The notes beneath the pieces were generated by a model. It was given only the letters and a program-made list of their open reading frames with translations, was not told the DNA's origin and did no database searches. DNA of 63,411 nucleotides, counting the filler, from Globobulimina sp. (Eukaryota), in assembly GCA_003354225.1 (NCBI GenBank). It is 17 parts of 17 records of this genome, joined end to end, with 100 filler letters (N's around TTAATTAATTAA, not from the genome) between each part and the next. Parts side by side here need not be neighbours in the genome. Positions count along the whole stretch, not along the records: positions 37,383 to 41,016 come from PIVH01002348.1; 16 more parts are not named here. One strand, written 5' to 3'. This document shows, one piece after another, positions 1 through 63,411 of this stretch. The stretch's first letter is position 1, and each line of letters begins with the position of its first letter. The position numbers and the translations under genes were made by a program.

Positions 1-244
1 ATAAATCATTAAAACAGCAAATGTCAATAACATCCATAATGAACAACGGATTTTAAATCGTACACAAAAATACCATAATTTGCCACTGTATCGTTTGAAC
101 CTACTTTGTGGTGGCGGTTGGATTTGAGCTGGCGATCTGTAAAACATTATGAGGACTAGCTTACTTTGGGAAAACCTCAATAACAGAGTTATCCAAAATC
201 TCTTTTATGAAAAAATACATTTTTGTACGTTTAAATAATTTGAA

Positions 245-1303
245 TTACATATCATAATCAGAATAATCATCATCATCATCAAATGCCTCTGTCATCTCAT
301 GTAAAGCCTTGAGAGTTGCCATAGATCTAATTTTATTGCGTCTTTTTTCCGCAATGATTTCCTGTTTCCGCAATGATTTTATTTTTGTTTTTAATTGATA
401 TCTTCGTTTATTCTGACTCATTTTATTCAAAATAATAACATCAGCTTCATTACTTATTATCGTTGCTTTATTTGCAAACAATAATCCATAATAATCGCCG
501 TAATATATCCACAATGATTGATAGGTCGCGATAGTTTTAGTGGTTCTAATCAGCACAGATTGCCATCCATTCACCAAAACAGAAATAAATTCACAATTTT
601 GTCTCTGCTTATCTTGCTCCGTTAATTTCGCCGAACTTATATCAAATCGACAATCATTAATTGTATGCAACGCATTCATCGGATAATTGCGATTCATCTG
701 AAATGGATCAATGACAAGTTTTAGATTCTCATTGTTCTTAAATGGTACTGTATTATGACAGAGATATTGCATTCTATATTTTAATTTGCGTAGTTTGGTT
801 CCTCTGTACATGTTATCCCATTCGTTTTTAGTTGATTCGTAACCAATGTACTGACCTATAAATATGGACAGAATTAAACAAGAACGTTACAGAAAGACAC
901 AAGTAATTATACCTAATATTGTATCCTTTGCAATGATCAATTTTGAACTTGTTTCTTTTTGTCCAATCAGCATCGCTGGAATATTGCCTTGCGTACTCAA
1001 TATTTCTCTGTGTTTTAATACACTCTTTAATGGCTTCCATTCATTTATATTCAATTCGACAAATGGATCTGCATTGCATTCATTGTTGTTGTTGAAAAAC
1101 CTTTCAATTGTTTGCAATTCTGCTTGGTTGCATTGGCAATATGGATTCAATGGATTATTCTCTATCAAGTATGCTCGTTTTCGGGTTTGATATTTCGGTT
1201 GTTGTTGTATTGCAATTCTACATTGTTTGGTAAAAGATGAACGGAAAATGAAATTATCGAAAGAATCACCTTTGCTCCATTTAATTGAGTTGGCTGAACA
1301 CAT
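245..1303 (-). CDS. SET-domain protein (2 exons; intron 856-912)
   Basis: Removing GTATAA...TTTATAG (57 nt) joins ORFs 887-1303 and 245-811 in frame, giving DTILGQYIGYE...HTINDCR...NCEF...VLIRTTKTI...LWIYYGDYY, the SET motifs. The 5' start is uncertain. Confidence 0.75.
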
Positions 1304-1445
1304 GACTGATAATATTAGATATAAATATTTATTACAGTTTTTTATCTACTTCAGTTCAACACTGCTCTCTAAACACTTATATTCCTACTCTTCATCCCTT
1401 CCACTGACCAACACCACTTATTATCAGTCATTTTAAAAAACAAAA

Positions 1446-2968
1446 ATGAGCGCAGACCTCCGATATGATGATGTTCAACATGCTATGTCCATTGTAACGG
1501 ATAAGATTGAAGAATCAAAGACCGTGCAACGAATGAAAGAAAAGAATCCCGTTTGTTCGTGTGGATGGACCATTGCTGATACCCGATGTTATATGGTTTC
1601 ATTACAATGTGTTGCCATTCTTGTATTTATCGTTAGTTTGGCAGTCACTTATTCACAATATCAATTATCAGATATTGATATTGAGTGTGAAGGTGATTTT
1701 AAAATGTTTGGACCGTATTATGGAGAAACCACAGTCCAAACAACTACACCTTTACCAACCGCATCACCATTATCTTCATATCCAACTTCTGAACCAACAT
1801 TATATCCGACTTCATCTCCTACTTCTGAGCCAACACTAGAACCAACATCGCCAACTTTATTCCCAACCTCTTATCCAACTGCACCAACATTACCTGTTGG
1901 CACTACACATATTTATGGATGTCCGTGGCCTTCAACCAATATAATTATCAGAGCAGTACCACCATTAATTGGCTTAATTACCAGTGTCATCACAGTGGTT
2001 TTAGCATTTTGTGTCGGTTCATTTATATTAAGAGATATGGATCTTTATAATGATGATAGAAAAGGTACAGTATATATATATCTGAATTTTCAGAGCCATG
2101 CAATAAATCTGAAACAATAAACTGCACATATTGGCAAGTTGACATTATATTGTTTCTATCTGACAGTATAGCGTCCATATTGTTTGATAGTTATGACAAA
2201 CAACTTTGATAGTTATGAGGACTCAAAAACAAAAAATTGAACCACAAAAACAAACATAAATACAAACACAAACACAAAAACGTTTTGGTTGCTTTAATAT
2301 CACAATATTGAGTGATGAAAATGGACCCCATTTTTATATTTAATATTGTATATATTCCAACTGATAGAAAAACACGTTTTTGTTTCATTTCAGTTTCAAA
2401 TAACTTTGATAGTTATGCAGAATAACTTTGTACATAATACGTAGTTATGACAAACAACTTTGATAGTTATGCAGAATAACTTTGTACAAAATACATAGTT
2501 GGGGATAAAAGAGAATTTGCTGACTTATATAGTTATTATTGTTATTTTAGATTTATTCGAAAAGTGATTGGTTATTGTGGTTATTTACAATTTATTTCGT
2601 TTGGTGTTGATCTTTGTAGTTATTTTATTGGCACACAGTATGCATCGACAATATTGAATATAGCTGATAATGATATTTCTAATTTTCAGTTCCAAATACC
2701 ATTAATTGTAGCAATTCCAGTCGCCATCGTATTGCGATTAACACATGATGCAATGTGGCAAAATGTGTATAAACATAAATTCAATTTAGTATCAGATAAA
2801 GGATATCATGGTTCGACTGTTACAGAACCGAATGTCAATATAAATCAAACAATCACCAATGCTGTGAGTGTTGTTGCAATGTCACATGCCGGTGGTTCTC
2901 AAGCTGCTGCTTCTCAGAGAGGTGATATTGCTCCGTACAGACCAGGACCTCAATATGCTAGTAATTAA
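1446..2968 (+). CDS. Multi-pass membrane protein with Pro/Thr/Ser-rich (PTSEPT) extracellular loop (intron 2065-2498)
   Basis: G|GTACAG...ACATAG|TT splice joins ORF 1446 in frame to ORF 2564 (NDDRKVGDKREFADLYSYYCYFRFIRKVIGYCG); several hydrophobic segments. Confidence 0.6.
2188..2488. repeat. Short direct repeats within the 434-nt intron
   Basis: TAGTTATGACAAACAACTTTGATAGTTATG at ~2188 and ~2442; AACTTTGATAGTTATGCAGAATAACTTTGTACA at ~2402 and ~2456. Confidence 0.85.
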
Positions 2969-3330
2969 CATTTTGCATTTTGCATTTTAAATTTTACATA
3001 AAAATTAAATTCTTTTAATAAATCTCTTTTTTATTTTAGCAAAATTTTTTTGTTTGTTTGTATTTTTTTGTTTGTTTGTGTTCATATTACAAATATAGTT
3101 CTTGATACACAATTTGAAAATTTGCGGACACTTACTTTCTTGGCGAATAATACACTATAAATTATTTGCCAAATGTATTTCTTGCACAGTATACTATTGA
3201 GTGTTATATTGAGAAAATACTGCGAAATTAAATATCAACGAAAGTAAATACACTAAACGATGAGTTAGATTATCATAACCCAGTGGTTAGATAATCCGTC
3301 CCCTTTGTATAGATATCGATCAATATAAAG

Positions 3331-3375
3331 TTTGCATTGGGTTTGCAATTGTACAGTTTGTAAACCCAATGCAAA
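3331..3375. repeat. Intergenic inverted repeat / hairpin
   Basis: TTTGCATTGGGTTT ... AAACCCAATGCAAA, perfect 14-bp arms with a partly self-complementary centre. Confidence 0.85.
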
Positions 3376-3641
3376 GAACGTGTTGTGCTTTTGCCAAAAT
3401 TTTGTATTCTCTAATTCGTGCAGATTCTGTATCCCTGTGACCAGAGACCTCTCCTACCACTCACTTGTCCTGAAAGCTGTATAACGATTTTTTTTTTTCA
3501 CTTTGCAAAACACACTTTGCAAAAAAAATGCCGCAAGAAAAAATAGATAAAGTAAAAAATTGGTTTAATTCAACAAAACAGAAATTTGATTACAGAATCA
3601 CTATGGAAGGCATCTTGAAACAAGCCAGGGAATCTTTTGAA

Positions 3642-3741
3642 NNNNNNNNNNNNNNNNNNNNNNNNNNNNNNNNNNNNNNNNNNNNTTAATTAATTAANNN
3701 NNNNNNNNNNNNNNNNNNNNNNNNNNNNNNNNNNNNNNNNN
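3642..3741. other. Artificial contig linker N44-TTAATTAATTAA-N44 (first of 16; others start at 7383, 11124, 14864, 18603, 22341, 26077, 29813, 33548, 37283, 41017, 44750, 48483, 52216, 55948, 59680)
   Basis: Identical 100-nt spacer with stops in all six frames recurs every ~3.74 kb; intervening contigs decrease monotonically from 3641 to 3632 bp. Confidence 0.99.
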
Positions 3742-4964
3742 TTAACCTGTTGCCACCAATTTGTATTATCCATAGTCTCACTAAACGCACAATACGCACT
3801 GCCCGCAAAACAGGCAAAGTAGACACTATCCGCACATTTAAATAAATACGGCGGACGTATAGCACCTTCATCAGCATCAAACATCGGATTACATTCACAA
3901 TCCACACACGTAATGTTCCTGAAAGTGGCACCAAACTCATACAACACCAGAAACTGCGCCTGCTCAATGATCAACGTATTAGGCAATGTTCCAGTGACCA
4001 GTCCATCCAATAAAATATCCTCGCCAATCACAGAAGAGCCACTGTTCCATATCTCAACGAATCTGCTACCAAACTCCCCATAGGTATCAGGTTGCGGTTT
4101 GACTTCAGTTATCTTCATATTGTACTCAACCGGACACGTAATCTCCTGCAACTGTGGTAATATCTTATTAAAATCGTCATAATCATAGCTATCCACAGCC
4201 ATATAATCGGTGTCAGGGTCCTGCAATAAACACGTCAGATATTCAGCAGTTAAATCCGGACCAACGCCAAGAACAATCAGTCGAATGCCTGCACACAAAC
4301 GTTGACAAGAAACGTGTTTTTGTTATTCACAGACGCAAAAACACTATATTTGTACCTGCCGCTTTGAGGGAGGGAGCAATGTCACAGACATCGTATGGAC
4401 ATTGATAGCGCGAACATGGATTGCCATCGGTTGTCATAATAGCTACTTTTTGCCGCGCATCCATATGATTTGTGTTATATTCCGTGATGATTGCGTCCAA
4501 TGCGCCACGTGTATTGGTGTATCCTTTGGGATAATAAATGCCAGCAATATACTGCACTAATTCTGCAGTGGTGTAATTTGTTAGTGTTATGCGTGAGGTA
4601 TTGACATTCGTTGAAAATAATGTCCAGCCCACGCGGGAATTTTGGGTCAATCCACCTTGGACGATATCACTTAACCATTCTTTTTCTTGCTTAAATCCTT
4701 CGAAGCCAATGCTTCCGGATACATCGACTGCGAAAATAAAATCGATTTTAACATCGGTGGCGCAGATACAAGCACGGTTAAACCATTCGCAACCACTGAC
4801 TAAACGACACGCTGCTTCTGTTTTTTGTGATTGGCAATCTGCTGAATGGACCACGCCAATTATCGACCAAATTACTGTGTGATCAATTAGAATGCACAGA
4901 TTGTGCAATGAAGGTGTACTGTTAACGTAAACGTACAAGTAAAGTTACATAGAAACGACGACAT
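3742..4964 (-). CDS. Secreted von Willebrand factor A domain protein with following lamin-tail-like domain, 3' partial (introns 4875-4936, 4289-4355)
   Basis: Spliced signal peptide MSSFLCNFTLIWSIIGVVHS; vWA MIDAS DFIFAVDVSGSI...YTNT...MTTDG; then ITEVKPQP...FVEIWNSG (LTD-like). Confidence 0.8.
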
Positions 4965-5048
4965 GGACACTAGGTAAAGTGCTAAGGTTTTATTTTAGTT
5001 TTGCATTAAAAACATTTTGCGCGTTTCAAATAAAGTTTCGATGACTTT

Positions 5049-5603
5049 TCATTTTGAATGATATTTTTTTATATGTTTACTTTGATTACTTTTGGATGAA
5101 AATAATTTGTTGCAATATTTGCATTTATACTGATCTCTTTCATGTGTCTTCAAATGTACTTTGGAATGACTCTGCAGACAATATTTCCTATTAAACCTTT
5201 TATGACATTTCTTACACACAAAAGGCATCAATTCCTCTCCATTATTATGCGAATGGCGCGTATGTTTCCGCAATGCAGATGGATCGCTAAACGATGCACT
5301 GCAAAACTCACACACTTCACATTTAGATTTATTGTGTATCCTTTCGTGTATTTTGCAGTCCCATGCAGTTCCAAATGATTTGTTGCATAGATTACATTTG
5401 AATGGCTTTGAATGTTTTAATTTATGTCGATTGAATAGATATAAATGCACAAAACATCGATTGCATCCATCAAAATCGCATTTCATTCCAACTTTCTTTC
5501 TTTTTTTAGCACGTTTATGGCCCATTTTATTCTGATGTTGCATCAATAATTCACGACTTGCAAATATGGCATAGCATGTTGAACAAGAATTGACTGGAAA
5601 CAT
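5049..5603 (-). CDS. C2H2 zinc-finger protein (~6 fingers)
   Basis: Repeated Cx2-4C...F...Hx3-4H with linkers such as HSKPFKC. Confidence 0.9.
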   Translation of the reverse strand: MFPVNSCSTCYAIFASRELLMQHQNKMGHKRAKKRKKVGMKCDFDGCNRCFVHLYLFNRHKLKHSKPFKCNLCNKSFGTAWDCKIHERIHNKSKCEVCEFCSASFSDPSALRKHTRHSHNNGEELMPFVCKKCHKRFNRKYCLQSHSKVHLKTHERDQYKCKYCNKLFSSKSNQSKHIKKYHSK

Positions 5604-6421
5604 TCAGTAAATTTTGTGAGGAATTTGTATGATAAAATGTCAAAAGGAAAACATACAGGAATAACGGCAAAATTTTCTATGTTTTTCCACCTGATTTGCT
5701 GCTTTGATAATTGGTGTATTACAAATGCAAAACGTGTATTTGGTGGAGTTTAGGTTATAAGAATTTATATTGTCTGCGATATTGCGTGATGAGTCATTGT
5801 TGTTTTTGAGGTTGAACTTGGAAGACGGACTGGGGACATTGATGAAACTGCCTATTCTGACTCGAATGGAAAAAACAACTACGTGCTGATTTATTGCGTG
5901 TACACGTTTCTACCATTTTGGTGTTGATGGGATTGTCAGAAATTGGTAACATGATCGTGATTGATATTGTTTGGTTATAATGGAGACAACTCGGTGGTGA
6001 CGGTATTGTTGGAAATGGAAAAAAATGATAAAAAGATTTTCAAGTATTAATTTATCAGTAACTTTACTCCGAGCAACGTGAAAACACCAATATCAGTCTG
6101 TAACTCCTATATTTGTGAATTTCGTCCAAAAGAAGAGATTTTTATGATGTGGTAAAGCAAAAAATTTATACACGGAGTAACTTATTTTTTTTTTTTTTGT
6201 ATATACATGACCTTTGAAACCACGACAAACCTTATTACATTACGTTAACATGGTAATAGTGCAACATTTCACATTGTAAACATAATAAATATCCACCAAA
6301 AAAAAAACAACAAAAACAAAAACATAAACAAATACGCAAAAATAAAAAAAAAAGAAAACAACTGCTAAAGGGACAAAAAAAAAGCCGACAAACAAGAACT
6401 TTCCGCGCATTAATTGTATAA

Positions 6422-7381
6422 TTACCGAAACAACAACTGCAAATTCTGTAAATTTGTATTCGAATTCTTCCACACAAACCGCAACAATTCGTTCGTATTC
6501 CCATTATGATTAAACGTCGGCGGATTAATAAGTTGCGGATTCACCGCATTCGCTTGCAAATTAACCCCAAACTGCACCTGATTCTCGTTATAATTCACTT
6601 GTTTATGCACCTCATTCTTATGTTTTTTTGCGATGGTCGGTTCGATATGGCTCGCATCGCTGATCTGAGATCTTTTCCGCTTACACGCCCTGCAGCTACA
6701 CACCCCGACACATGCGGGACAGTCCCACTTCCATTGCGCGCAATCTTTCATATTCTGCAACTGAGCGACATCCGCCTCCATATAATACTTATTCATACAC
6801 GATTTGCAATACTTTTTGCGGCAGGTTTTCTTCTTAAACGTGTTGTTGCTGCACGGCCTGGTTTTGGTACAATAAAATAGGATTTTCACATCTTTCTTAG
6901 TCTTGCATTGGTGGCACGACTTATATTCACTCAAATTTGTGTTCTTCGCAGTATTTTGTATGTTATTTGTCGGTGTTTGTGAGACTGTGGCTGTACATGT
7001 ATGCGGTGCTGACGTATATGTGTTGAGGTGCGCATTATTGGCGGTGGCGAGGATCAAGTTATTTAATAGATGTATTTGATTGAGATTGATATTGCGTAGG
7101 TTTGCAACGTGCGAGATTAAAGTGTCTAAATCGAGCGTAATATTCAGATTGTTATTGAATAAGTTATCCGACGTTGCTGCAGCATGCGGTGCCGCCACCG
7201 GTGCTGGTTGCAATTGTATGTGCGGGTAATTATAAGTGTTGGTGTTGGCGTTGAGTTTGATTTTTTTATTTAAAGGGGGCAAATGCGCTGCGAATGAGTT
7301 GGAGGGTATATTGGTGCGGTTGGTGTGTGTATGGATGTCGTTGTAATGGCGTTTGTGTCCTGCGACGGGAGCGGGGATTGG
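6422..7381 (-). CDS. zf-4CXXC_R1 (CDCA7-like) zinc-finger protein, 5' partial
   Basis: SCHQCKTKK...YC...CRKKYCKSC...WDCPACVGVCSCRAC; frame stays open to the contig edge. Confidence 0.8.
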   Translation of the reverse strand, partial: PIPAPVAGHKRHYNDIHTHTNRTNIPSNSFAAHLPPLNKKIKLNANTNTYNYPHIQLQPAPVAAPHAAATSDNLFNNNLNITLDLDTLISHVANLRNINLNQIHLLNNLILATANNAHLNTYTSAPHTCTATVSQTPTNNIQNTAKNTNLSEYKSCHQCKTKKDVKILFYCTKTRPCSNNTFKKKTCRKKYCKSCMNKYYMEADVAQLQNMKDCAQWKWDCPACVGVCSCRACKRKRSQISDASHIEPTIAKKHKNEVHKQVNYNENQVQFGVNLQANAVNPQLINPPTFNHNGNTNELLRFVWKNSNTNLQNLQLLFR

Positions 7382-7528
7382 TNNNNNNNNNNNNNNNNNN
7401 NNNNNNNNNNNNNNNNNNNNNNNNNNTTAATTAATTAANNNNNNNNNNNNNNNNNNNNNNNNNNNNNNNNNNNNNNNNNNNNTGTATAACTTTAAACTAA
7501 TCATAAAAACTAGAACAAAAAAAAAAGA

Positions 7529-8871
7529 ATGAGCAAACGCCGAAGTAAGAGGCAAACCACCGTAAATATTGCAAGAGGAAGTGGTGATCCATTTGTTTTA
7601 ATGTCTGATATATTGGATAAACTTCATATTGTCAATTATTCCAATGATTTTTTAGCAAATAATACTTTTGTAGCGTTAACAAATGGATATTTTGCATATT
7701 CAACAAATATCGCAGAACAATTTGCATATTTCCAGTCATTATGTTTATGGCTATTAAAATATATTAATCATTCATTTACGGAATGGGATGAATTCGAAGA
7801 TCCAAATTCCATTTCAAATAATATACTTCAAGAATGTAAAAAATTAAAATTTCCGAACGAATTTCCATCTACAAAATTAAGGCAAGGTTCAGGTCCAGAA
7901 ATATGTCAAATATTAGATTATTTGACCAATCTCGCCATCCAAAAGACAAACTATCAGATACAACAACCAGTTTTCCATAAAGTTTGTTTATCTTATTTTG
8001 TAATTCCGATATTGCTGCAAACAAATCCAGGAAATATACAAATTAAATATAGCCAAACAACACAGAGAATCTGTTGGATGAATCCGATGAATTACAAAAT
8101 GAAGAAAATGTAAATCAAAATATGGACGGAATGAGTGATGAGTCATTGATTGAGGATATAATCGACAATGATTCAGATATTCAGAAATCAGATGATGACA
8201 GCAAAGAAATTATAAGACAGAAAAATAAAAATTATTTTTTATCAAACAATGAGAATATAACTGATGACATTGTGAATATTGATGAAGAGAACGAGCATAA
8301 GACAACAATGTCGGTGATGGAGACGCAAATAAGTGGCAAGGAATGGAAATTAGAGTTGGAAACAGTATCACATCTATTGGAGGACCGATATATTACAGGA
8401 ATAAAAGAGTGGGTCACTCACTTACACAAATCCAAAATTCACGGAAAAGCATTGAGAGAAATATGGCCAGATTCAAAAGCGAAATTATTAAAATATACAA
8501 ATAAATTATCGTCATATTTGGAGAGAATCAATACGAAAGAAAACCATTTGAATCGGGAATTTAATGATTTGTCCCAAGAATATCAGACCAAATATATTAA
8601 ATTGCAAAATTTAGGCAAACAGTATAATGAAAATATTGCGCAATTAACAACATTGACCAGTGATTTACAGGAAATGGATGAAAAAATAAATGATATTAAA
8701 ATAGAAATGGAAAATAGAAACAATAGAATGACAGATATGACGCCAATGCGTAGATTGCGAGAAATACATAATCAGCTAAAATCTGAATTAATTGATTTGG
8801 ATTTAAGAATCGGTATAACCAGACAACAATTAATGCATTCAAAATTTAAGCATCAAAGACAAAAATCGTGA
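7529..8871 (+). CDS. IFT57: Intraflagellar transport protein 57 (intron 7982-8052)
   Basis: LDKLHIVNY...EQFAYF...WLL...EFEDPN...KLRQGSG...EWKLELETV...W..H, then C-terminal coiled coil; GTTTGT...TATAG splice joins the two ORFs in frame. Confidence 0.9.
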
Positions 8872-9075
8872 CATAATAAAGATTTCTTTATTTAAAGAAT
8901 TAGAACAAACAGTTGTTGGTAATATCGTTTCTAACTTTTTGGTTAATTTTGTTTTCTTGTAACGATGTGTGAACGTTGGAAACTGTGGATTGTCTGTTCA
9001 GTGGAAATATTATTTGGATAACCCCCTGCTTCCGGCTTAAGTGTATAATTAAGATTGAGTTCCTTCACCACTGGC

Positions 9076-10050
9076 ATGGCAGGAAGGGTTCAGCAGAACA
9101 TTAAGGAACTTATCTTATTATCGAAACAATATGAAACGGAAGTTTCAATAGCAACAGAAGCAAAAACAGAAACAGAAGTAATTAAAACTGTCGACAATAA
9201 AATTAAATCAGTCCTACAAAATGTGATTGAGAATTATTTAGAATTAGATATTGCATTTGTTCAAATACATAAATTAATAATGTTTGCAACCGATGACATT
9301 GATGGCTCGCGATCGTTTGCCAAATTCATCGATAATAATTCATCGATGACTCGCGATCGCTTTATGGCTTATTATAAATTATTACTTCATTTTATAATCT
9401 TTGGTTGTTGTTTAAATGCAAAATACAGAAAATATATTGTATTAAATGAAAACGATGAACATTATCAAAACAGTGAAATATTAAGATACTGCATCAACGA
9501 ATTTATACCAAAGGTTTCTTGTAAACATATTGAATATAAACAATGTAACAAATATTATGACTCAATTAAAGATTGTTTACAGCAATATGTTGATAACGAT
9601 ATCACAGAATTAATCGCTGGTTTTGTGCAATTTAAATATGAAGAATTTTTCCTGACTTTATCGGTATTTTTTAAATCTTGGGAAGAATCACACGATAAAG
9701 CAAGTAAAATAGTGATAAATTTCAATATATTGTGGTCATTCTATGGCTTTGAACCACAGCGATTAAAAACTTATTTTATACCAAAATTACTGTTTTCAAA
9801 ACAATTCATTTCAATAAATGATAATGACACATGTAAATTACAGGGAAACTTGGAATATTTTGGAAGCAATATTTTATCAAAATCGCTATCAACTCGCAAA
9901 GATATACATACGTATTCTGCGTATGTGGAGTATCTGATGACAGTCCCAATATATAAATTCTTTCTGTATGGCTTCTTTCTCTATGGATTGCCCATATGGC
10001 TATATGTTGGATACTTCACTTTTCATAAAGTCTATTATGCTGACAATTAA
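9076..10050 (+). CDS. Hypothetical protein with hydrophobic C-terminus
   Basis: Long ORF in AT-rich DNA; no recognised motif. Confidence 0.55.
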   Translation: MAGRVQQNIKELILLSKQYETEVSIATEAKTETEVIKTVDNKIKSVLQNVIENYLELDIAFVQIHKLIMFATDDIDGSRSFAKFIDNNSSMTRDRFMAYYKLLLHFIIFGCCLNAKYRKYIVLNENDEHYQNSEILRYCINEFIPKVSCKHIEYKQCNKYYDSIKDCLQQYVDNDITELIAGFVQFKYEEFFLTLSVFFKSWEESHDKASKIVINFNILWSFYGFEPQRLKTYFIPKLLFSKQFISINDNDTCKLQGNLEYFGSNILSKSLSTRKDIHTYSAYVEYLMTVPIYKFFLYGFFLYGLPIWLYVGYFTFHKVYYADN

Positions 10051-10185
10051 TGTTCTTGTTGTACATAATTCGGATTTTTTACAGTAAACTTGACGTGTTT
10101 TCCATGTGTTTACATCTAGTGTATGCACAAAAAAAATCACAATTCACAAAATTACATAAGTTTCAAATATTAGTAGACGATATAT

Positions 10186-10827
10186 TCATTGTTCAAAAGT
10201 TTGATGATGTTCATGTTTCCCTTGCGGTGTTAAATCACCATAATATTGGACCTCATTTTTCTGTTTATCATCATCTCCTGTATCGATATCATCTTCCTCT
10301 GTGGCTGTGTCATCTGCAATTTGTTGTCCTTTGACATTAATATTTAACTTTGTGTAATCACTACAATGATCATCATAATAACCCGGTGTATTATCATACA
10401 GTGTGTCCACATCTGACTTCATTATCATATCTTCCTCTTCATTCTCATTCATATCATCAATAATATCATCCATAACAATTGCATCGCCAACCACAACATC
10501 ACTTAAATGCACGTCAAACTCCATAGATTGTTGGTGATTTATGTGTAATTTATTAATATTTCTTTTTTTTCCAACATTCCACAATTGTGCGGATGGTGGT
10601 TGTGGCACAGGCGCATTTTCATCAATTTTCATCAATCCAACTGCATTTTTACCGCCTTCAAAGCCATTATTCTGATTATTATGTTTATTGTTATTGTTAT
10701 TTCTTTTTTCTTTTTCAATATCTTGTAATTTTTGTATTTGTCTATTTAAATAATAAATACATAATCCCGTTATTAATATACATAATAATAATAAAATAAC
10801 AATAATTGTAAATGTTGCCCAACTCAT
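10186..10827 (-). CDS. Single-pass membrane protein with acidic cytoplasmic tail (probably the last exon of a longer gene)
   Basis: Strong TM segment FTIIVILLLLCILITGLCIYYL followed by Asp/Glu-rich tail; acceptor-like TTGTAG just upstream. Confidence 0.65.
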   Translation of the reverse strand: MSWATFTIIVILLLLCILITGLCIYYLNRQIQKLQDIEKEKRNNNNNKHNNQNNGFEGGKNAVGLMKIDENAPVPQPPSAQLWNVGKKRNINKLHINHQQSMEFDVHLSDVVVGDAIVMDDIIDDMNENEEEDMIMKSDVDTLYDNTPGYYDDHCSDYTKLNINVKGQQIADDTATEEDDIDTGDDDKQKNEVQYYGDLTPQGKHEHHQTFEQ

Positions 10828-10919
10828 TATTTCTTTATTTGCGTTATCTATTGACTTTTTACTCCATATTTCTACAATAAGGGTGTTATTTTAGCTATAT
10901 TATAAACATCATGAATAAA

Positions 10920-11123
10920 TCAAGAATTTTGCTTCTTGTTATATGCAAGCCCAAGGCAATAATGCGGAGAGTGGTCTTTAGGATTATTATTTACAACTGC
11001 ATTTAATGTTGAAATGGCTTCGTCATACATCCTGGTTTTAAAATAAGCAATTCCCAGATTATGATTGGCATTTCTATTGTTTTTGTCCAGATCTATTACG
11101 GTTTCCCATTGTTTGATTGCTTC
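10920..11123 (-). CDS. TPR-repeat fragment (absent from ORF track), 5' partial
   Basis: Manual translation: EAIKQWETVIDLDKNNRNANHNLGIAYFKTRMYDEAISTLNAVVNNNPKDHSPHYCLGLAYNKKQNS*, matching the TPR consensus. Confidence 0.75.
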   Translation of the reverse strand, partial: EAIKQWETVIDLDKNNRNANHNLGIAYFKTRMYDEAISTLNAVVNNNPKDHSPHYCLGLAYNKKQNS

Positions 11124-11510
11124 NNNNNNNNNNNNNNNNNNNNNNNNNNNNNNNNNNNNNNNNNNNNTTAATTAATTAANNNNNNNNNNNNNNNNNNNNN
11201 NNNNNNNNNNNNNNNNNNNNNNNCCTGTCTGTATATATATGCAATAGATGGATCAACACCAATGCCATAATGTAATACTAGATTTTAATTTTTTTTTGTT
11301 TATTGATATTATATACTGCTATAAAACCATCATTTGTTTAGCTCTACACCGGTATTATCTTTGTCCCAATTTTTTGATTTGTTAACAATCCATTTTCTAG
11401 AAATAATAAGTGATCGTTATGACGGTGTACAAACTTGTTAAAATGTTGCGCTTCTTATTTTCAACTGAACTCAAGTTCAGTTATTTAATCGGACACCCAA
11501 CATTCCAACA

Positions 11511-14500
11511 ATGACACAGACTGCTTTATTATTCGTGTTCGTGCTGATGTTGGTCACAATCACTAATACTATACAATTATCCCAACAAACTAACGTACGA
11601 TAAGAATGCATTCACATTAAACGAAAAATTAAACATACAAACAAATATAGCATCGGATCCACAGTATTTTGCATCAATGGACGCAGTTAAATCTGCAAAT
11701 CACATTCTTCCCACAACACTCGTCACCGATACTGCAACACATCCAAACTGATATCAAATATACCATTCAAAACCTAACCAAATATATCATGGTTTGTGTT
11801 CTCAACAATCACATCAAATATTATTTCCATTCGTTGCTCGGATATATTCATCCAAACAAAAAAACATTACATACAGATACATCCCCTACAACACTACCAA
11901 CACAACCTCGCCATTCCAGCACACTGCCAATACGAAGGTATCCTATATAGAAGATACAAAAACTATATAATCACAAACACAAATACAAAACCAAGGCATC
12001 CAACATCATATATCATTGAACCAATCAGAAGTAAAACTGTATATCCTCTCCAACCTCAACAATGACGACATTGACATTCATTGTCAACACAAAACAGACA
12101 CATGTCTCTCCACTACAACTGACCGTTTGCTATTCGGCGTAATCAATCTATGCAATATGCGCCATACCAACTACACGCAATACCTCACACACACTATACA
12201 CAAACTGCTCCCTCACCAACACACACAAAACCACCACATCCACACTCACACTCCTTCTCATTCTCGCCATTTACTATCCAGTACAGCAGTGCTTTCGCCT
12301 CAAAACAAAACAGAAATATTGAGCGAAATCAACGTGCTGCGCTCCGAAGGGGCAATGGGCAATATCGAGTTGGGCAGTTCCGGCCTATTCCCCTTCATGC
12401 GATCCACCAGAATGGAGGCATACATCTGGGACGATGCCTTGATGGATTCTGCAATGCTAAAAGCCTCCACTTGCGATGTTGCGACCCCTTCTTTGAATGC
12501 TACACTGTCCATCTCATACATTGCCAATCCATCGCGTATACCCATAGTGGATGCCAGCATGACTTATGTTGGCGAGATATTGTTCAATGCGACGCAGTCA
12601 CTCAACTTCAACAATGCCATTGATGAAGCTTTGGAGGGCTGGAAGGAAGATTGCAAGTTGTTGGATTATACGAACATTGGCTGTTTGGCCGCGGCTCCGT
12701 CCATCCAACATTGTGATAATTGCAGACGATGTTAGTTAATTTTATATTGTATACATGTGAACGTTTGAAAACAGTATTTTGTGTTGCAAAGTGTTGGCAG
12801 AAACAGCGAGATATATTGGTTGCGGCTTTAGTGATTGCGGCGGAGGCTCCATTGCCGTGGTATGCCATATATATTACAGTACCAATATACATAACTTAGC
12901 CTTTCCTAATCCGGGATTTGTGCCGTATTTTTCGCCGGGCGGTGGTGGTCCGGTGCAATGTACGAATTGTCCATTTGATAGGAATCAGAGTTGTGACCCG
13001 TTGGAAGGACTTTGCAGAGGCTGTGCCTCGTTGAATTATGAAGCTTGTGAAGTTTAGTTTTTTTCTGACCTTTTGTAATCCTTAGAAACGTTTTTTGTGT
13101 TTATACAGTTTGGCAATGACGGCGTTGGATCGTTTTGTCCACCGTTACCTCCGGAGTTGAATTGTTCTGAGACTGGGGTTACAACTGCAGCGCCAACAAT
13201 GTCTCCTACACTGGCACCCACATTTTCTCCTACAAACACGATTGGTAAGTTATTTATTTCTCTCTTTGTGACATTGTTCATGGCTGTCATGGTCAAAGTT
13301 ACTGGAAAACTTTGCAAGTAAACATGCTTAAAATGAAAATGTTATAAGGCGTTTTGGATATAGCGGATTTATTGGATAATGTGATCAACTTCAAACGGAG
13401 ACGTGTGGCGCAAGGACAGGTGATCAATTTCCCTGGCTCTGCGGTTGGTGTTCGTGCGACAAATATGGAGTCGTTAATATGGGATGAATCGCTATCCATT
13501 ACTGCTACAAATATATCCCTGCGATGTGACAATTTACACACAAATACCACCGAATTAGGCAGGTTATATAGGGATACATTGACTGCAATGGGTACGAATT
13601 CGCGTGTTATTGTCAGCTCTGACAGCTCCAACATATTTGTGGGAGAGACTATGCATATTATTGCAGAGTGGACTGATGCGAATAACGCCGCAGCGCAAGC
13701 ATTTGATAGCTGGGAGAATGAATGTGATCGCTTTAATTTTGCATTGAATTGCAGTGGATCTGTATCGGACCCTATATTATGTCGTAACTGTCTGCAATTA
13801 GTATGGAGCAAATCGAGATATATTGGCTGTGGCTTGACTGGCTGTCCAGTGATAAATAGCGTGACTGATCCAGGCATAGATGTGTATAATTCTATATTAT
13901 TTGTGTGCCATTGGTATTGGGGAGCAGATATATTCAATTTCAGCGGAAATACGAACTGGTTACGGCCATTTTTGCACAGTGGAAGTGACGACTTCTGCCA
14001 AGAAATGCCATTTTTTGTTGCGGGATGTAACGATACTGCACGCAATGGATGTGATGATGGATTATGTGATGGCTGTCCACGTTAAGTATCTATCTTTCAT
14101 TCATTTTGCATCGTTATATATTGAAATGAATCTCATAGATGATAATTACCATCAATGTACCACGGATATTGCCTTCAACCAACAGGAATTTGGCAATGAA
14201 GGGTGCCCATTGGAACCGATACAGCACACATGTACGGATGGTGTAACTCCTACATTTTCACCCACTGCATCACCTACATTCACTGAGCCAGATTTAAATA
14301 ACGTAATTGGGATCGCAAATGCTTTCAGATCGCAAATTGTTAAGTGAATATCAGCTACGTTTTCTTGCCCAAAAACAAAACATTATTTCTCGTGTTATGT
14401 AGGCGAGTGGCGATATTCCAGCAGCAAATATGCAAGCTTTTGTATGGCATGAACCGTTGGCGCAGTCTGCATATTGTACCGCAGCAACCTGTGATATAAC

Positions 14501-14863
14501 CCCCACTGACGTTGATGTATTAGCTCGCAGGTTCCAACAAAGTACCACTTTGACCGTCAGTACGAATGTCGATAACATAATCATTGGCGAGCTTAGATTC
14601 ATTTCGCTCAATTGGATCAACGCTGAAACTTCACTCATTGTTCAGTTCACTCTGTCACATGTTTTTTATTTCATTTTAACATTGTTATTATACATAGGAA
14701 GCATTGACATCATGGTTTGACCAATGCACGCAGCAAAATTATACATTTAACGTAGGTTGCTGTAAAGGAACGTGTTCTATATTTGAGTGTAGTGCGTGCT
14801 TACAAATGATATGGGCACAAACGAGATATATTGGCTGTTCATATGATTCTTGTTTGAGTATGA
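11511..14863 (+). CDS. Large secreted multi-exon protein with at least three CAP/SCP domains separated by Cys-rich and PT-rich linkers, 3' partial
   Basis: Signal peptide MTQTALLFVFVLMLVTITNT; three repeats of N..R.....M....W...L...A...C...GE...W...C...RYIGC; ORF pieces separated by short GT-AG introns. Exon limits are approximate, and linkage of the first exons to the CAP exons is inferred. Confidence 0.75.
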
Positions 14864-14963
14864 NNNNNNNNNNNNNNNNNNNNNNNNNNNNNNNNNNNNN
14901 NNNNNNNTTAATTAATTAANNNNNNNNNNNNNNNNNNNNNNNNNNNNNNNNNNNNNNNNNNNN

Positions 14964-16070
14964 GCGGTGCGAAACTGCGTTGTCCGCGACGATCAACAAA
15001 TTGAATACATCCGACCGAAAAAAAAAAGAAAAAAACTGGACAAAAATAACACCGACAAAGACATCCATAACGACACCAATACCAACAGCAATACGGCAGC
15101 CTCCCTCTCCATAATAACTGCCATGAAAAAAAACAAAGACTACGAAAAAAGATCCACCACAAAAATTGTCAACAAAGCACCGGGCACTGCCAAAAAAATA
15201 AAAAAAAAACCAAGAACCAAAGGCAAAACCAAAAATAACGTGTTTGGCTCACGGCCATTGATTGAACAAAAAGCAACGCAAAACTCCATGTACGCCAATA
15301 TGGCGTTGACGGCGCAAGAAAAATATTTACAAAGCCAATACCTATCAATCCAACAAATATTGTCTAAACACAAAAGCCGCACTAAAAACGAAAGCAGAGC
15401 CATGGATTTAGACATATCCATCGAAGAGGCCATCGGCAATAATTTAACCTGTCAGTCATCGTCAAATATAATATTAGAACCCGGACAATCCCAAAGCAAC
15501 AACGCTCCAAATCCACAGCAAAAAGCCATCGGTTTTGGCGAAACCTTCGTAAAATTGTCCACGCAGTACATCGCTCAACAAAACCTGTCCTCCGCCTTCA
15601 CCAATGACAAAAAGACCGGCATTGACATTGATTATTACTTCGACAACAACGAGCGAGGTAACCCACGCAATCGCAACCAGAAAATGGCAGCAAATCAGCA
15701 AAAAGCCATTGCGAAATTGAAGCGATTGGGTGACACTCAAATCGGCACTGTGAATAAAAAAAACACAAGCAATGCGAAAAAACAGTTCAGTATCAAACGC
15801 AGGAAACAGCCCAACAAAAAAATAATGAACGTGTCGGTGAAAAAGAAGGGCAAAGTACGGGAAGAGCTGAATAATATCGCTTTTGATGTGCTGCAGGATG
15901 ATGCTGTGGACGATAACGCCAATGAGATCTTAGCAAATGTAGAAAAAGCAGAGTTAGCGCTGCAATTCGCATCGGATAAACGATCGTCGCAGTTAATGAT
16001 GGGAATAAAAAACGAAAATTGGAAAATGCCGAAATTGATGAAAATTCAGAGAACAAACGGAAAAAATTGA
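14964..16070 (+). CDS. Lys/Asn-rich low-complexity protein, 5' partial
   Basis: 367-aa ORF with NLS-like basic clusters; coding-like sequence continues in another frame after ~15985. Confidence 0.55.
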   Translation, partial: AVRNCVVRDDQQIEYIRPKKKRKKLDKNNTDKDIHNDTNTNSNTAASLSIITAMKKNKDYEKRSTTKIVNKAPGTAKKIKKKPRTKGKTKNNVFGSRPLIEQKATQNSMYANMALTAQEKYLQSQYLSIQQILSKHKSRTKNESRAMDLDISIEEAIGNNLTCQSSSNIILEPGQSQSNNAPNPQQKAIGFGETFVKLSTQYIAQQNLSSAFTNDKKTGIDIDYYFDNNERGNPRNRNQKMAANQQKAIAKLKRLGDTQIGTVNKKNTSNAKKQFSIKRRKQPNKKIMNVSVKKKGKVREELNNIAFDVLQDDAVDDNANEILANVEKAELALQFASDKRSSQLMMGIKNENWKMPKLMKIQRTNGKN

Positions 16071-16394
16071 ATGATAATAATGTGGAGAAAGTCAAAGCAG
16101 ATAGCAAACCTTTAAAATCACGTAAAGCTTTATTAAAGAAAATATGCCCACTCATACGATTTGGATTGATGACTGCATCTTATTTTGCAAAAAGTTAAGA
16201 AGGAAAATTGTTTAACAACCGAAGAGATTGCGGCTGTTTTATGTCATATTGCAGATAAAAATGAAACGTGTGGCAAATTCCTAACTAAAAACAGGAATGT
16301 GACAGTACCAGCACCAGTACCGACATGTGTCATTTGTGGTATGTGTAAAAAAGACCCGCTGCCTTATTGTCAGTCTGGTCGTCATTACTATTGA
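15985..16394 (+). CDS. BACK-like C-terminal fragment (BTB/BACK family), out of frame with the upstream ORF
   Basis: Manual translation ...RKALLKKICPLIRFGLMTASYFAKKVKKENCLTTEEIAAVL..., resembling the IRFPLM BACK motif. Confidence 0.5.
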
Positions 16395-16627
16395 AACAAG
16401 TGTTTCCTGCATACAACAAAAACTAATCTCGCATTACTTTGAATATTGCAATGTCTATCAATATTGATAAATATTAGCAAATGTAATTAATGAACAACAT
16501 TTGTTAATGTAAGCTTCATCATAAGTCCAACAGAAAGAGAATTTAAAGTAAAATTAATAGGGTGAAAGTTAGAATGAAAGATGTTGACTGTTTTTCTGCT
16601 TAAATTTTGAAAACCTCGCAGCTTTGC

Positions 16628-17725
16628 ATGGACGTGAGCTCTTTCCTTGAAAGTGATGATGATAATAACGCTAATGAAGTCAATGAGGATGATTATAATA
16701 AAGTCAATTTTATTCGAATTCCATGGGAAGGACCCCCACCAAAAATATTGGTACACAAATCTGTAACAAATTCACCATTTAACGATGAAACCAATGATGA
16801 TGAAATGGAATGTGTTAGAAAAATCTGGTTTTGCCGCGATATAAAAGACTCAAGAAAAAGAACACTGAAAGTCTGGGACTTGCCATTGACATGGAACAAT
16901 CTCAACATTCGTAAAATATTTAGCATCTTTGGCGAGATTCGATCCGTTTCATTGCAAAACCAGAGTAACATTATCGACAGACATTGCTTAATCCGCTTTA
17001 AACAGTCATCAAAAGTAGATTTTGCAATGAATTATGATTCGAGCTCAATAATTCAACCACTGATACATGGCTCCATTGGATTGGGAATCAAGAAATATTT
17101 AATCAAATACATCCAAACCCGGCCTCATAATATCAATCAATTACAAAGACAGGTTGATAAATTCATGGCTGCTTTTGACAAATTGCAAGATGCAAAGCGA
17201 GAAAAGCAGAGAAAACAACCGCGGAGACATCGGGGTTGGATTCAATTTCGCGGAAAAGATGGGTTTACCTCAGTGCATTATCCAAATAAATTTGAAAGGA
17301 AAAAGCACAGAGCGTATAGACTCGTAACAGATGCAGATAATGTTAGGAGCAAAGGCAATGCCAATGTGGATGGGTATGGTCGAGCCATTGGTGCAGGAAA
17401 AATGAATAAAATAAACCCAAATGATACCTTTAATGCTCCGCCAGAGAAAAAAGTGTATAATAAGGCAAGAAAGAAACAGTATTATAAAATGAATCGCATT
17501 CAAGACATTTATAAGATTAACGAAACGAAAAGATTTGAAAAACAGAGTAAAGCAAAAGAAGTGATTAAAACCCAAATGCGCGGGGAACGCAGTAAGCGAA
17601 GTCGGGAAAGATTAAGTATCGCTGCGTCGAGATTAAGAGAATCTTTTCGGACAAAACGACTTTGGAAAACAGATCTGGCGCACACCACAAATTTTAGGAG
17701 AAATAGGAAATTTAAACCAAACTAA
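16628..17725 (+). CDS. RRP7: Ribosomal RNA-processing protein 7 homologue
   Basis: RRM-like RTLKVWDLP...IFSIFGEI...CLIRFK, then GIKKY...LQRQVDKFMAAFD...DGFTSV and C-terminal RKFKP. Confidence 0.75.
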   Translation: MDVSSFLESDDDNNANEVNEDDYNKVNFIRIPWEGPPPKILVHKSVTNSPFNDETNDDEMECVRKIWFCRDIKDSRKRTLKVWDLPLTWNNLNIRKIFSIFGEIRSVSLQNQSNIIDRHCLIRFKQSSKVDFAMNYDSSSIIQPLIHGSIGLGIKKYLIKYIQTRPHNINQLQRQVDKFMAAFDKLQDAKREKQRKQPRRHRGWIQFRGKDGFTSVHYPNKFERKKHRAYRLVTDADNVRSKGNANVDGYGRAIGAGKMNKINPNDTFNAPPEKKVYNKARKKQYYKMNRIQDIYKINETKRFEKQSKAKEVIKTQMRGERSKRSRERLSIAASRLRESFRTKRLWKTDLAHTTNFRRNRKFKPN

Positions 17726-17872
17726 CAATAACATTTTTAATTAAACGTTGAATTAAGTTGATGCTTAACACATAATTTGTGTACATGTTTCAAATGTTAT
17801 TGTGTTTTCTATACAAAAAAAAGAATTTATAATCTAGAATCAAGGTCACTTTTCAATATTTTTTGATCCTAT

Positions 17873-18602
17873 TTATACTTCTTTTGGTGGATCTTTTTTA
17901 TCACTAAATCGCCCAACACAACAATATATATTGAACATGGCAAATATAAGTACTCCAGCAATTCTATTCATTGCTTTCCTTGTGCTTGGATTGTATGGAT
18001 TGGCGGCTTGTTTATACATTAACCCAATTAAGACATTGGTCATTCCAGCTAACAATGCAAAGAATCCTGCTCTTTTATGCAACGGTTTTAATGTCCCTCT
18101 CATCTTTCCGCCCTGTCCCGCGACATACATTGTAAAACCACCTAAAAAATTCAACACTAATAAGGTCATTGCTGCATAGCCAACCACTGCATGGACGGAT
18201 TTAATCGGTGCCCATTTGTTATAATCAATTGCCATTCCTATTATTGTTATGCATGCATTACCGCAGAAGCGGAGAAACAAATTATAAATGTTATAGTTTA
18301 ACATACCAACACCACCAATACCGGCTAATAATGATAACGTATTTAAATAATTATGTATGTCTTTATTTGTGTGTCTGTCCAATGGCCACATTTCAAATGT
18401 AGTCAGGGATGGAGCCATCAATAAACAAAAGGAGGTGGTCATTGCCATTGCATGCGAATTTATATATCCTTTTGGATGAAAGGGTTTGTCAGCGGCTCGG
18501 AACGAAATACCACCCACTTTTTCCATGTTGGTCCATAAATATATTAAATATGCTGCTAATACAGATGATGATACACCTAATACACCGCACACATAACGAA
18601 AT
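17873..18602 (-). CDS. Cytochrome b561 family protein, 5' partial (in-frame 69-nt intron 18238-18306)
   Basis: Four heme-ligand His in TM context: SHAMAM, DIHNYLN, SVHAVVG, PLHKRAG; GTATGT...AATAG intron reads through in the ORF track. Confidence 0.85.
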
Positions 18603-18702
18603 NNNNNNNNNNNNNNNNNNNNNNNNNNNNNNNNNNNNNNNNNNNNTTAATTAATTAANNNNNNNNNNNNNNNNNNNNNNNNNNNNNNNNNNNNNNNNNN
18701 NN

Positions 18703-19641
18703 ATCATAATGAGAACGATGTATTTGTACCTAAAGTAGGAAACGATGGTCGCAGACATCATATTTGTACACGTTGGTGTCAACAAGATAAAGTTTTGTGT
18801 TTATATAATTATATATTTTATTATTGATTGATTGTATAATGTATATTAATATTATTTTTATTGTATAATGACAGGATATGGATCCTCAGGCTTGGTTTGC
18901 TGATCATGGCGAAAAAGAAATAAAATCAAAACCTGTTGACAGATCTGATCCATTTTATGTTGAAATGATAAATAGAAAAAAATGTATGATTTTAGGTAAT
19001 TTCCAAGTGATTGATAGAGAGTTAAGAGAAAAAAATGAAAATTTAAATGGTGATGCTTTAAATGTATATAAAAATGCTAAAATTAAAGAAGTGGCAAATA
19101 AATTCAAAGAAAATAATGAATATTTAACATATGGGCTTGAAGCAAATGGATTATATCGATTTGCTGATATCGATAATAATTTTGAATTTGGCGATTATAG
19201 CCCAGCACATCGATGCATTGCTATGTGGGTTGATGACAATGGTAACGAACATGAAGATTGGTTAAACTTTATCCATATTACTCATTATATAACCCAGCAT
19301 CTGATGGTGATATATGTTCTGTTTATTGGCATGTCAATTTTCAATTACGTGGTTTTGGAAGAATGACAACTGATGAAATGATGGAGAAAGTTAATAAATA
19401 TGGCACTGAACATACATTTTGGACCATGGCTACCATGTTTAAAGTATTTGGAATCTGCGGTATCAAGAAAATAGATGAACAATTTTATAAATTACGGAGA
19501 ATGTATAATTATTTAGTTCCTGGATTTGTAAATCAAGTTAATAAACAAAATAAATTATGTGGCGTGGATATGACAGTGCCACTTCCTATAACTCAATTGA
19601 TATTAAAATATTATCCTTTTGTTTCAGGTGAATTAAGTTAA
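18703..19641 (+). CDS. Hypothetical protein, 5' partial, one intron (~18792-18874) and an apparent 1-nt frameshift near 19260
   Basis: Overlapping ORFs 18878-19366 and 19258-19641 read as one protein if a G is added at GATTGG|TTAAA. Confidence 0.45.
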
Positions 19642-20064
19642 TTTAGTTCATTGCCCAATATATATTTTTTATTATCAAAACTTTGACTTTGGGATTGTTT
19701 GATAATAAAGAGAATTATTGAAAACAGTATGCATGTATTGAATAAAACAAATATAAAATTTATAAATCAGATAAAAAAAAAGCTGTTTTTAATCTTAGTA
19801 AGAAATCAATCACTTCACAACAGTGAAAACTCGTTTATAGCTATAGTGCTATTATTCTCTCGTTGCCAATATCAAGCTAGCCCCCATACACCGTACGTTT
19901 TCATTAATATTATATATACTTTTCCTGTAGATTGGTTCGGAGGGATTAGTTTTTAGACGTATTATATCCTATGTATTGTTATCACCATCCCCTGGTGTGC
20001 CAGGATAATCTAAAAACGGATCCCTCTAAACCAAAGTGCGGGAAAGTAAACAATATCCCGTGAT

Positions 20065-21006
20065 ATGGAAACAAGAGAAGAAGAGCTCGGTCCGTTGGAA
20101 ATGCCGGGCAAAATTTGTAATGTAACATTTATATCGATTTATGTGATTCTCTTTGCATGGCACACCTTTACTGGATTCAAAACTTTACAAAAAAAAGGAT
20201 CATTACAATTCAAAAAAATGGTTAAAAAGCATCCCTCATTTTGTTTAACGATTTTCTTACTAATTAATGGTTTAGCAATTGAGATGTTTTTTTCTTTTGA
20301 GATTTGGGGGTTATTCTCAGATTGCCGCTTCCTATCATATTACGAATCGACCAGTTACCAATTGTTCAAATATATGTTATACTTTGTTCTTATCGTCAGA
20401 TCGCATGAATGTTTCCGAGACACTGTCATTGAGTTTAAACCAAAGTTATTAAAGTTATTGCTTATTATATTAACAATTTGGGTAATTATTAATGTCATCA
20501 TCATGAATATCACAAATGATCCACAATGGAATGGATCTGTGTGTATACAAGAAATACCTCAGTCCGGTTGGATAGTAATGATTATTTTGGATGTTATCGC
20601 TTTAATTGGTAATGCTTATTTATTTTGCACGCCATTGATTAAACTCAGTAAACTATTTAAACATGATAGGAACACTACGGATTTAACAGATTTAGCAAAA
20701 AAACAATTTATTTTGTCGTTCAGTGCTGTCTTATCAACAATAGTCACATTTATTTGTATGGCATTGTGGGGAGAACAGGGTGAAGGCATTTTTGTTGGCG
20801 CAGATGTTCTTATTTCAACATATTGCATTCTCGCTATGTACCAATGGAATAAGTTTTGTTGGTGCAATTGCCAGTGTTTATTATACCCAACAAAATGGAT
20901 AAAATCACGAAATGATGTCAGCAATTTAGAAGGAAATATCAAAAGAGTGGCAAGTGATCCTGACATTGAAATCACAGTCGATGAACAACCTAATACAAAG
21001 ACATAA
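20065..21006 (+). CDS. Orphan seven-transmembrane (GPCR-like) protein
   Basis: About seven hydrophobic helices, Cys before TM3 and in ECL2, R at end of TM3, Cys-rich tail. Confidence 0.75.
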   Translation: METREEELGPLEMPGKICNVTFISIYVILFAWHTFTGFKTLQKKGSLQFKKMVKKHPSFCLTIFLLINGLAIEMFFSFEIWGLFSDCRFLSYYESTSYQLFKYMLYFVLIVRSHECFRDTVIEFKPKLLKLLLIILTIWVIINVIIMNITNDPQWNGSVCIQEIPQSGWIVMIILDVIALIGNAYLFCTPLIKLSKLFKHDRNTTDLTDLAKKQFILSFSAVLSTIVTFICMALWGEQGEGIFVGADVLISTYCILAMYQWNKFCWCNCQCLLYPTKWIKSRNDVSNLEGNIKRVASDPDIEITVDEQPNTKT

Positions 21007-21177
21007 TGTTTCTTATCTATTTTTTTCTAGTGTATATATAATATCGCTCTAGTGTGTATACAGTGATATGTTTAGATAATATCACTCTTTATATATTTTT
21101 ATTTTTTTGTGTATGTACATAAAAACAAGTACATAAACAAATAAAAATATGTAAAATATTATTTTATTTTGTTTTTG

Positions 21178-21243
21178 GTGTTTGCGTGTTTATGTTTTTT
21201 TGTGTTTTTAGTGTTTGCGTGTTTATGTTTTTTTGTGTTTTTA
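21178..21243. repeat. Perfect 33-bp tandem duplication
   Basis: GTGTTTGCGTGTTTATGTTTTTTTGTGTTTTTA twice. Confidence 0.9.
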
Positions 21244-21442
21244 GAAACACTTTCTTGTGTCAGATCATATTTCAATATCCGGTATCGTAATGAAAGAAGT
21301 CTGGCATATCTATACTAGATTACCAGTAAACAAAGAATGCTCTTTCCAGAGAAACACTACCAAGATCCTATGAAGAATTTCTAGAATCTGATAGTTCCTG
21401 AGGTATACAAAAATTTTGACTTTAAAAATTTCAGTCAATAAC

Positions 21443-22340
21443 ATGCTAAATTCAAAGAACCAAATCCAACAATTGCAGCAGACATATCAAACAGCAGAAA
21501 GCAAATGGAAAAGCTCAGAATCTGAAAAACATGAGTTACAAAAGGAAATCAACGTTTTGCGGGATGAATATGATAGATTTAAGAAAGAGCAAAGCAATAT
21601 AAATAAACGGTTGCTTGAACAATTGACACAATTTCAAAGTGAATTGGATCGCACAAAGCCACAGATCGTTACAAATAAAAAAAACAATCAGCAACAAATA
21701 AAACAAGTTCCAAGCAAAATAAAACCATTACAGCAAGATTGTCAAACTAAACAACTGGATTTAAACAATGATTTATTATCGGATTCGTCACAAAAACGTG
21801 AAGAAAGTGCACATAAAAACTCGTTATCGAAGAACATTCAAACAATAAAAAGTAGTCTGTATAAGGTTTACATTTCTGTGAAAAACGGCTTATGGCACCA
21901 CATATATTTGTCGTGTTTTGTAGCAATTCTATTAATTTATATCGTAGCTGTCTCAATATGTGATAATATATCGCCTGCAGCACAAACTTATGTATCACCG
22001 GAACAAATTGCAATTCTTAGCATCGCCTTAGTGCTGGAATGGGTCATTGTGATCGTACAAAGCGGCATGCTTTTTAGGTATATATTTCTGGCCGATATGG
22101 AACCAATTTTGTGCTTGTATTTAAGTAAAATCGTGGCATTTTCCAATATTTATTTATTAATGTTCGCAATTACGGAATCTGTATTTTCTCTGCCCACTGA
22201 TTTGAGATTAACGGCAAATAAAAACCCATTCTCCATAAAACTGGCAGCCTCATTTATAACATACAGCGTTTCGTGTCAAACATTAACAGGAATATCGTCA
22301 ATATCTCCCAAAGCAGCGTCGGCTGAGATGTTTACCGCAA
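21443..22340 (+). CDS. Coiled-coil plus membrane protein with ion-channel (Ion_trans_2-like) pore region, 3' partial
   Basis: Gln/Lys coiled coil, 3 TM helices, then FITYSVSCQTLTGISSISPKAASAEMF aligning by eye to YFSxxTLTTxGYGDIxP. Confidence 0.6.
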
Positions 22341-22440
22341 NNNNNNNNNNNNNNNNNNNNNNNNNNNNNNNNNNNNNNNNNNNNTTAATTAATTAANNNN
22401 NNNNNNNNNNNNNNNNNNNNNNNNNNNNNNNNNNNNNNNN

Positions 22441-23307
22441 TGTCGCCGTATCTATATTTAAAATGTACTCTTTTTCTTCGCTCTCAAAATCTGTGTTGTC
22501 TGAGTTTGTGCTAATTGTTCGGTCTAAAATGCCAGATTTATAGCCCAAATCACTTACATTTATTCTTCTTACACTGCTCCGATCACTGAAATTGAGCGAC
22601 ATAGCTTTCGATGTACTTTTATAGATATTCCAGTGATGCCAAAACGACTCCGGTGTATAGTTAAAAATTGTCTGCACTCTCTTTTTCAGCAAACGATCAA
22701 TTTTGACATATTCACGAAATAATTGTAATTCCGCGACATTGGCTAATTGCACTAAAATCTTTTTCGGTGCGATTAATGCTAAATTATTCCATAAATGTCT
22801 CAATTTCTTTGATTGCGTACAATTCTGTTCTCTCAACGCCGCTTTTTCTTTTTTAATTAACTGACTGCTGAATCTTCTAAGAATGGCTGCGTGCGCTTTC
22901 TTAGATTTCTTTGTTGTAACTACAGTTTCGCATATTTTTACATCTAATTTAAATGGATCATAATAATGTAATTTGCAAATGTCATAGAAATCGATATGAT
23001 GTGTTTTCCATAAAAGTTTGCGACCGCAATTTCTATATAATTTATAAATTTGCCACACTGCTTTGCTGAATTTAATACTGACTCCAAAGATTAATCTATG
23101 ATGTTTTGAAGAGAAATTACAATTTGTGGTGTTCTGTGATGAGTGTACTCGTATAAATGATGACGCTGTCGACCGATGAGGCAGAGCTCTAAAATTGGTC
23201 CCCATACATGACTGCTTGATCTGTGCCCTATTTCTAAGGTATAAACTGGTAAAAGATCGCACGTGAGGCCCAAATCGGTTGATCCTAATTCTACACGTTC
23301 TATCCAT
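22441..23307 (-). CDS. Putative N-terminal region of a second PLE ORF, 3' partial
   Basis: Basic helical protein with KLLWKTHHIDFYDICKLHYYDPFKL resembling the PLE N-terminal K..HH..FL..C....P..L motif; begins ~100 nt after the hammerhead. Confidence 0.6.
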
Positions 23308-23409
23308 AAAGGACTGAGATTATTTAATATGAGATATATAAAACAATATTATATAAATATAAACAAAGATTATAGTGTGAATTAGTTGAATCTTAGAAAT
23401 GAATAAGTT

Positions 23410-23451
23410 CACTGAGCTTTCGGCTATCGTAAAGAAGCCATTGTCAAAGTG
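23410..23451 (-). ncRNA. Minimal type I hammerhead ribozyme, U3-A8 core variant
   Basis: Minus strand CACT-TTGACAA-T-GGCT-tctttacgat-AGCC-GAAA-GCTC-AGTG: stem I CACT/AGTG, core UUGACAA, stem II GGCT/AGCC, GAAA, palindromic AGCT stem III, CUC cleavage triplet. Confidence 0.8.
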
Positions 23452-23864
23452 TTTTAAATTGAAATTTATTGTTCAATCACAAAAAAACTACAAAACTCAA
23501 ACAAGTAAAAAACCACAAGACAACACGTGAAATATTGAATATATAATATAAAAATGCAAATATAATTAATGAATCATACAAAGTGATTCGTTTAAATAGA
23601 ATTATTTCAATAAAAAATAAAAATAAAAACAAAAATCCGAAACCAAAATTGAAATAATATAATAATCATAAAACACAATACTTCGACAATGTTAATCTAT
23701 AAAAAGTAACATAATCAGTACTTGGGGACTTAGAAGACAGTAAAAATTAATTAAATTAACATTACCGCTACGCCCCTACTAACAACATACCATAATATAG
23801 ATACAAAACCTTGTAATAAAATAGAATATAAAATATAAAACAATGTAACAAAACTGTAAAACTC

Positions 23865-26075
23865 TCATAACATCGATGCGAATGCTTCGTATTGGTCCTC
23901 ATCGTCTGCCTTTAGGAGTACATTTTTCTCCCACCTTTTCCACTTAGTACTAAATGGTATTCTTGGCTCTGGCTCTAAACTAAAACTAATATCCATCGTA
24001 TTATTCTCATCATCGATATCTCCAAATAACTCCGCCAATTCTTCCGGTTTTTGTATATTATTAAACGACAAATCCAAGTCTAGATTTATGTCATTTTCAT
24101 GCAAAATTATCAGATTTTGATTCTGTTGTAATTTGTCTTCCTCTTTCAACTCGAAATCAATGTTATTCAAATCCGATACATTCAATACATTCACTGACAA
24201 ACCCGATAAATTTGATATATTCGATAGATTTCGTTCTTTTTCAATGAGTTTATCCTTTAAAGCATTCTTTTCCGCAATGCATTCATCCAAAATTAGTGTT
24301 TGATTTATAAGATTTGCGGAAATATCACCCTCGTTTTCTAAAACTTTTTTTGTTAATAATACCAATGAATTATTGATTGCGGAATTGATTTGTGTCAATT
24401 TTATTTCCTCTGAATCCAGAATCGACCAATCCGAAATATTTTCGTTTAAATCCGAATTCGACTTATTATTATTATCAAAAAATGCATCCCAATCAATATC
24501 ATTCACCACTTCATTTTCGTCGATTGTTGAGATAGTTATGTTTGATAATTGGCTGTTTTTGTTGTTGTTGATGTTATTATTATTTCTATGACAAAAAGAG
24601 TGAAAATTCAATTCCGATTTAAACGTATTAATATCAGCAATTTCTCTCTTTTTTTCTTTGTTTAAAAAATCCGTCTTTCTCTTCAACTCTTTCGCTCTCA
24701 TTTCGCTCTCCAAATTAATAAGTTCTTCATCCACTTTCTTGGTAAAGTCGCGCGAAAACGTTCCCGTATTATTCGCATCTTTTCCGCTGTTCATACCGTG
24801 CGTAATCGCACAATATTGAGTTTGATAAAATATTTCTTCTTTACACAGTTTTGCTTCAATAACAAATCTGTTTTCGCCTTTCATTTGTTTCAAAATACAC
24901 GTTTTCATTAATTTTAAAGGGTTTCCCTTATTCAGCTCATAACATTTCGTCCCGTCAATACCTAAAAAGTGCAATACTTCCCCGGTATATTCCTTTTTTA
25001 TTGATCTTAAAATTATCGCTAATAAACCCAAATTATTTCTTATTTTTCCATCGATATCATAAAAATTGTTATTTATCAAAACTTTATATACTTTTAAAAT
25101 GTCTCTCGTATGCTCCCCCGTCCTCGTTTTAAATTGACGGCTGCCACTTTTCCCTCTTCCACATTTACCAATGTATGGTTTCTTGCAATTATCGCAATAT
25201 ATTACATAAACAATATCGCGCGTAAAGCACGAAGACCTGTTACATTTGACTGATTGTCCCGTAATTACCGATTTCCATTTCTTTGTATTATCCATAATAT
25301 GCGTAAATTTCCTACAAACGCAGTCATCTCTGCCTTTGGTTACATTTAAGTCACTCAACATTTTGCAACACATAAAACCTTTCCAACGCTCCAAATTCTC
25401 CAAATTTATTTTATTTTTATCGATAATGATTATTTTGCCAACGTTGCAAAAATTCGATATCGTTTCATCCATAAAATCTGACTTTTTTTCTTCTGGATCT
25501 AATCTGAACGTATTTGGCGATAATACGGCGTCTAAATTGTTGTATACTTTGTAACTAATTTTAAATTTTTCCAATGGAAAAATAGCGGCCAGTTTTTGAT
25601 CGATTTTTATCCATTTATTATATGCCAATTTTAATAAATCATAAATATTTGGGATATTATTATGAAATTTGATGACAAACCAAAATTGTTTGTCTTTCAC
25701 CAATTTTGCCAAATACTTTATCTCTTCGTCACTCTTCGAATCCTCCTCAACCTCTTTATTTTCCATAATATTGTCAAAATATTTTCTTTTTCTTCGTTCT
25801 CTGATAAAATATGGCTGTTTCCATATTTTTAAGGCTTGCTTCTTTGATAATTTCCTGAATTTATTAAAAATATTGTTTACTTGCCATACATTATGGTCTC
25901 TCGCAATGAGATAACTCTTATATTTCTTAAATTGTTCATCGATAAATTGTTCGTCGGAAATACTTCTTATTCGCAATGCCGACGACGAGATTGTGCCTCT
26001 TTTTTGGTGCCGTGCATGACACGAATCATTTTGCAGTGTGCAGTGAGTATCGGTGTCTTTTGAATGTACATCCAC
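23865..26075 (-). CDS. PLE polyprotein C-terminal part: RT thumb, Cys-rich linker, GIY-YIG endonuclease, long acidic tail; 5' partial
   Basis: DVHSKDTD..CTL..DSCH..H.K..I..SALRIR (PLE thumb); IVYVIYCDNCKKPYIG...R..EH...HF...E..Y...GMN (GIY-YIG with CCHH). Confidence 0.9.
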   Translation of the reverse strand: MDVHSKDTDTHCTLQNDSCHARHQKRGTISSSALRIRSISDEQFIDEQFKKYKSYLIARDHNVWQVNNIFNKFRKLSKKQALKIWKQPYFIRERRKRKYFDNIMENKEVEEDSKSDEEIKYLAKLVKDKQFWFVIKFHNNIPNIYDLLKLAYNKWIKIDQKLAAIFPLEKFKISYKVYNNLDAVLSPNTFRLDPEEKKSDFMDETISNFCNVGKIIIIDKNKINLENLERWKGFMCCKMLSDLNVTKGRDDCVCRKFTHIMDNTKKWKSVITGQSVKCNRSSCFTRDIVYVIYCDNCKKPYIGKCGRGKSGSRQFKTRTGEHTRDILKVYKVLINNNFYDIDGKIRNNLGLLAIILRSIKKEYTGEVLHFLGIDGTKCYELNKGNPLKLMKTCILKQMKGENRFVIEAKLCKEEIFYQTQYCAITHGMNSGKDANNTGTFSRDFTKKVDEELINLESEMRAKELKRKTDFLNKEKKREIADINTFKSELNFHSFCHRNNNNINNNKNSQLSNITISTIDENEVVNDIDWDAFFDNNNKSNSDLNENISDWSILDSEEIKLTQINSAINNSLVLLTKKVLENEGDISANLINQTLILDECIAEKNALKDKLIEKERNLSNISNLSGLSVNVLNVSDLNNIDFELKEEDKLQQNQNLIILHENDINLDLDLSFNNIQKPEELAELFGDIDDENNTMDISFSLEPEPRIPFSTKWKRWEKNVLLKADDEDQYEAFASML

Positions 26076-26358
26076 CNNNNNNNNNNNNNNNNNNNNNNNN
26101 NNNNNNNNNNNNNNNNNNNNTTAATTAATTAANNNNNNNNNNNNNNNNNNNNNNNNNNNNNNNNNNNNNNNNNNNNAAATTTAAAATTTTTTTAAAAAAA
26201 ATTTTTAATTTTTTTAAAAAAATAAATAAAAAAAAAATGACAAAAGAAAAATCCACCCACATATACATAAAATTACTGAATCATACAATATGTTTAATTT
26301 GGATTGATATATGTCAGATGTAAGTAGCTATAATTGAGTAAAGTTCAGTTGTGTTGGT

Positions 26359-27717
26359 TTAGAATTCATCGCCTTCGTCACCTTCCATATCATCATCAAC
26401 AGATTCTTGTGCAACTTCTTCATAATCTTTTTCCATCGCAGCTAAATCTTCTCGAGCTTCACCAAATTCACCTTCTTCCATTCCTTCACCAACATACCAA
26501 TGCACAAATGCTCTTTTTGCATACATTAAATCAAATTTATGGTCCATTCTTCCCATAACCTCGGCAATAGCCGTCGTATTCGAGATCATTAAGACTGATC
26601 TTTGTACTTTGGCCAAATCACCACCAGGTACAACAGTGGGCGGTTGGTAGTTAATGCCAACTTTAAATCCGGTCGGGCACCAATCCACAAATCTAATCGT
26701 TCGCTTTGTTTTGACAGTGCCAATTGCAGCATTTACATCTTTTGGGACAACATCGCCACGATACATCATACAGCACGCCATATATTTGCCATGTCGCGGG
26801 TCACATTTTACCATTTGATTAGCGGGTTCAAACACAGAGTTTGTGATTTCAGCAACGGATAATTGTTCATGATATGCGATCTCTGCAGATATAACCGGTG
26901 CAAATGCACACAGTGGGAAATGTATACGTGGATACGGCACTAAATTTGTTTGAAATTCTGTTAAATCCACATTTAATGCGCCATCAAATCTTAATGACGC
27001 AGTCACGGAAGAGATACATTGTGCTAGTAAACGATTTAAATTTGTATAGGTTGGTCGTTCAATGCCTAAATTGCGACGGCAAATGTCATATAATGCTTCA
27101 TTATCGACCATAAAGGCAACATCAGAATGTTCCATCATAGCATGTGCACATAACACGGAATTATAGGGTTCAACCACAGCAGTGGCAATTTGCGGAGATG
27201 GATACACTGCAAACTCAATTTTGGATTTTTTACCATAATCAACGGATAGTCGCTCTAATAATAATGAACCAAAGCCAGAACCTGTGCCGCCGCCAAATGA
27301 ATGGTATATCATAAAGCCTTGTAAACCGGTACAATTATCTGCTAATTTACGTATACGATCTAATACTAAGTCAATTACTTCTTTTCCGATGGTATAATGA
27401 CCTCTGGCATAATTATTTGCGGCATCTTCTTTGCCAGAGATTAATTGTTCGGGATGGAATAATTGCCGATATGTTCCGGTGCGAACCTCGTCAATGACGG
27501 TTGGTTCTAAATCAACCATTACTGTGCGTGGAACATGTTTGCCTGCACCGGTCTCACTAAAAAATGTATTAAATGAGTCATCTCCGCCACCAATTGTTTT
27601 GTCGGAAGGCATTTGGCCATCGGGTTGAATACCATGTTCTAAACAAAATAATTCCCAGCATGCGTTACCTACCTGAACACCTGCTTGGCCAATATGAATT
27701 GTAATACATTCTCTCAT
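26359..27717 (-). CDS. TUBA: Alpha-tubulin, canonical, intronless
   Basis: MRECI, K40 loop [19 protein letters not shown], acidic tail ending EF; 452 aa. Confidence 0.99.
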
Positions 27718-28205
27718 TTTGAATTAATTTAGTTTTTGAAGGTGATAACTTAATTCAAGAGAAAAAAAGGATGAGTGAAGAAAGGTTTGTTGATTTGTTT
27801 GATGTTTTGTTGAAAAAAAGTAAAAAAATGGCGTCAGTACTCAGTAGCTGGTTCCATGGGTAAAAGTTGTGCACCAAGTTATACAAATTGATGGATTTGT
27901 ATTACAGAGTATAGAAACACTGTATACCACCGAGACTTTTCATGAATACCCTCTATGATTACTGAAACATGCTTCATAATATGAAGAACAAATCTGCAAA
28001 ACTTTAAGAAATCAACGTATTAAAAGTTTGTGCACAAAGTTATAAAAATTACACTATTTTTCAAATGGTATTTTTTTGTATACAGTTGAAATGAAACACA
28101 TTACGGTTGAAAATGTTACGGCTGTTTGTGATTAGAATTTTGATATATTTTTGTTTTATTTAAGCTCAGCATACTTAACTTCAAAATTGATTATTTATTT
28201 GAACC

Positions 28206-29129
28206 ATGGCACATCAATTATCGACAAACATGAACCCACCAAAACCGAAGAAACCGTTAAAACGAAAGAATCAACTTCGAATATCGCAACCAATTCACCA
28301 TCAACAAAACATAAACACAAACAATAATAATTCATCTGATCGTTTCCATTCTCCATACCGCAAAAAACCACGCTATTCGTCGCCGCATGCATCGTCAATA
28401 AACACCAATAAAATTCCTAAAAAAAAGCAACATGAAAGACTAGAAAAACCAAAATCATTATCGCGGTCGCGGCCAACACATATTTTTTCATCAATATCCC
28501 CGCTCGAATCAGAAAAGGATATTTTATTATCATTAAAAGACGAGACAGTGATAAATTTTTCATGTATTTCTTATGATTCATTGGTGCAATATTGTAAAAT
28601 GTTTAAATTGCATCATTTTCAATATAATTATCATTATGATTTAGCGCAATCGCAATCAAATAATAATAACAACACTGACAATAACAATAACAATGATGAC
28701 ATCGATATTGATATTTTGATGGATTTTAAACAAAAAGAAAATGAAAATAAAAATTTGAGTGCAAGGATATCAAAAAGGGAAATGGACGACGACGAGGAGC
28801 CAAATGTTGATGTTGTTGATAATAAAAATAAAAAAAGAAATCGAAAAAACAAAAATAAAAATAGAAAGAGAGTGGATGCCGAACATCATTATTTTAATTC
28901 AGATTCATTGGATACGCATTATGAGAAACAAAAACGGCAACAAATACCGCACACATTTGAGAGATCGACGAGATTAACAAAATCAGAGTTGGTTGAAATT
29001 GTCCGCCAACATTTTCTGTCTGCGCCTTTATTGAAGGATTTAAATGAAATTGATGTTATTAAACAGTTTTTGCTATTTATACAGAACCGAAGGAATAAAT
29101 TGAAACAGGAATTTTGTTTTCAAAGATAA
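28206..29129 (+). CDS. SAP30-like protein (Sin3-binding domain)
   Basis: INFSCISYDSLVQYCKMFKL ... TKSELVEIVRQHF...NEIDVIKQFL...RNKL. Confidence 0.65.
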   Translation: MAHQLSTNMNPPKPKKPLKRKNQLRISQPIHHQQNINTNNNNSSDRFHSPYRKKPRYSSPHASSINTNKIPKKKQHERLEKPKSLSRSRPTHIFSSISPLESEKDILLSLKDETVINFSCISYDSLVQYCKMFKLHHFQYNYHYDLAQSQSNNNNNTDNNNNNDDIDIDILMDFKQKENENKNLSARISKREMDDDEEPNVDVVDNKNKKRNRKNKNKNRKRVDAEHHYFNSDSLDTHYEKQKRQQIPHTFERSTRLTKSELVEIVRQHFLSAPLLKDLNEIDVIKQFLLFIQNRRNKLKQEFCFQR

Positions 29130-29142
29130 ATTATTCATTTAA

Positions 29143-29812
29143 TTAATTGATGAATGCCTGTTCTTGTTCTTGGTCTTCAATTGCAACTTTGTTTGATTTT
29201 CTATTCAATCTATTGCCTATCCGATAGCATCCAGATGATATTAAACATAAGCAAATAAATCCGGATATAACAATCAATACTCTTCCAATTTGAGAAATAT
29301 CGCTTGAATCACCTGCAGCTATGCAGTCAAAGTTTGTTTGGTTTAGTACACGGCCACAACACATTGATGGTGAGCATTTATTTCCATTTGTAAATACGGA
29401 ATGATTTTTATAATTGGTGCCACAAAATATATCCCAATTTGAAACACATGAATTATCATAAAAACCACTGTTCATATCACACAAACAATTATTATCTTCA
29501 ACGATAATTACATTTTTGTTTAAACCGTTTTTTGAATAAATTGATAAATTCCAACATCCATAGTTATCACAAATAATCTGCGAATTAACTGCGGAAATAT
29601 AATATTTTCCTTTTGAACAACTTTCTTTGTGTCCACCACAAAACAAATTAAATTGTTTGGCATTTTCACCATAAATATTACCTTCAAAGTAACCATTACC
29701 ACCAAATGAATGATCACCTGCCTTATTTGATACATGTAATTGAATTAATTTTGTATTGTTTAAATAAATACCATTATGAGCCATACATTTTGTATTTTGA
29801 ATATATATTCGA
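29143..29812 (-). CDS. Cys-rich single-pass surface protein, 5' partial
   Basis: Repeating C...C beta-rich ectodomain, C-terminal TM VLIVISGFICLCLISSGCY. Confidence 0.7.
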
Positions 29813-30081
29813 NNNNNNNNNNNNNNNNNNNNNNNNNNNNNNNNNNNNNNNNNNNNTTAATTAATTAANNNNNNNNNNNNNNNNNNNNNNNNNNNNNNNN
29901 NNNNNNNNNNNNTATAATAATTAAAATATAGTGTATAAATATATATCATGTGAGGTCTACGCTTTTTCAAAGTGGATTCTCTCCTGGTCCAAAATACATA
30001 CTTTGTTGCTCACACCGTAAACTAATTGAAGTGTAAGGAGATCACCCTTTAAAATTAAAATATCTGAACTTACTAGTAAGA

Positions 30082-32295
30082 ATGGCACATTTAACGCAAG
30101 GATACATGCATGCACACAGCGTGTATGGCGCGGCCATCGCCAATCAGCCCCAAAAAGACAAGACAAGCAATGAACAGCAAGAAGCGTACAGAAAAGCCAT
30201 CAAATCGATCCAAGGCACGCTAGAGAAACCAGAGGAATTTTATGAAACTTTTGTGATCAAAGAAATCTTAAAAATTGGCTCCGCCTATCAATCATTGCGG
30301 AGTGCTATAAATAAATGGTCGCACTTAAAAAACAGATTGAAGGCAAACGCAAAGAACAAAGAGTTAGGGATTTATGTGACGGTGTTGCAGCAATCCAAAA
30401 TGTACCAAACTTTGAATAAATTGTTATCGCCGACTGTGGGACACACAAAATCCATTCAAGCCGCTGCCTGCAAGACATTGTCATTAATTGTTCTGAGACC
30501 AAATAGATATCGCAACGCCGAATGGTATCACAAGAAGCAGAAAATCGTTGCATTGAAACCATTTGATATCAAAGGCTCGACCTACACCGTTTTGTTACTA
30601 ATATCACACATTTTGAATGGTTTTAGTTTGGATAATCTCGATTTAATCTGTTCTGCTTTGCAGTTATTAGCAAATTTAGTGAACCATAATTCTGATGTTA
30701 TACTGGCAATAAATAAGCAATTCACATTTATTTCAATGATATTCGAAATCTTAAATCACGACTTATTCTTTCAACTAACTCTGAAAAAAGAAGATAAAAA
30801 GAATAAAGTGGCCATTTTGACTCTGATCAATGCGTTGAATGCCATATTAAATCTGAGCCAACATAACGAGACAAATCGAGTGCAATTTTGTGGCCTGAAT
30901 GGATGGCAAATTATTTGCAAATGTTTGAAGCATAAATGTATGCAAATCCGTCAGTTATCGCTGTGTTTTATTAGTTCAATCTGTGTTTCATCCAAATTGT
31001 CAGCCAAATCTTTTTTAAATACTACTTTTGAGCATGTTGAAAGCTTCAAGATTTTGCTGGATATCATGGAGAATATTTGTGCTGTCATTGATAATGAGAT
31101 AAATATGAAAAGCGTCGACGAGTTGTTATGCAAATTAATGTGTTCATTGACGTGTTTATGCAATGATAATTCGTTGGGATATCGCAAATTTTGTATGCAT
31201 AAATCATGGCAAATAATACGCAAATTATTACAAAGCATAAACAGTTCGACACAAAAACACTCGTTTTCGCACACATTGCATTTGCAAATATTTTCATTGT
31301 TATCTTGTTTCAATGTGCCGTCATCTTTTAATAAATGGAAAGAATGTGAATGGAATGTAATGTTTAAAAATGAGTCGGCGGAAAAGAAGAAAAAACTGAC
31401 TATGAAACAACGCAAATTAAAACAAAAAAAGGATGAAATTGCGGCAGAAAACGAATATAAAAAAACGCAGAGAATTTGCAAAGAAATCATTGGAATGTTA
31501 GGTGGTTATATGGATGAAGGAGAAGACGGTGACATTGTATTAAAATATTTGTTTAAAAGTTTGTCTGTTTCGCAGTATGTGATCGGCGCAATGAGTGCGT
31601 TGGGAATATTATGCAAATACAAACACAATGGAAATATCATTCGATTGAACCAAATCATTGAGATTGTAAAGCGAGAGAATGCGGAGAAATACAATTTGTC
31701 ATTGAAAGGATTAAAGGACAAAATGTTGGGATCATTCATAAATATAAAATGTCAGTTTATGGGAAATAAGGATTTTAACCAATTGGTTTATTTTATTTCT
31801 GCCATCAACGACTTGATTGAAGCCATTTCCTTTTCGAATGATAACAATAACAATAACAATGGCAAAGAAGTAAGAGATTTGTTGCTGAAATCCAATGTAA
31901 TTTATGTGTTTTGTATGGTGATCACGAAGAGTTCGAATAAGTTCTTTATTCACCAACGGAATAATAACAAAATGATTGATTATAAAGCGAGATTCGAACA
32001 GATTCAGAACTTAAAAATGAAGGCTTGTTATGGTTTGGCAAAAGTTATAAAATATGATATTGAGATGCAAAGCTTATTTGGGCAATGGCTGAAAAGTATG
32101 AATGCGGCGTTAAAAGATTTGGCAATGGATCCCGTCGACAATTCACTGCTACAAATTGCAATAACTCATGTCATCGCAGCTGGCTGTTTTAAACCGATAA
32201 ATAATCAAAATATTGCACAACTGCGAGCGCAGAATATCCAACATCTCTTATTTCAGTTATACAGACAAATTCAAATCACCACTACACAACGTTGA
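30082..32295 (+). CDS. Armadillo/HEAT-like repeat protein
   Basis: 737-aa helical ORF with ARM-like units (ALQLLANLV, ALNAILNLSQHNETNR..F...GW..I..CL). Confidence 0.7.
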   Translation: MAHLTQGYMHAHSVYGAAIANQPQKDKTSNEQQEAYRKAIKSIQGTLEKPEEFYETFVIKEILKIGSAYQSLRSAINKWSHLKNRLKANAKNKELGIYVTVLQQSKMYQTLNKLLSPTVGHTKSIQAAACKTLSLIVLRPNRYRNAEWYHKKQKIVALKPFDIKGSTYTVLLLISHILNGFSLDNLDLICSALQLLANLVNHNSDVILAINKQFTFISMIFEILNHDLFFQLTLKKEDKKNKVAILTLINALNAILNLSQHNETNRVQFCGLNGWQIICKCLKHKCMQIRQLSLCFISSICVSSKLSAKSFLNTTFEHVESFKILLDIMENICAVIDNEINMKSVDELLCKLMCSLTCLCNDNSLGYRKFCMHKSWQIIRKLLQSINSSTQKHSFSHTLHLQIFSLLSCFNVPSSFNKWKECEWNVMFKNESAEKKKKLTMKQRKLKQKKDEIAAENEYKKTQRICKEIIGMLGGYMDEGEDGDIVLKYLFKSLSVSQYVIGAMSALGILCKYKHNGNIIRLNQIIEIVKRENAEKYNLSLKGLKDKMLGSFINIKCQFMGNKDFNQLVYFISAINDLIEAISFSNDNNNNNNGKEVRDLLLKSNVIYVFCMVITKSSNKFFIHQRNNNKMIDYKARFEQIQNLKMKACYGLAKVIKYDIEMQSLFGQWLKSMNAALKDLAMDPVDNSLLQIAITHVIAAGCFKPINNQNIAQLRAQNIQHLLFQLYRQIQITTTQR

Positions 32296-32373
32296 TTACG
32301 AATGCACTTTATTTACTTATTTAATTTTAATGACATCTTTTTACTTCACTTGTTTTTTTTTACTAAACAGCAC

Positions 32374-33282
32374 ATGCTTCCCCGTTTATTTTTGTTTCGA
32401 AAGCCAGACAGATTGACCACATCATTAGCACCACCAAAATGGCACAATCATTGCTCCTCAATCAGTACAACAAATAACAGTTCCTTCAATTTTGCAAGAT
32501 ATGCAGCATTTGGTCTTACTGTGTTTTCCTTGTCGACATTATATGTATTAAACCGAAACAGCAAAGTGAATGCGTCTGCAATTGCAAACGATGAAAAACA
32601 TGAAAGCAAAAACAAACTACAGTGCCCCGAATGGAATGTTTATTGGGACAATCGGAGAATAAATGCACCAAATAATTCAACAAGAAGTTACACACTAATT
32701 CGACACGGACAATATGTTCATAATACATTTGAATGCAACAAAGTTCTCACCGATTTGGGCGAAAAACAAGCAAAAATAACTGGAGAGACATTGAAATGTT
32801 TTGGCACTGAATATGATGAAATAATGTGTTCGACCATGGTTCGAGCCAAACAAACTGCAAATATTATAACAAAGGAATTATTTCCAAATCTAACTAAAGA
32901 ACAAATCGGTATCGATATCAAATATGACGCAAATTTGAATGAAGGAGCGCCGTCATACTGCATTCCAGAAAGAGAAGATTTAAATAACTCTGGTTTTTGG
33001 CATAAATTGGATTCTGAGTCAGATCGAATAGGCAAAGCATTTGAGACTTATATTCATAGAAATGATGCGGAGAAAGACAAAGAAATATTAATCATTGGGC
33101 ATGGCAATGTGTTTCGTTATTTTATGTGTCGGGTTCTCCAAATACCGAGTGAGTGTTGGTTGAGATTCTCGATTTGTAACTGTGGCATCACAAAATTCAA
33201 AGTGTCTGCCGATGGACAAGTAAGTGTCCAATGTATTGGATCTCAGGGACATTTGGCAAAGAATGACTTGACATTTAATTAA
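32374..33282 (+). CDS. PGAM5: PGAM5-like mitochondrial histidine phosphatase
   Basis: W.VYWD.R motif, LIRHGQY, LTDLGEKQA, STMVRAKQTA, GHGNVFRYFMCRVLQ.P.E.WLR; N-terminal TM. Confidence 0.9.
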   Translation: MLPRLFLFRKPDRLTTSLAPPKWHNHCSSISTTNNSSFNFARYAAFGLTVFSLSTLYVLNRNSKVNASAIANDEKHESKNKLQCPEWNVYWDNRRINAPNNSTRSYTLIRHGQYVHNTFECNKVLTDLGEKQAKITGETLKCFGTEYDEIMCSTMVRAKQTANIITKELFPNLTKEQIGIDIKYDANLNEGAPSYCIPEREDLNNSGFWHKLDSESDRIGKAFETYIHRNDAEKDKEILIIGHGNVFRYFMCRVLQIPSECWLRFSICNCGITKFKVSADGQVSVQCIGSQGHLAKNDLTFN

Positions 33283-33647
33283 AATTCAAATTTAATCCTT
33301 GACTTTCACACAATATTTGTATCATTTGTTATAAAGTGAAGTAAAATCATATTGTCCTACAGCAACAACAAAAAAACATGTCGATTTCGGGGTAATAGGG
33401 CTTGATAATTCGTGTCTTTATGCATGATATGGCAACGTCCATAAACCAAATACACTAATCGTGATTTTTTGTTGTATACCGAGTATGAAGAAGGAGCTGC
33501 AAAATATGGATTCCTACTAGAAGCAATCAACATACCTGCAAACAATGNNNNNNNNNNNNNNNNNNNNNNNNNNNNNNNNNNNNNNNNNNNNTTAATTAAT
33601 TAANNNNNNNNNNNNNNNNNNNNNNNNNNNNNNNNNNNNNNNNNNNN

Positions 33648-34017
33648 TAACTTGTTCCATTAATTGATAGACTTGGAAGGCAAGACCAATTTGTACGGAT
33701 GGTATATTTATGCTTTGTAAGTACTTTTTGATTGTATTTGTATGGAAGGTGCTATAATAGAACATGTGGGCGGCGCGTTGTATGATAGAATAGGCGGGCC
33801 ACGGAGTGGATCGTTGGAATATTAAACCTTTGGATATATTTGCTTCCATTGGCAATTGTGGCGGTTGTCGTGGGCATAAAAAATCATTTGTGGCGATACA
33901 ACGGGCTTTTCTGGTTAGTGTGATGGCTGCGAATTCTTTGGCGATTTCTTGTTGCAATGCTTTGTGTTCAATGTGTTCGTATTGACCTATTAATTTTTGG
34001 TATTCTTCTGCTGTCAT
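33648..34017 (-). CDS. Hypothetical protein, 3' partial
   Basis: ATG-initiated ORF running into the linker. Confidence 0.45.
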
Positions 34018-34464
34018 TTTAGAGTGATTTACTGCTGCAAATCCCTAGATTTATTTATTTTTGTTTTGATTTGTTTTTTTGATGCATGTTTGTGTTGTAC
34101 GCAATTATTAATGGTTACGTAACTGATCTCCGTTTAGGACGGTGTGTCATTGCGGACAGGGTTGCTTGTTTCAAGCGGATTGGATCGAAGGTATTATAAA
34201 CTGCTAAGATTAAAAACAGCTTAAATAAATCTTTTTGCCTAAAAATAGAAATAACTCCGACTATTTATAGGATGTTAGATATTAAAATTACAATCACAAA
34301 CAGCCATTATTTTGATTTCCAACATCAATTTTGTCTGTGCTTTTGTCTGATTTATTCATTGAACCAAAAGATTTATCACAAAGTTTTAATCTAAAAAACA
34401 ACTTTCACCTCACTTTCAATCCTCTCGATTATTAAACTCCTTTTGAGTATCACTATATTCAAAA

Positions 34465-36141
34465 ATGCGTGAAATTATTTCCTTACATGTCGGCCAAGCT
34501 GGAATACAAGTTGGAAGTATGCAAATCATTCATATTATGCATGAAAATAAACCATATATTACGTGACAATAAACCAAAATAACTAGATTCATGTTGGCAA
34601 CTATATGTCACCGAACATGGCATAAATCCCGATGGAACCCTAAATGACCCGAATAGTAAACAACACCAAAAGAAAACCTACGGAGACCCAGCATTTTCCA
34701 CCTTTTTTATAGAAACCGGCGCAGGGAAACATGTGCCACGATGTGTATTTTTAGACTTAGAGCCAACTGTAATTGATCAGGTTCGTAATGGAGAATATAA
34801 AAAATTATTCCATCCCGAACAATTAATATCTGGTAAAGAAGATGCCGCAAATAATTATGCACGCGGTCACTATACCATTGGTAAAGAAATTGTTGATTTA
34901 TGTTTAGATCGCATTCGTCGATTAGCGGACAATTGTTCTGGTTTACAGGGATTTTTATTTTTTAATTCTGTTGGTGGCGGCACTGGATCAGGTATTTTTA
35001 TTTTTTTTTATTTTGCAATCTCATTTTGACACAAAATAACGATTTAATTTGCAACTAGCAATCTGAGAAATGATTTTTGTTCGGTTTTTACCTAACTTTC
35101 ATTGGGTTTGCACGTACTTTTTGTACGTATATAAGGTTTGGGATCGTTATTATTGGAGCGATTATCCGTAGATTACGGCAAAAAATCGAAATTAGGTTTT
35201 ACAGTTTTCCCATCGCCGCAAGTATCCACCACAGTGGTCGAGCCATATAATTCTGTGTTATCCACCCATTCATTATTAGAACACACAGATGTCGCTGTTA
35301 TGTTGGATAACGAAGCTATTTACGACATTTGTAAAAATTCATTGGATATCGAACGGCCAAAATATGACAATTTAAACAGGTTTGCAATGCACACACATAT
35401 CCGAGTTGTTATATATATATTTATTGTAATATGATGTAATAATAATAAAAAAAATAAATATATTTTAGATTGATTGCACAAACCATCTCATCGTTAACAG
35501 CTTCGTTGCGATTTGAAGGTGCCCTAAATGTGGACATAAATGAGTTCCAAACGAATTTAGTCCCTTATCCACGTATACATTTTATGTTATCTTCGTACGC
35601 TCCGATCATAACGCCCTCGAAGGCGCGTCACGAGCAAATGAGTGTGAATGAGATCACGACCCAAGCATTCGAGCCCCGCTCTATGATGGCCAAATGCGAC
35701 CCGCGAATGGGCAAATATATGGCCACCTGCTTAATGTATCGCGGTGACGTAGTTCCTACGGAAGTGTCTGCCGCGGTGTCTATGATTAAGACGAAGCGAA
35801 CCATCCAGTTTGTGGATTGGTGTCCGACTGGTTTTAAAGTGGGCATTAATTATCAGAAACCATCAGTAGTACCAAACGGTAATTTAGCACAAGTCTCGAG
35901 AGCAGTTTGCATGATTTCAAATTCGACCGCCATTGCAGAGGTTTTCAGTCGCATTGATCATAAATTTGATATGATGTACGCAAAGAGAGCATTCGTGCAT
36001 TGGTATGTCGGCGAAGGAATGGAGGAAGGCGAATTTTCAGAGGCTAGAGAGGATTTGGCTGCGTTGGAAAAGGATTATGAAGAAGTTGGAGCAGATTCGA
36101 TGGATCCTGATTATGATGAAAATGATGATGATCATTATTAA
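34465..36141 (+). CDS. TUBA: Alpha-tubulin paralogue with three introns (34517-34586, 34992-35135, 35380-35468)
   Basis: Spliced product [21 protein letters not shown]...GGGTGSG...[23 protein letters not shown]...Y; all three GT-AG junctions keep frame. Confidence 0.97.
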
Positions 36142-36397
36142 ATATATTATTGATTGATTGAATTTTATTTTTTTGCTTAGTTGGATAAATTGACTTTTTT
36201 TTTTTGCTTTTGATTTGATTGTAGTTTAAGTGGTTGGAAAATATACTAAATTTATAATTTATTTACATTTACAGATTTACTCGAGATATTTTTGTATCTA
36301 AACTTTAATAATGTAAACACATTTCATCTGAATTTTCAGCGTCAGAATGCAAGCAAATAACAAACAAAAACTCTAGTGACAATATTTTCTAGCTTTG

Positions 36398-37282
36398 ATG
36401 ATGGCAGATATGTTATTTTCAAATGACTCAAATGAGATGTTCTTAGTTGTTGGTGTTATTGGTTCATTTCTTTCATTGTTAATAGTGTTGATAAGTATTG
36501 TATTTGTAATCCATAATATACTACGGAACAATGGAACTTCAGACATTGAAATATCGCAAACCTCATCAATGGTGATGGTACGAAGTGGCAAAAACCTATT
36601 ACGATTTGCAACAGCCGGCCTACTTTTTTCTTTATTACCTCCGATAAGTTATACGTTTCTAAAATGCAATGTTGTTTTAGGAGAACACTTTAATCCGTCG
36701 GACCTTTGTGAATTAGCATGGTTTTTAGAATATTTTCCTTATGAAGTTGGTAAGTTAATGGTTTCAATATTTTTAATTTATAGGTTATATTCAGCATTTG
36801 ATAATTCCTTATATCATATTCCTAAAAAATACGTAACATATACATTTTTCTTATTTATTCCACTGTTAATATTATCTTATATTATTTTAGTATTATTAGC
36901 TTCATTTTTACCACAGCAACAATTTAAAATTAATATCACCGCAAACAATGGATATATTTACTGCGGATATGACCATATATCCATTGTATTTATCTACTGT
37001 CGAATTGCTTCATTTATACGTGAAATAGGTTTCGGTTCTTTCATTTTATACACATTTATTTCAAGATTGCATGCTATGAATATTCAAGCACTACGAAAGA
37101 AGAAAAAGAATATTAATAAAAAAAAGAAAAAGTCAAAGTCAAAGTCGACAGCAAAAAAGAAAAAGAAATCGATCAAAAAATTAACAGAAACGCATGAAAA
37201 ACATTCAGTGATCGAAGTAAATGTTTATTCTTCGACTGGTGATGATGAGGAAGACGAAGCGCGACAAAAAAAGGAAACAATG
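36398..37282 (+). CDS. Orphan GPCR-like membrane protein, 3' partial
   Basis: Five TM helices, LC before TM3, YRL after TM3, long basic loop after TM5. Confidence 0.7.
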
Positions 37283-37382
37283 NNNNNNNNNNNNNNNNNN
37301 NNNNNNNNNNNNNNNNNNNNNNNNNNTTAATTAATTAANNNNNNNNNNNNNNNNNNNNNNNNNNNNNNNNNNNNNNNNNNNN

Positions 37383-37834
37383 GCCTCTTCAGCTTTGACT
37401 ATGAATAATACTTTGGCGTATTTTACAAATTCACGTTTGTCATCGCTCGATTGTCGGACGACAGTGACGTCACTGACAAATTTGTTTATTTCTCCCGCAA
37501 TTTGGAGGTCTATAACATTCGCCAAAAGACTAGCAAATCCATATTGGCTCATATCACTCGCTCTTTTTGCTTTGATTATCAGTTGGATTTCGTGCATTGT
37601 TTGCGTCGTATCGTGATAATCTAAAAAAGTTCTGACATACATCGCATTTTCGGCATAACATAATATAATTTGTTCCATGTCTCGCGCAGAAAAACCAAGA
37701 ATATTTTCAGTGATTACATAGTTATCACGACATTGAATAAAATCTAATTGCGCTCGACTTAATACTTTGTTAGCATTCTTAAAGTCTGCCATTCTTATTG
37801 CGATATTGCGTATGAATCTAATTATTACAATCAC
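37383..37834 (-). CDS. Hypothetical protein fragment
   Basis: Open frame to contig edge; no motif recognised. Confidence 0.4.
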
Positions 37835-37945
37835 CTATACTTCAAAAAATAAATTACTTTGTTTGTGGTCGAATGTTGCTGATTTGATCTAATAGTTTGT
37901 GTTCACAATTGAACTTTTGACTTTTGTTTTGTTCTCTATGCTTAG

Positions 37946-39307
37946 GGTTTATACCAAAAAAAATGTGTCTTTGAAGATCTTGCCGTCGATATATTTGAAT
38001 GTGCTGCTTTATCACCAATGTTACCAGAAATGTATGGAGCAAATCCCAATTTAAAATCACCCAATTTATACACACCGTTTTTGTGTGCGTGTTATCACGG
38101 AGACTTAGAATCTGTTCGGAGATTAATAGAGTTTGATGAAAAGGTATTGTTGGATAAACGGTTCGGAGCAAACGGAACAACAATTGCAGTACAAAAAAGG
38201 CATCAAGAGATTGTTGATTATTTGCATAAAGCTCATGGTCTACGAGAAACATTAGAAGATTATGGGAGTTTGCCAGTAACAAAATTATTATTTTTAGGGA
38301 CGTCTAATTGTGGTAAATCAACATTTTTCAAACAATTAAGAACTTTGCATGGAACGGGGTATGCAGATAAAGATAGATTGAAGTTTAAAGATCATATATT
38401 TTTCCAAATTGTTGAGCAAATGAGATTGTGTTTGGAATGTATAGAGGATTTAAAAGAAGAAGAATCCGAATATAAAGATATTGAATTGTCTGCCTCTGGT
38501 AAAGAGGCTGTAGATATTTTGCAAAGTGCGCCAACATTGAAAGTTAATTTGTATATTCGTATACAATTATAATCAATAAAATATATCTGTAATTAGGTAA
38601 CCCCACAAATTGCAAATGTAATAGAAACATTATGGAAGGAAGAGGCGATTCGGTTAATTTATGATTTAAGAGCAACAATGAAAATTGACGATTCTTCCGC
38701 TTATTTCTGGGATGAAGTACGTAGAATTGCTGCAAATGAGTATATTCCAAATGAGAGAGACATATTAATGGTTAGATATAGAACAACAGGTATAATTGAG
38801 CAAAAATTTGAGATTAAAAACAATGTATTTCATGTGTTTGATGTTGGCGGAGTGAAGTCAGAGAGAAAAAAATGGATTCATTGTTTTGAATCGGTGACTG
38901 CTGTAATATTTGTAGCATCCTTATCTTGTTTCGATGAAGGAATGTTTGAAGATGAAGAGAAAAATTCTATGGTTGATCAAATTGAATTATTCGACAAAAT
39001 CTGTAATAATGATTGGTTTAAAGACAGTTCAATGATATTATTTTTAAATAAAACAGATTTATTTGCAGAGAAAATCCAAACAATTCCAATTACTGTCTGT
39101 CCTGCATTTGAATCTTTTGATGGTGATACAAAATCATACGACGAAACTACTAAATATATTAAAGGAATATTTGAATCGCGTACATCTACAAAAAAAATAT
39201 TTACACATTTCACATGTGCTGCTGATACAAATCAAGTTGAAAAAGTATTTAATGATATTACCACTGTCATTTTTAATGCTTCATTGGTACAAAATAAAAT
39301 TATATGA
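37946..39307 (+). CDS. Ankyrin repeat - heterotrimeric G-protein alpha subunit fusion (intron 38543-38596); 5' end uncertain
   Basis: GANPN...TPFLCACYHGDLESVRRLIE...IAV.K.H.EIVDYL contiguous with KLLFLGTSNCGKST, RYRTTGI, DVGGVKSERKKW, FLNKTD, TCA. Confidence 0.9.
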
Positions 39308-39400
39308 AACACTTATATAAATATTATGCTTTGGTTCTGTCATTTTAATTTCATCTCACTTGCTCAACAATTTTACTCTCACAACACTAGCTCAAAAAGC

Positions 39401-40707
39401 ATGGCTCACTGTGGAAGCATTTCGTTGCGACAATATGTGATGCCAACATTTAGTTTATTATACATCGTATTTGCGACATTGTTACCAATTTGGAATATGC
39501 GATTTATCGGAATCCAAGGCAACATATCACACCATTTCCCACACCCATTCTCATTGATATTCATTGAATTTCTCTGTTCGACCTTTATATTTTGCATTTT
39601 AAACATGATTCAGACATTCATTATGCCGCACTTTGCAGCAATGTTAGCAGTCGACACTGCACACTCAATATTCAAAGTGAATAATTCTCAAAAGCAAACA
39701 CTTGCATTTTATGGTGCGGATGGAACAGGAATACGAAGGCCCGGTTTGTTCCAAGCTGTCGATTTCAACAAAACAGAGACACTCAATCTTGATTTTGAAA
39801 CCGTCCAAACCCAAACAGATCACACTGCGGCGGCGGCCAATGACAGCTTAATCAGCGGAATGAGCCAAATCACTGCATTGTTTACAATGTTTTATCTGCA
39901 GAAAAACACAAAAACGTATTTGAGACATTATTTCTGACCGCACCTGTTTCTGAAATATATATTGGTATCCTCGTATCAGTGGTCATTCATTCTTTTTACG
40001 TCTTTTCTTTGATTGCGTGTCTGTCCATAATGACCATTCTGTCCCTATCCATATTATATGAGTTTTCTGTGGTGACCCACGCCATTTTATATTTTAGTTT
40101 TGTTGATTCCAAATTGGAAATATATCATATCATCGGCTTAACGTGTGGCTATATCTCATGTTTCATGTATTTAATTGTGAGATTTGTAAACAATAAAAGA
40201 CATTCGAGGTTGCCTTGGAATGAATTTTTTATTCGTCAGGAAAGGATAAATTCGAATGAATCATTCAACACAATTTTATCGACGCCCATTGCAAACAATC
40301 TGTCACCGAAAACAAATATTTTCAAAGTGAATTTATTCTCGCCACCTTTTAACAAATTATCAGCGCAAAATCAACGCACTTTAAAGGAGTGCAGGAATGA
40401 GCAGGACGATGACGACTCCATTTTGTCAGTCTCCACTCATGAATACAAAAGCAAGTCGGATAAAAGTAAGACGTTTACGGTGGAATATACGCCAACGGAG
40501 GCAATACAGGAAAGGTTTGATGGTCCAAATATGCATAATAATAGGTTTGGATTACCAGGATATATTATATTGCCACAGCAACAACCGGAAGATGATGATT
40601 TATTGCATACCAATTTGATAAATGATAATATAAATCAACATCAAAAACGAAAAGATAAAAACTTAAATAAAATAAAAATACTCGACAATATTAGTGACCT
40701 TATATGA
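39401..40707 (+). CDS. Divergent DMT/triose-phosphate-transporter-like membrane protein with apparent frameshift near 39910
   Basis: N-terminal LYIVFATLLPIWN...FPHPFSLIFIEF pattern; multiple TMs continue in the frame of ORF 39979. Confidence 0.45.
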
Positions 40708-40872
40708 ATTCATTCGCTTTGGCTGACTCGATAATGTACAGCATTTTTTTTCATTTTCTCAATATTGTTTAACGTCCATTGTAACAAAAGCATAATATTT
40801 GAACAAAAAGGGAGCAAAAACATGTCAACTAAAAAAAAGACGAAACAAAAACAAGAACAAGATCAATAAATA

Positions 40873-41014
40873 TTATTCACAATGAAACGATAATAATTCA
40901 ATTTGCGAGTCAGAGCCTAAAACAACAGCCATTCGATAACAAGTATCCTCTTCAACTCTATACGCATTTCCTTGCGATTTGTCATTCACACAAAATGACA
41001 AATAGCCGCCGTCA
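40873..41014 (-). CDS. SPRY-like domain C-terminal fragment (absent from ORF track), 5' partial
   Basis: Manual translation DGGYLSFCVNDKSQGNAYRVEEDTCYRMAVVLGSDSQIELLSFHCE*. Confidence 0.55.
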
Positions 41015-41116
41015 AANNNNNNNNNNNNNNNNNNNNNNNNNNNNNNNNNNNNNNNNNNNNTTAATTAATTAANNNNNNNNNNNNNNNNNNNNNNNNNNNN
41101 NNNNNNNNNNNNNNNN

Positions 41117-41228
41117 TACAATCAAATACAGCTTCGGCTGCTAAAACAGCATTTGGTGCATTATTTTGGGCCGTTGCATGGAGACTGTTTATGGCCAATA
41201 CGAAAATGAGGGCGATTTGAATCATTAT
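41117..41228 (-). CDS. Secreted protein N-terminus, 3' partial
   Basis: Signal peptide-like MIQIALIFVLAINSLHATA. Confidence 0.45.
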
Positions 41229-41360
41229 GTATTTCGAGATGCGGATGAGAGAAAAAGCAAAGATGGTTTTTTGATGAAGAAATTTTTGCACAATTTTTCA
41301 CTTAACACTTGAGTGTTAATCATTGTTTCGAATCTTGTTAAAATTATTTATAATCCGTAG

Positions 41361-43418
41361 ATGTTGTTATTATCATTAGTTCTTATCATAAACTGCGTTA
41401 TTATTCCATCAAAATCACAATGGAAATGCAGCAAAGAAACAAAAGAATGTATATGTGATTCTAATATGTGCAGAATGGTTGGTCAACAGCATTATGATCA
41501 ATATATTTGTACCAGCACTGCTAAATCATGTTTAGTTAATTTCACCACAAAACCTGAAAACCATAAATTATATTAATATTACATCTAGGCGCAATACACT
41601 GCGATGACCATTATTCATGTTCCAATGCAACTTTTTATATGAAACCAATACAAAACAGTCAAATTATTTGCAAAGGAAACAATTCATGCTCCAATGTATG
41701 CAAAATATATTTCAATATAAAGTTTATATTATAAACAAACCTTTACACACAAAACAAAAACAAGAGCAACATTTATTGCGGAGGAGCTATGAATTTATGT
41801 GCTATAAAAATACACAACAACGGAATGAGTGACGGTTACATAAAATGTGATGACAGTGTTTCAAAATGCAATGTCGATATTAACTCCACTCCCAAACCGG
41901 ATCCATTTGCTACCAATAACATCATTGTCGAATGCAACCATCCCACACAATGCAACTTAAATGGATTCAACATAGACAATAAACGTTATTTACTGGACAC
42001 AAATTCGACAACAACAACTTCCACTGCATTGAAATCAGAGTCCGCTCCGTTAGAAATTCCTGATTTCTCTGTCATTGAATGTATGACTCTCTATTTCTTC
42101 AACTGTTTATAACATATCATATATATATATATACCGCTACTGCACAGATTTTGTAATTGCAATATCATTAATATTCTGCCTGGGTACCTTTGCAGTGTTT
42201 ATTGTAATTTGTTACTGTCAGAGGCTAAAACGCCAAGCTCTCAAACGTTTCCGTGCAGCGCAACAGATTCAAAAAACACAGCAAATCCAGTCACTGCAAA
42301 ACAGTTCCGCTTCGAATCTAAATTCCAACTCGAATTCAAGAGCGCAGTCTGACACAACTGATGTGTACAGCAATGTAACTCAGACGTTAACGCAAAGCCC
42401 AACCTTTCCAGAACAGAGCACACAATCAATGGAAGTGTGTGCATCCACTGTGCCTCCACCACCGCCACCACCTCCACCGCTGTCAAGTCCCTCTGTACCA
42501 CCACCACCGCCACCATTGCCGCCACCAATTGTCGAGCATAGCAAATCAATGACCAATGTGTCGTATTTCAGCAACGGAAGAAACAATAATTTTGCTGCTG
42601 ACAAAACGCCGTCAATTTCATATCATTCACTGGCAAAATCACAAAACATCCACGACATTATGGCTGAACTGGAGAGTAATCATAAGGCTCAAAATTCGAA
42701 TTCAATGTCAAAGGATGGGTGCCATCGTCATATCTATTATGTCAATATCAACCATGGCAACAATTCCTATCCGTATCATACAAATACTTTAAAAATACCA
42801 GATTCGCATAAGACCGCAGGTGGGTCAAATGGGCCAAGTTCCAGTTTGACATCGGTTACTTCCACGGTAACAAATATGTGCAGCTCAAGCAGTATGACAC
42901 CCATATCGCACACTGCATTTTCGTCGTGTACCTCTTCTGGCGGCTCCTCCTCATCCTCGCTGTCTTCGTCATGTACATCATCGGACTCATCCGGCTCTTC
43001 CTCGTCATGCAATTCGTCGTCATCTTCATGCTGTTCTTGTTCGTCATCGTCGTCGTGTTGTTGCAGCAGCTCAGAGAGTGAGAGTTGTGATAAATCATCG
43101 CTCAAATCTGAGAAAATAAATATGTATATTTGTGAGGATATTTATGGTGTGAAGAGTGGCAGAAATATGAATGTCAAGCACAGAGAAAGAAGGGGGAAGA
43201 GCTACAGACACGGTTTTAGCGTGAAAGTTGATGGCAAGCCACGAAAATGTGAAAGTGCAAAATCAAATGACGTTACTTCTGTTTTGGGCGATATTATTGG
43301 GATTAAAAAAATGAATGCAATATTTGCTGAAGATGAGAATCAATGTACAGAAAATTCACACTTTCCGTTGTCAGAAACACCTCAACCTCAAAGTATACAG
43401 AAACCGTACATTGATTAG
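41361..43418 (+). CDS. Multi-exon type I membrane protein: Cys-rich ectodomain, TM, poly-Pro and Ser/Cys-rich cytoplasmic tail
   Basis: Signal peptide at 41361, Cys-rich exons, TM FVIAISLIFCLGTFAVFIVICYC, then PPPPPPPP and SSSCCSCSSS tracts. Intron limits are approximate. Confidence 0.7.
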
Positions 43419-43695
43419 ATATATATTTATGAATGCTTTTTTTTGTTATTTTTTCCGTGTAATATCAAATATATCAAACTATTTGAACATTTGATATTTG
43501 ATTCCTTTTTTTTTACTTTTGTTGTTTGTTGTTTAGTTTTTATTTTTGTTTGTGTAATATTTCAACTTTCTTTCGTTTTTAAATTTATTTTTAATCGGTA
43601 GGTATGTTAACTCGTAAATAACAATGATGGCCCATCCAGTTCTCAAATATTACTTAAAAAACTGTGTTTTTTTTCTAAATCACGAAAACGATAAT

Positions 43696-44670
43696 ATGCT
43701 GTCCATGTTAAACAGTGTCAGATCAAACGTTTATGGCACAAAAAATATGCTACACAAGAGCATGTTGTTGCGAAATTATACATGTCCTGTATTTGTAACA
43801 TCTGCTAAATTGTTGGATTTATGCAATAACAATAATGATAAAGACATAATATTCGTTGATACTCGATCACCAAAACAATATTCTGAGAGTAGCATTGACG
43901 GTGCGATTAATTTACATGACGTTTTTACATATTTATTGCCGACATCAACACAAACAGATATTGATTTGATGCAACGTCATTTTCGTACATTATTGACTGG
44001 TTCAAATATTGTTTGCAATGACAATGAGTATGTAATTCTTTATGAAGACAATTTAAAAGCATTATATGGCTCAAGTTGTCGTGGATATTTTATATTAAAA
44101 TACATGGGACATCCAAACGTATCAGTCCTTGAAGGAGGATATCAAAATATTTTGCGTTTAAACGAAACGCAAAGAAAGCAAATTAAATCTGTGCGAAACA
44201 ATGATAATATTAGTTGTGATGCAGTAAACTCTAAATTTAATATTGACGAAAAGTATATGTGTGGCAATGAAAGAGTGTTATCTGTGGTTGAAGGTAAGTA
44301 TGATGCGCATTTATTAGATGTCCGAGATGAGATTGAATGGAATGGATTAAGCAGTTCTCCGTACGGCGCAGATTACTGTCCAAGGAAAGGTAGAATACCC
44401 AAATCAAAATGGATTGAATGGTATAAATTTATGGATAATAATGGTTTAATTAAACATTGTAAAGATGTGGAAAGAATGATGAATGAACAAGGTATAAATA
44501 AAGATGATGAAATTATAATTTATTGTTTTAAAGGTTCGCCGGCATAGAATACGTTGATGACATTAAAAGAATGTGGTTATAATAATGTTTCCAATTATTT
44601 TGCGTCATGGAATGAATGGTCGAGAAATATGGATTTACCCATTGATGAGAAAATATTAAAACCAGCTTGA
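43696..44670 (+). CDS. Two-domain rhodanese / sulfurtransferase with in-frame TAG at 44545-44547 (error or pseudogene)
   Basis: VDTR...SCRGYF.L.Y.G...LDVRD..EW...SSSPYG.D.CPRKGRIP...YCFKG; past the TAG the frame continues NTL..LKECGY..V.NYFASWNEWSR..LPI. Confidence 0.85.
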
Positions 44671-44927
44671 TCATGACCATAAGAATCCGACTTATCCTAT
44701 CATATTATACTAATGCTATCCTATATAATACTATACTATCCTATACTAANNNNNNNNNNNNNNNNNNNNNNNNNNNNNNNNNNNNNNNNNNNNTTAATTA
44801 ATTAANNNNNNNNNNNNNNNNNNNNNNNNNNNNNNNNNNNNNNNNNNNNATTTTATACCACTGTATTTTAGGGAATACAGCAGCTAAATATATTTATATC
44901 TCATAATTAAGGCGAATTATGAGTTTA

Positions 44928-44957
44928 GACATGACATTTTGTGCAAAATGTCATGTC
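44928..44957. repeat. Perfect 14-bp inverted repeat downstream of the DIRS-like pol
   Basis: GACATGACATTTTG-TG-CAAAATGTCATGTC. Confidence 0.9.
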
Positions 44958-45188
44958 AATGTAGCTGCATTTATAAATTTTATACAGAAACATTTTATTT
45001 ATGATGAATTTAGTAGAGATTAATCACAATAATTGACATGAAATTATTCGATAGAAATCATTGATTAATAAATAATATGATTGATTATAATGAGTATGTT
45101 GTGAAATAATTCAATTTAATTTGATTAGAGCGATATAATTGGATTAAAATACAGTATTTTTTGCATTCGATTATTAAATATTTAGACT

Positions 45189-46996
45189 TTAATATGGTTG
45201 CATATAGCATTTATATGGTGATTTTTCTCTAATTCTCATTGGCTGTTTAAGCCATTTAATAAAATTCTGATATTCATTTTTGTCTTGAACATAATGCATA
45301 TATTCATTTTTAGCAAATTCATACCGTCCAAAATAGTCAGGTTTAATTTCATTGAACCAGACATTAAATGTATTACATAATTGAACAAATTCAGTCATAT
45401 TAAATCGTGATAAGCGATCAGGAAAATAATTGAATGCCGATGGAAGCCATTCAAATCTGATATATATTTTATATTTTATTAATAATAAACAAACCTCGTA
45501 TACAAATATCATCATTTTATAGGAAGGGGCCCATTTACGAGTCATTGAATAATAACACACTGAATTGTCTGTATATAATTGAACAGCTTTTCCAGTTAAT
45601 TGGTGTTTGTGCGTCTCAATTAATGTAAGTATACAATGGGCCTCTTTTTGATTAATAGATAATACCATATCTTTTTTATTGAATTTATATTTCGCAAATA
45701 CTGATTCTAAGACATATCCTGCCCCAGTTCCACATGCATCTGTTGCAGCGTATACATTTATTGTGGGATTGTTTAAAATTGAGTACATTGATACAGTTTT
45801 AATATTATTTATCCATTTTAACCAAAAGCGTAAATCATTAATGATTGATAATGGTAATATGATAAAATCCATTTTATTTAATCTTCCATTACGTATATTT
45901 TTATGTATATATGCAATGGAATGATATGCCAATGCTTTTGTTGATTTATTTAACTGGCTCCAATGCATTATTTTGCCAGTTAATGACTCCAAGGCGCGAC
46001 CTGACGCAATTCTGTATTTTATGACTAATGTAATAAATCTCGTTAAGTCTTTTACTTTTTTATCTGGAATTGAGAGTGTTTTGTTTTGTAAATTCCAATA
46101 AATACCATACAAAACACCTCTTTGTATACAATTCAATGATTTGTGTTTGGATACTTTTACATATAATTCATCCAACAAATCATCGAATAATTGTGTTAAT
46201 AATACACAGTCAGATTTCGATTTTGCAGCAATCACAAAATCATCAATATGAACGAGAACGCAATTAATTAATCGTTGCTGTTCATGATTCAGTATACAAT
46301 TATTTAGGATCCATACTAAAATCGTTGAAAAATATTGAGAGTTACCGGGGGCTGAAGATACACCGTATGGTTGGCTTCGATCCCTAAATCTTAGGCCAAA
46401 TACGGAGTATCCCACAAAATCAGCATCACATTCTGGTAATTTAATTTGTCTGAAGAAGTCCGATAAATCTCTCAAAGACATATAATTATGATTTATTAAC
46501 AATTTTGTGTATTGTTTTAAGTTTGGTAGATCTCTCATATTGCATTTTTCTTTTCGTATCCATTCATTTATGGCAGTTTTACCTTTTTCGTGAAAGGAAC
46601 CATTTCTGATGACTCTGGTTTTTGTGTATAAACCAAATTCATCTTTTTTTGGTGTACCAAATATCATTAATACATATTTTGGATCGTGGTTAATTGGCTC
46701 AATCTGACCTCTCTGACACTCCTCAGTTAATTTGTCAATGAAGGAAATAATTTCATTTTTTGAGCGTGCTTTGTTGTTTACAGCCGTTGACAGGTTATTT
46801 GGTTCAATATTTTTGTTATAAAATGAGAGCCATAAAGGAAATCCATTTTCAATGAAATGAATTTCCAAATTTCTGTTTTGTTTATTTTTTAAATATTTTC
46901 TAAAGGCTTTAACATTGAAACTATTTTTATTTTTGTAACCTTCAGAATGAAGCTTGGCTAAATTCGCGACCTTCGACGCAATGTTGGTATCAATGG
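45189..46996 (-). CDS. Reverse transcriptase - RNase H (DIRS type)
   Basis: PKK...RVI, DLSDFFRQI, PYGVSSAP, HIDDF, DLRFW, ATDACGTG.G, INQKE, YTDN, N..PDRLSR; frame is open upstream of the track start to ~47012. Confidence 0.92.
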
Positions 46997-47334
46997 CTGA
47001 AACAGAACAAACTCAGAATACTATGGAAATATTAATGAATGGACAGAGAAAAAACAACATAACAACACAGTATTTGTGACATACAAATACAACATTGAAA
47101 ATTAGTTAAAGTTATAATAAATTTTAGATAATTGGAATTAAATAAATTTAGATTTTGTGAGTTAAACAAAGTGAGAAAATTATCAGTAATGAATGAAGAT
47201 TATTTAAAATTGAATATACAAACTATTAATTGATGCAAATTAAACCACAGCAAAGCAATAATAATTTTGAAGCCATTTATAATTTATATACACGAATTTA
47301 ATGAATATTCATATAAATAATAGAGCCAATCTAA

Positions 47335-48348
47335 TCAAACAGCTTTACAATCTCTTAATGAATGCTTCCCATCATCAAAAATACAGAGATGTTTTTTTCG
47401 ACAATTTTCACCATATCGACAATAACTATATGCATTAAAAAATGAGCAATATTTACTATTTAGGTCATATTGGATGTTTTTACCGCGCAACTTATTTCTG
47501 ATTAATTTTTCGGCTGCATAAATATTCAAATTTCGATCAACATTCGATTTCCAGTCATTTGTATTGGAAATAGATCTATTTTGAGGATTTTTATTAAATG
47601 ATTTATTATTATTTCTCCAATTTTGTTTGGGACCGTTATTAATTTGGTTCCAATTTTGATTATGATTATCTGATTTTAATTCTTTTAAAACAATCAAATC
47701 TGCCAAAGTCATCGACGAAGGTATTTTTTCTCTTTTTTTCAGCAATTCGTCAGGGTCAAAATTAATGAAAGTTGACGATAAAACAGATATTAATGATTTT
47801 GTTGTTTTTAATGCAGACTGCGACTGCATTAAATTTGAGATGAATGTGACATAAAATGAATGATCTCGTTTCAATGCTAATTTTAATCCGACATTAAACC
47901 AAATAAAAAATGCAACGGCAGTCACCGAATCATTACGAATTTGTACTGATATTATTTCATTTAATTTTTGTAAATCAAACATTTTATAGGCGCAGAATGT
48001 GCGAATTGTTCTAAGTAAACGTGCTTCATCATTATCTTTGGCAATTTTAATATTTAAATGGTCCGATAACTGTTTTATGAAAGCAATGATGAATTTAATT
48101 ATATTGAATGCATTCCATTTATTATTGAATAATGTTTTTATTTCAAATGTAGCCGATTTATGGTCAATATTTCTAATTTCAGGATTTAAATATTTCATTA
48201 ATTTGTAAGCTAAATCATAAAAATTAAATTCATCCGACGCAAATCCTGTGATCCATAAAACTAATTCGATTTTTATTGATGTTTTATCAGTTTTTAACAT
48301 TACCATTGATAATTTATTCGCATTTGCCGGCGAGAACATTTTTGCCAA
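47335..48348 (-). CDS. Gag-like protein with C-terminal zinc fingers
   Basis: Asn-rich region then C-x8-C-x5-C-x3-H-x-C-x2-D-x3-H-x4-C. Confidence 0.75.
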   Translation of the reverse strand: MAKMFSPANANKLSMVMLKTDKTSIKIELVLWITGFASDEFNFYDLAYKLMKYLNPEIRNIDHKSATFEIKTLFNNKWNAFNIIKFIIAFIKQLSDHLNIKIAKDNDEARLLRTIRTFCAYKMFDLQKLNEIISVQIRNDSVTAVAFFIWFNVGLKLALKRDHSFYVTFISNLMQSQSALKTTKSLISVLSSTFINFDPDELLKKREKIPSSMTLADLIVLKELKSDNHNQNWNQINNGPKQNWRNNNKSFNKNPQNRSISNTNDWKSNVDRNLNIYAAEKLIRNKLRGKNIQYDLNSKYCSFFNAYSYCRYGENCRKKHLCIFDDGKHSLRDCKAV

Positions 48349-48582
48349 CGTAGAAATATTAAAATTGGCTCCTGATAATATTTGAAATTAGTAAAATTGC
48401 AGAAATTCAAAAGGATTAAAATTGGTTGAAATAACCATAATATTTAAGACCCCACAAAGGAGAGCTAACATGAGCTCAAACANNNNNNNNNNNNNNNNNN
48501 NNNNNNNNNNNNNNNNNNNNNNNNNNTTAATTAATTAANNNNNNNNNNNNNNNNNNNNNNNNNNNNNNNNNNNNNNNNNNNN

Positions 48583-50097
48583 AAAGAGTTATTGCCCATG
48601 GTCAGCATACTTAGTTACAAAGTGAAGCACTCAAATGTTAGTAAAAATAGAAAATTTAAATGTTGATTGAAGAAATGAACTAAAAGCAAAAACCCTAATG
48701 CCACCGCAAATCCTTGCATAACTTCGCCAGCATTGGGCCCACAATAATGAAATCCCACAATTTTCTCATTTGCACTTTTATCACAAATGATTTTAAAAAA
48801 AATCGAGTTATTCATTTCTTTCCCATCCTTGTTTTTCCTTTTCACAGAATAATGTTCCAATGGATTGTTTTTCATATGATATACTTCCAAGTTTTCTTTA
48901 TCATAAACATCTTCCGCCTCTGCTTCGGAATAGCCACAACTCGCATACTCTCACGGTGTGAATATTGTGGTTGCCACAAAGTTATAATCCATCCAATTAT
49001 TTGCCTTTGCAAACAAGCGCTGTGACAATAACTTACCGGTTTGGATGGCCACCGGCGTCAATTCCGGTGTACCATACACAATGTCGCCAACTGCGAAAAT
49101 ATGCGCAACATTGGTCTGTTTTTTGCTGCATCTTATTTTACCGCTATCTGCATCTAATCGGACACCGGCGACATCTAAACATAAATCGCCAGTTTCTGGC
49201 GCTCGACCGGTGGCAAACAGCACCGTGTCATATATGTCTATGTTATTCTCATTAGACTTCTTTTCTTCTTCGCTGCCGTCTGCGTTGTGAGTTGGTTTGA
49301 ATGTCACTCTAATTTGGCCATCATCCAATTTCTCCAATTTAGTGGGACTCGCACCGTATTTAAATGTAATGCCAATGTCTTGCATATAATCCCCGACAAA
49401 TCGGACGCAATCTCGATCGAATCCGCGTAGTAATATTGACCGTACACAGACGGTGACATCATAACCCATTGCATGCAGAAAACCGGCTGTTTCCAATGAA
49501 ATATATGAAGCGCCAACACATAGGGTCTTACCCGGAGGCGTTTTCCACCAAAAAATATCATCGGAGGTTATTGCCAATTCTTTACCGATTATATTGGAGG
49601 GTATGCGCGGTCTGCCTCCCATTGCTAACACAATATATTTCGCGCTGATTTCTTCCGTTTTGTGCTGCTGTTGGTATTGAACAGTGTGTGGATCAACAAA
49701 TTTTGCAAAAGCTTCAATGTACTGAATTCCGTGTTGATTTAATGTAACTGTGTACGTGCAATGTAACTGTGATTTATATCCCTGGTTTAATGATTTTATG
49801 TAAGTGGTGACAGTGTGTGATAGTTTGTGCCACGAGAATTGAATGTGATGACTGCTGGATGCTACATTCCACCCTAATTGGTGTGCGTCATGAAAAGATT
49901 CGCCTAATAAAGCACAACAATGCATCATTTTTTTAGGTATACAGCCAACATTCACACAAGTTCCGCCTAAACCCCATTGAGTGCCATGTATGGTTGGTGT
50001 TACGTAATCAAATAATGCTACCTTGGCATTTAATAAAGCCGCCGGAACCTCCTCCGATTACAATCAAATCATAGTCGTAGTCGCTTTTCTGCGCCAT
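48583..50097 (-). pseudogene. TXNRD: High-Mr thioredoxin reductase with frameshifting deletion (~50040) and in-frame TGA (48951-48953); 3' end off contig
   Basis: YDLIVIGGGSGG, WGLGGTCVNVGCIPKK, PGKTLCVGASYISLE, PELTPVAI, TTIFTP*EY..CG.SE, GPNAGEVMQGFA. The lesions may be assembly errors. Confidence 0.75.
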
Positions 50098-50141
50098 GAC
50101 CTAAACTTTAATTTGATATTAAAGTAGATTATTTTTGCAGC

Positions 50142-50903
50142 ATGTCAAAAGCTGAACTCATTATACCGAAACCAAAAGTCATATTGTTGGATATTGAGGG
50201 AACGACGACCGCGATATCATTTGTAACAGAGACACTGTTTCCGTTTGCTAGGCAGAATTTGCGTCCATTTTTATTCAATAATTATAATAACATTCAAGTT
50301 GCCAAAAGAATCAAACACATAAAATTAACAGCGCAGAATAATAATATTCATATGTCAAAAGAAAGTGAGATTGATTTTGTATGTGGTGTTATTTACAAAT
50401 GGATGGATAAAAATGCAAAAATTAAAGAAATGAAATATTTACAAGGATTAATATGGAGGAAAGGATATGAAAATGGCAAATTAAAAGGTCATTTATATAA
50501 AGATGCATATGAATGTATAGTGAATAAATGGTCCAATCAGGATATTAAAATTTATATATATTCATCTGGCTCTGTTGGTGCACAGAAATTATTATTTGAA
50601 TATTCAGAATATGGCAATTTAAATCCATATATCTCCGGGAATTTTGATTTAACAAATATTGGTGATAAAAAAACAACTGCTTCCTATTTAAAAATACATC
50701 AAAAAATCCAAGCAGATTTGAAACAAAATATTGATGGTTCATCCATATTATTTTTATCTGATAATCCATTGGAATTAGAAGCATCGCAAAGATTTGGAAT
50801 GCGAGTCGTACAGTCAATACGCAAGGATGTAACACCTGACGCTAGATTTGATCAAATATGCAACTTTGATCAACTTTCTTGGAGCTCTCAATCTAAACTT
50901 TGA
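50142..50903 (+). CDS. ENOPH1: Enolase-phosphatase E1 (methionine salvage, HAD family)
   Basis: LLDIEGTTT.ISFV..TLFPFA, K.LQG.IW..GY..G.LKG, IYSSGSV.AQKLLF, LFLSD. Confidence 0.95.
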   Translation: MSKAELIIPKPKVILLDIEGTTTAISFVTETLFPFARQNLRPFLFNNYNNIQVAKRIKHIKLTAQNNNIHMSKESEIDFVCGVIYKWMDKNAKIKEMKYLQGLIWRKGYENGKLKGHLYKDAYECIVNKWSNQDIKIYIYSSGSVGAQKLLFEYSEYGNLNPYISGNFDLTNIGDKKTTASYLKIHQKIQADLKQNIDGSSILFLSDNPLELEASQRFGMRVVQSIRKDVTPDARFDQICNFDQLSWSSQSKL

Positions 50904-50942
50904 AGTCAATTGAAAGAATAAAAAACCTTCACTGAGCAAACA

Positions 50943-52065
50943 ATGGGCTGTTGTCAATGCTGCAGAAGCCTCGAAAGAGAGAGGAAAAAGGAACCGCCGT
51001 TATGTATCGAGTTGAACCATCACCAACACATTGTCCAATCGAGTAAACCTCTCAGTGTCATTCAAAAATTACATAAAGATTATTCCCATGACGACACAAA
51101 CACAAACAACAAAGACAATAAACCAAACGACTACAAACTAAACGATTTGCGATCGTTAGAAGGCGGTATGTTGCAATTCCTACATTCAACCAAACTGCCA
51201 ACAACACAAAATAATATATGCATAGTCGCACGATTGTGGTCCAAAAAACTTTCAGATGACAAACTTTCATTTTTACACAAATCGAAATCAATGCCCATCA
51301 ACGATAACATGTACACCTCAACAAACGAGTTGTCGCCCATATCCATCTCAACCTACTTCTTCCAGCACACTCCGCCAAATCAGTCAAATTTATTACGCTC
51401 ACATTCAGATCACATGGCGAGAGAAATTATTTTGTCACAACAGAAACAATATCACCAATTGTCCGAAACAGCGCAGATTGAAAAGCCACACAACGGCAAC
51501 AACGTTAACCAGCACTATAACAACAAGGCAGCGCACAAATTCTCGTCGTTATCCGCTTCCAATTTGAAAGCACAAAGCTTTATGAAGCATTTACCGCCAT
51601 TGATCTCTGACGATGAAGAAAACGAGGAATTCGAAATTGAAATGGAAATCGAGATTGAAAACTTGCCTGAAAACGAATTCGAATTCGAAACTGAGTTTGA
51701 ATCGGACATTTTTTCAGTTTTTTGCGAGACGGATATGAATTTGACGTTGGATGCTGGCGATTTTGTGCAACATTCTTCGCGATCGGGCAAATCTAAAAAT
51801 ATTGGCGTCGGCGCCTCGGGCATTGTGACCAAAGCTTTTCATTTCGCGTCGTGCCAAATGTTGGCGATAAAACATTGCCGCTCGGCCAAGAAAAGCAAAG
51901 TTTTGGCGTTTCGAAAGGAAGCAAATATTTACAAACAGTTTGTCGACAACAAATATATTGTGGACATCATTGGGATTGGCAGAGGCGAAAAAAACAACGA
52001 ATTCATTATGGGTTTGGAGTTTATGGACTTGAATTCTTGCCAATCGCTGCACATTGAGACTATTC
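50943..52065 (+). CDS. Protein kinase (MAP2K/STE7-like) N-lobe, truncated before HRD/DFG
   Basis: MGCC acylation-like start; IGVGASGIV, LAIK, E of helix C, LEFMD; homology stops abruptly. Confidence 0.7.
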
Positions 52066-52079
52066 AAGACGTGCGGTCC

Positions 52080-52215
52080 ATCCAAACGATCCAACGCAGA
52101 TAAATCGTTTCAATGCTTCTACCAAGAAACACAAAGTGGGCAATATGTCCCTCGAAACATATTCATTGACTTAGAACCAAATGTGATTGACGACATAAAA
52201 CAGAGCATTTACAAA
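52080..52215 (+). CDS. Divergent alpha-tubulin fragment (Retaria alpha2-like)
   Basis: DKSFQCFYQETQSGQYVPRNIFIDLEPNVIDDIK aligns to alpha-tubulin ~47-79 with F.CF and EPNV substitutions. Confidence 0.75.
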
Positions 52216-52686
52216 NNNNNNNNNNNNNNNNNNNNNNNNNNNNNNNNNNNNNNNNNNNNTTAATTAATTAANNNNNNNNNNNNNNNNNNNNNNNNNNNNN
52301 NNNNNNNNNNNNNNNCTACTTCGAGAAAATCCTCGTATTTTAAGTTTTATTTTGAAGATGTTGGTACGTTTACGAGCAGGTATGGCAACACTACAAGGCG
52401 ATGTATTTTACGATTTGAAGCATGAAATAGAAAAACAACAAGAACATAAAGATAATACACGGATATTTATGAAAAAAAAAATATGACTTTAACCTTGTTT
52501 TTGGTGGTGATCAACCTTTTTAATGATTTGTAATCGAAAGACGAGAACATGAGGACCAGTGACGGAGCTTTTTCTCCAATTAACAAATATTGACAAATCA
52601 TAAAAAAAACGTTGATCATTAGCAAAATCAAGATTAAATAGGAAAACTAATGAGAAACAGTAAAAACAGAAGATGCGATATAAAAA

Positions 52687-54530
52687 CTATAATTTTTGAA
52701 ATATTAATAATTGTGAGCCAGAAACCGCAGCAATAACATCTTTCTTTGGATGCCACGTCAAATGCAATGTTTTTTGATCAAAATTACCTTTCTGAAAATA
52801 CGACGATTGCAACCACGGCGGCTTAATGATATCCTCTTTCTCCTCCACTGGTTTTTCCTTCTCTTCCTCCCGTCGGCCATCCCTCACATCGCCAGATCGC
52901 ACATCGGATATTATATTATTATTACTCTCATTATTCGCAGTTTCCTTCGCTAATTTCTTTAATTTTTTTAACTTCTTCAGTTTTTTCTGATTTTTTTTCA
53001 ATTTATTTTGGAACGCCACCACATGGTTTGGATTCAAAATGCATTTTTGTATCTTTTGGGTCTGATAGTTGGTGATTACAAAGGAATTGTTATAAGTGCC
53101 CGTGGCGCAGCATTGCGATGACGGAGATGACACAATTTCAAATTTATCAAATAACAAATCCGATTCGTACAAATGTTTCATATCCGCCGCAAAGTACGGA
53201 TGAATGGGTATGATCCTAAACGGTTTCTCATTATTTCGAATATCCCACACATAAATGTTGAAATAATCGCGTACAATCATACTGTTTCCGTCCTTTGTAA
53301 ATGTAATCGCAGAGATATAGGACGCCAAATCGGTGAAGAAATCGCGTGCAATCAAAGGTTGACAGTATTGAAATATTTTATTGTCGTACGCGAAATTGAG
53401 ATTATTTTCGCGAATGTGACAATTTTGCCGCATATCACAAAAACATATCTGTGATTGCGAGGTGGTGTAAGCCATATAATTGCAATGCGATGGATGCAAT
53501 ATGGCGCTCGTAATGGTATTAGTCAAATTTTCCATGGATTCTGGCTTCAAATCGCATAAATTAAATGAAGTGGACGGACTATCAAAATGCCATAGATTTA
53601 TACGTAAATCATCGGCGGATATAAAGGTTTCGCAGTCGCAATTTACATCTAATGAATGGATATGATATTTGTGTCCATTTTGATAGACCCGGCGACTGAT
53701 CGCTGCAGTTATAATATCATCGCATTCTATGCGGGGCAAAGTTACATTGTCAAAGCTATTATTACTGTTTTTATTGTTGTTGAATTTCTTATGAAATGAC
53801 GAGCCGGCTTGGCGATACATTGACTTTTCAAATACTTTCCAGAGTTTTATAGTCTTATCTGTGTGTTATATGGTTATGTACAGGCATTATAATTGTGAAA
53901 GTCTCAAAGTAGCCATGATTATCATGCAAAGAATTAAGATTTTCTACTAAAAAAAACTTTGGACTTAATGATGCGAAAAACGTTTAAAAATAACATACCG
54001 TTGCATGCTAACAACGATAATGAGTTATTAGCACAGCGGCACCATGATATACAATTGATTTTTTCCTCGATTTCCAATGATTTTAAATAATCAAACTCTG
54101 GCTGATGTGATTGGAATTGACCATAAAAATCATAAACAAGTCCACGATTTAACAGTGAGGAAGAGAATGATTCTTCCGATTTGCGCGAGATTTCTTTGAT
54201 ATCATCATCTTCGTCTTCGTCATAGTCATCCTCGTTTTCATTGTTATTATATTTATAATCGTCATCGTATTGTTTAATAAAACTAGTGAATGGTTTTGGT
54301 TTACATTTATTGCGGCCATCATTGGTCGAATAAATCCAAATTCTGCCTCCACGGTCACCCACCGCTAAATGTTCGCCATCACGCGAATATTCAATGGAAG
54401 TGATTTGATCCATTTCTTGCGCATTTAGTGGCTCGTTGGTATAAAAGATTTGCGTGGCTTGGTACTCACAGTCGACCAATGAAACCTCATCATATTCAAA
54501 TAGTTTGCGTGTATCGTCTTGGATTTGCAT
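52687..54530 (-). CDS. PPP2R2: PP2A regulatory subunit B55/PR55 (intron 53859-53998)
   Basis: LAVGDRGGRI, FQSHQPEFDYLKSLEIEEKIN, spliced NDKTIKLWK, NGHKYHIHS...SADDLRINLW, LYESD.LFDKF, WHPK. Confidence 0.95.
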
Positions 54531-54647
54531 GTTTATCTGTAAAATTAATTAGTTCTCAACGTTCAAACGACGACATTGCATTAATAGAGTGACATGACAG
54601 TTTTTGACAGCACGCAACGGTTTTTGTCGATTTGATGATTGAACAGA

Positions 54648-55947
54648 ATGCCACCACCACCTCCACCGCCAAAGCGTTTAGCACCAGGGCCACCAAAAAC
54701 AAAAGTGCCACAACCTGCACCTCCACCGCCAACATATGGAAATAAAGGAATAAAATCTAAATCTAAACCACAATTTAACCGAAACTACACCAAAAAGAAA
54801 GCATTATTATCATTACATTCAAACGTTAAACCAATGAGAATAAAAAAAGCAACATCTGCGCCAACTGCATCAGAAACAAAACCTGTAAACATATATAAAT
54901 CCAAAAACGGTTATAACAAACCTACAAATTGTTACAAACCAAACACAAATCAAAAGAAATCCAAACCATCACCACCACCACCACCAAAAATAAAAAAGAA
55001 TAATAAAAACGGATTGTCAAATGATCGAAATGCAGACAAAGTTACAAATATCATCTATTACCAGCCACCAATTGCAAGTAAAAAAGCATTACAAAAGTCA
55101 AAATCAGTAAATGTAGATTGGAAACAACGGTTAAAACAACAACGGAATAAAATGAAAAACGGTTTGATCAAAAAAGAAGGCAAAAATGAGAACAAGTTTG
55201 CAGTAAAAAGGAAACCACAGAAATTAGAATTTAATTTATTTAAAAAAAGCAAATCTGCAGAAATTATAAACAATACACACACGTTCAGTATATCCATATT
55301 TATATATATTTGCCTGGTGTATATTTGCAAAAAAATACAGCAAAAAAATGGTGCCACCACCACCTCCACCGGATGCAGTGAAAAATTTGAAACGTACTGC
55401 AAAGCAAAAGGCAATGTTACCATCAGTACCTCCACCAAAACCAAAGGCAAATGCAAGAAAAGTAAATGACGGCGTTTCCAAGAAAGGTGTATTGGAAGTA
55501 ATGCCCAGCAAAGAGGCCAACGGATGGGTATATAATCGAGGTGCAATGTATCGGGTTAGCTATAAAGATATCGATGATATAAAAAAGAACAATATATTTG
55601 AAGGAGCGCCGGTTATCTTTGATAGTATGGATAAGAATGCAAAACATTTACGGTTATTAACACAGATTGATATCAATGTTGTGACTGATTGTCTGACCAA
55701 AAAAGGCAAAACAAAATATAACGCAAGATATTATATTTATGATACGGAGCTTGTATTTAATGGCAATTTGAGTAGCAATGCAGTTGAGATGGTTAACTGT
55801 AGAATATTGAGTGAAAAAATAATAAATGCATTTGTGAATACGAGTGGTGGGACATTGTATATTGGAATAGATAAATCCTGCAAAATTGTTGGTGTATTAG
55901 CAAAAAATATTGATTTAGATCGGATTAAACGGGCTGTAATGATGAAT
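54648..55947 (+). CDS. Pro/Lys-rich protein with C-terminal Schlafen/AlbA_2 domain, 3' partial (intron 55283-55340)
   Basis: GTTCAG...ATACAG splice joins ORFs; INAFVNTSGGTLYIGID...IVGV is the AlbA_2 signature. Confidence 0.75.
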
Positions 55948-56325
55948 NNNNNNNNNNNNNNNNNNNNNNNNNNNNNNNNNNNNNNNNNNNNTTAATTAAT
56001 TAANNNNNNNNNNNNNNNNNNNNNNNNNNNNNNNNNNNNNNNNNNNNACTCAATGCGATCTCTCTCAACGATGCTATTCAAAAGATAACGCCCCGGTTGT
56101 TGGAAACATAAGAGTAATATTCGGTATACAGGGGGGGGGTTATCTATCTGATTTAAATTATTTGTTTGACCGAAATGATGTTAAAACGCATCAAACAAAG
56201 AATATAAACGTGAAGAGTCTGAGTACAAATCCAATGGATTCAGTAATCAATGAATACGGGCAATGGATTGAGGTTACATTAAAAAATCGATACTCGTAAG
56301 CTCTATAATCGGTCATTATTATCAT

Positions 56326-56856
56326 GTGTTTCATATACAACGTAATATTGAAAAATTCGGCATTACGCATTTCTTGGATAATAATATTTTTGGTAAAGAA
56401 AATGTGGATGATTTATATTTGTATGCACCAATTATTGATCAGACATTAACTGAATTATTTGAACAAAGTATAATTGCGATTGGGTTGAGTGGTGCTTTTA
56501 GTATAAGAATAGCTGTCAAACAAACTGCCATTTGGTGGTTAGGTACAAAATATTTTGTATTTGATACAAAAAATATTGCAAAACCACTGTGGATTGCGAC
56601 TGCAATTACATTTGTTATAAGTTGTATATTGTTAGTTGTTCTGAACAGTCTTGTTATTGGTAAGCAGCGAAAACGAAAAGAATTAACAAAGCAATTCCAA
56701 TGGAGACTTGCGTTGGATTTAAAACAATCAAAAAGGATGCCATTTCGTAAGCATGAATTAAATCCGGATCCAGTAACTGAAGTTCCTAAAGAAGATGATA
56801 CAAAGCTTGAGTTTAGGGTTACATATGAATTCCCAAAAACATTCAAAACATTGTAA
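56326..56856 (+). CDS. Membrane protein C-terminal fragment
   Basis: ORF with TM LWIATAITFVISCILLVVL; upstream exon likely. Confidence 0.5.
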   Translation: MFHIQRNIEKFGITHFLDNNIFGKENVDDLYLYAPIIDQTLTELFEQSIIAIGLSGAFSIRIAVKQTAIWWLGTKYFVFDTKNIAKPLWIATAITFVISCILLVVLNSLVIGKQRKRKELTKQFQWRLALDLKQSKRMPFRKHELNPDPVTEVPKEDDTKLEFRVTYEFPKTFKTL

Positions 56857-57317
56857 TTGTATTTTATCTGTCACTGTCTAATATACGTACATTGTATAAG
56901 ATAATTATAAAACGGATCTTGCTCGATATTTGTGAATATTGTTTCTTTTTATTGTTTAACTAATAATAAATAGTTCAGAAGAAGATTTTAAATAAAAAAT
57001 GTTTTAAATACGCAATTACGCATCTAAAGTAATTGCAAGTGCGGTGCGAGGATATCAAGAAACAAAAATATAAAATAAAGTAATTGACAGTCGATATTTA
57101 TCAGAACAACACAACAAATCCGTAGCAATTCATTAAATTCAATGAAATACATTCAAAATACAGTTATTATCATGAAAAACCATTACAATTTGTCAAATCA
57201 TTACAATTTATCTGAGTTTTAATATTTGTTTATGTGCTGATAAATATCATGATCAATTTTCCAAATCGTTTTTATTTTATATTTTATTTTTTTCAGCATT
57301 AATTCCAATCCAATGAT

Positions 57318-57623
57318 TCAAATTATTTGCTCTTCATCCAAAATAAACGGGTTTTTAATCTCTTCAAATCCTTTGGAGGGACAGATACACATTACACTCG
57401 TTCCTCTGCAAACCACCAATCCCAAATCACGCGTTTTATTTGTCAATTTGTACGGGTCATTGGGATCCCGTATTATCTCTTTCACGGAATCCAACACCAA
57501 ATTCACTAACTGGTCATATCCTTTTAGTGTACCGATTACTTCTCTGCCTCCTTGGAATTTCACGCGAACCTGTTGGTCAACATGTTTCTTTAAATCCAAA
57601 ATAGATTGATTCTTCTTGTTCAT
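57318..57623 (-). CDS. LSM7: U6 snRNA-associated Sm-like protein LSm7
   Basis: SILDL.K..D..VRVKF.GGRE..G.LKGYDQLVNLVLD...R.LGLVVCRGTSV..I.P..G.EEI.NPF. Confidence 0.97.
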   Translation of the reverse strand: MNKKNQSILDLKKHVDQQVRVKFQGGREVIGTLKGYDQLVNLVLDSVKEIIRDPNDPYKLTNKTRDLGLVVCRGTSVMCICPSKGFEEIKNPFILDEEQII

Positions 57624-57691
57624 TTTAACTTAGTCAATTAATTAGGTTACTTGAAGTTTTTTTTATAAATCATTAAAACGTAAGCTTTATA

Positions 57692-59209
57692 ATGGCAGAC
57701 AGAAAAATTGATGTTGGTACAAATCGTACAATATCTTCCCCAAATCTAAGCATTGATTCCGCAGCAATGGGGTCACCATCACATACAATAAAATCACCGC
57801 GAAGCCCTATAACCCCAACACAAGCAGTTGATTCATCACAATTAGGATTAACACAAACCAATGATATTCAACATTTATTTGAAACCTATATGCAACAAAT
57901 TGGTAAACACGCTGATGATATCAAAGCAGAGATAGATGCAAAATTTGATGACATTGTTAAACAAGTAATGAGCCGAAAGAATATTGTTAAACAACAGGTC
58001 GATGAATGGAAATGTGACAAATTGATGGCAGTTAGCAATGAGATTTCGAGTGCGGGCCAATACGAAGAGATATTATTAAACGCACAAAAACAGTGTAACC
58101 GCATAACTAACAACGATAAATTACCAGAAAAAGAAAAACAAAAACAAATTAAACAAATTAAATCGCAAATATTAAACACAAACAAGGTCAATTTTAAAAA
58201 ATATAACGATTCCAACGAATTAACCAAATATATCAACAATGTGACGAGTTTAATTGAGGTTAAATATGAAAAAGCATTTCAAGATTTATTATCAAATTAT
58301 GGTGAAATTGCAGTAAATTCAAACAATCCGTTTCTATGTGTTCCTGTTTTAAATTTATGCCAACCAATCAAAGGAAGAGAGAGTAAAAACGGATATAAAA
58401 TCAGTTTAAAATGGCAAGCATCGCAGCCATTAAATGCGAACAATTTTATTATTCGATGTTTAGCTGTGTCTGCGGTGGATATCGATGATGAAAAAAAGCG
58501 GGGAGATAATGGAGACAATGCATGGAAATCATTGATATTTAAAGTAAAGGCAACCAATCAGGAAAACAATCATTTTGAGGCCTTTGATATTGAGACAGTA
58601 TTTTCATTTGATAAAATGTATAAATTCCGCATTGAATTTCATATTCAGAATCCAGTGAATTTATTGATTGGTAGCAATGAACAAATATATTTTATTGAAA
58701 ATAAACCGCCAGACTCGAAAAATGAATTTATTGAATTGCAATATGTCTCACATTTTGGTAATTCGTATGAAGGACATCCAAATAATTTATTGTCGGATGA
58801 TAAAGGTAAGAAATATCGAAGTAAACATAATAAAGATTTTGGTTATAATGAAAGCGATTGGATTGTATATAAAATCAAACATTCTGGAGTTATAAGAACG
58901 TATTTGCCGAAAATGATAAGTATTAAAAATACGTCGGGGACCCAAGCATTGAGGAAATTGAATGTAAGTATTGGCTGTAAAGCAGACATGGCTGGAGATG
59001 AATGGTTTGAGTATGATGTGGTTGAAGTGAATCAAAACAGTGATAAATATCAACAATGTGTGTTACAAGGAATTGATTGGAAAGTTATTAAACAAATGAA
59101 AACCCAATTTATTAAATTGCAATTAGTCGCAAATTATGGTGAAGCCAGAGGTGCTCAGTGCAGATTTAAAATACAAGAATTTAAATTGTATGGTTTAGAG
59201 TTTAAATAA
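57692..59209 (+). CDS. Coiled-coil, FN3-like and galactose-binding-like domain protein
   Basis: N-terminal coiled coil; C-terminal HPNNLL...Y.S...DWIVY...IKLQLVANYG...EFKLYG beta-sandwich pattern. Confidence 0.6.
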   Translation: MADRKIDVGTNRTISSPNLSIDSAAMGSPSHTIKSPRSPITPTQAVDSSQLGLTQTNDIQHLFETYMQQIGKHADDIKAEIDAKFDDIVKQVMSRKNIVKQQVDEWKCDKLMAVSNEISSAGQYEEILLNAQKQCNRITNNDKLPEKEKQKQIKQIKSQILNTNKVNFKKYNDSNELTKYINNVTSLIEVKYEKAFQDLLSNYGEIAVNSNNPFLCVPVLNLCQPIKGRESKNGYKISLKWQASQPLNANNFIIRCLAVSAVDIDDEKKRGDNGDNAWKSLIFKVKATNQENNHFEAFDIETVFSFDKMYKFRIEFHIQNPVNLLIGSNEQIYFIENKPPDSKNEFIELQYVSHFGNSYEGHPNNLLSDDKGKKYRSKHNKDFGYNESDWIVYKIKHSGVIRTYLPKMISIKNTSGTQALRKLNVSIGCKADMAGDEWFEYDVVEVNQNSDKYQQCVLQGIDWKVIKQMKTQFIKLQLVANYGEARGAQCRFKIQEFKLYGLEFK

Positions 59210-59344
59210 TGTACAATTTTTTAGATACCAAATTAATACCAAAAAATCATGAAAACTTGCATTTTAAAATATTCAATTTCCATATCCTTGCACATGATTT
59301 AGTGATATATTCTAAAAGATAAAAATTGTATACAAAAAAATAAC

Positions 59345-59502
59345 AATTTGTCGTCTAGGAAAACATATTTGTCGTCGCAAAAGTCAGAGGGACAGGAGTT
59401 GGTGCTCGGAGTTCAATTTCATATTTGTCGTCGCAATAAATTTGTCGTAAATTTGTCGTCGCAAAAGTCAGCGGAGTTGCTGCTCGGAGTTCAATTTCAT
59501 AT
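59345..59502. repeat. Imperfect ~55-bp direct duplication with interspersed TTTGTCGT motifs
   Basis: TTTGTCGTCGCAAAAGTCAG...GGAGTTG.TGCTCGGAGTTCAATTTCATAT at ~59368 and ~59452; TTTGTCGT occurs five times. Confidence 0.85.
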
Positions 59503-59779
59503 ATTTCCCCTTCAAATAGAGTTGTTTGCTTAAAATCACCAATTGATTTCTTTGTGCTTTTTTGAATTAAACTAATATTTTCCCTTTTGTACCTGTACAA
59601 ATTATATATTTGTTGGATTTTATCACAAACAGAGTTCCAATCATCGGAGACTACGCAAAATAAAATGTGTTTGAAATTTNNNNNNNNNNNNNNNNNNNNN
59701 NNNNNNNNNNNNNNNNNNNNNNNTTAATTAATTAANNNNNNNNNNNNNNNNNNNNNNNNNNNNNNNNNNNNNNNNNNNN

Positions 59780-60913
59780 TGTGATGCATTATGTGTTTAG
59801 TTTCTTTCCCAATGCCAACATATCGATAAATCAGTTGTTTTGTCATTGTTGAATGGAGGATGTTCCATTAACGTTGAAGTTAAAGAAGATGAGATAAGAG
59901 AAGATCGTACGCGTTTAGCTAAGACGCCATTAATTTTGTATTGTGAGAGTCCAAAAGCGAATATAACTAGTACTGGATTTAAAGCTTTATTTGAATGCGG
60001 AGCAGATCCAAAACTTGAGTATGGTGAAAATAATGCAATAGTGTATCTGTTAGTATATTCAACTAATTTAGATTTAGAATTTATCACTTATTTAATTTCT
60101 GAATGCGATGTAAAATTTGATGAACCTTTATCTGGCGGAACATTGTTGTTTAATCTGTATTTAAGCAGAACAAAAATTGAAAAAGAAACAATTAGAATAT
60201 TATGTCAAATTGCTGGTTGTGACCCAAATGCTTGCGATAAAAGTGGAAGAAATGCTATTAGAGCATATTGTGCAAATAAAGGTGAAAAAGCATTGGAAGC
60301 CCTCAATGTGGGAGTGTGGTCGGACTTCTTTTTTGACAAAAAGAAGGTTGAACAGTCCCCCCTACCATTGGATTTTGATATTATTCGGTATTTGGTAGAA
60401 TTGGGTGCTCAGATAAATGAAGCGGATAAATATGGTGTTTATCCGATACAATCATTGTTAGAGAACTCGTTTAAATTATCGGTAATGTTTGGTTTTATGA
60501 TTGAAATGGTTGGGATTGGTGCTACATTGCAACATATATTGCCAAATGATCCACTAACTATTCAATATAATAAGTTATATATTTTGCAAGATATTGAAGA
60601 TGTAAAAGAAGAATATGAATATTTAAATGGCTTTTGGTGTACATTAACGATTTTGCGTAGTAATAATAATTATGATGATGATGATGTACGGCTTTTTGCA
60701 TGGGATGAAACTCAAAATAGATCGGAGATTGGATTGAAGGTAAAGAGAAGCAATTTGATTGATGTTACAAATGAGATGTTGATCAAAGTGTATCCACAAT
60801 TTGTAAATGTATTTGGTTCTGATAATAAACAAGCAATGCCTCAAAGTAATATTATTGAAGAGGAAGAGAAAGAGGAAGAGGAAGAAATAAATGATGATGA
60901 ATTTGTGTTGTAA
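59780..60913 (+). CDS. Ankyrin-repeat protein, 5' partial
   Basis: KTPLILYC...GADP, GCDPNACDKSGRNA, IIRYLVELGAQINEADKYG. Confidence 0.8.
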
Positions 60914-61245
60914 AATTTATTCTGTTGTTGTAAATAACTAGATCGATGATTTGGTATTTTGAAACTACAAACATGTACAAATTCAACCAAATCTGTATAT
61001 GTTTGCAGTTTCAAATCCCAAATCCTTTTTTGAACTGATCTAGCTATCCTAACTATTATTATTTTAACACTTTGAATCTTAAGCTTTTCGTTGATCAAAC
61101 CATCGTTGACGGCTGACGGCGATTAACATCTGATCGATCATGACTTCAAAACTAGTCTATAATGCAAAACAAAAAAATAACAACACAAAACGAGGCCAGG
61201 GCCGCGCGATGAAGTATATATTTACAAAATGTATCATTCAATTAT

Positions 61246-63411
61246 TTATCTCCACAGTCGAATACCTTTCGAATACTCATCATGTAAATCCAAGGAGATA
61301 TTCCATATAATTTGACCAAATGGTTTTTGTATTTGACTCAGATAATCTGTATCATTCACATCAATTTTAACTCGCACATCAACAATAATAATTTCATTTA
61401 ATTTTATAACTTGCGGATTATATTTTATTTTCTGAACATTGCCATCATTGTTTTCACAAATACTTTCACAAAACGTATATAATTTAACCATGGTCACCTC
61501 ATCAATCTGGAGATTCTCAATCCATATTTTCTCCACATTTGGAAACAAAGAAACCAACACAGCCAACTTACACCAATTATTATTTGGTGAAATAAACAAT
61601 TTTTTAATAGATTTATGATAATGTTTACAAATATCATTAATTTTTAATGTGATTTTATGATTGGTTTTCAATGCAATAAAATGGAACAAATTGCCAATGT
61701 ATTGCGGTACGATGGATTTCTCCGATTTCATATCTTCCTCTTCGTTCCTCACCTCATTCTTTATCAAATTATTGAATGCGATTACCGTTGATTTTGAGTG
61801 TGTGGATTGCAACGGATAATGTCCAATGATCAACTGTTGGAAATGGTGAATCGCAGATAAATATGATTTATAATTCTCACATTGCACAATATTTAATATT
61901 GATTTTAATTTCAATGATTGATATCCACCAACAAACACAGACTCACATTCCGCTGGAAAATCTGAAAATATCTCACATTGCGGCTTACTAAAATAATATA
62001 TCCCATCATTCATCTTTTTATTTTTCTCAACCTCTAAAATTAATCCATTATAATCCCCATTCGATGCATATTGTAAGCCGACACTCAATTTGCTCGTACA
62101 CGATTTGGGCATATTAAATCTTATCGTCTCTCCAAATAATAACTGTTGACTCGAGATTCCATGGTAAAATGTCTCATTATTTGCACTTAATTCATCACCA
62201 AAACATTCCCCAACTTCCCGCATTAAACGTGCCCAATTTGCATATTCCCGATGCTGTGTCTTAAATGTTTGAATGTCCGTATTCAAATCATATGTTTTTA
62301 TAAATATATTGCATAAAATATCATTATTACAATACAGCAACATCGCCATTATATGATCATAACTAAATACCTCATTTTTATTTAAATCATAATACTTAAA
62401 ATTTGATATGTTTTTTTCCTTTGTACTGATTGCTTTGCACTGATTACATTTGGATAAAAATAAACATTTTGTGTATAAATCGTTGTATTCAACAACCGAT
62501 AAAGTATATAATTTATTATTCACTAACTCCAGTTTTAAATTGTCATATTTCTTTAATACATACCATTTCTTTGAGGCATAGAACTTCCAATAAAAGCATA
62601 GCTCACCAAATTTCATACTCACATCGTCATCCAATCCATCTCTTTTATTCTCCAAATATTTATATTGTGACGATATTTGTGTGGTATATTTACTATTTTT
62701 GATCCGATTTTGACCGCGTAATAACACCAAATTCTTTTTCTTTGCACTCATTATATCCCGGATGGTTTTCAATCGATTATGATTCAAATGCAATGCATTA
62801 TTATTGGTTAAGGAGTGCGTATGCCGTATTTGTTGATATTCAATCTCTCGAAATTGATATAATTGGAAGCTATGAATCAATCGACAATGAATTCTATCCA
62901 CTATCTGTTGTGTGACTACTTCATTCACATTGGAATCATTTACATCAGTCACAAAATATAATTCTTGTCTGTGTCTATGTTGATCCATATCTGTATGATC
63001 TCGATCGCGATGATTGCGTCGCAAACAAATACATCGCATCGATCCACATTCAACATTATTACTTATAAACTGCCGCATTATATTCGTTGTAATTGCCTCA
63101 ATTTCGCGTTTATAACAATGATAAGTTAAGATATGATTGAAATCATTTAATAGCAACGTATTTGAATAATTTTCCAAGATCTCATTGATAAAATCGTAAA
63201 CACCAAAACCATTCCCATTGGCAACGCCATCAACGGGCATACATTTATTGGCTGCTTTTAGTCGCAACAACGGCCCATTGTTCCCATAAATCTCTTTCTG
63301 ATACATAGCTAAATCAAAAGCTTGTTGCTGCTCAACATCCTGTACATTTATTAACCATTTCTGATAAAATATTAATATGCTTATTATACGATTAATGCAT
63401 GGACATTTTAG
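61246..63411 (-). CDS. Large protein with ADP-ribosyltransferase-like domain, 5' partial
   Basis: Frame open to window end; LLYC...FYHGIS...PKSCTSKLSVG..YA...GLILE...FSDFPAECESVFVGG parallels the ART R-STS-ExE layout. Confidence 0.65.
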   Translation of the reverse strand, partial: LKCPCINRIISILIFYQKWLINVQDVEQQQAFDLAMYQKEIYGNNGPLLRLKAANKCMPVDGVANGNGFGVYDFINEILENYSNTLLLNDFNHILTYHCYKREIEAITTNIMRQFISNNVECGSMRCICLRRNHRDRDHTDMDQHRHRQELYFVTDVNDSNVNEVVTQQIVDRIHCRLIHSFQLYQFREIEYQQIRHTHSLTNNNALHLNHNRLKTIRDIMSAKKKNLVLLRGQNRIKNSKYTTQISSQYKYLENKRDGLDDDVSMKFGELCFYWKFYASKKWYVLKKYDNLKLELVNNKLYTLSVVEYNDLYTKCLFLSKCNQCKAISTKEKNISNFKYYDLNKNEVFSYDHIMAMLLYCNNDILCNIFIKTYDLNTDIQTFKTQHREYANWARLMREVGECFGDELSANNETFYHGISSQQLLFGETIRFNMPKSCTSKLSVGLQYASNGDYNGLILEVEKNKKMNDGIYYFSKPQCEIFSDFPAECESVFVGGYQSLKLKSILNIVQCENYKSYLSAIHHFQQLIIGHYPLQSTHSKSTVIAFNNLIKNEVRNEEEDMKSEKSIVPQYIGNLFHFIALKTNHKITLKINDICKHYHKSIKKLFISPNNNWCKLAVLVSLFPNVEKIWIENLQIDEVTMVKLYTFCESICENNDGNVQKIKYNPQVIKLNEIIIVDVRVKIDVNDTDYLSQIQKPFGQIIWNISLDLHDEYSKGIRLWR

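Follow-up and report, generated by a model that had tools for sequence, protein, structure and literature searches.

Penelope-like elements (PLEs) of animals carry minimal type I hammerhead ribozymes in their flanking repeats. According to the parts of PMC4209133 on which this comparison draws, such motifs have a helix I of 4–5 bp and a conserved G10.1-C11.1 pair, an unpaired nucleotide between A9 and position 10.1 is recurrent, and positions 15.2–16.2 are palindromic, with no helix III hairpin, implying dimers; these minimal hammerheads cleave poorly in vitro. A covariant of the core having U3-A8 was found in the same work via the Schistosoma element Cercyon and gave about 1,300 hits in Schistosoma. 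The hammerheads of protist and fungal PLEs are described there as monomeric, with a long helix III. It has also been reported, in the portions of Craig et al. 2021 (PMC8557442) used here, that canonical hammerheads are present in all PLEs except Naiad and Chlamys, and that a C-terminal endonuclease has so far been recorded in PLEs of animals only, bar one transfer to conifers; among endonuclease-bearing PLEs at large, the permuted Chlamys group is a further exception. For an element of Anolis, the excerpted text of PMC11167929 states that cleavage needed protein and depended on the 3-8 pair, and that it was dispensable for insertion in vitro.

The locus described here lies in a window of 63,411 nucleotides (this being the whole stretch of DNA that was analysed) from an assembly of Globobulimina sp. 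The window consists of 17 contigs of 3,632–3,641 nt, arranged by length and joined by 44 N + TTAATTAATTAA + 44 N (e.g., at 22341–22440 and 26077–26176); since it joins unrelated contigs, gene order across the linkers is meaningless. On one of these contigs, two open reading frames (ORFs) are separated by a spacer that holds a short hammerhead-like motif (Table 1). As far as the sequence allows us to judge, this motif is probably a true PLE hammerhead of the minimal type I form, located on the sense strand of a pseudo-LTR-like spacer that follows a reverse transcriptase-endonuclease (RT-EN) ORF. Our confidence in it derives from the context, i.e., the PLE ORF, the rarity of the motif in the shuffled spacer and the recurrence of the motif in PLEs, and not from the bare pattern.

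Table 1. Features of the hammerhead-bearing contig, given in window positions.
Feature	Position	Strand	Basis or remark
PLE ORF fragment, 736 codons, open at contig end	23865..26075	-	HMMER relatives
Reverse transcriptase, C-terminal part (about residues 1–100), cut by contig end	25776..26075	-	Matches and alignment
GIY-YIG-matching endonuclease region	24786..25223	-	Limits set by eye from the alignment
Inter-ORF spacer, 557 nt, 23% G+C, putative pseudo-LTR equivalent	23308..23864	-	Holds the candidate hammerhead
Segment of high summed contig depth	23173..23538	.	Holds the candidate hammerhead; three bins, four runs
Candidate minimal hammerhead of type I, with U3-A8	23410..23451	-	Sequence reading, descriptor match, spacer shuffles, class-level covariation
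Helix I, CACU/AGUG	23448–23451 with 23410–23413	-	4 bp, all Watson-Crick
Core U3 U4 G5 A6 C7 A8 A9 (UUGACAA)	23447–23441	-	
Unpaired extra U between A9 and 10.1	23440	-	
Helix II, GGCU/AGCC, closed by G10.1-C11.1	23439–23436 with 23425–23422	-	All Watson-Crick
G12 A13 A14 A15.1 (GAAA)	23421–23418	-	
Palindrome AGCU (A15.1 G15.2 C16.2 U16.1)	23418–23415	-	
C17	23414	-	Cleavage predicted at the 23414/23413 junction
Downstream ORF, 289 codons, reaching contig end	22441..23307	-	28-aa match only

Read on the minus strand from 23451 to 23410, the motif is CACT TTGACAA T GGCT TCTTTACGAT AGCC GAAA GCTC AGTG, exactly as the first-pass annotation had written it, and every sequence feature of the anatomy of minimal type I PLE hammerheads is found in it. 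The conserved hammerhead core is complete (UUGACAA ... GAAA G C U C) and its 3-8 pair is present, as U3-A8; the compensatory change from C3-G8 that had been proposed is borne out by the sequence, and the variant is documented in the text of PMC4209133 that we refer to. The hairpin of a monomeric helix III is absent from the motif, in which positions 15.2/16.2 are palindromic instead, and in the RNAfold prediction helix II gains two more pairs plus a bulge. The motif is located 414 nt past the stop codon of the upstream PLE ORF, on the same (sense) strand, and the next ORF with an ATG begins at 23307, that is, 106 nt past C17, in line with the earlier estimate of about 100 nt.

The comparison with the minimal hammerheads of animal PLEs, as presented in the same parts of PMC4209133, discloses an extensive likeness: both are of type I, with the A9-10.1 nucleotide, G10.1-C11.1, a palindromic 15.2/16.2, U3-A8 and a site in the sense strand of the spacer. 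Helix I has 4 bp in the window and 4–5 bp in animals, whereas helix II has four continuous pairs in the window (six with the bulge) and six to eight in animals; moreover, the host is probably rhizarian, in the ORF the endonuclease is followed by a long tail of low complexity, and the window motif is known from sequence alone. Since U3-A8, the extra base, G10.1-C11.1 and the palindromic AGCU were published for animal PLEs in 2014 (PMC4209133), the motif is not a new ribozyme type, and the novelty at first attributed to U3-A8, to the additional A9-10.1 nucleotide and to the palindromic helix III was overstated. With the endonuclease-less, telomere-associated PLEs (Athena, Coprina), as portrayed in the excerpts of PMC4209133 and PMC8557442, the locus shares a non-animal host and a PLE hammerhead; however, their hammerheads, with a long helix III, are already stable and active in monomeric form, whereas the window motif lacks a monomeric helix III, and the window element encodes the endonuclease that they lack. 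In the case of Poseidon PAc of Anolis carolinensis, described in the quoted sections of PMC11167929, a PLE hammerhead is likewise found near the start of an ORF, and its 3-8 core pair is functionally required as a pair; the window has that pair as U3-A8, whereas PAc has C3-G8 and a hammerhead that overlaps the start codon.

The first-pass annotation had placed the motif between two Penelope-like ORFs. For the upstream ORF this holds well. A HMMER search with its residues 1–450 retrieved 112 matches, 21 of them at E up to 1e-10 and nine at E up to 1e-30. When ten of these relatives were compared with Pfam, RVT_1 was found in five, two of which also harbor GIY-YIG, and the other five were without a family; no Pfam family, GIY-YIG included, was assigned directly to either of the flanking ORFs. 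The strongest link is to P0115 (1261 aa), whose residues 698–1151 align with residues 5–458 of the upstream ORF at E 4e-61, and P0115 matches in turn P0110, a protein with Pfam RVT_1 and GIY-YIG, over both the reverse transcriptase (E 8e-13) and the endonuclease (E 4e-7). Residues 2–84 of the ORF match the stretch lying just past RVT_1 in P0037 (700–783) and P0114 (748–830), and the counterpart of residues 253–355 is the GIY-YIG region in P0105 and P0110, both of which combine RT and GIY-YIG. In P0005, P0013 and P0018, reverse transcriptase motifs precede the KxTDxHC...SCH motif, the one that opens the window ORF; P0005 and P0115 show the order RT-then-endonuclease within one ORF. Therefore, on the basis of these matches, the upstream ORF is read as the C-terminal part of a PLE ORF of the RT-then-endonuclease kind, cut by the contig end. 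Its layout comprises the end of the reverse transcriptase (with a KDTDTHCTL...SCH motif), a linker, the GIY-YIG endonuclease, with the signature VYVIYCDNCKKPYIGK...RTGEH, and an Asn-rich tail; the full reverse transcriptase is present in the relatives P0115, P0013 and P0005, and only its end in the window. An atlas feature search placed 11 of 30 matches in a GIY-YIG-labelled cluster set, 22% of whose members carry the family. A word-index protein search retrieved no relatives of the upstream ORF, a PDB sequence search with its residues 1–450 gave chance-level matches only, and a metagenome scan with an alignment of five endonuclease sequences matched 89 stretches, with no relative among them; a larger alignment, of 13 sequences, contained no stretch of sufficient conservation for such a scan.

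An element of the Naiad/Chlamys type, with the endonuclease ahead of the reverse transcriptase, was also considered and rejected, the relatives being RT-first and the window ORF opening with the end of the reverse transcriptase. As a side observation, the endonuclease is followed by a tail of about 300 residues (23865–24785, minus strand) that is Asn-rich and coiled-coil-like; similarly long tails are present in P0003 and P0010, and in the relatives P0006 and P0115 the C-terminus is formed instead by a basic, conserved segment. Asn-rich tails after the endonuclease lie outside the usual PLE plan.

For the Penelope-like character claimed for the downstream ORF there is a single link. The ORF shares with P0012 (1675 aa) a stretch of 28 residues (97–124 against 6–33), 13 of which are identical, with E 0.002 in the pairwise comparison and E 0.046 against 113 sequences; no Pfam family, no usable atlas match and no word-index relative among longer proteins was obtained for it. 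Judging from this short match, the ORF might encode the N-terminal portion of a PLE copy that follows in tandem. A repeat of the spacer is not visible within the 3.6-kb contig.

In order to assess how often such a motif is expected to occur, the window was searched with a descriptor composed of 4-bp helices (G-U allowed), UUGANAA, 0–1 inserted base, GAAA, 0–8 nt and UH, and the null model consisted of 300 first-order Markov simulations of 61.8 kb, searched on both strands. A single site was found in the whole window, against a simulated mean of 0.107, and at least one site occurred in 9.3% of the simulations. Two sites were seen with the core relaxed to YUGANRA (0.17 expected), and 0.61 sites per window are expected with NUGANNA, i.e., with any N3/N8. 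The canonical CUGANGA core gave no site either in the window or in the 300 simulations; the prediction that a CUGANGA pattern search would miss the motif proved correct, and Rfam misses it too. The bare pattern is not convincing at the scale of the whole window. The second relaxed match (61509–61457, minus strand), which has a UUGAUGA core (U3 with G8) and a 22-nt loop and is without supporting context, looks like chance-level noise for the relaxed descriptor.

One might suspect, then, that an AT-rich spacer string simply fits a relaxed descriptor, with no RNA structure under selection. The expectations just given for the window (0.107, or 0.61 with any N3/N8), together with the random look of the second match, lend themselves to such a reading, and so does the fold energy: the 42-nt fold has −8.4 kcal/mol and a z of −1.38, 22 of 200 shuffles being equally stable, and the 101-nt fold has a z of −0.72, so that the fold energy of the motif is not distinctive. 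The Rfam hammerhead models gave no match in the whole window at the gathering score and none in 23300–23560 (261 nt) at E up to 10, which might also be counted on this side; since the same models miss six PLE-associated control loci as well, their silence on the window motif weighs little. If the element is a PLE, a hammerhead is expected in the 557-nt spacer, on its sense strand, hence a narrower test was carried out there. In 20,000 dinucleotide shuffles of the spacer sense strand, a motif with C3-G8 or U3-A8 arose once, which argues against chance, and a motif with any N3/N8 arose 12 times; when G10.1-C11.1 and the palindromic 15.2/16.2 were also demanded, the count was 0 of 20,000, bearing in mind that these demands were set after seeing the motif. 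The motif also has the inserted base after A9, and it sits where PLE hammerheads sit.

Further evidence against a chance match comes from metagenomes, which were scanned for the core of the motif with the pattern TTGANAATGG-N8-18-CCGAAAGCTH, helix I and the outer helix II being left free. The scan yielded at least 119 loci, seven of which (L002, L006, L032, L064, L072, L079 and L087) encode a PLE reverse transcriptase or endonuclease in a tblastn search with 11 PLE-family proteins. Since the loci were sought with a pattern taken from the window motif, the core that the seven share with it (UUGANAAU GG ... CC GAAAGCU H) is identical by construction; their helices I and II covary. A helix I of at least 3 bp together with a helix II of at least 4 bp is present in seven of these seven loci and in one, L053, of the 112 others listed (Fisher p = 1.4e-10), so that this type of core is linked to PLE coding. 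Across the window and five distinct sequences, picked by PLE coding content alone and leaving out L053, 93.8% of the cells of the eight proximal pairs are paired, compared with 62.8% in shuffles, none of 500 of which reaches the observed value, and with 23–47% when the helix partners are slid; compensatory two-sided changes occur in six of the eight helix pairs, and the addition of L053 brings the paired fraction to 92.7%. In six of the seven loci the motif lies on the strand of the PLE ORF, in five it is 103–545 nt past the stop codon, compared with 414 nt in the window, and in L032 and L072 it is located between the stop of an ORF and the next long ORF. The proteins of the loci match P0037, P0105 and P0110, and among the loci only L006 weakly matches the family of the window protein (P0013, E 2e-6); the window protein itself (P0001) has no tblastn match among the 119 loci listed, and for this reason the covariation backs the motif class in other PLE lineages rather than copies of this element. 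At the level of sequence, the covariation of the helices shows selection for the fold, not for cutting. Taken with the spacer shuffles, the link to PLE coding makes a chance match highly improbable.

Some of the loci deserve mention in their own right. In L006, identical hammerheads lie inverted (56–103, minus strand; 4459–4506, plus strand) at both ends of a 4.6-kb contig with one PLE ORF inside, which is the inverted layout described for PLE insertions. L053, a metagenome contig of 3.5 kb in which no PLE coding sequence was detected, contains a well-folded U3-A8 minimal hammerhead (2252–2298, minus strand), with a helix I of 4 bp and a helix II of 5 bp, and it may be a non-autonomous element; just upstream of the motif there is a sub-threshold Rfam match to MIR7127 (34 bits, the gathering score being 100). 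About 20 of the loci L001–L119 (e.g., L007, L012, L020 and L022) share the conserved stretch TTGAGAATGGCGGGCTGAATACCTCGCCCGAAAGCTC, which fits the search pattern and forms no hammerhead helices; it is probably part of a conserved gene or RNA, belonging to some abundant organism and without relation to the hammerhead.

If the motif acts as a ribozyme, transcripts reading through from element to element would contain it. Helix III cannot close within a single motif, where nothing but G and C would lie between A15.1 and U16.1; therefore, two copies would pair, through the palindrome AGCU (a 4-bp helix III) and through helix I in trans, to form a double hammerhead. Another possibility is that folding is assisted by the protein of the element itself, by analogy with the one reconstituted PLE, that of Anolis. 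With U3-A8 standing in for the C3-G8 core pair, cleavage after C17 would release an upstream fragment whose end, GAAAGCUC, bears a 2',3'-cyclic phosphate, and the downstream RNA would begin with a 5'-OH at AGUG, 106 nt ahead of the next ORF. The double-hammerhead pairing is allowed, at −14.7 kcal/mol; it is less stable than the predicted minimum for the dimer, −18.8, and than two monomers, −16.8. That the motif cuts tandem transcripts in vivo is something that we infer.

It is conceivable, in this regard, that the motif derives from a real hammerhead and is now non-cutting, or is a binding or folding site for protein, RNA processing not being its function. A fold other than the double-hammerhead pairing is predicted to have the minimum energy, and several observations on related elements point the same way: the in vitro activity of minimal PLE hammerheads is low (in the text of PMC4209133 considered here), the Anolis PLE was cut only with protein, core mutants left its insertion in vitro unchanged and no RNA-seq ends were seen at its cut site (all from the sections of PMC11167929 cited above), and, according to the same portions of PMC8557442, Naiad elements and most of the Chlamys group proliferate with no hammerhead at all. 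On the other hand, the catalytic positions are all intact in the sequence, the sole change in the core being the compensated U3-A8, and both flanking ORFs are open over their 736 and 289 codons, from which this copy of the element can be taken as young. The covariation of the helices within the class also goes against a decayed motif, although selection for the fold is not selection for cutting. On balance, loss of cutting or a role confined to protein binding or folding appears improbable, and a genuine hammerhead is still the reading that we prefer.

The element's own copies were sought in the contigs (not the reads) of four public sequencing runs, representing two organism codes, which were aligned to the hammerhead contig. 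In run X1, 175 contigs were aligned, 99 of them at less than 90% identity, and the element is therefore a diverged repeat family. Neither the element nor the spacer recurs within the window, and the 42-mer has no second copy there at up to three mismatches. Among the indels listed, at least 12 fall at 23393–23407 and 23456–23489 and none inside 23409–23455; in one unaligned contig end the sequence running from the 5' strand of helix II through the core to the 5' strand of helix I is preserved, its single change affecting the free position N7. The summed contig depth over 23173–23538 is 28–368 in X1, 180–217 in X2, 86–332 in X3 and 855–1388 in X5, compared with about 4–14 in the adjacent ORF bins; the ratio ranges roughly from 6 to 140 times, where summed contig depth does not equal copy number. 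This suggests that the hammerhead-bearing segment exists at a much higher copy number than the ORF.

Such a distribution might indicate that the motif belongs mainly to a short, highly repeated, non-autonomous element (about 23173–23538), mobilised by the PLE. This element would resemble a retrozyme or be a solo pseudo-LTR, and its double cleavage might be followed by circularisation. Besides the depth ratio, which recurs in the four runs and both organism codes, this reading would account for the fact that the homology of some contigs breaks at 23409/23410, exactly at the 3' end of the motif. The literature offers parallels, as most minimal hammerheads are single, dispersed motifs (according to PMC4209133) and animal non-LTR retrozymes are related to PLE pseudo-LTRs (as stated in the excerpt of 10.64898/2026.07.22.740005). 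These retrozymes are, in the same excerpt, short repeated hammerhead units, and the window segment is likewise far deeper than the ORF; its host is not an animal, however, and its repetition is known from contig depth alone. Against a short element, besides the distance between summed contig depth and copy number, contigs cannot reveal tandem order, and no tandem joint was present among the matches listed. We consider this reading rather unlikely; it does not exclude the main explanation, with which it is compatible, namely, a PLE hammerhead in a pseudo-LTR-like spacer.

As for the host, a rhizarian had been proposed, and this is plausible. Two of the close PLE relatives, P0004 with 51% identity and P0013 with 40%, come from EukProt and belong to the foraminifer Bolivina argentea. 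An alpha-tubulin gene located at 26359–27717 (minus strand), on another contig of the same assembly and not a genomic neighbour of the hammerhead, is 91% identical to the cluster P0215, which has members from the radiolarian Astrolonche serrata. Judging from these sequences, the host is likely a retarian and thus a rhizarian, contamination of the relatives' transcriptomes being possible. Alongside, it can be observed that this alpha-tubulin gene and a second one, at about 34681–36142 (plus strand) on a different contig, are 74–76% identical in DNA, and that the first is 94–98% identical to JGI proteins whose contigs measure about 1.5 kb. The literature, searched as main texts, yielded no paper reporting PLEs from Reticulomyxa, Foraminifera or Rhizaria, and "Penelope-like" appeared beside these taxon names only in a reference-list citation of Craig et al.

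The ribozyme is one more example of the class described in 2014, and the probable host is the unusual part. A rhizarian host, if true, would mean that RT-then-endonuclease PLEs reach beyond animals. Going further, and quite tentatively, since we regard it as somewhat doubtful, it might be proposed that retarians harbor a PLE lineage of their own, of the RT-then-endonuclease kind and with an animal-style, dimer-dependent U3-A8 hammerhead, in which a segment of about 370 nt is amplified in a retrozyme-like manner beyond the coding part. Such a lineage, if real, would break both the rule that endonuclease-bearing PLEs are confined to animals and the rule that the hammerheads of protist PLEs are of the monomeric type with a long helix III, and a protist would then have repeats of the retrozyme-like kind. 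If a retarian element does have a dimeric hammerhead in the animal style, this would also bear on the timing of the partnership between hammerheads and PLEs, as well as on the transfer of elements between animals and protists.

Follow-up and report, generated by a model that had tools for sequence, protein, structure and literature searches.

A two-exon Gα gene of Globobulimina with ankyrin repeats in place of the N-terminal helix and valine in place of the catalytic glutamine

In textbook accounts the GTPase of Gα subunits times receptor signalling, and loss of its catalytic Gln is a classic oncogenic lesion that activates the protein constitutively; a hydrophobic substitution at this position, such as Q204L of Gi-α-1, blocks GTP hydrolysis. 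The canonical N-terminal helix carries the lipid anchors and makes contact with both Gβγ and the receptor. In canonical Gαs (PF00503; Gi-α-1 in 1GIA and 1GP2; the foraminiferan P0003-P0010) this helix is amphipathic and bears a Met-Gly-Cys motif, the catalytic Gln is present, the P-loop contains SGGS and the protein ends in a receptor-binding tail. The locus described here lies in a window of 63,411 nucleotides, by which we mean the whole stretch of Globobulimina sp. DNA that was analysed, filler included. It shares with canonical Gαs the Ras-like and helical domains, and has the five G boxes in place, yet it has two ankyrin repeats instead of the helix, Val instead of Gln, TSNC in the P-loop and a changed tail. 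It is a real two-exon Gα gene, with two ankyrin repeats where the membrane-anchoring N-terminal helix normally sits, and we put at roughly one half the probability that it is a functional gene for a hydrolysis-impaired Gα, uncoupled from receptor and Gβγ and positioned by its ankyrin module.

The gene is hosted by a 3.6-kb contig (window 37383-41016), and its features are these:

37946..38017, plus strand: open in-frame stretch 5' of the first ATG (38018), preceded by a TAG at 37943-37945 and itself lacking an in-frame ATG
38018..38542, plus strand: exon 1, from the first in-frame ATG; it encodes the ankyrin module, linker and P-loop and the beginning of the helical domain
38027..38227, plus strand: two ankyrin repeats and a short leading helix (Pfam Ank_2, AlphaFold, Foldseek, Atlas)
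38240..38281, plus strand: linker LRETLEDYGSLPVT, 14 residues from the last ankyrin helix to strand β1, occupying the position of the canonical N-terminal helix
38297-38323, plus strand: P-loop GTSNCGKST (lineage-typical form GSGGSGKST)
38543..38596, plus strand: intron of 54 nt, GT..AG, phase 0, within the helical domain; without it, canonical relatives align gaplessly
38597..39307, plus strand: exon 2, with the remainder of the helical domain, switches I-III, G4, G5, helix α5 and the stop (P0002 translation, Pfam, PDB)
38765-38794, plus strand: switch I LMVRYRTTGI, with the catalytic Arg codon (38774-38776) and the Mg-binding Thr retained
38840-38875, plus strand: switch II DVGGVKSERKKW, with Val (GTG, 38852-38854) in place of the catalytic Gln
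39047-39058, plus strand: G4 box NKTD, for guanine specificity, read directly
39212-39226, plus strand: G5 box TCAAD, read directly
39275..39304, plus strand: C-terminal tail NASLVQNKII, the receptor-coupling end of helix α5, with four otherwise invariant positions altered
39305-39307, plus strand: stop codon TGA, read directly

Frame +1 is free of stops from 37946 to 38572 and again from 38597 to 39307, and the encoded protein, counted from the ATG at 38018, has ~411 residues. A sequence-only reading of the same DNA had given its position as 37946..39307 and described ankyrin repeats running within one exon into a complete Gα. The first in-frame ATG (38018) is 24 codons into the open frame, and there is none at the ORF head. 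The single exon holds for the ankyrin/Gα junction, where the ankyrin match and the Gα start share one unbroken ORF in the exon 1 translation (P0001), and fails for the gene as a whole, which the 54-nt intron divides; likewise, the GTPase and helical domains of the Gα are complete, and its N-terminal helix is wholly absent. The intron contains an in-frame TAA, and once it is removed SAPTLK/VTPQIA aligns without gaps to canonical Gα relatives; in an X7 contig, the exact match begins at 38597, with 8 unmatched letters ahead of it. The stretch 37946..38017 may be left over from a longer ancestral ORF, or it may be coding and joined to a mini-exon that has escaped notice; the alignment of the database protein P0043 reaches back to ~37994, 5' of the ATG. 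An upstream exon that would bring membrane segments of the kind found in P0038 and P0051 was considered and judged less likely, given a gap of ~150 bp and no frame-compatible ATG with a donor found by eye. On the minus strand, a divergent ORF starts with an ATG at 37793, ~150 bp from the ankyrin-Gα ORF. No recognisable family was found for the genes adjoining the ankyrin-Gα on the contig, and a functional tie to the downstream multi-pass membrane ORFs (39398-40704) was dropped, with neither a family match nor any connecting evidence in its favour.

The junction between the ankyrin module and the Gα is genuine, not chimeric. In a highly fragmented assembly, a contig of 3.6 kb could in principle have resulted from an artefact that fused separate ankyrin and Gα genes, and we give this explanation next to no credence: X2 record 12 (417 nt) reproduces window 38062-38478 across the junction with 0 differences, X6 record 17 (217 nt, 18 differences, 92% identical), from a different study and under a different organism label, bridges 38131-38347, and seven database proteins have a homologous junction at near-constant spacing.

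Several methods agree on what precedes the junction. Pfam places Ank_2 on residues 28-94 of P0001 (30.5 bits against a gathering cut-off of 27.3, E 5.7e-7) and the Ank profile on exon 1 (22.3 bits against 21.1). The AlphaFold model, which covered the exon 1 module and not the spliced full-length protein, has two helix pairs at pLDDT 81-94; a Foldseek search of the PDB with this model gave top rows that are all ankyrin proteins, at E 8e-3 or weaker, with nothing at E<=0.001, and the Atlas clusters nearest to the N-terminal region are ankyrin clusters. The linker region falls to pLDDT <50, and alignment with canonical Gα begins only at KLLFLG. At its very N-terminus the protein reads MLPEMY, with no Gly2, no Cys3 and no helix bearing a myristoyl/palmitoyl motif. 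The MGCC-type canonical relatives around the window Gα all begin MGC.., a start that is absent here together with the lipid-bearing helix.

The remainder of the protein is recognisably Gα. Exon 1 matches PF00503 over residues 105-177 (56.7 bits against a cut-off of 48.8, profile positions 20-87) and exon 2 (P0002) matches it over positions 109-333 of 333 (267.8 bits against 48.8, E 1.8e-79), such that the Ras-like and helical domains are both covered; exon 2 also matches the Gi-α-1 chains of the PDB at E ~1e-67. The motifs quoted in the sequence-only reading (switch II, P-loop, switch I Arg, NKxD, TCA) all recur in the translated exons, and the nucleotide and Mg boxes GTSNCGKST, RTTG, DVGG, NKTD and TCAAD are all present. 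The catalytic pair is another matter: the switch I Arg is kept, whereas switch II has, instead of the Gln, a Val that aligns with Gln204 of Gi-α-1 in the PDB chains, the best-scoring chain being the Q204L mutant 1GIL. Beyond this site, switch II is identical to the canonical foraminiferan sequence. The P-loop has a Ser at the position equivalent to Ras Gly12. In X1, the one run whose contigs cover position 38852 without a difference, the Gln codon is neither CAG nor CAA, and X6 and X7 relatives carry ATG (Met) there. No RNA label is attached to any of the runs listed.

How might such a protein work? The residues for guanine nucleotide and Mg binding are retained (GK(S/T), the switch I Thr, DxxG, NKxD, TCA), and the protein would be expected to load GTP. 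Hydrolysis is predicted to be disabled by Gln to Val in switch II together with Gly to Ser in the P-loop (the Ras Gly12 equivalent), and the protein would then most likely remain in the GTP conformation, switched 'on' for long or constitutively, and would still present the canonical switch II/α3 effector and regulator face. The receptor-binding tail is altered, coupling to receptor and Gβγ would be lost, and location would be set by the ankyrin repeats rather than by lipids, Gβγ or a receptor. Both the GTPase deficiency and the Gβγ independence are proposed by analogy with known mutants.

Or could this still be a cycling switch that depends for hydrolysis entirely on a partner, possibly recruited by the ankyrin module, to contribute in trans the catalytic residue that it lacks? 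Rap GTPases have no Gln and take an Asn from RapGAP. Retention of the nucleotide-binding motifs and of the switch I Arg and Thr fits such a scheme, as does the behaviour of related proteins, which lose Arg or Gln and never both (0 database members where both positions are readable). However, no candidate partner is known; the contig neighbours have no recognisable family; an X6 relative appears to have neither Arg nor Gln; and the P-loop Gly to Ser change would probably hinder assisted hydrolysis too, judging from Ras G12 mutants. We regard this scheme as unlikely. Less likely still is a nucleotide-independent scaffold, a pseudo-GTPase whose Gα fold is a binding surface only, like the plant extra-large G proteins (XLG). 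The parallel lies in an N-terminal extension with impaired catalytic residues, and relaxed constraint at formerly invariant sites would be in keeping with it, but G1, G3 (DxxG), G4 and G5 are intact, the identity to working Gαs is 72-77%, and XLG G-domains are much more diverged.

The Gα part of the window gene is 72-77% identical to the MGCC-type Gαs P0006, P0010, P0003, P0009 and P0007, and nests in the canonical foraminiferan clade with SH-aLRT 96-97; among relatives with a name, the nearest comes from Ammonia, a foraminiferan genus, which fits the affiliation with Rhizaria. The best explanation is that the window gene is a duplicate of a canonical foraminiferan Gα. Its end branch measures 0.27 against 0.013-0.072 for canonical members (~4-20x longer), and it alters 24 of the 168 columns that are invariant across 13 canonical sequences, where canonical members alter 0-1. 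Four of the altered columns are consecutive in the P-loop (SGGS to TSNC), one is the catalytic Gln, one falls within NKxD, and the final six residues of the tail account for four (A406V, G408N, G409K, L410I); the remainder are mostly conservative (L/M, V/I, Y/F, T/S). Changes at invariant sites are in this sense targeted, to the P-loop, the catalytic Gln and the receptor-binding tail. Overall, the window Gα gives the impression of a loosening of constraint and not of a shift: alterations affect 14.3% of the formerly invariant columns, and novel residues occupy 9.2% of the variable ones, a profile unlike that of P0195, an ordinary long-branch paralogue (2.4% versus 11.1%).

Such figures might also be expected of a young, decaying or functionless duplicate, 5'-truncated and chimeric, which arose by recombination of an ankyrin-Gα family gene with a canonical Gα gene and has been drifting since, its catalytic changes being early damage. 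The ORF head without an ATG and the window end branch 4-20x those of canonical members agree with this, and the 24/168 altered invariant columns resemble the 23 of the degenerate paralogue P0008. Furthermore, X6 record 19, from the one relative that can be followed in DNA, shows rapid evolution of the switch region: it has also lost the catalytic Arg (AGA to AAC), and its 16 listed differences comprise 12 non-synonymous and 4 synonymous nucleotide changes, a ratio close to neutral for this region. On the other hand, 411/411 codons and the GT..AG intron are precisely intact. Of random single substitutions in the window CDS, 5.7% produce a stop; the frame would stay open with a probability of 0.029 after 60 neutral substitutions and of 0.009 after 80 (below 0.03 at >=60, with indels uncounted), and because a stop-free frame is improbable after so many changes, the ORF has been maintained. 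P0043, at 52% identity, has the same Ser-Asn state in its P-loop, which implies long persistence of this type of gene; the changes at invariant sites are mostly conservative, with the radical ones at three functional interfaces; and the architecture and the catalytic loss recur in independent lineages. Decay seems to us a rather unlikely account, and the functional Gα remains the reading that we favour.

The recurrence just mentioned comes from an exhaustive HMMER search, which returned 2478 matches at E<=1e-3. Among the 150 best representatives from this search, which were classified, 44 have a Gα profile, 93 an ankyrin module and 7 both, and in those 7 the ankyrin module lies directly 5' of a Gα that has no N-terminal helix; by Pfam, Ank and Gα occur together in 6/14 proteins scanned. 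The tethered family consists of an ankyrin type (P0038, P0043, P0050, P0051, P0064, P0068, P0080) and a TM-Gα type (P0105, P0115, P0129), and the window gene is one of this small and apparently undescribed set of tethered, probably 'always-on' Gαs. An alignment of the ankyrin-to-P-loop module (A1, 8 sequences) has 18 invariant columns at 30-52% identity to the window, which matches the conserved pattern from the last repeat to the P-loop, ..Y..P.L.. FLCA.YHG .. L .. G.N .. A .. L .. K...G....GK.T.

The catalytic loss that the sequence-only reading saw in one gene is the rule among related tethered Gαs, 5/5 of those with readable switches having lost a catalytic residue: Gln to Val in the window gene and P0051, Arg to Asn in P0080 and P0050, and Arg to Ala in P0105. 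Among database proteins with a readable switch II, 48/52 retain the Gln. Gln to Val arose twice: the Gα part of P0051 is 70.6% identical to P0204, a protein with the Gln, and ~30% to the window clade, and monophyly of the four ankyrin-Gα G-domains is rejected (delta lnL 212.6, p-AU 4.8e-66). The Gα parts are polyphyletic, and related ankyrin modules are found in three or more distinct Gα lineages. Perhaps, then, Foraminifera have a class of hard-wired Gαs, in which a shared ankyrin module, often behind membrane spans, was repeatedly grafted onto different subfamilies and the GTPase timer disabled each time. These would be receptor-less, Gβγ-less and self-anchored proteins, permanently or partner-dependently 'on', of which the window gene would be the soluble and most canonical-looking member, one that could compete with ordinary Gα for effectors. 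We offer this wider view tentatively, as somewhat doubtful in its full extent.

The family is small: beyond the members of A1, neither the named protein sources nor the JGI contigs yielded any more. In word-indexed protein searches, P0001 at 'longer' lengths gave 34 matches among 1141 candidates, none with both Ank and Gα; region 20-135 of P0001 at 'near' lengths gave 13 candidates, 0 of them significant; and A1 gave 52 matches among 8000 candidates, in which the sole ankyrin-Gαs were three A1 members. A1 against JGI metagenome contigs gave 58 pattern matches, 0 of them confirmed. No description of an ankyrin-tethered Gα architecture was found in the literature searched, which included parts of PMC3971589; Anantharaman et al. 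2011 (Gene 475:63) lay outside its scope.

What does this mean for our view of Gα signalling? Loss of the Gln, or of its partner Arg, is a natural and recurrent state of a Gα family in a large, little-studied eukaryotic lineage, whose tethered members have traded the lipid anchor and the Gβγ-binding helix for ankyrin or membrane tethers. If expressed and GTP-locked, they would be heterotrimeric-type Gαs repurposed as receptor-independent modules outside plants, and would point to foraminiferan signalling as a hotspot of domain shuffling; they would also offer natural 'always-on' Gαs, 72-77% identical to working ones, for structure-function comparison.

To conclude, the window gene can be placed beside other known proteins than the canonical Gαs. 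With the GTPase-deficient mutants (Gi-α-1 Q204L, as in 1GIL; Gs Q227L; Gi-α-1 G42V) it shares a hydrophobic residue at the Gln position and a non-Gly residue at the Ras Gly12 equivalent; however, those are laboratory or oncogenic point mutants, whereas this is a natural gene in which the two changes accompany the absence of that helix from the N-terminus. Vertebrate Gz, the slowest Gα GTPase, has Thr-Ser-Asn at three P-loop positions matching the window, and is in other respects an ordinary subunit, lipidated and coupled to receptors and Gβγ. Plant XLG1-3 likewise combine a Gα-like domain, impaired catalytic residues and a large N-terminal extension outside the classical receptor cycle. Their extension, however, is Cys-rich and NLS-bearing, whereas the window N-terminus is ankyrin by Pfam, fold and Atlas, and their strongly diverged G-domain still binds Gβγ; the kinship is not known to extend beyond the Gα fold. 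The members of the tethered family have a homologous module at near-constant spacing from the P-loop and Gα parts from different lineages; P0038, P0051 and P0064 carry at least two ankyrin modules behind 2-3 hydrophobic segments, whereas the window gene has one module and no membrane segment.

The junction between the ankyrin repeats and the Gα is real. A 417-nt contig from the public sequencing run X2 matches window 38062-38478 with 0 differences, a stretch that takes in the two repeats, the linker and the P-loop. Run X6, from another study and under another organism label, has a 217-nt contig that crosses the junction as well (38131-38347, 18 differences). With the junction bridged twice, the concern attached to the sequence-only reading, namely that the fusion is an assembly chimera, is effectively excluded.

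The gene sits on the contig at 37383-41016, one of 17 contigs of ~3.63 kb each, arranged in decreasing size order (3641 down to ~3630 bp), separated by N44-TTAATTAATTAA-N44 spacers and with a GC content of 34% across the window; as these are concatenated, genes on different pieces are not neighbours. An ORF scan of the window found frame +1 open at 37946-38572 and 38597-39307, with a single intron in the gene:

38543-38596, + strand: intron of the ankyrin-Gα gene, 54 nt, GT..AG, phase 0, with an in-frame TAA inside

Taking it out fuses ...SAPTLK to VTPQIANVIETLWKEE..., and the spliced join aligns gap-free to the canonical relatives, the ordinary N-terminally lipidated foraminiferan Gαs, one of which (P0007) has SAATLQVTPQIADAIETLWKEE. 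The first in-frame ATG lies at 38018, for a predicted product of 411 residues. In one contig of run X7 the exact match starts at 38597, preceded by 8 unmatched letters - perhaps a hint of splicing, or else of a diverged intron. Upstream, a divergent ORF (37383-37795, - strand, at least 137 codons, ATG at 37793) runs off the contig end, matches no Pfam family above threshold, and leaves only ~150 bp for any 5' exons of the Gα gene. Downstream, two overlapping-frame ORFs at 39398-40704 (+) with five predicted hydrophobic segments matched no Pfam family; they probably belong to one spliced gene for a multi-pass membrane protein. Elsewhere, each on its own contig, the ORFs at 26362-27723 (-) and 34583-36138 (+) look tubulin-like by eye from the ORF list alone, and one of these two genes appears split.

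In the exon 1 translation, Pfam places Ank_2 on residues 28-94 (E 5.7e-7, over the gathering score) and Gα on residues 105-177, and the Gα profile then extends over nearly the whole of exon 2 (E 1.8e-79). In an AlphaFold model, the exon 1 module begins with a helix followed by two helical pairs, with pLDDT 81-94; over the linker and P-loop the value drops under 50, which is unsurprising for a fragment. The best Foldseek rows for this model are ankyrin proteins throughout, with none reaching E 1e-3, and ankyrin clusters are also nearest in the Atlas. The proposal that the repeats run within one exon into a complete Gα thus stands in part: the junction and P-loop do lie in the exon 1 ORF, but the remaining Gα is beyond the intron, and the domain, otherwise nearly fully covered in exon 2, has lost its N-terminal helix.

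Against PDB sequences, exon 2 aligns end-to-end with Giα1 (E about 1e-67), the top-scoring chain being 1GIL, a Q204L mutant. The Val in DVGGVKSERKKW falls on Gln204, and switch I has retained its Arg and Thr, which bears out the reading of a missing catalytic Gln beside a preserved Arg. Canonical lineage motifs are GSGGSGKST, DVGGQKSERKKW and NKKD, versus GTSNCGKST, DVGGVKSERKKW and NKTD in the window gene. The Ser of its P-loop occupies the position equivalent to Ras Gly12, and Gz, which we take to be the slowest Gα GTPase, presumably carries Thr-Ser-Asn at the same three positions. Nor did CAG or CAA, codons that would have undone the Gln-to-Val claim, turn up at 38852-38854: X1 contigs are without difference there (none of X2 covers the codon), and diverged relatives in X6 and X7 have A at 38852, giving ATG (Met). 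This X6/X7 relative, about 92% identical across 38131-38882 and under another organism label, keeps the ankyrin-Gα junction. In X6 its catalytic Arg codon has gone from AGA to AAC (Asn), with the following Arg also changed, so that both catalytic residues are gone.

Where, then, have the changes fallen? Among 168 alignment columns unvarying across 13 canonical sequences, the window protein has changed 24, compared with 0-1 in canonical members, 4 in the database protein P0195 and 23 in the degenerate paralogue P0008. These 24 include four consecutive P-loop positions, the catalytic Gln, one site in NKxD and four of the six residues that end the receptor-binding tail, the others being mostly conservative; switch II and helix α3, the face for effector, RGS and Gβ, are essentially canonical. 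From its predicted sequence, the window protein retains the residues for binding nucleotide and Mg but not those for hydrolysis, has neither N-terminal helix nor lipid motif, differs in its receptor tail and has gained an ankyrin module. Of the 52 database proteins in which switch II can be read, 48 keep Gln, the exceptions being P0008, P0051, P0209 and P0215. Catalytic residues are missing as well from several Gα paralogues that have no ankyrin module: in P0008, whose sister is the canonical P0007 of the same source, Arg is Tyr and Gln is Arg; in P0209, which has a degenerate P-loop, Arg is Tyr and Gln is Asp; P0215 has Thr for Gln, and P0145 has His for Arg.

Such losses could also be those of a gene copy adrift. 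The head of the window ORF lacks an ATG, formerly invariant sites have changed as fast as variable ones (14.3% vs 9.2% novel residues), and the pattern in the X6 relative is near-neutral (12 non-synonymous nucleotide changes and 4 synonymous among 16 listed differences). However, ORF and intron are intact; as 5.7% of random substitutions would make a stop, 60 neutral substitutions would leave the frame open with a chance of 0.029, and 80 with one of 0.009. Furthermore, a 52%-identical homologue (P0043) persists and the architecture recurs. On balance, we consider the gene to be live, with a probability of roughly 0.8.

That recurrence emerged from an exhaustive HMMER search with the exon 1 translation against 1.84 billion representatives, which gave 2478 matches at E<=1e-3. 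Within the best 150 of these 2478, 44 contain the Gα profile and 93 the ankyrin module; the same architecture, as had been suggested for pursuit, is found in seven (P0038, P0043, P0050, P0051, P0064, P0068 and P0080), at 30-52% identity to the window protein. Pfam agrees on ankyrin plus Gα in 6 of 14 scanned proteins. In all seven the ankyrin module lies directly upstream of a Gα beginning at profile positions 11-31, hence without the N-terminal helix. Together with the window protein they share 18 invariant columns (including Y, FLCA, G, L, G-N, A, L, K, G and GK-T) and the distance between their final ankyrin helix and the P-loop hardly varies; P0043, the closest, also shares the Ser-Asn P-loop state (GSSNSGKST). 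P0051 derives from EukProt, and P0064 and P0068 from ENA contigs of 3.4-3.5 kb. At least two ankyrin modules, preceded by 2-3 hydrophobic segments, occur in P0038, P0051 and P0064; outside the G-domain core, neither the window protein nor P0080 has such a segment. All five tethered Gαs with readable switch regions, that is those with ankyrin or membrane segments ahead of the Gα, miss one catalytic residue: Gln to Val in the window gene and P0051, Arg to Asn in P0080 and P0050, Arg to Ala in P0105. P0129 (516 aa) and P0105 (1499 aa) carry a Gα without the N-terminal helix behind seven and five hydrophobic segments, respectively, and are candidate direct membrane-protein/Gα fusions; P0129 could be a 7TM-Gα. 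Two further proteins, P0106 (654 aa) and P0110 (593 aa), each hold two complete tandem Gα domains.

Residues 86-411 of the window protein share 72-77% identity with the MGCC-type canonical Gαs, among them P0009 from Ammonia, a genus of foraminifera, versus 42% with P0080 and 30% with P0051. Maximum-likelihood trees put it inside the canonical clade (SH-aLRT 96-97), on an end branch of 0.27 vs 0.013-0.072 for canonical members. P0080 and P0050 form a separate clade, and P0051 groups with the Gln-bearing P0204 and P0205 (support 100; 70.6% and 68.5% identity). Forcing the four ankyrin-Gα G-domains, a group chosen after the first tree, to be monophyletic costs 212.6 log-likelihood units (p-AU 4.8e-66). 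A homologous ankyrin module therefore sits on at least three Gα lineages, as a result of grafting that happened repeatedly or of gene conversion with canonical paralogues as donors, and Gln-to-Val arose at least twice, given the Gln-bearing relatives of P0051 and the canonical placement of the window protein.

A full-text search, with the survey of Anantharaman et al. 2011 outside its scope, returned no description of this architecture among the matches listed, whether for foraminifera, for Reticulomyxa or for Rhizaria as a whole. Lineage-specific Gα expansions, including in the rhizarian Bigelowiella, are reported by de Mendoza et al. 2014 (PMC3971589), where the passages that matched the search mention ankyrin repeats in RGS proteins only.

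The observation of an ankyrin-Gα without its catalytic Gln is confirmed, and the family context strengthens its interpretation as a GTPase-deficient, possibly Gβγ-independent protein, which is plausible. Persistent GTP binding would be expected from the Gα mutants Q204L, Q227L and G42V, and N-terminally truncated Gα fails at Gβγ binding. By this established biochemistry, the window protein would bind GTP and remain in the active conformation, with neither a reset by intrinsic or RGS-assisted hydrolysis nor cycling via a receptor/Gβγ complex, and its location would be set by whatever partner binds the ankyrin repeats. By analogy, it might instead be a switch with hydrolysis supplied in trans, as in Rap, or a nucleotide-independent scaffold, as in XLG. 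We favour a naturally GTPase-impaired Gα with a replaced N-terminus.
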